Positions 1 to 64,000 of a stretch of 64,000 nt of DNA are shown one piece after another (within the stretch, counting starts at the first letter, position 1; the number at the start of each line of letters is the position of its first letter). The stretch spans positions 124,001 through 188,000 of the forward strand of contig NW_026933663.1 of NCBI RefSeq assembly GCF_032062105.1, read 5' to 3'. The translations under genes were made by a program, and so were the position numbers. Under the pieces are notes generated by a model. The model made no database searches. It saw nothing but the letters and a program-made list of their open reading frames with translations, and was not told the DNA's origin. The stretch is from Saccostrea cucullata. Lineage: Eukaryota.

Positions 1-566
1 GCACTATAGTTTTCACATCAGGTACGGTATTATGACGGAACAATGTAGATAACAGTGATTTTTAATGATATTTTATGAGAAAGAAAACAGTATTCTATTT
101 TGTAAATAACAATAGGGAAAATTTATTTGACATATAGATATATAAGAATGGAAGAAAATTAAATTGCGATAGGATTGCGATGTACATGTAGGCCATTTGA
201 GGATAATAACTTGTAGACACATTATATAAATGAATAAATGTTACATTTGGAAAACGCATATCTATGTTTTATACTTTTCTTGCAAAATAAAAAGAAATGT
301 TACTGTTTTGTTTCAGACACTCACCTCTGTTTTTGTGACATGGCATGGAATAGGTTGTAAAATCGACTCCGAAGGTGGTACCAGAGAATCGCAGGAAAAC
401 AAGATGGTTTATCATGTTGATTTTCAACAGCCTTGGATGATAAAAAGACTTGAATCTAAGTCAGATTGTATGAATTCTTCTGATGAGAGTGAAAGTATTT
501 TGTTCACCACGGAAGACGTGAAAGATTTTGATATTCGAGTTTCATCAATCCTTACTGGAGGTATAT

Positions 567-880
567 ATTTATACCCTCCGAAAGAAAAAGCGGGAGGGTA
601 TATAGTAATCGTTATGTCCGTCCGCCCGTCTGTACGTCAGTCCGTCTGTCTTTTACGCTTTGGGGTACTAATCTCTTATCAGCAACTCCTCTCATACCAA
701 TGAGTGAAATTTGATGAAACTTTTACAGAATCTTTATTACATATTTCTATTGTGCACCTCCTATTTTACTTTTCGAACCGATACATATTTTGGGTTTCAC
801 ATACCAAAACATGGACACTGTCATTTTATACATATGGGAGGCGGGGGTATCATTAAGTGAGCTCATTGCTCACAGTACCT
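567..880 (+). mobile_element. Non-autonomous Helentron-associated (HINE/DINE-1-like) element
   Basis: Starts TTTATACCCTCC..GGAGGGTATA (short inverted repeat), has a GTCC/GTCT microsatellite at 616-650, and ends GGGGGTAT plus a GTGAGC..GCTCAC stem-loop. Confidence 0.6.
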
Positions 881-1553
881 CAAATCTAATCAATAAAAAG
901 AAAGCGATGAATTACAGTATCATTATCGTTTCAAAGGCAATTTTGATACGACTTTTGTGAAGAATTCTAGAATAAAAATTGACTGTAACCTGAATAGTAG
1001 TGATTTTGACTTGAAATAGTTTACATTTGAACAGTGCAATGACTTAAAAGATGGATAGATGCAAATGCAGTTAATTAATTTAATTAAATATCATTTCTTT
1101 TAAATATCGAAAGTTAATAAATTATTTTTTTTTCTTTATCGATGCCACATGTTTGCTAAAATTTAAACCAAAGACAATTTTTTTACGTATTATAAAAACA
1201 AAAATCTACACTCAATATATGAATATCCTGTGAGTCTTTTTTTGTAATCACAAAAAGTATATTTCCTCAAAATAATTTTATCTTTTTTTTTTTTTTTTTA
1301 ACATTTATTTCCATTAACATACAACGAATTTTGAGGCAAAACTTCCTCAGAAGCCCTCGGTTAATACCTCACCTGGGGTGCCAGGAGCTCCCTGGATCGG
1401 TATATTTTTCAATTTACAAAAGTTTACAATAGAGAAAAACCAGTATTTCATTTTCACAAAAAGACATAAATATTTCAGTAAAAAACATTTCATATTTAAT
1501 AGATATATAGATAAAATATCAATTTAATTACAACGTATATAGAAAAATAAAGA

Positions 1554-4500
1554 TTATAATTCGTCTGCTAACTTTTTCAAAAGATAGTAGTTAGATTTAA
1601 CACTTTTTGCACTCTTTGCTATTACATAATACTGATACAAAGACGATTTCAAAAAAAATAACATTGCATTTTGATTTACTATTTCGTTCTGCAACCTACA
1701 TTTCATTTTATATTTATATATTTTGTATCCCACAATTGATATGACATTATTAAAAATCAATGTTGTGTTATTGAACTCATTATAAAATCCTACAACAATA
1801 TGTTTCCAGGATAGATTTAAATTCAATATTTGAGATATTTTTTCCCATACTCCTTTTGAGTCCGTACATTCAAAATTTAAGTGTTTAATATATTCTACTT
1901 GTCCGCAAGATGTACAATTTTTTGCCACTTCTTTATTCCATTTACTAACATGATAATTACAATTCAGTTGGTTGTGTAAAAGTTTAGAATTGAATTCTGC
2001 TATCTGTTTATCGAAAATATTTAGTATCTTAGCTGTATAGATATCTTTCCATTGACCATTCATTATATTGAATTCTTTTGACCATTTAGTTTCCATTATT
2101 GATTTTTGTTTCTTTTTAGAAAGTAAAATTTTATAATAAAATCCCGATTTTTCAAATTTTGGGTTTATACTTTTCCCTTGAAAATAAAAATACGGGTTTT
2201 GTATATTAGTGTTCTTTACATTACAATAATCTATATGTAGTTTTTTAATCGCTTTTTTCATGATAAGATATTCACACAAGTAATTACTCTTTGATTCAAT
2301 GATCTCTTTTACTTCCGTAACATTTTTCATACCTTCTGTTGTAAACATATCTTTTACATATAAAATACCACTTTTTGCCCAATTTTTTAAGTATAATGGT
2401 TTGTTATTTTGTGTAATGAAACTATTAAACCATAGGTTTTCTGTTATTTTATTTCGTGGTGATGTTAACATTTTACACTCGTTAAAGCTACAGAAGATTT
2501 TTTTTATAAAAATTTGGGAATTTATTTAAAATATTGAAATCAGTCGGATTTTTTATATTGCTGCGTAGCAGATATTCAAAATTTATTCCATAAGATTTTA
2601 AAGCGTTATCTAGGAAAATTCTAAGTGAGGAATTTTTATTATATAGTCTTTTGATCCATCCGGCTTTTACGCTTCTTAGTTTGCATTCTATATCAATTAG
2701 ACCAAGACCGCCCTCGTTTATTGGTCTTACGAGTGAATTCCGCTTAATTCGCTCTCTCTTATACCATAAAAAATTTAAATAATTATATTTAAATTCTTAA
2801 TGTATTTAACATCTGGATTTTCAAGAACTGTGAATGCATATACTAATTTAGATACTATTAGTGAATTAATAACGGTACATTTTCCGAAAAGAGTTAAACT
2901 TCTAGTTCTCCATGAATCTAATATTTTTTCAAATTCCTTAAGCTTGTTTAGCCAATTTCTTTCATTATTAGATACTTTGTCATGTCCTAAGAAAATTCCA
3001 AATGATTTAATAGGTTTATTTGTCATTTTAATTCCTTCTACCTCTTCCCATGTGTTTTTAAGCGGCCCTAAGAGAATACCCTTTGTTTTTTCTAAATTTA
3101 ACTTTGTACCAGATATTTCCCCAAAAGATTTTATTACTTTAATAGATTCTTTTAAAGATTCCTGATTTTTCATTGGCAATGTGCAGTCATCTGCATGTTG
3201 CAAACATTTTATTTCGCTTGATTGTCCGATTTTGAAACCTTGTATATTTTCAGAAGCATTTATTTTTAACATCAGGATTTCAATAACAAAAAGAAAAAGC
3301 AATGCTGAGACGGGACACCCTTGTCGAATGCCTCTTGACATTGTACACTTTCTAGTTAACCAGTTATTATTTTTAACATGAAAATAAGGATTTGTGTATA
3401 AAATTTTGATCCATCGAAGGAAATTCTCTCCAAAGTTGAACCTTTTAAGAGTTTGAAACAAGAAAGTCCATTCAACTGAATCAAATGCCTTTTGAAAATC
3501 AGCAAACAATAATATTCCTTCCTCATTATTTTCTTCGCAATAATTGTATATATCCTGTATTAATCTTGCATTTTCACCGATAAATCTTCCCTTAATATAC
3601 CCCGTTTGATTATCATTAATGAGTTTGTCCATAATAGTTTGTAGTCTCTTTGCAAATACGAAAGCTAAAATCTTATAATCGCAATTTGTTAAACTAATAG
3701 GGCGATAGTTATCGAGATTTATCAAGCTTCCTTTTTTGTGTATGAGTGATAAAACAGAAGATCTTTGTGAAGAAGATAATTCGCCTTTCTCAAATGATCT
3801 CACTAGGCTTTCATATAAATAAAATTTTACATATTTCCAAAACATTTTGTAAAATTCCACGGGAATTCCGTCTAATCCCGGTGATTTTTTTAATTTCATA
3901 TTATAAGCGGCTTCTGCACATTCTTCAATTGTTATAACTTTATCGCAATTTTCTCTATCTACATCAGATAGGTAATTAGTAAGTTCGGTTTCTTGTAAAT
4001 ATCTTTTTACATCGTTAATTGATACATTGCTAGACGAGTATAGTTTCTCATAGTATGAACTAAGTGTATTTAAAATTTCTTCTGTTTCATATACACATTT
4101 ATCTCCTACCGATAATTTATTTATGACATTATGTGATTGGTGTTTATTTTCTAGTCTTAAAAAATAGGAGGTGTTTTTTTCACCGTCATCGATCCAACGC
4201 GCTTTGGATCTCACCCTTGCTCCTTTTGATTTATATGTATATAAATTGTCTAATTCTTTTTCCAATTGCTTTTTATGTAGCATATTTATTTCATTTGACT
4301 TAGACATTTCAATTTCTTCAATTTCCTTTTCTATTACTTTAATACGATTGTTTATGCTTTTGTTTTTCTTTTTTGAATATTCAATGCATAACTCTTTTAT
4401 TTCATATTTAATCATTTCCCAACGTATCTGTGGATCTGGTTGGTTATTAATATTTTCAGGCAGATTTTCGAAAAAGGTTTTGATAATGTTACAAAATTCA

Positions 4501-5273
4501 ACATCTTGTAAAATTGACGTATTCAATTTCCAAAAACCATTACCTCTTTCATTTTTTGAGAGGGTGCAGTAAAAAATAAAAGACCTATGGTCACTCATTC
4601 TAGTATTTGAAACATCTGGAGGTTTTCTAAGTAATATTTTTTCGACAGGATAACATAAATTCTCGGAAGTGAATATGTAATCAATTCTACTTTTAGGCTT
4701 ATTATTTGAATCACACCAAGTATTCCCTTCTTTTTCAGGATTAATTTTGTCCCATATGTCAATCAATCGAAATTTAAATTTTAAATCATTAATTATTTTT
4801 GAACATTTATTTTTTGCACTGTGTACTGAATTAAAATCCCCAACTAATATAATGTTTTGTTCATTTAAACAATATTGAGAAACGCATGAAGCAAGTTTTT
4901 TGAAAAATTTACATCTTTCATTTTCTGAATTTGGCGCATATATATTTACTAAATTTATAATGTTCTGTTCATACTCAATATTAATTAAAATTCTCCTTCC
5001 ATCATCTGATTTGTGTATGTTATGAACAATAATTGGTAAACTTTTATGAAATAATACAGATACCCCTCTACTATGGGAAGAGTTGGAAAAACAATGATAG
5101 CTTGAACCTTGCCATCTAGCATTGTAAATATTTTCTCTTTCAGTTATATAATGAGTTTCTTGTAGAAAAACTATTTTGCAATTAGTATCATTAAGCCAAT
5201 CATATAAAGCCTGTCTTTTAGAATAATCATTAAGCCCTCGGGCATTTAACGACAACAACTTTAACGATGACAT
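1554..5273 (-). CDS. LINE ORF2p (APE endonuclease, reverse transcriptase, C-terminal CCHC) interrupted by two compensating frameshifts
   Basis: APE motifs SLNARGL, LQETH, NIYAPN, VGDFN, RIDY, SDH. RT motifs KSPGLDG, YRPISL, DFQKAFD, GIRQGCP, HADD. C-terminal CTSC..H...EC. The segment 2775-2500 reads FLWYKRERIKRNSLVRPINEGGLGLID in a shifted frame (1-nt loss near 2775, 1-nt gain in the T run near 2500). Confidence 0.92.
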
Positions 5274-5322
5274 AAATAGAAGAGTTCTGTGTGTTCATAC
5301 ATCTTAACTTAGACAGTTACCG

Positions 5323-6501
5323 TTAACGTTTCCGTTGATCTCTTTTCCTGCTTTTTCTTAGATTTTCAGCGGCGCAACCAATTATCTCCCCCATCATGTT
5401 TTTCCCTGGCCAGGCCGTTGGTGATGTTTTGATTGTTTCTTCATAAGACAGGCCAGTTCCCCAGTATAGATCATAAACTGGGTGTCCAAAGAACACAGAC
5501 GGCTTAAAGGAGAGTAGTTCGTCTCTCATTTTTTCACACTGTTTTACCTTTTCTGCGATGATTTGTTCCATGACTCCCTTTTCCGTTTCCTTCCATTGAT
5601 CTGATTTTTGGACAAGATTGCCGATACGTTTTGCTTCTAGGGCAGTCTTAGCGTTACGAATGCGCTCAGCTGCACCTACATCACCTGATCTTAGTGCCTT
5701 CGCTGTTTGAAAGGCTTGTTCTGCCGACCTAAATGACTCTCCAAAGATCTTAATCTCACATGGGAAGAAATTTGACAATACATTGTTTTCTCCTTGAAAA
5801 GTTTCCAAATTTTTGGGTTTCACGGGAATGTAGAAATCGCAATCTTCAGATCCTGGTTTGTGCCCCGGTTTTTTGCATACTGCGCAGCACGTCTCGTTTT
5901 CACAATGGAATTTATTGTGCCCATTTTGCCAGCAATTGGTGCATGTGAGTGCTGGTTTGTCTATATGCTGATCTTGATGGTATAGTTTACATTTTAGCCC
6001 GGCACAATATACATTTCTGGGTAGGGTTGCGTTGGGTGGTAATGGATCTATGTATAGAAAACGATTTCCATTTAGAACACTTGTCATTCTTTTTGTTTCT
6101 GGATTTCTAATTTTCTCGTAGTACATTTTAGTTTTGGGTGTGACTTTAAGTTTAGACAACATTTCAAAAACGGCACTATCATCCACTGATAGAGGGAGGC
6201 CGCAGATTGTGACTTTTAGAGACTTATCGTCGGGAGCTTCAAGGCCTGTCGAATATGGATTTGAGTCATATACCTTGACATGTTGGTCTCCAATATCTAA
6301 GCCCTGCAGATTAATGCCATCCCTTCCCTCTTTAGTGTTCAAATAGATCCGCCACAAATCTCTATCTAATTGGATACACCGAATGGTGTCACCAACTACC
6401 TTTGAAGCGCATTGTACAAGCAGAAAATTAGTGACCTTGCCCTCTTTCGAGCCAAGTATTTCACTGTTCTTTAAATAGACCGGCTTTAAGACCTGTGCCA
6501 T
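5323..6501 (-). CDS. LINE ORF1p: RRM-like N-terminus, two zinc knuckles, C-terminal NADAR (YbiA-like) domain
   Basis: KVTICGLPLSVDD and LNGNRFLYI are Tx1/L1 ORF1-type motifs. Knuckles CTNCWQNGHNKFHC (5902-5943) and CAVCKKPGHKPGSEDC (5839-5886). NADAR motifs LSNFF, SAEQAFQTAKA, AKRIG, W..VM..K..Q, DLYWGTG, WPGKNMMG (about 5350-5805). Intact 392 aa. Confidence 0.9.
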   Translation of the reverse strand: MAQVLKPVYLKNSEILGSKEGKVTNFLLVQCASKVVGDTIRCIQLDRDLWRIYLNTKEGRDGINLQGLDIGDQHVKVYDSNPYSTGLEAPDDKSLKVTICGLPLSVDDSAVFEMLSKLKVTPKTKMYYEKIRNPETKRMTSVLNGNRFLYIDPLPPNATLPRNVYCAGLKCKLYHQDQHIDKPALTCTNCWQNGHNKFHCENETCCAVCKKPGHKPGSEDCDFYIPVKPKNLETFQGENNVLSNFFPCEIKIFGESFRSAEQAFQTAKALRSGDVGAAERIRNAKTALEAKRIGNLVQKSDQWKETEKGVMEQIIAEKVKQCEKMRDELLSFKPSVFFGHPVYDLYWGTGLSYEETIKTSPTAWPGKNMMGEIIGCAAENLRKSRKRDQRKR

Positions 6502-9500
6502 TGTTCGATGAACTCAATTCACTGATCTCTCACTCACCGAATTTCACACAATAAACTGATAAACAGGATATACAAAAAGCACATAAATCCAATCAAATAT
6601 TTCACAAATTTCACAAGAAAATATATCTATGTAGTCTTCTGTCCATATAGACCACAAAGAATTTCAAAATATGAAAATAAATCCACAGAACTCGATCAAA
6701 AAAGCGGAGCTCGAAAGGTAACGTCCATACCCTGTGAGCCCGTCACGTGATCTCAAAAAAATAATTTTATCTTAATTATTATTAATTTTATGCAAAAGAA
6801 TATAACTATCATCTACATTTATATTCTTAAAAATTATAACCCTCTGCTTGAACTTATATGCTTTTTCAAAATGTATTATTTTAGTAGAACACAAATATAG
6901 CTTAGGTTAGGAAGCAAAATTGGGAAAAAGAAATACACTTCAACTTGAAAAATCTATAAGCATCTAACGAATAATAGACTTTTATGTCATTAAGAGATAT
7001 CTATCTTATTAGAGTATCATTGACAAAGATAATACAGAGCAATACCGGTAATAAGAACTGATGATTATCTTAGTAAAACAGGTCAAATGCCCGTTGCATT
7101 AAAATAAGATGTCCCGAAAAGTTAATGATATAAACCTTGTTTATTTATTATCTTTTTTTATCTATTTGAATTGTTGCAATGTTTTAACTCAATTATTTAT
7201 TCTCCAATGTAAGTTAAAGTGCATGTTTATATTATTTCACAGTTATTTTTCACATTTTGAAAGACAGAGCAGTCCATGTTTCACCAGAAGAAGAATTTAC
7301 AGATTTATTGGTAATTTTTTCTCTTTAATTCATCATATTTTAGGAACGCAGTACAGCTGAGGCTGCATAAATGAGGCGGAGCCTGATTTTTACGGAAAAT
7401 ATAATTAATTACGCCACGAAAAATTAACTTTTTTTTCTTTCAGAAAACAATAAAATGCAAAGATATGCTCGTTATGTAATTTTTGTATCGTTTCAAACCA
7501 TCTTTGATGCCCTTGCATACTATACTTACTAGACAGCGAGGATTAAGTATTCAAACTAATAACTCCAGTCAGGTGTGGAGCAAAAATTAGATGTGGAATA
7601 AAATGTCATGTATTACAGAGCATTTTAAGGAGAAACCATATACACTTAAATCAATGTAAACAAAAATGGATAAGCAGTTTTCATTTTTTTTTCCAGGGAA
7701 AAAGAATACCGTTATATATGCACTTTCTTCCTGTGCAGTTATTAAAGGCTGGACGCTGGAATTTTCCTGGATCATACGTTACGGAAACATTAGAGAAAAT
7801 ATTTAATCAGCAATCAATACAATTTATCTTTGAAAAGGTAAGCTTTTAAAAATCTTTCTCCTTTCAAAACAGAGATAAAATATTTATTGTCAAGATGAAT
7901 TTAATTGACAAATATTTCTTGAAATTTCCATGCTTAAAAATTATTTCAAATTAAAAACCAAGTACAAGCTTGTATTCTAAAGTTGGTTCCTTAGATTAAG
8001 TCTATTTTTGTCAAGAAAAAGTTTTAGCCACAAACGATCGACATGTGAGTTGATTAGTTTGTCCTTTTGTACTTAACGGAAGTGATTTTTTTTGCACCAG
8101 GATCGACGTTGTGTGTATATGTTGTGTATGTTAGGTGGGGCGTGGTTAAGAAAGTACATGCGTAACAAACGTAAAACAATTAATAATTCATGTTAAGTTC
8201 ACTTAGCTCCTTTGTAGATGAATGCTCTGCTTAATTGTGCCTTTGTTGTTATTAGATAATCAATATTCCAGAATTTAGCAAGAAGGGTAAAAAGCGGTCA
8301 AAATAAATTTACAAAGATCTCGGTTCAATTTATGCACAAAATGGTCCTATAGACATACCAATTGATTGATTAACAATTGATGTTCCATTTGAAGCATTAA
8401 AATAAAATATAAACTTAGTGCTTTAATTTCGTATCAATTTTTTCTCTTAAATGTCCAGGTCTTGGAGAAGTGAACTTACATGTATGAAATTGCAATTTTC
8501 TTGAATTTTAAGTTAAGTAGGTACAGTGTACATGTATATATGAGTACTTTTACTGAAGAAAAATAATAAAAGCACACTCTCTGATCTTAAATATAAAACA
8601 TGTCTTGTAATTCTCAGAAACAGTTCTTCATTTCCTAGTTGCATGTTTTAGATCAGACGTTGCGCTCTATATTAAATAACAAAAAATATCTTTGAAAAAT
8701 AGCCGTTTTGTAGAATTTTTTAAGAATAGAAAATTGACGCATTTCGTGACGTCTTAATGCATCGACTAGCTAGAAAATTACGTCATTTTTAAAGATACGC
8801 AATAAACAAAGATCTACGTGTTAGTCAATGCGTTGTTAACTAAAACTTCAGTTTTTCAGAAATTCACCGGGCCAAAAAAAAGGCAAAGGTGAACCTTGTT
8901 CTTTCTCCATGCACCTTTTTTGCCATGTCTTTGACTTGGAACAAAATTTTGATTAGAGATAAAAAGCCCATCTATACATGTATTTCAATATTTAATGTTC
9001 AGAATATGGAAGAAGACTTTAAATTTGGATTGTTCGAAGACCTTAGAAAAACAACAGAATCCGCATATGAGCCTCCGAAGTATACTGGTAAATATTTACC
9101 TTAGAGTTAATAATTAACGGCTATTTATTACATGTTTATTAAAAATGCTTTAATAACAAGATCGCTGACCTCGAGGGATCTATGCAAATTTGTTTTGAGA
9201 AACAACTTTGAGTTCACTTTGATAATACTTTGACTAATTTTTAAGGGATTTTCTTGCATATGATTATGTGCATTAGGAAGATTCTAGACTATATATATTG
9301 TCGAAAAATTGAAAATCCTTTCGGCCAATTTTTATGGATTGCCGAAATTTAACAAAAATTACACGAACGTAATTTCCTGTATTCTCATAAAAACAAACGC
9401 AAATATACTCATAGTTTAATTGTTTTTGGAGGATCTTAACAAGTAGATGAAAGGTACCCATAAATTCCACGAAAATTAATCCATCAAGAAATTTAATGAT

Positions 9501-9774
9501 TCCACATAAATATGCATGTATACACAAATACTTATTATTTATCCCTGATGGAATGTTTTGTTTTCTTACAAAGAGGAAAAAAAGTTGGAAGTAGGCAAAG
9601 GCTGCAGCATATTGGACCTTGTGTTTTACGCTCTGCTACAAACAAAACATTTCGATGGAGCCAGACAGTTACTGGAAACAGGATGTGTAGGTTTCAGAAG
9701 AGAATAAATTTTTTATCATATAAATAATAATAAATCTTTTTCATACTAATATTTAATTATTCATACACCGACGG

Positions 9775-9965
9775 GACGACGGATTTATCTGTTATTTTCC
9801 GATCATGACAAAGAGCACACGAGGGTGTGAACGGTAGGCAGGGGATGCTCACTCTTCCATGGCACCTGATCTCAACTCTTATGTTTTAAATGTCCCAGAT
9901 TGCTCTGGTCCTGTTTTACATTGTTAAATGGACTTTTGATTTTGAATACAGTCTGTTCGCTCCAA
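9775..9965 (+). mobile_element. 3' fragment of the Penelope-like element (same family as 61580-62324)
   Basis: Matches 62124-62310 (GAGCACAC..GGTGTGA..GGCAGGGGATGCTCACTC..CCATGGCACCTGATC). Confidence 0.7.
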
Positions 9966-11634
9966 ATGTTTCTTTAAAGATTTCAAATTAAGCTAATTGG
10001 GGGAAGGGGGGGGGTGCATTTCTTCTGTATTGGTTGGGAACTCAATTTTTTTTTCGAAGACACACATTTTACATCCTATAAATGTATGTTTATTCAACCA
10101 ATGTCTTTATAACAGGTGGGGATAAAGCCAATTTTGATTGGTTGCAAGATTTTGAAGGATCTCAGCAAAGACTGGAAAGTAAGAATTTCAGAAGAGAAAG
10201 AATTACATAGATTAAGAAGGTAATTTTAAACTAAAATGAAATATCATCCAGTCCTTAGCCTCTCTCAAAATCTGCTTAAATTATGCATTTTATATGAAAA
10301 AGCAAGGGATATGTGTGAAGATCATCAAGCTTATTAACGAAATTCTGTTAAAGGAAGTTTGGTCGACATGCACTAGTTTCGGGCAACGATTATTTTTAAA
10401 AGTTAAGTCTTATTTCATAACGTTTTTGTCTTCATGCGCTTATTATCGGAAAAAAATTATAATTATTTATTAATCAGTATTAAATAAATCCTTTTCAGGA
10501 TGTTTGGTCGGCATGCACTAAGTATCATGAACTATATTCATGAAAGAGATGAGAGAGACAAACCGGACGAGCCGACAAGTATATCAGACAAAGTGATGAC
10601 GTTTCTTTTTAAGAAAAAGGATGACGTCAACAACGCGGGAAGATTACTTCTAAACCATGGTTATCTAGATGTTGCATACAAAACTGAGAATGAGTGGTTT
10701 TTGGAAAATCCACAGCTGAAAACTATCATAAAGGAGTTATGGAATGGAATGGGGTATACGAAAAATAGAGGTTACTTGGGGGTATATATATTAAAACTTT
10801 ATCAAATTTATAGTCCCCCTTCATTAACATTTTTAGTTATTTATTGTTAAACTTAAGCTTATGTAATGCATCGAACATAAAGAAAAAAATAACTAGTATG
10901 TATTGTGATTAACTAATTCAACATGTTGGATATATAGAAAATTGAAGATTTAATTAAAGCTATCGTTTTAAATAAAAAAGTAATTCACGACAATAAAATG
11001 TTTAAGACCATTTTTGATAAGGTGAATTAATTTTGCAGAAGCTAACAACATTTACTCTTTTTGTGCTCCATATTTTCCTTATGCCTCTACTGCTTGTCAA
11101 TCTTGACAGACCACCTTTAACATGGTAAATATTTCATTATTAGAGTATGTGATTTTCTAAACCATTTATAACTTTGTCAGCTGAAAATGATATCATTATT
11201 GATCTTTTTTTTAAACAAAATGTTGATTAATATAATCAAATGCCTTCTTCATAAAAAGGTTCTACAAGAAATACCACATCCCAATCCTGAAGTTATGGAT
11301 AAATATGGTAATTATAAAATTATGGTTATCATATAATTATGGAAGGTTCATGTTGATTTGTGAATTTTTCCTAAATCAATTAGTGCTGGTTATCTTCACT
11401 TTAATCATTAGTACATATTTTGTAAATTACATTGGTTTCTTTTATTCTCTACTAGGTTGGAGTTTTCTTTTTCCTCGGTGTGTTTGCGTACATGCTGTTG
11501 TTTGATTACAGCAAAGAAACAGTTTCACGCTCTGAATTAGCTGTCATTTTCTGGGTAGCTTGTAAATTTGTGGACGAATTAGAACAGGTATGACATTAAT
11601 TGATGTACCTTGCTAAGCATATCTCTCTAGATTT

Positions 11635-11926
11635 TCTTTTCACTTGCATGGAGACGCTACCACTTTTGTCCTATACTCGGCACTCAGGGCCATTAAGAAG
11701 GGATTGATCTAATTTGTGTCAGCTTCTACTGCGACACAGGGCCTCGGTTTATAGGGTTTTATCCGATATTTTTCGCACTAACACCTTTTGCTTACGGGAC
11801 CTCTGTTTAGACGGTCTCATCCAAAGGAAAGCTCTCTATGTCTCGTAGTGGATTCGAATCCACGATATAAGGATCAGCTCCTTTCTCCGACCAAAGAGCA
11901 GATGATCTAACCACTGCGCATCTCAG
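11635..11926 (-). mobile_element. tRNA-head SINE of the shared-body family (degenerate)
   Basis: Minus strand has A-box-like GCGCAGTGGTTAG and B-box-like GGATTCGAATCC, followed by GGATGAGACC and the AAACCGAGGCCC..CCTGAGTGCCGAG body. Confidence 0.6.
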
Positions 11927-12669
11927 GTCATTGGTAAATGTCATCTTTAACTGTCCAATTCTTGACTTATGATTTTCTCCATTAAGTGCAATTATTTTAC
12001 CCAATACTGTTTTTCTTTCATACTGATAGAGAAACCCAGTATTTGTAAACTATAAATCAGTTGAAATTAACCGTTTTCTTACAAAAGCTGTAACTTTCAG
12101 ATCATTGTTGCCATTGAAAGAAGGAAGACGAAACCTGACGCAATAAAAATCTACTTAGGAGATTTCTGGAATCGTTTGGATTGGTTAATTATCATTGTCT
12201 GTTCCTTGGGTGCCATTCTGAAATCATTTGACAATGCGTTGAAGGAGGATGCTGCCAAATTACTGTATATATCTGCTTACATTATCTTAAATGTTCGAAT
12301 TCTCAACATGTTTTGGACATCAGAGTTTCTTGGAACCCAACTTGTTATCATCCAGAAAATGGCAAGTTTTTCAAGTGTTTTATGAATAAATATGGTTAGA
12401 AGTTTTTTTGTATAGACATATTGATATAAATAATACTTGTTTCTCTTATGGAAAGTACCAATATTTTTTTGTTTATGTATTTATATTTTTTTTATATTAG
12501 TTTGGGAACACACTAGCATTTATGGCCATTGTACTGATTATTATGATGTGCTACAATGTGGTGGACTACGCCCTTCTGTTTCCAAACACCGAGTTTAGCT
12601 GGGAAGAAGTAGAGAATATTATGAAAAATGGATACTGGACTTTATATGGAGAGTTTGATGTCGATGTCG

Positions 12670-12673
<4 letters not shown>

Positions 12674-35341: not shown

Positions 35342-38298
35342 CGAGGGTTGTCCCGTAAAATCGTGGACAAAGCGTTTTTCTCGAAAAGTAATGGGCGCAA
35401 TAAGCTGAAAATTTCAGTTAAAGTTTATTTATCATATTCAGTGCATGATAATATTTTTGATAAAGTCTAGGCAAAAATAATTTTTTATAATGCTTAAATG
35501 TGCACAGGGTATTGTCCTTCTGCGCACGGACCAAAAAACCAAGGTTTTATTAAAGAATACACAAGTTTGAATTCAAAATAAAACTTTTAAATACATACGA
35601 TTCGGATTAACATTCTCCCAATTCAATTCCACAATCAATTTTGTAGTCTTTTAAAAAAAAATAAGGCATTTGGTTAATTTTTGGCAGTTTCTCAAACATT
35701 CGAAATGGGAAAGTGGTAAACACGACATATAAAAAATGGCGACGTTTTATGACGTTACGGCGCACCGAAGAGCAGTCCCGTTTTAATTCGATGTTGTAAT
35801 GACACCTTTAGAGACTTGAAATGACCATAGAAGAAAAAAAGATTATATAAATACAGTGTATCACCATATCTAAAGTATACAAATGAAAGGATCACTTCAT
35901 TATAAATAGGGATCTGACCTATATGACCGGGCTTGGTTTTATTCTCTACAAAAAGCTTGCCGATTTCCGTTCTGATTAATGACATTAGACTGAATACATA
36001 TAACAATTTGTTTTTCCTAAATCTTTATATCAGTGAGGAGAGTTGGGAGCTGAACCCTTTCATAGATTTCTGAGTTTGTTATCTCCAAACATAATAATTG
36101 ATATTTTTCTTTACTTCTCATTGTGCTTAATGGTAATGTCTTCTGTCTCTGAAATTTATTCTTTATGTTCAGGCTAATTATCCGTGGATATAATAAAACA
36201 TGCAATTAATGTGTGCAAATTATATAGGCCTAAATAATATCCAAGGAAACAGTTGCCGATATATGTAGACAAAGTCAATGTGATAAAATTCTAAAGAATA
36301 TATACAAATGAAATTCATCGCAGCTCGATGCTGCCAAGAATACCTGTATCGAGTAACACAAAGTGAGCTTTTCTTGTCCTCGGAGAAAGTGTGCTTATAT
36401 TGTTCCGCCTGACTGACAATTGTACATTGGATTGTTACGATCTGATATCTCTGTAGAATTTCTCATATCAAGAATGGGCATGCATAAAGGATAGATAATT
36501 GAAAGTAAATGCACAGGTCTATAAAAAAATGAAATAGTCTTTGAAAAGGCGAAAAATTAAAACTTTAAAAGTGTGGTACCAGGTGGATTCGAACCCTCGA
36601 CTTTAAAAAAAAAAGTATCGTCAATGTAAAACTTAGCACATGTATCAACTGAGCTAGTCTGACTATACATTTGTTTGGTATAAATTTTAACGGATTATCA
36701 AAATCAGGTTTCCTTATTTTTTGTAGGTTTTGTGAATTTCGACCCTAGGGCAGGGGTGCCCCTAAAAAAGTCATATCTTAAGTTATTCTTTACATCCTAA
36801 CCTATCAAAATATCACAGTTTTATTTAGGGACAGGCCTGCCCTGAAAGACTTCTAGGCCAAAATACATGCCAAAATCAACGCTTTAATGGACAAAATGGT
36901 GTTTTGGCCAACTTTGGAGGTTTATTGTACAGTTTTAAATAGGGATGTCAAAATATTAATTTTCCTTAGTCGAACATTCGATTGCATTATTCGAACGATA
37001 GTCGACTATTCGGAACATTTAATATTATTTTTTTTATATAGCACAGTGTTTTTGAAATCTTATTAATTAAAATAAATTGGAAATGGGGAAATGTAAACAC
37101 ACACTATCAACATATCTGATGAAAATGTCAAATGCTGTTTGTTAAATTTATGATTGCCCAAGCTATATCAATGTTTCTTTTATGTAAGATTATTAAGGTT
37201 TTAATAATAATCAAACTTTAAAACTTCACGGCTATGCAAGTACCGTGTGTTCCTAAGCATTTGAAATTTCTAGAGTTTATAAATATAATTGGTACAAGTC
37301 AATTAAATAATTTCCACAGTCCAATATAGCGTTGCATAATTTACCACGTACAATAACAAAACAAAGTCAGTGATTGAGAAAAAATTACTGTATGTAATTA
37401 CTGTTTTTCTTTATGTACAATGTGGAAAATTATTTATATACCGTGACTGTATTTGAGCTCTTATTCGTCTGAGGACGTACACTTTACAGCTGTATAGTTT
37501 GACGAAGGATCCTTTTTCAAACTTGAGATGAGAATTTCATTTTCACCCCCTTTTCTTGCATTTTTTTAATATTCGAATGTTGTTTCATTATTCGATCGTC
37601 AGTCCATTCGACTGACAGTCGAATAGTCGACTATTCGTTGACATCCCTAGTTTTAAATAATAAATATTAGGTATAAAATACAAATTTGAAAAATTTAGAC
37701 ATATATACGATAGAAAATAACAAATAAAGATTAATTTTTGAATGTCACTTTTTCCGGGAAATTGTTCTCTCCTATAGGTCAATTCTTTTGTCAAAGCGAA
37801 TACATCCTTTTCAAAGCGAAGTCTATTTTGATCGAGTCCTTAGGGAGTACAAAACATACGGACAAACTCATAATGAAACAGCAAAAGACGCTGTTACAGT
37901 AGACCGCCGATATGAGATTTTCTATTAGTTTAATGATGGTGGGAATATTGTCCGTAACTTACTGATAAATTTTCAGAAGATCGATAAGAGTGCCAATAGG
38001 TTCTTCGACTGTTTATGGACACTTAAGAATGTGTATCAATGAAATACCTATATTTAAGTCGGACTCATCCAACTTAATTTCCAGCAAAGATAAAACGTGA
38101 TGCTGTTTTAGACACTTTGACGTTATAATCCATGCGCCGTAAGGTGATATAATACATGGCATAAAATCACATAATTTGTTTATTTATGCATATATTTACC
38201 TGAAATTTGCTATGTATTTTACTAAAATATGTACTGAATATTAGTGAAAATTTCAGAACGCTAGACAACTTCTCCACGATTTTACGGGACAACCCTCC
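35342..38298. mobile_element. Tc1/mariner-like non-autonomous DNA transposon
   Basis: Terminal inverted repeats (C/G)GAGGGTTGTCCCGTAAAATCGTGGA at both ends, TA on both flanks, no transposase ORF. Confidence 0.85.
36940..37649. mobile_element. hAT non-autonomous element nested in the mariner-like element
   Basis: TIR TAGGGATGTCAA / TTGACATCCCTA, 8-bp TSD GTTTTAAA (36932-36939, 37650-37657), subterminal ATAGTCGACTAT palindromes. Confidence 0.9.
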
Positions 38299-38905
38299 TA
38301 TATGCTATGATGTATAATATAATTACAGATAAGCTTACGATGTCTGAATTTTAATCCAATTTCCGAAGCTTCAAACTTTGTAGAAATGTGTGTTAAATAA
38401 AGTACAGTGAGACTCTTTCACAAAATATCGAAAAAGAAATTGCTTTAGTTAATGAGATGAGAGATTATTGTTTTAGCTGAAATCTTAAGAAGGTTCCATG
38501 AAGGAACATACGGTAACCAGAGTGTGTGTATCAGTGAATGTCCAATTTAAGTTTGGACTTTAAAACCTTTTTTAGCAAGAACATTAATTAGCTACGTTGA
38601 CATTATCATTCGTACTCAAAAAGGTATTATCAAACATAACACACTATCCAATAAGTTGCCTTTTTAAGCAAACAGCTATGTGTATCGTGTTCCGTTTATT
38701 CAGGAGAAATGCACTGAAATATTGTTAAAATTTTATGAAGAATTGTTGATAATTTTTTATTTACACAAGCTATATACAATTTTAACTGACAATTTAAAGA
38801 TTTTTCTTACTTCTTGAGGTATTTGTAAATAATTTTTTATACTATCAATAAATTCTTTTTTGACTTTATACCATTATTTAAAACAAACAAAATATTTAGT
38901 ATAGC

Positions 38906-39180
38906 TTTTTAGTTTACCTGAGCTGATCGAAAGCTCATGTCTCAGCTTTTCTGACCACATATTGTTTTAGTAGGTCTGTTCCTCTGTAAAATTTTCAAGT
39001 GTTCTACTTCTTCTCCAGAACCATTTGTCCAATTTTAACCAAACATGCCACAAAGCATTCATGAGTGAAGGGAATTCCTGTTTGTTTCAACGAAGTGCAA
39101 TGTCTTCACTCAAAGGGAGATAAATTATGAATAGTAAAAATATGGTATGTTTTAAAAACCTTCTTCTCAAGAACTACTGA
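38906..39180 (+). mobile_element. Truncated HINE (5' part)
   Basis: Degenerate copy of 29152-29440. Confidence 0.6.
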
Positions 39181-39227
39181 AACAACAAAAAAAGTTTAAA
39201 CTTATATGATACCTTCTTTACATAACG

Positions 39228-39442
39228 TCGCCCGCGTGGTGCAGTCGTTAGGCATCTGCTCTAAAGTCGCGAAGTAAGGAGTTGATCCTGACGTCGCGGT
39301 TTCGAATCCCACTGTAAGACGTGGAGACCGGTCCTTTCGGATGAGACTGTATAAACAGAGTTCCAGACCCGTGTCATTGTATGTTCAGGCACGAAAAAGA
39401 TCCCTTCTTGTTCAATGGCCCTGCCTGCCGAGCATAGGACAT
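39228..39442 (+). mobile_element. tRNA-head SINE, shared body
   Basis: GCGTGGTGCAGTCG..GGTTTCGAATCCC head followed by GGTCCTTTCGGATGAGACTGTATAAAC. Confidence 0.7.
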
Positions 39443-39597
39443 AAAGTAGCGAAAAATACGTCATCAATTCAGTGTATAAAAATGGACTTGCCATTAGTTT
39501 GAAAAAAAAAAAACATCAGTCTGTGTTTGACTCAATAATAAATTGTATTTGCTGACAAAGTCATTGCATCGGCCATAGATCTTACGAAATGATTACT

Positions 39598-40672
39598 TTA
39601 ATCGCATTTATCACCATATTTTGATAAATGCGTTTAATACCAGTGCAAGGGAGATAACTCGTGCGTTCTAATTGTAGTAGTTAAACATTATCGAGACTAT
39701 GGGTTTTAAATAGATGACGTAATATTATCAAGCACCTTATGACGCTGATTGTCATAATCTACCGAAAAAGCTAGATGGGTAGACATGTTGCAAAATTTCA
39801 TGTCATAACACTATCACAAATATCCGCTGCCATCGGGTCGTAATGTCACACAATCCAAGGAAGATGGGGAAAGAACAATTTAGACTGCGACATCAAATCG
39901 TATAAGGATACCAAGTGAAAGGATGGCCGAGATAGCAGCCAAGAGGGGGGTATGAGGATGACACACACGCCGCTCCGGATTCTAGATGGGTCGGGTCTGG
40001 AGATTGAGCAACCCAAATTAGATGTAGTGCAGGCTGTTCTGCAGGATCGGGATCACTGATTTACCCAGTCATCCATAGCTAAAAGGAGCACAAGTGGCAA
40101 ATTTCATGGGGGTGAGGTTAAATATGTATCATGGATATGTATACATGCATTAATTTTATTATTTTGACACAACAATAAAAAAAAAAAGGAATAATATTAT
40201 TACTCGAGTATACGGAATGTCGGTGTTTATACGTGGCTTGGGTCTCTGGATTTGGGTCGGGGTGCGTGTTGGTGGCTTGTTGTGCGGCCATGATGATAAA
40301 TGTGTGTACGTAATGATAATCGAGAGTACCTCGCAGTTATCTTCTTTTGTGGGGAAGTCGAGAAAGTTCTATATACATTTCTGGGGCATGGCATTGTTTC
40401 AGTAGTGACAATCGAATGATTCGAACAACCAATATTCAAAAGTGACAATCTTCAGTCAAAAGTATAAGGTACTCCCAAGAAGTGAACCTCGGATTCTAGA
40501 TTGTCAAATAAATAAATAAATTAAAAAAAAATAAATAAATAAAAATAATAAAAAAAAAAGAGTACAGGGTATTTCACTAGCTATGTAAAGTGACTATTTT
40601 CGGTGGAAATTGAATGAGAAGAGTCTGCTTCGTTAAATATCGTAAGATGAAACATTCGAGCATAAGCTCATC

Positions 40673-40705
<33 letters not shown>

Positions 40706-43700
40706 ATATTTGGTTGGTTTAGAGCATGTTTAGCAAGATGTGTAACAAGTTTCCTTTCTTATCTTTCCATATAAATTCGCAATTATCCTTTTCATATACC
40801 AACGCTATAGATTATTCATGCTAGTGTGCGTTAATTTTTGGTTGGTGGTAATACTCCGGATCATGCCGGATCCGAACTAGGAGCAGTATTCCAATAAATA
40901 AATTGTCATTGGGGTAGGATTGAGTTTGAGTTATATGGGTAATGTAACTATCATCATGGCTACAATATGAATAATTATCTCTACGATCATTTCATGGGAA
41001 ATTAGATAATGTTGCATTTACAGCTTATGCCAAAAGGGCATTGATACCCGGGTACCCCCCCCCCCCCCCGCCCGGTCCTAAGCATGGCTCTCTCTCTGAC
41101 TGGTAGAAGTTATGACCACAATCACCTCATATTGTCATGAGTAAGCCTTGTGCCAAAGGGGGTAATTTCACTTATAAATTATTGACTTTTACAATTTAGA
41201 TGCAAGTCCCCGATCTGGATACATGTACAGTGAAATGAAGTAAAGTAGATGAACCAGTACAGTGTATTTATTAATCACCTATTGGGCCTGAGTATATCTA
41301 GAATGCATTCTGTTTGTCGTATATTACCCCCCCCCCCTCAATATCTCTTTAACAAACCCTTGCCAGGTCGGACAAAGTTTGAAAAAATATTCAAAATGTA
41401 ATTAATTACATGAATGAAGATAATTTTTCATTTTACAGGAAAATTGGGAGACACTATTTGTAAGCATGTGCTAGATATTTTTCATTAGGTTTGTGTTGAA
41501 CGTGGCATACAGGTATCCAAAGACAAGACAGCGGAACTCACATCAGGTTTGACTCTATGGGATAGTATGGAGACTAGCTATGCTTATGTGTTTAAACTGA
41601 GCTATTTAATAATCCCAAAGATAGGTGTCTAGATGCCTAACACCAATTAAGTAACACAAATAAAATTAAAAAAAAAAAGTTATATTCAATATGGATAATT
41701 TTCTTAGGGAAAGCACATGTTTTTACACCAGGTATGTGTTATATAAGGATTGAAGAAAATATAAGAACTAAATACCATAACGTATATAAATAACATGTCA
41801 TGCATTTCCCCCAAATGCCAGGATACCTGTAAATGTATTTTTTTTTTCCTCCACGAATTTACAATGTAAAATTGCACAACTAGCTTAGGGTTTTTCATTT
41901 GCATTTTCTGAAAACATGCATATTTTGAAATTGGATAATTTTTTCTTTCTATGACATGATTTCAGGTAACTCTAACGATACATGTAAGTTCGAAGAAATA
42001 TCATTGGTACAATGTAAATACACATTACTTTATAAGGAGTTAGCATTTTTTTTTTTTTTGAGAATGTTCAATTAATTGCCGATTTTATAACCGAGGGGTC
42101 TGACTGCCTTATTCATTTTAATAGTCTAAGGAGGTTAGGGGGTCATATAATATCATAAGCTGTCAACTATCATTTGGCAAGGGAAATCTCATAAATTTTA
42201 GTTTTAATTTGATCATTTTAGTGTATCTTTAGATGGAGCCCTTCTTCCAGAGGAGATCAAAATAGTCAAAAATGGCCACCCCCCCCCCCCCCTTTTACTC
42301 TTTTTCCAAAGAAGAGGTCATTGGCTTTCAATACATTACAGTTATTTACAGATATATATAATAACTATAAGTAGATATATACAGGTGATATATCTAGGGT
42401 TTTTGGGGAATTTCTTTTCACAAAGAGTAAGCTTTAGAGGATCGCCATATTATGTTCGAATAGATAAGAATGACACGTTTGGTATTTGATAAAAACAACA
42501 TTTATACAAAATATTATACATGTAGGTATCTATCTATCCATCTCTCAATACTCGCCCACAAATTTTGTGTACTCTGAGTAATGTGCGCATCTGATTAAAA
42601 GATATAAAAAGTACAGAAAAGTAAATTTCAATGCTTTGGAAAGGGAACGTATTAAATTATTAGTGAAGATAAAAATTTTAGAAACAGTATTCACAGTTAA
42701 AATAAATAAAAACACTATAATATGATTAAGGTCTCGGGTGATACAGTTTGCTCACTTCCAGTGAAACGTTTAACATCTGGAGTCGAGAGGTACCTTTCAT
42801 ACTGACGAGCAAAATTTGTACTTAATATCAATTATCTCACTATTTTAGTTAAGCTAAATTATTTAAGAGCTCATTAGTAGTTATATCAAATTACATTGCA
42901 GATTCTGTTTGACAGTGGCTTCTTTTTGGGTTTTGGGGTCCTCGTGCATCTCAGGTCAATAACAGAAACAGAAGTTTCGATAATGGGTCCACTCCTTTCA
43001 AGCAATGTCACATTGGCATCATTAAGCTAACTGGAGGAAAAAATCATGAAGAATTATAGTCTGAACTTGGTACAGCCATGTCCAATTTTGGGTTTTATTT
43101 CAATGGTAATCACCTAACTTATAATGCATTATTCGGGTGATGACATACCCCATTGCCTGACACCCGTGGCTAGTAAATGTAAGGGAGGTGCAAGTGAATT
43201 GTACCAACCATTTGCCCGGGGAATAAAAACAATATGTAAGACAGATTAAAGCTTGGCATAGGGGCTTACATGATCTATTCAGTATTTGTCTTCCCCCCTT
43301 TTATATAAATACAGTATTATCGTATGGTAGGGCAAGCCATTTCTGGAACATGAACAAATTCTGCGTTAGATCTCACTATTTTCAGCAGCAGCATTATAGG
43401 TCATTCCCGAACAAATTATCAAACTAAAGGCCAGAAGCAGGTATCCATAGATTGTGTGTAGTTTTGGATATTGGGATAGGGCATTCATAAGATATTGAGA
43501 TACCCAATGTGAGACCATTTGTCCGTGAGGGAAAAACCCTCAATTTGATAAAAAGATTTAAAAAAAAAAAGGAATTTAATTGATTCTTTGTTTTAGAATA
43601 AATTGAATTGCACTTGGATGGAACATGTACATGTTGGTTTCAATGACCCGGGAATCTCGCCTGGATCATTATGGTTTCATAGTATAGAACTTTCCTGCAA

Positions 43701-45565
43701 GTTATTGGTACAAATTCAATTAGTCGGTCTGATAGAAGTTTATCTCAAGATACAAGAACGAGTCTTCATTACATGCGGACCCTAGCTTACAAGTGTCTCT
43801 TATACATGTACATTTATAAAATTTGATATTTAAAGGTCAGGTGGGTGAAATGCTGAATTAAAACTTTCATAGATACATCTTACGCGTTATTGGCGGGTGA
43901 ACTTGTATAGACAAGTTCATTTGGCGGAGTTCGGGGATTACCACGAATGATGATTTCTACCATGTTTGGGTCAAAACTCTGGGTAATCTATCTTCAGAAC
44001 TGGGGAAGATTTTGGGGTTACCTCAGCGGTACCTGAGGGACCGGCTTGATCCTTGTGGTACCAAGGGCAGGTTTTGGGGGTCTAAGGTACCCAGCTACCC
44101 CTGGGGGTGTTATCCCCATGTTGTTGTTGTATTCCAGGGGAGACAGGTATAGAGTGAGGACCTGGGTCAGAACTTGAATTCATTCATTCCATGTGGCATT
44201 CACTCTTGTGGGTTCCAAGAGGTCTGTTCCCACCACAGTCACCTGTGGGTGCGCTATCGCGCCAGGTCAGTAGGGAGGTAATCCCGGTAGGCAGGTAGTG
44301 ATTCTCTGGATTCCGCCGGGGTATTTACATCTATGTATAAATAGATTGTGACAAATACTTGCCACGAAATGTAATATTGTTTTACAATAAATGTGATTAA
44401 AGCTAATTTTGTTTCTATTCATTGCATCTGGGATTAATCGCATTTATCACCATATTTTGATAAATGCGTTTAATACCAGTGCAAGGGAGATAACTCGTGC
44501 GTTCTAATTGTAGTAGTTAAACATTATCGAGACTATGGGTTTTAAATAGATGACGTAATATTATCAAGCACCTTATGACGCTGATTGTCATAATCTACCG
44601 AAAAAGCTAGAAGGGTAGACATGTTGCAAAATTTCACCCACCCACCCTTCCCTAAAATTTGTGTACATGATTTTTTTGTTTTCTCTTCTGTAATTTCAGT
44701 GACAGAAGCATATTCCTTAATGGAAAGTGTTGTGTATGTGGAACACCCAAACGGTTGGAATCGGAATCAAAGGATGGATGTGGTCATTATGTATATGGTG
44801 GGGACCGTTTGGTGTCCATCGGACATTTTCTGTTGTAACAAATGATTCAATACTGAGTTTTATTGGAAATTTCTAAGGTGTGATATATAATCAGAAAGTC
44901 AGTGTCATTGGTGATCATTGATAATTATGTGTTATGTACACTGTACAGTGTTAATTACTTTTTTTTAAAGTATCGCAAGCAACAAAGCTTGTATACATAT
45001 AATTTTGGGATTATGGTAACGTTCTTGAAGTCACAATCTGGGTTGGGGGCGGCGGAGTTCGGGGATTACCACGAATGATGATTTCTACCATGTCTGGCTC
45101 AAAACTCTGGGTAATCTATCCTCAGAACTGGGGAAGATTTTGGGGTTACCTCAGCGGTACCTGAGGGACCGGCTTGATCCTTGTGGTACCAAGGGCAGGT
45201 TTTGGGGGTCTAAGGTACCCAGCTACCCCTGGGGGTGTTATCCCCATGTTGTTGTTGTATTCCAGGGGAGACAGGTATAGAGTGAGGACCTGGGTCAGAA
45301 CTTGAATTCATTCATTCCATGTGGCATTCACTCTTGTGGGTTCCAAGAGGTCTGTTCCCACCACAGTCACCTGTGGGTGCGCTATCGCGCCAGGTCAGTA
45401 GGGAGGTAATCCCGGTAGGCAGGTAGTGATTCTCTGGATTCCGCCGGGGTATTTACATCTATGTATAAATAGATTGTGACAAATACTTGCCACGAAATGT
45501 AATATTGTTTTACAATAAATGTGATTAAAGCTAATTTTGTTTCTATTCATTGCATCTGGGATTAA
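39598..45565 (+). mobile_element. Non-autonomous element with split direct repeats (A1..B1-A2..B2), tyrosine-recombinase retrotransposon-like (Ngaro/PAT architecture)
   Basis: A1 39598-39800 = A2 44434-44636 (203 bp, 1 mismatch); B1 43923-44437 = B2 45051-45565 (515 bp, 3 mismatches). B1 and A2 overlap at TTAA, and both termini sit at a TTAA that splits a Penelope-like copy. Confidence 0.75.
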
Positions 45566-45897
45566 ACAAGACTGATGATATTCTTGCTTCATCAACTTAA
45601 TTGTCAATAATTTACCTCGTTTAAGAAATTGTGACATCTTTTCAAATAAGTGATTCAAGGTCCTCTATATCAACTATATTATGTCACCTGTAATGAAGGA
45701 TTGTAGTTAAAGGATGTTAAAGTACATGAACTCTATGGAGGATTATGTTTCAGTAACTCGATATCCAGGCCATGTAAAGTTTTTTTTGTAATTGAAAATT
45801 TTGAAAGCAAGGGTCGATGTATATTTGTTGGAAATACGATGTGTAGTCTTTTACTTGAAATATGGAGTCATCTAAGACTGCACCCTTTTTTGATTAA

Positions 45898-46245
45898 GAA
45901 GAAGGATATGGAGATAACGTACAGTATTCAATCTCAACGTCCATTAAACAATATACAAAATAAGAGCAGAGCAAACACGGACCTCTGAAACATGGGAGGT
46001 GGGATCAGGTGCCATGGAGGAGTGAGCATCCCCTGCCGACCGGTCACACCCGCCGTGTGCTCGTTGTCATGATCAGGAAATAGCGGAAAAAATCCGTCGT
46101 CAATTCTGTGTATAAATAATGGACTAACAATTGGTATGAAAAACGTCAGTCAGCATATGACTCAATGATAAATTGTATTTGCTGACAAGGTCATTGTATC
46201 GACCATAGAATTTACGAAATGATGACTTTAAACGAGACTGTTGAT
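45898..46245 (-). mobile_element. 3' fragment of the Penelope-like element
   Basis: Reverse complement of about 61977-62324; shows the uninterrupted GACTTTAAACGAG target. Confidence 0.85.
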
Positions 46246-47811
46246 TTTCTAATATTATTTATATTAACCGGTTTACACGTCAATTCCCTTATTGGCATAC
46301 TGAAGTTTAAGGAACAGACGGATTTGCTTTAACTGCATTTATTCTGTAAAAAGTGCTGGTATCAAAAGACTATGATTTGCAGTATCCATAATCATATATC
46401 CGAGCCTATATTCTGGTGTCATGGAATCAAATTAGGACTTTCCTGACCTTTTAAAGAATATATACTATTTAAAAGTTTCATAGGGACAGAGTAAAATTTT
46501 GTGCATATATGATGTAGACCTAACTGTTGATTTAAATAAAGTAGTAATAATTCAAAAGTGACATCGTGTATTACATGTTTATTATAAGACCGATCGAAAG
46601 AAATATTTAACTGTATTTTAATAATGTAAGAAATCTGTAAAGCTTTTAATAAAATCCTTATTCTGTTGATTTAAGCATTTCACAAACGTTAAAAGAAACA
46701 AACCTATCAAGCTGATTGTCTGAAGTCAGGGCGTCAGGCTGTAAAAGGATTGATATTTGCAAAATCCGAAACTTATACATCATACCTAGAGGGCTAGATT
46801 TTGTGCAAGCTGATTTAAATTGGAATTCTTTAACTGCATTTTAAAAGAAACAGTTTTCAGAAAAAAGAATGATACTACTGATTCAAAATACTGTAGTGTT
46901 TACTTCCTTTCATCTTTTTGCATGGAACAATTAATACTCAATGTTTCAACATGAAAGTTTATTCTTTTTCTGCATTTCTGTACTACTGGATCAGTCCATT
47001 TATATTCTACAAAAGGGGTGTTTTGATCTTTTCCGCCAAATATCACAGTAAGCTTTCTCTGTGCCTTTTCCTTGGATTGTTCTATTGTGTGAATGGGTGT
47101 GCTAACTTCTTTGAAATAAAATAAAGTTTGTCCTTTTAACCCCCTTCTAGTACTTCAGAAATTTTCTCTACACATTTTACCTCATTTTTTAAAGCCGCTT
47201 AGTCTGATTCTAATCGGTAAAAAATATATTCCTTTTCTTTTTGGAAAATTTAAAAGATATCAAAATTCAAATGTTTAAAAAATAATTTCTGTTAGGTCAC
47301 ACAATAAATAATCCTTTGATGATATTGCGTGAAATCATCTTCGAAAAATTAAATTTATCGCTTACATGTTTAACTCATGACGAACAAACCTGAGCTTTTT
47401 TCACAACAATGTACCTATACAGACGGGCAATATTTTACTTAATTTCCTTTTAAAAAAATCTTTAAAGATATCTGATTTTCCTTAATTCTCTTAATATGCA
47501 TATTAATATAAAAATTGTTATGGATTATATTCAATTAATTTCTTAATTTTTGAAAGATATATATGACTTAAACTTCTACTAATGAAAATAAATACTAGGG
47601 TTTGAAGTCTCTTCATAATAAGATATAACAGATAAATTTATTTCTTTCAAAGGTGACTTTACAACAGGTTTCCGTCAGGAACATCTGTTTTTCGATAAGG
47701 TTTTTGATCTATGTTTTCCATGTAAGGATTGTTGTAATAAACTATTAAATCAATCGTATGATTTATAATTTATTATTTTTTTTTTATTATCTATGTAATG
47801 ACGTATGTTGC

Positions 47812-47969
47812 AACCACTATTGAAATACAACCACTATTGAAATAATTATATTAATAGTGGTTGAGAGTGCATTTCAATAGCAAACATAGTTAGTAACCAC
47901 TATTGAAATACAACCACTATTGAAATAATTATATCAATAGTGGTTGAGAGTGCATTTCAATAGCAAACA
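47812..47969. repeat. Two-copy tandem duplication (period ~83 bp) of AACCACTATTGAAATA motifs with internal inverted copies
   Basis: Directly visible. Confidence 0.8.
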
Positions 47970-49653
47970 CAACTTAAAAATAAAACTCAAAATCAACTTT
48001 GCAATGTAGTTTTATATTTTAAATGCATTTAAAGCTCCTGGAAGCTAAAGAGTACTGCGTATAGGAAACATCTTTACCTACCCATAATCTGCATGTATTT
48101 GCTTATTGCTTACATCATTAATAAATTTGTTTGTACTTCAGTGTAAAGTAAATGATTTAAAAATTATTCTGCGCAGAACTTCTGTTCTTTAAATTTTAAA
48201 AATGTTTTTTTTTTCAGTTCTGATATGCTATTTACGAACAGGCGTTTACAAAAAAAGATGAGATATATGTGCGTATTTAAAAAAAAATCGGTGATTGATG
48301 TAAACAAAGCAAACTATTTTGAATATATCATAAAAAGGATATTAATTGTGCTAAAGTTTGAATTCCCAAGATAAGAGTGATATATCGTCCTTGTTGAACG
48401 ATGAATGTATCAGTGAAATCGTTATTGTGAGACAGGTAAATTAGAAAATGACACAAAGAAAAAATAAGGCGAATCATGTTTTTTCCCCATTAAATATTAA
48501 AATTTATGCATTTAATCCTGCTAAAGAAATCATATCTTGGATATATTTTTGTTTGTAAATTTATGAATGTACCTTAATTTGTTATTTTTATATATAAGTA
48601 ACTGTAAATAAATTTTAATATTGTTTTAAGGAATAAGGAAGAAATTCCAAGACGGAATAAACAACAACATAAATAGAAAGAAAACTTACATGCTAAAGGA
48701 TTGGTTATTCCAATACACGAGTTAAAGATGTAGAAGAAAACAATAAAGATAAATTAAATTGAAGATGTATTAAATCGGAAAGAAAAAGCAAAAAAATGTA
48801 GTTAAAAAATCCACGATATCTTCATTCCTGTAAGTTAGTCCCATCGTATATAAATAAGATAGATAAATATTAATAGAGTTGGTTGATAAAAGAGACAAGA
48901 GAAAAAGAATGTAACTGTCATAGGTATTGACATATTTTAAACGTTTACTGTTGATTTTGAAAAACAAATATAACATTATTTTTTATTTTATTTAAAGAAA
49001 TATGCTTTTGAATTTGAATGATTTTTTTATTATTTAATTACATGTAGCTTCCATTTTTGAGGAAGCTTTAATTCAATATACCTAGAATTTTGACATTTCA
49101 CATAAATTAATAAATGTGTTCATCGAAAACAGAATCCAAATCTCCCCTTTACGTCTATTTCTAAAGACACATATTTCAGTTAGTACTAATTCAAAATAAA
49201 AGTTTTAAATAGATACGATTTGGTTAAAACTATATTATATCGATTTCATAATCTATTTTGTTTTGTAGTCTTTTTGAACATTTCCAGGCATTTATTGAGT
49301 AACGAGTAATAATAATATAAAAAACAAAATTGTTAATATGTACAAATATTCATTGCGATTTTCTTGTTTTAGGAAGTAAGGTTACATGTATAACACTATA
49401 TGTAAACATAATACATATTAGGATTTTACAATAAATTATGTAAACATGGCAATTTTAAATCTATATATTTACTTCATAGTATATACTATTGATACCATCA
49501 TTATGTCAAGAATAAAGTCTATCATTTATTAAAATGTTTAACTTTGCTTAAACATGTGTGCACAACTATGGATATAAATTGTAAGACATAAGTGCTTAAC
49601 TTTTCATAACTTGCGTGAACAAGAATGGGTATAAAGATTTAAGATATAAAAAT

Positions 49654-62324: not shown

Positions 62325-64000
62325 CTATTTCATTGTTTCTGGTATTTGAGTAGTAAAACACGTAAAGTAACTAATTTGAATTACATGTATGCATGAATGT
62401 TTCAAGGTTCTTTCTATGGATACCCAATTCAAGGAGATAGCTCTTTTCTTAATGTTGAACATAAACTTAATATATATCTAAGCGTTATTACACATGTAAT
62501 ACATGTACCATCGTTTATAATTGGCCATAGATAATTGTCGTAATATCCAGAATTCATATCTGTAATCTTGTACACTTCATGTTTTTTCAACATCAATTGT
62601 TTTCTATGCTATTTTGTACACAAATCGCATAAACAATCTAATCATGATAAACAATAATGGGTGCTATTTACCTCTTCATTGTCTCGTAAGCAAGCATCAC
62701 ACAATCCTTGGTTTAGTTTCTCTATCATTTTTTCTAAGATTTCATTAACTGGAAAAAGCCCTGCCAATTGCTCGGGTTTATCCAACGAACCATTATTTGG
62801 AATATATTCACGACATAATGGAATTATAAAAAACCCGAACTCGATTCAGTAGATTTACAGGAGCTTACGATGTAGGAACATAAACAACCATGACAAAAAG
62901 AATGTGTACATGGCAAATACCTTGGTGTTTTGAACTTTACAAAACAAATTGAACACATAATTTATATTTCATATTTATAATTTGTTAAACAAATTAAAAC
63001 TAAAATGATTCTGAAAATGTTACATTCCTCAGCTTTGATTACGACATGGGGTTTAAGAAGATTTTTAGTTTAAATCAAATTTATGCAATTTAATTTGGCA
63101 TCCAATTATCAAGTAACCATACATTTAATAAGAAATAATAAAAGAAAGAAGAAAAACTTAAAACATATGGTTCGTGTTGAAGTAAAATTATTGCGTCTGT
63201 TTAAATGAATATAAATATTATGAGGAATGGGAAATTGAGTAAATCAAATAATAAACCTCCTGTTGGCAACAATGAATTGATTGAAAACAATAGAAGCTTG
63301 GGCATAAAACGTTATAAAGATATAACTTTCCCCTTGTATGTTGAAATGTCGATTTTTAAATAAAAATGGGAGCAAAAGGGCTATCTTTCCTATCCGATAG
63401 TATTTGAGATATATGGCTACTTATTGGTTTTGTTTTTGAAAATGTTTCAATGATAAATAACCTTTACACAACTCTTGACATAAAATATGTATCACAAAAA
63501 TGCATTAATGTGTAAGCAAAATATACGGGGAATAAGAAGAAAAGAAATATATATTTATGACAATATTAAAAATCACTGATTTCCCCAATTTTTTGAAGAA
63601 AAACTACACTTTCTGTAGGTCCAATTTTTACTTTGCCAAACCTGCTTGAAAGCAACGATTAATCTAATAAAATTGAAAGCATCGGAACTTTTAAAAAGAC
63701 AAAATTTCATTTTCAGTTATATATGAAACTAGTGATGGATCTATTTAAAACTCCATATCATTTTATCAGATTTCCTAGAACTCTTTAAGCTAATTTAATT
63801 TTATAGAAAATTGGTTTTTTCAATAGTGCAGAGTAATACAATGGCATTATGTCAGTCAGATATTGATAAGGATTTTAAAAATCGTAATGTTTTCGGGAGT
63901 TTCCTTAAATGCATTGCTATTTAATTACACATCCGGAATCACAAACGTAAACTGATTTGTTAAATGTTTTTGTGGTTTCATTACCTAGGTTAATGTACCT

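What the first reader, a model, noticed from the sequence alone, without database searches (positions are those of the whole stretch)
5323..6501. LINE retrotransposon whose ORF1 carries a NADAR (YbiA) ADP-ribose-hydrolase domain: possible transposon counter-defence system
Seen in sequence: ORF1 of a complete, TSD-flanked L1/Tx1 element continues in frame past its two zinc knuckles into about 150 aa with the ordered NADAR motifs LSNFF, SAEQAFQTAKA, AKRIG, W..VM, K..Q..R..LL, DLYWGTG, GKNMMG. For comparison, E. coli YbiA as I recall it has FSNF, SEHYFQAQKF, DAYWGDG, GKNRLG. The Glu/Lys of the SAE..K motif and the Asp of DxxWG are kept; the usual Glu of E(H/A)xxxD is Gly here. The domain is inside the element, 49 nt before the ORF2 start, so it travels with it. 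Established knowledge: NADAR proteins hydrolyse N-glycosidic bonds and reverse guanine ADP-ribosylation of DNA in DarT1-NADAR toxin-antitoxin systems; bivalves have a guanine-specific DNA ADP-ribosyltransferase (CARP-1, pierisin family); the accessory ORF1 domains I know of are esterase and PHD. Inference: ORF1p coats the element RNA, so a tethered NADAR could strip ADP-ribose from RNA, cDNA or the RNP and counter host ADP-ribosylation defence. I am not aware of this fusion being described, but could not search.
Basis: partly seen in the sequence, partly recalled or inferred. Interest (0 to 1): 0.92.

Follow-up and report, generated by a model that had tools for sequence, protein, structure and literature searches.

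The report
Oyster LINE ORF1 with NADAR enzyme
A jumping gene (an L1/Tx1-type LINE) in an oyster genome has an RNA-binding protein that ends in a well-conserved NADAR enzyme domain, the kind that strips ADP-ribose from DNA and RNA bases. The fusion is real, shared by the whole family and under selection, but a 2025 paper already noted it in oysters and its role is untested.

Summary
Observation confirmed. Window 5323-6501 (minus strand) is an intact 392-aa ORF1. It has two RRM folds, two CCHC knuckles and a C-terminal NADAR domain (Pfam 8e-23; fold match to Phytophthora NADAR 8BAU, Z 18.3). It lies 49 nt upstream of an APE+RT ORF2, in a 5.5-kb, poly(A)-tailed LINE flanked by a perfect 15-bp target-site duplication.

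Two corrections:
- This copy's ORF2 has lost its frame, so the element is full-length but not intact.
- The "missing" Glu is better read as a shifted catalytic position. It is Glu in 61% of relatives and His in one well-supported clade of 31 sequences that includes this copy. His is also the phage gp30.3 NADAR state, and that enzyme is active.

The fusion is family-wide. The genome holds at least 105 scored ORF1 copies at 43-100% identity, and 77 of them have no stop codons. Relatives occur in Saccostrea, Crassostrea and Pinctada. dN/dS on the NADAR part is about 0.1.

It is not new. Genome Biol 2025 (PMC12477816) reports YbiA-family NADAR domains in ORF1 of Crassostrea gigas Tx1 LINEs. This scan also found the same fusion on other DNA of this genome.

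The counter-defence reading stays a plausible, untested hypothesis. No DarT or Scabin-type transferase was found in the host, but those searches were not decisive.

The parts
6758..6772 (-). 5' copy of the target-site duplication (AGATAAAATTATTTT), separated from the element by 4 nt (TTTG)
   Evidence: identical 15-mer at both junctions
6502..6753 (-). 5' UTR of the LINE (252 nt). The element starts with AGATCACGTG, as its sibling copies do
   Evidence: homology with siblings L032, L033 and L035 begins at 6753/6752
5323..6501 (-). ORF1, 392 aa, intact: RRM1 (aa ~5-80), RRM2 (aa ~93-177), two CCHC knuckles (187-200, 206-221), NADAR domain (aa ~228-392)
5326..5820 (-). NADAR domain of ORF1 (aa 228-392). 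Key residues: S243-N244-F245, E261, K268, H340 (family E/H position), D344, W347, G366-x-N368
5274..5322 (-). 49-nt spacer between ORF1 and ORF2
1554..5273 (-). ORF2 (APE endonuclease + reverse transcriptase). It aligns end to end with human L1 ORF2p. In this copy the frame is lost between about 2776 and 2505, with 12 in-frame stops in that stretch
1284..1553 (-). 3' UTR with AATAAA signal and a poly(A) tail of about 16 nt
1269..1283 (-). 3' copy of the target-site duplication

Best explanation
This is a full-length copy, with a broken ORF2, of an oyster L1/Tx1-type LINE family. Its ORF1 protein is a type-I RNA chaperone (two RRMs plus CCHC knuckles) extended by a catalytically competent NADAR domain.

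Shown here: the domain is a true NADAR by sequence and fold. It is carried by every lineage of a large, old, still diversifying family, and it evolves under strong purifying selection.

Inferred: ORF1p coats the element's RNA and so tethers an N-glycosidic ADP-ribosyl hydrolase to the LINE ribonucleoprotein. There it would remove base-linked ADP-ribose (guanine-N2 or cytosine adducts) from the element's RNA, its nascent cDNA or the target DNA. Such adducts would otherwise block translation or target-primed reverse transcription.

The likeliest reason this is selected is to neutralise a host (or other) nucleic-acid ADP-ribosyltransferase. That would parallel phage gp30.3 NADARs acting against DarT1 and viral macrodomains acting against PARPs.
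For: Domain identity:
- Pfam 81.9 bits, TIGR02464 above cut-off, 8BAU Z 18.3 and YbiA Z 15.8.

Catalytic residues. Mutating the counterparts of these residues abolishes guanine-ADPr hydrolysis or DarT1 rescue (PMC11543638):
- E261 is kept in 93/94 and K268 in 94/94 family members; W347 in 91/94.
- In 41 more distant ORF1-NADAR representatives E261 is kept in 40/41 and W347 in 41/41.

Last-strand charged position:
- It is Glu in 57/94 and His in 32/94.
- His arose essentially once and is then invariant in a 31-row clade (SH-aLRT 99).
- His is the state in phage gp30.3 NADARs, which hydrolyse G-ADPr (PMC11125620).

Selection on the NADAR part:
- omega 0.08 against an 80%-identical relative.
- omega 0.09-0.12 for sub-family pairs with dS 0.3-0.4.
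- Synonymous sites are saturated between sub-families that still share 50-68% of residues.

Spread:
- At least 105 scored copies of 667 candidates; 77 have no stops.
- At least 52 of the top 146 clusters at 50% identity share the RRM + knuckle + NADAR layout.
- ORF2 with APE/RT lies downstream in unrelated contigs.

Biochemical plausibility:
- All tested NADAR subtypes, including eukaryotic and sponge enzymes, reverse G- or C-ADPr. Pierisin-family transferases modify both DNA and RNA.

Parallel cases:
- NADAR domains sit in replicases of invertebrate RNA viruses, including a Pacific oyster nidovirus (PMC12377751; PMC11848433).
- They also sit in Ectocarpus Gypsy Pol.
Against: - No enzymatic data exist for any transposon-borne NADAR.
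- No substrate-producing transferase was identified in this genome. DarT and Scabin-like searches were negative, but their controls were silent. Only three generic ARTC-like ORFs of unknown specificity were found.
- Guanine-ADP-ribosylating activity is documented in clams, not oysters.
- The canonical Glu column is Gly in this copy. The claim that H340 takes over rests on alignment and conservation, not on model coordinates.
- Evidence for transcription is thin: 21-42 oligo-dT reads per run, plus contigs from metatranscriptomes that may contain DNA.
- Selection shows that the domain matters to the element. It does not show what the domain acts on.
Confidence: 0.4

Rival explanations
1. Housekeeping RNA processing for the element itself, not counter-defence. 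The NADAR would clear NAD- or ADP-ribose-derived groups (for example on RNA ends or caps) that arise during normal RNA metabolism. This would mature or stabilise the LINE RNA intermediate.
For: This is what the only paper noting the fusion suggests (PMC12477816), following de Souza and Aravind's prediction for RNA-virus NADARs. In nidoviruses NADAR is often linked with cap O-methyltransferase and macrodomains (PMC11848433). The conservation and selection data fit this reading equally well.
Against: Known NADAR activities are on N-glycosidic base-ADPr bonds and riboflavin intermediates. No RNA-end or cap activity has been shown. Most LINEs, including close L1 relatives, do without such a domain, so it is not a general requirement of retrotransposition.
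Confidence: 0.27
2. Non-catalytic module. The NADAR fold serves as an ADP-ribose, NAD or nucleic-acid binding domain (a reader), for example to target the RNP to ADP-ribosylated chromatin or DNA breaks.
For: The canonical Glu column is Gly/Ala/Val in the oyster group. D344 is Asn or Ser in 14 of 94 sequences. ADP-ribose marks DNA nicks, which are relevant to target-primed reverse transcription (established knowledge).
Against: The catalytic Glu261 and Lys268 are invariant. The adjacent position 340 is restricted to Glu or His, both catalytic states in known NADARs, with a single clade-wide switch. The wider family keeps the canonical Glu in 32 of 41 representatives.
Confidence: 0.1
3. Small-molecule N-glycosidase of the YbiA or riboflavin-intermediate type, as automatic annotation ('ribA/ribD-fused uncharacterized protein') would name it.
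For: TIGR02464 scores above its trusted cut-off. JGI names for homologues use this label.
Against: Animals do not synthesise riboflavin (established knowledge). The domain is fused to an RNA-binding transposon protein. YbiA-type NADARs also hydrolyse G- and C-ADPr. This copy lacks the YbiA-defining Glu.
Confidence: 0.03
4. One-off capture or artefact: a host exon or an assembly chimera joined to ORF1 in this copy only, decaying neutrally.
For: None found.
Against: At least 105 copies at 43-100% identity carry the same layout, most of them open. Siblings have their own TSDs. omega is about 0.1. The same layout occurs in other oyster and pearl-oyster genomes and in unrelated contigs.
Confidence: 0.01

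Closest known systems
Tx1 LINE families of Crassostrea gigas in Repbase with NADAR-bearing ORF1 (noted in PMC12477816, Genome Biol 2025)
   Same: Same host group (oysters) and same element type. The same YbiA-family NADAR is fused to ORF1. C. gigas LOC105336225 is a direct homologue.
   Different: Different genome: the nearest named protein is from Saccostrea cucullata, about 1% away from a copy of another sub-family in this genome. The paper gives one sentence and a supplementary alignment. It reports no selection test, no fold, no catalytic-residue analysis and no Glu-to-His clade.
Phytophthora nicotianae NADAR (PDB 8BAU) and E. coli YbiA (2B3W)
   Same: Same fold (Z 18.3 and 15.8). Same catalytic Glu and Lys, and the D-x-x-W-G motif.
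   Different: Those are free-standing enzymes with a Glu in the last strand. Here the domain is the C-terminus of a transposon RNA-binding protein, with Gly-His at that place.
Phage gp30.3 NADARs (T4-like), orphan antitoxin-like counter-defence against DarTG1
   Same: A mobile genetic parasite carries a NADAR without a cognate toxin. His is the last-strand catalytic residue. The domain hits phrog_1017 at 2e-30.
   Different: Prokaryotic virus, free-standing protein, known target (DarT1). Here the host is an animal and no transferase is identified.
Type-I LINE ORF1 proteins (RRM + CCHC knuckles) and ORF1 proteins with accessory esterase or PHD domains
   Same: The tandem RRM plus CCHC core is predicted by fold. 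An extra enzymatic or reader domain is appended to ORF1p.
   Different: The accessory domain is a NADAR rather than an esterase or PHD. The N-terminal 227 aa have no Pfam match at all.
NADAR and macrodomains in replicases of invertebrate nidoviruses (e.g. Pacific oyster nidovirus 1, yellow head virus)
   Same: An RNA-based genetic parasite of marine invertebrates carries a NADAR inside its replication machinery.
   Different: RNA virus polyprotein, not a retrotransposon. Its function is equally untested.

Membership tests
NADAR superfamily (PF08719) | Profile match above the curated threshold | tested here: met
   81.9 bits against a cut-off of 35.1, aa 238-379. A family profile matches 8BAU at 1.2e-13.
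NADAR superfamily (PF08719) | YbiA-like fold (helical core flanked by two small sheets) | tested here: met
   AF2 pLDDT 91.5. 8BAU: Z 18.3, rmsd 2.0 A over 157 aa. 2B3W: Z 15.8. Foldseek E=5.7e-8.
NADAR superfamily (PF08719) | Catalytic Glu and phosphate-binding Lys (E43/K50 of P. nicotianae NADAR; E88/K95 of E. coli C7 NADAR) | tested here: met
   E261 and K268 align to them. They are kept in 93/94 and 94/94 family members.
NADAR superfamily (PF08719) | [quoted passage not shown] | tested here: inconclusive
   The canonical column is G339 here. The next residue, H340, ends the last strand (model strand 337-339). That position is E in 57 and H in 32 of 94 family members. Distant relatives have Glu in the canonical column. 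No model coordinates were available to check the geometry.
NADAR superfamily (PF08719) | N-glycosidic (base-ADP-ribose) hydrolase activity | not testable with these tools
   Needs an enzyme assay.
YbiA subfamily / TIGR02464 riboflavin-intermediate N-glycosidase | Glu in the last strand; riboflavin-pathway context | tested here: not met
   TIGR02464 scores 83.4 against 73.7. However, this copy has Gly-His instead of the Glu, and the context is a LINE in an animal.
DarT1-associated NADAR (BC4488 family, DarG1 antitoxin) | Asp in the last strand and an adjacent DarT1 toxin gene | tested here: not met
   There is no Asp at that place. The neighbouring gene is LINE ORF2. No DarT match in the genome, though the control was silent.
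L1/Tx1-type LINE (non-LTR retrotransposon) | ORF2 with APE endonuclease and reverse transcriptase collinear with L1 ORF2p | tested here: met
   PF03372 and PF00078. Human L1 ORF2p 8SXT matches at E=2e-73 over aa 3-817.
L1/Tx1-type LINE (non-LTR retrotransposon) | Poly(A) tail and variable-length target-site duplications at independent insertions | tested here: met
   15-bp TSD here. The siblings have 13-bp TSDs of their own, and all have poly(A) tails.
L1/Tx1-type LINE (non-LTR retrotransposon) | Placement in the Tx1 clade by RT phylogeny against reference elements | not tested
   No Repbase or Dfam reference set was at hand. 'Tx1' rests on PMC12477816's label for the C. gigas relatives.

The most novel reading that the evidence does not exclude
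The LINE-borne NADAR is an anti-restriction enzyme. Molluscs would then possess a so-far undescribed defence that ADP-ribosylates bases in the RNA or cDNA of retroelements and RNA viruses. Oyster LINEs, oyster nidoviruses and other invertebrate RNA viruses would each have acquired NADAR domains independently to erase that mark. The clade-wide Glu-to-His switch would be a step in that arms race.
Probability: 0.22. Interest if true: 0.85.

Novelty: new member of a known kind. Interest (0 to 1): 0.45.

Why it matters
ORF1 proteins of LINEs are thought of as RNA chaperones. Enzymatic add-ons are rare: an esterase is the main known case.

A selected NADAR hydrolase riding on the LINE RNP implies that nucleic-acid ADP-ribosylation, or a related N-glycosidic adduct, is a real obstacle to retrotransposition in molluscs. 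NADAR domains also occur in invertebrate RNA-virus replicases, including an oyster nidovirus. Together these point to a testable animal counterpart of the bacterial DarT/NADAR and phage gp30.3 conflict, and they offer a natural entry point to the unknown physiological role of animal NADARs.

The bare fact of the fusion is already published. What this report adds is the evidence for selection, the fold, the catalytic-residue pattern and the hypothesis.

Tried and rejected
- **dN/dS between sub-families** failed because synonymous sites are saturated. I used closer pairs instead.
- **NADAR-less sister ORF1.** Searching with the N-terminal 227 aa returned only fragments of the same family. Pfam finds nothing in that region.
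- **Free-standing host NADAR as donor.** The best candidate, C. virginica LOC111120284, proved to be a LINE ORF1 fragment. It is 66% identical to copies sitting inside 436-aa open frames in this genome. All 150 scored NADAR matches in the genome look like ORF1.
- **Host transferases.** Scabin-like PF22596 and DarT PF14487 gave no match. The control genomes were also silent, so this does not show absence.
- **Taxonomy of distant ORF1-NADAR representatives.** The clusters carry no names. The assembly accessions GCA_029979725.1 and GCA_003704795.1 were not found in the paper library. The Atlas shows only Mollusca. Spread beyond molluscs therefore stays open.
- **P0005** (Saccostrea) could not be looked up for DNA.
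- One paper reading failed on a term that was too short.

Full report
**What is there**

On the minus strand, window 5323-6501 is an uninterrupted 392-codon ORF. Its C-terminal 150 residues match the NADAR family well above threshold:
- Pfam PF08719: E=8.3e-23, 81.9 bits against a gathering score of 35.1.
- NCBIfam TIGR02464: 83.4 bits against 73.7.
- PHROG 1017: E=2e-30.
- Two solved NADARs by sequence: 8BAU at 3e-7 and E. coli YbiA 2B3W at 7.5e-7.

An AlphaFold2 model built on 62 homologues is confident (mean pLDDT 91.5). Residues 228-387 superpose on the Phytophthora nicotianae NADAR-ADP-ribose structure with Z 18.3 and rmsd 2.0 A over 157 residues. They superpose on YbiA with Z 15.8. Nothing else exceeds Z 8.3 (Foldseek agrees).

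The N-terminal half has no Pfam match. It folds as two RRM domains (aa ~5-80 and ~93-177, Z about 8 to many RRMs). These are followed by two CCHC knuckles at 187-200 and 206-221. So ORF1p is a classical RRM + knuckle LINE chaperone with a NADAR enzyme domain appended.

**The element**

Homology with three sibling copies (95.9-97.5% identity over 5.5 kb) starts at 6753/6752 and ends near 1276-1285. The layout is:
- 252-nt 5' UTR
- ORF1
- 49-nt spacer
- ORF2
- 3' UTR of about 270 nt with AATAAA and a poly(A) tail

A perfect 15-bp target-site duplication sits at 6772-6758 and 1283-1269. The siblings lie in unrelated flanks and have their own TSDs, so they are independent insertions.

ORF2 has APE and RT domains. 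It aligns end to end with human L1 ORF2p (E=2e-73), which places the element in the L1/Tx1 group. I could not test the finer Tx1 assignment for lack of reference elements.

In this copy ORF2 loses its frame between about 2776 and 2505. It shows two single-base length differences relative to a sibling and has 12 stops in that stretch. The copy is therefore full-length but not autonomous. Of the three full-length siblings examined, one keeps a 1,239-codon ORF2 open.

**The fusion belongs to the family**

A six-frame search of the 1.17-Gb assembly with ORF1 gave 105 scored matches out of 667 candidates. Nearly all cover the whole protein including the NADAR part, at 100% down to 43% identity, and 77 have no stop.

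Protein databases hold 78-95 further clusters with the same layout. The named ones come from Saccostrea cucullata, Crassostrea gigas and Pinctada imbricata. A copy from another sub-family in this genome is about 1% from a S. cucullata protein, so the genome is that oyster or a close relative.

An exhaustive search with the NADAR part alone found 931 clusters (at 50% identity) with E<=1e-10. Among the top 146, at least 52 combine the homologous RRM region, a knuckle and the NADAR. Where contigs could be fetched, an APE/RT ORF2 follows. The only phylum label I could obtain is Mollusca.

**Selection**

Between sub-families, synonymous sites are saturated while 50-68% of residues are shared.

For closer pairs the NADAR part gives:
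- omega = 0.08 against an 80%-identical relative (dS 1.4)
- omega = 0.11 (dS 0.39)
- omega = 0.09 (dS 0.33)
- mostly 0-0.3 within sub-families

I chose copies with open frames, which biases omega downwards a little. That cannot explain values near 0.1.

**Catalytic residues**

The Glu and Lys whose substitution abolishes guanine-ADPr hydrolysis or DarT1 rescue in E. coli C7 NADAR (PMC11543638) correspond to E261 and K268. They are kept in 93/94 and 94/94 family members. W347 and the G-x-N-x-x-G motif are near-invariant too.

In an ungapped alignment that is correct. However, the next column (position 340) is Glu in 57 and His in 32 of 94 sequences. In 41 more distant ORF1-NADAR proteins, Glu sits in the canonical column in 32. 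The oyster group therefore seems to carry a one-residue shift.

On the family tree, His occupies one clade of 31 rows (SH-aLRT 99), including this copy, plus one stray. That makes two changes in all.

According to PMC11125620, this position is Glu in YbiA-type, Asp in DarT1-linked and His in phage gp30.3 NADARs, and all four tested subtypes reverse guanine ADP-ribosylation. A single switch between two catalytically valid states, followed by strict retention, argues for an active enzyme rather than a decaying or purely binding module. I could not check side-chain geometry because model coordinates are not exposed.

**Function**

What is shown is an enzyme-like, selected NADAR tethered to the LINE's RNA-binding protein. 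What follows is inference.

Known NADAR substrates are N-glycosidic:
- riboflavin intermediates (irrelevant in an animal)
- guanine-N2-ADPr on ssDNA
- cytosine-ADPr, as shown in 2026. That work includes a sponge NADAR, and the writers used (ScARP, Scabin) modify both DNA and RNA.

The most economical mechanism is removal of base-linked ADP-ribose from the element's RNA, cDNA or target DNA.

Whether the writer is a host defence enzyme is open:
- Searches of this genome found no DarT and no Scabin-type domain. The control genomes were silent too, so this is not evidence of absence.
- Three intronless ARTC-like ORFs exist (PF01129/PF03496). Their specificity is unknown.
- CARP-1-type activity is documented in clams, not oysters.

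Circumstantial support comes from convergence:
- NADAR domains occur in phages, giant viruses and replicases of invertebrate RNA viruses such as yellow head, gill-associated and nido-like viruses.
- A Pacific oyster nidovirus encodes NADAR, YbiA-like and macro domains (PMC12377751). NADAR insertions recur across invertebrate nidoviruses (PMC11848433).
- Phage orphan NADARs are proven counter-defence against DarTG1 (PMC11825919, abstract).

The main rival is a housekeeping RNA-processing role, as the authors of the Ectocarpus paper propose.

**Expression**

Three oligo-dT RNA-seq runs of the same species label gave only 21-42 reads each at 95% identity or more. Most fall in the 3' part, with a few over ORF1. 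Contigs from a metatranscriptomic run cover 29 of 30 bins, but such libraries can contain DNA. Transcription is therefore weakly supported.

**Novelty**

PMC12477816 (Genome Biol 2025) states that ORF1 proteins of several Tx1 LINE families of Crassostrea gigas carry YbiA-family NADAR domains, alongside Ectocarpus Gypsy elements, and it speculates on RNA processing. Full-text searches found no other description.

Earlier notes of this scan report the same fusion on other pieces of this genome and reach the same verdict. So this is a new member of a known, barely characterised kind.

New here are the fold evidence, the selection test, the size of the family, the Glu/His clade structure and the link to invertebrate RNA-virus NADARs.

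Noticed in passing
L036 (G000:C12407:366074-369547), L038 (same contig, about 15 kb away), L037 (G000:C9166:164402-167941): Three intronless ORFs of 288-322 aa with ARTC-type ADP-ribosyltransferase domains (PF01129; one also hits PF03496, exoenzyme type). The weak PDB similarity is to bacterial effector ARTs such as HopU1. Two of them lie in tandem. They are possible writers of ADP-ribose marks in this oyster, but their specificity is unknown.
   Followed up: partly
P0134 (Haliotis rufescens LOC124129589, 4240 aa); P0133 (1075 aa); P0143 (870 aa): Giant proteins with 4-7 tandem NADAR domains. The named one is from an abalone. These multi-NADAR proteins scored highest in the exhaustive search with the LINE NADAR domain. 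Their role is unknown.
   Followed up: partly
P0146 = Crassostrea virginica LOC111120284 (XP_022316717.1): This annotated 185-aa 'gene' is most likely a fragment of a LINE ORF1 NADAR. It is 64-66% identical to the NADAR ends of 413-438-aa ORF1-like open frames in this genome. In the search of this genome, every scored NADAR match looked like ORF1.
   Followed up: yes
BFVD hits of model ma097476e9d43: NADAR folds are embedded in replicase polyproteins of crustacean and other invertebrate RNA viruses (yellow head virus, gill-associated virus, Wenling nido-like virus, Ingleside virus). Several unnamed pieces over 1000 aa from invertebrate viromes rank first.
   Followed up: partly
L035 5' junction; window 6754-6757: Extra bases lie between the 5' TSD copy and the element start: 4 nt (TTTG) in the window copy and about 14 nt in L035. 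Siblings start with either AGATCAC or GATCAC. This is typical 5' junction heterogeneity of target-primed reverse transcription. The start carries a CACGTG palindrome.
   Followed up: no
family tree, 12-row clade with Pinctada imbricata proteins: In one clade D344 (the Asp of D-x-x-W-G) is Asn or Ser in nearly all members, while E340 is kept. This is a second lineage-specific change in the active-site region.
   Followed up: no
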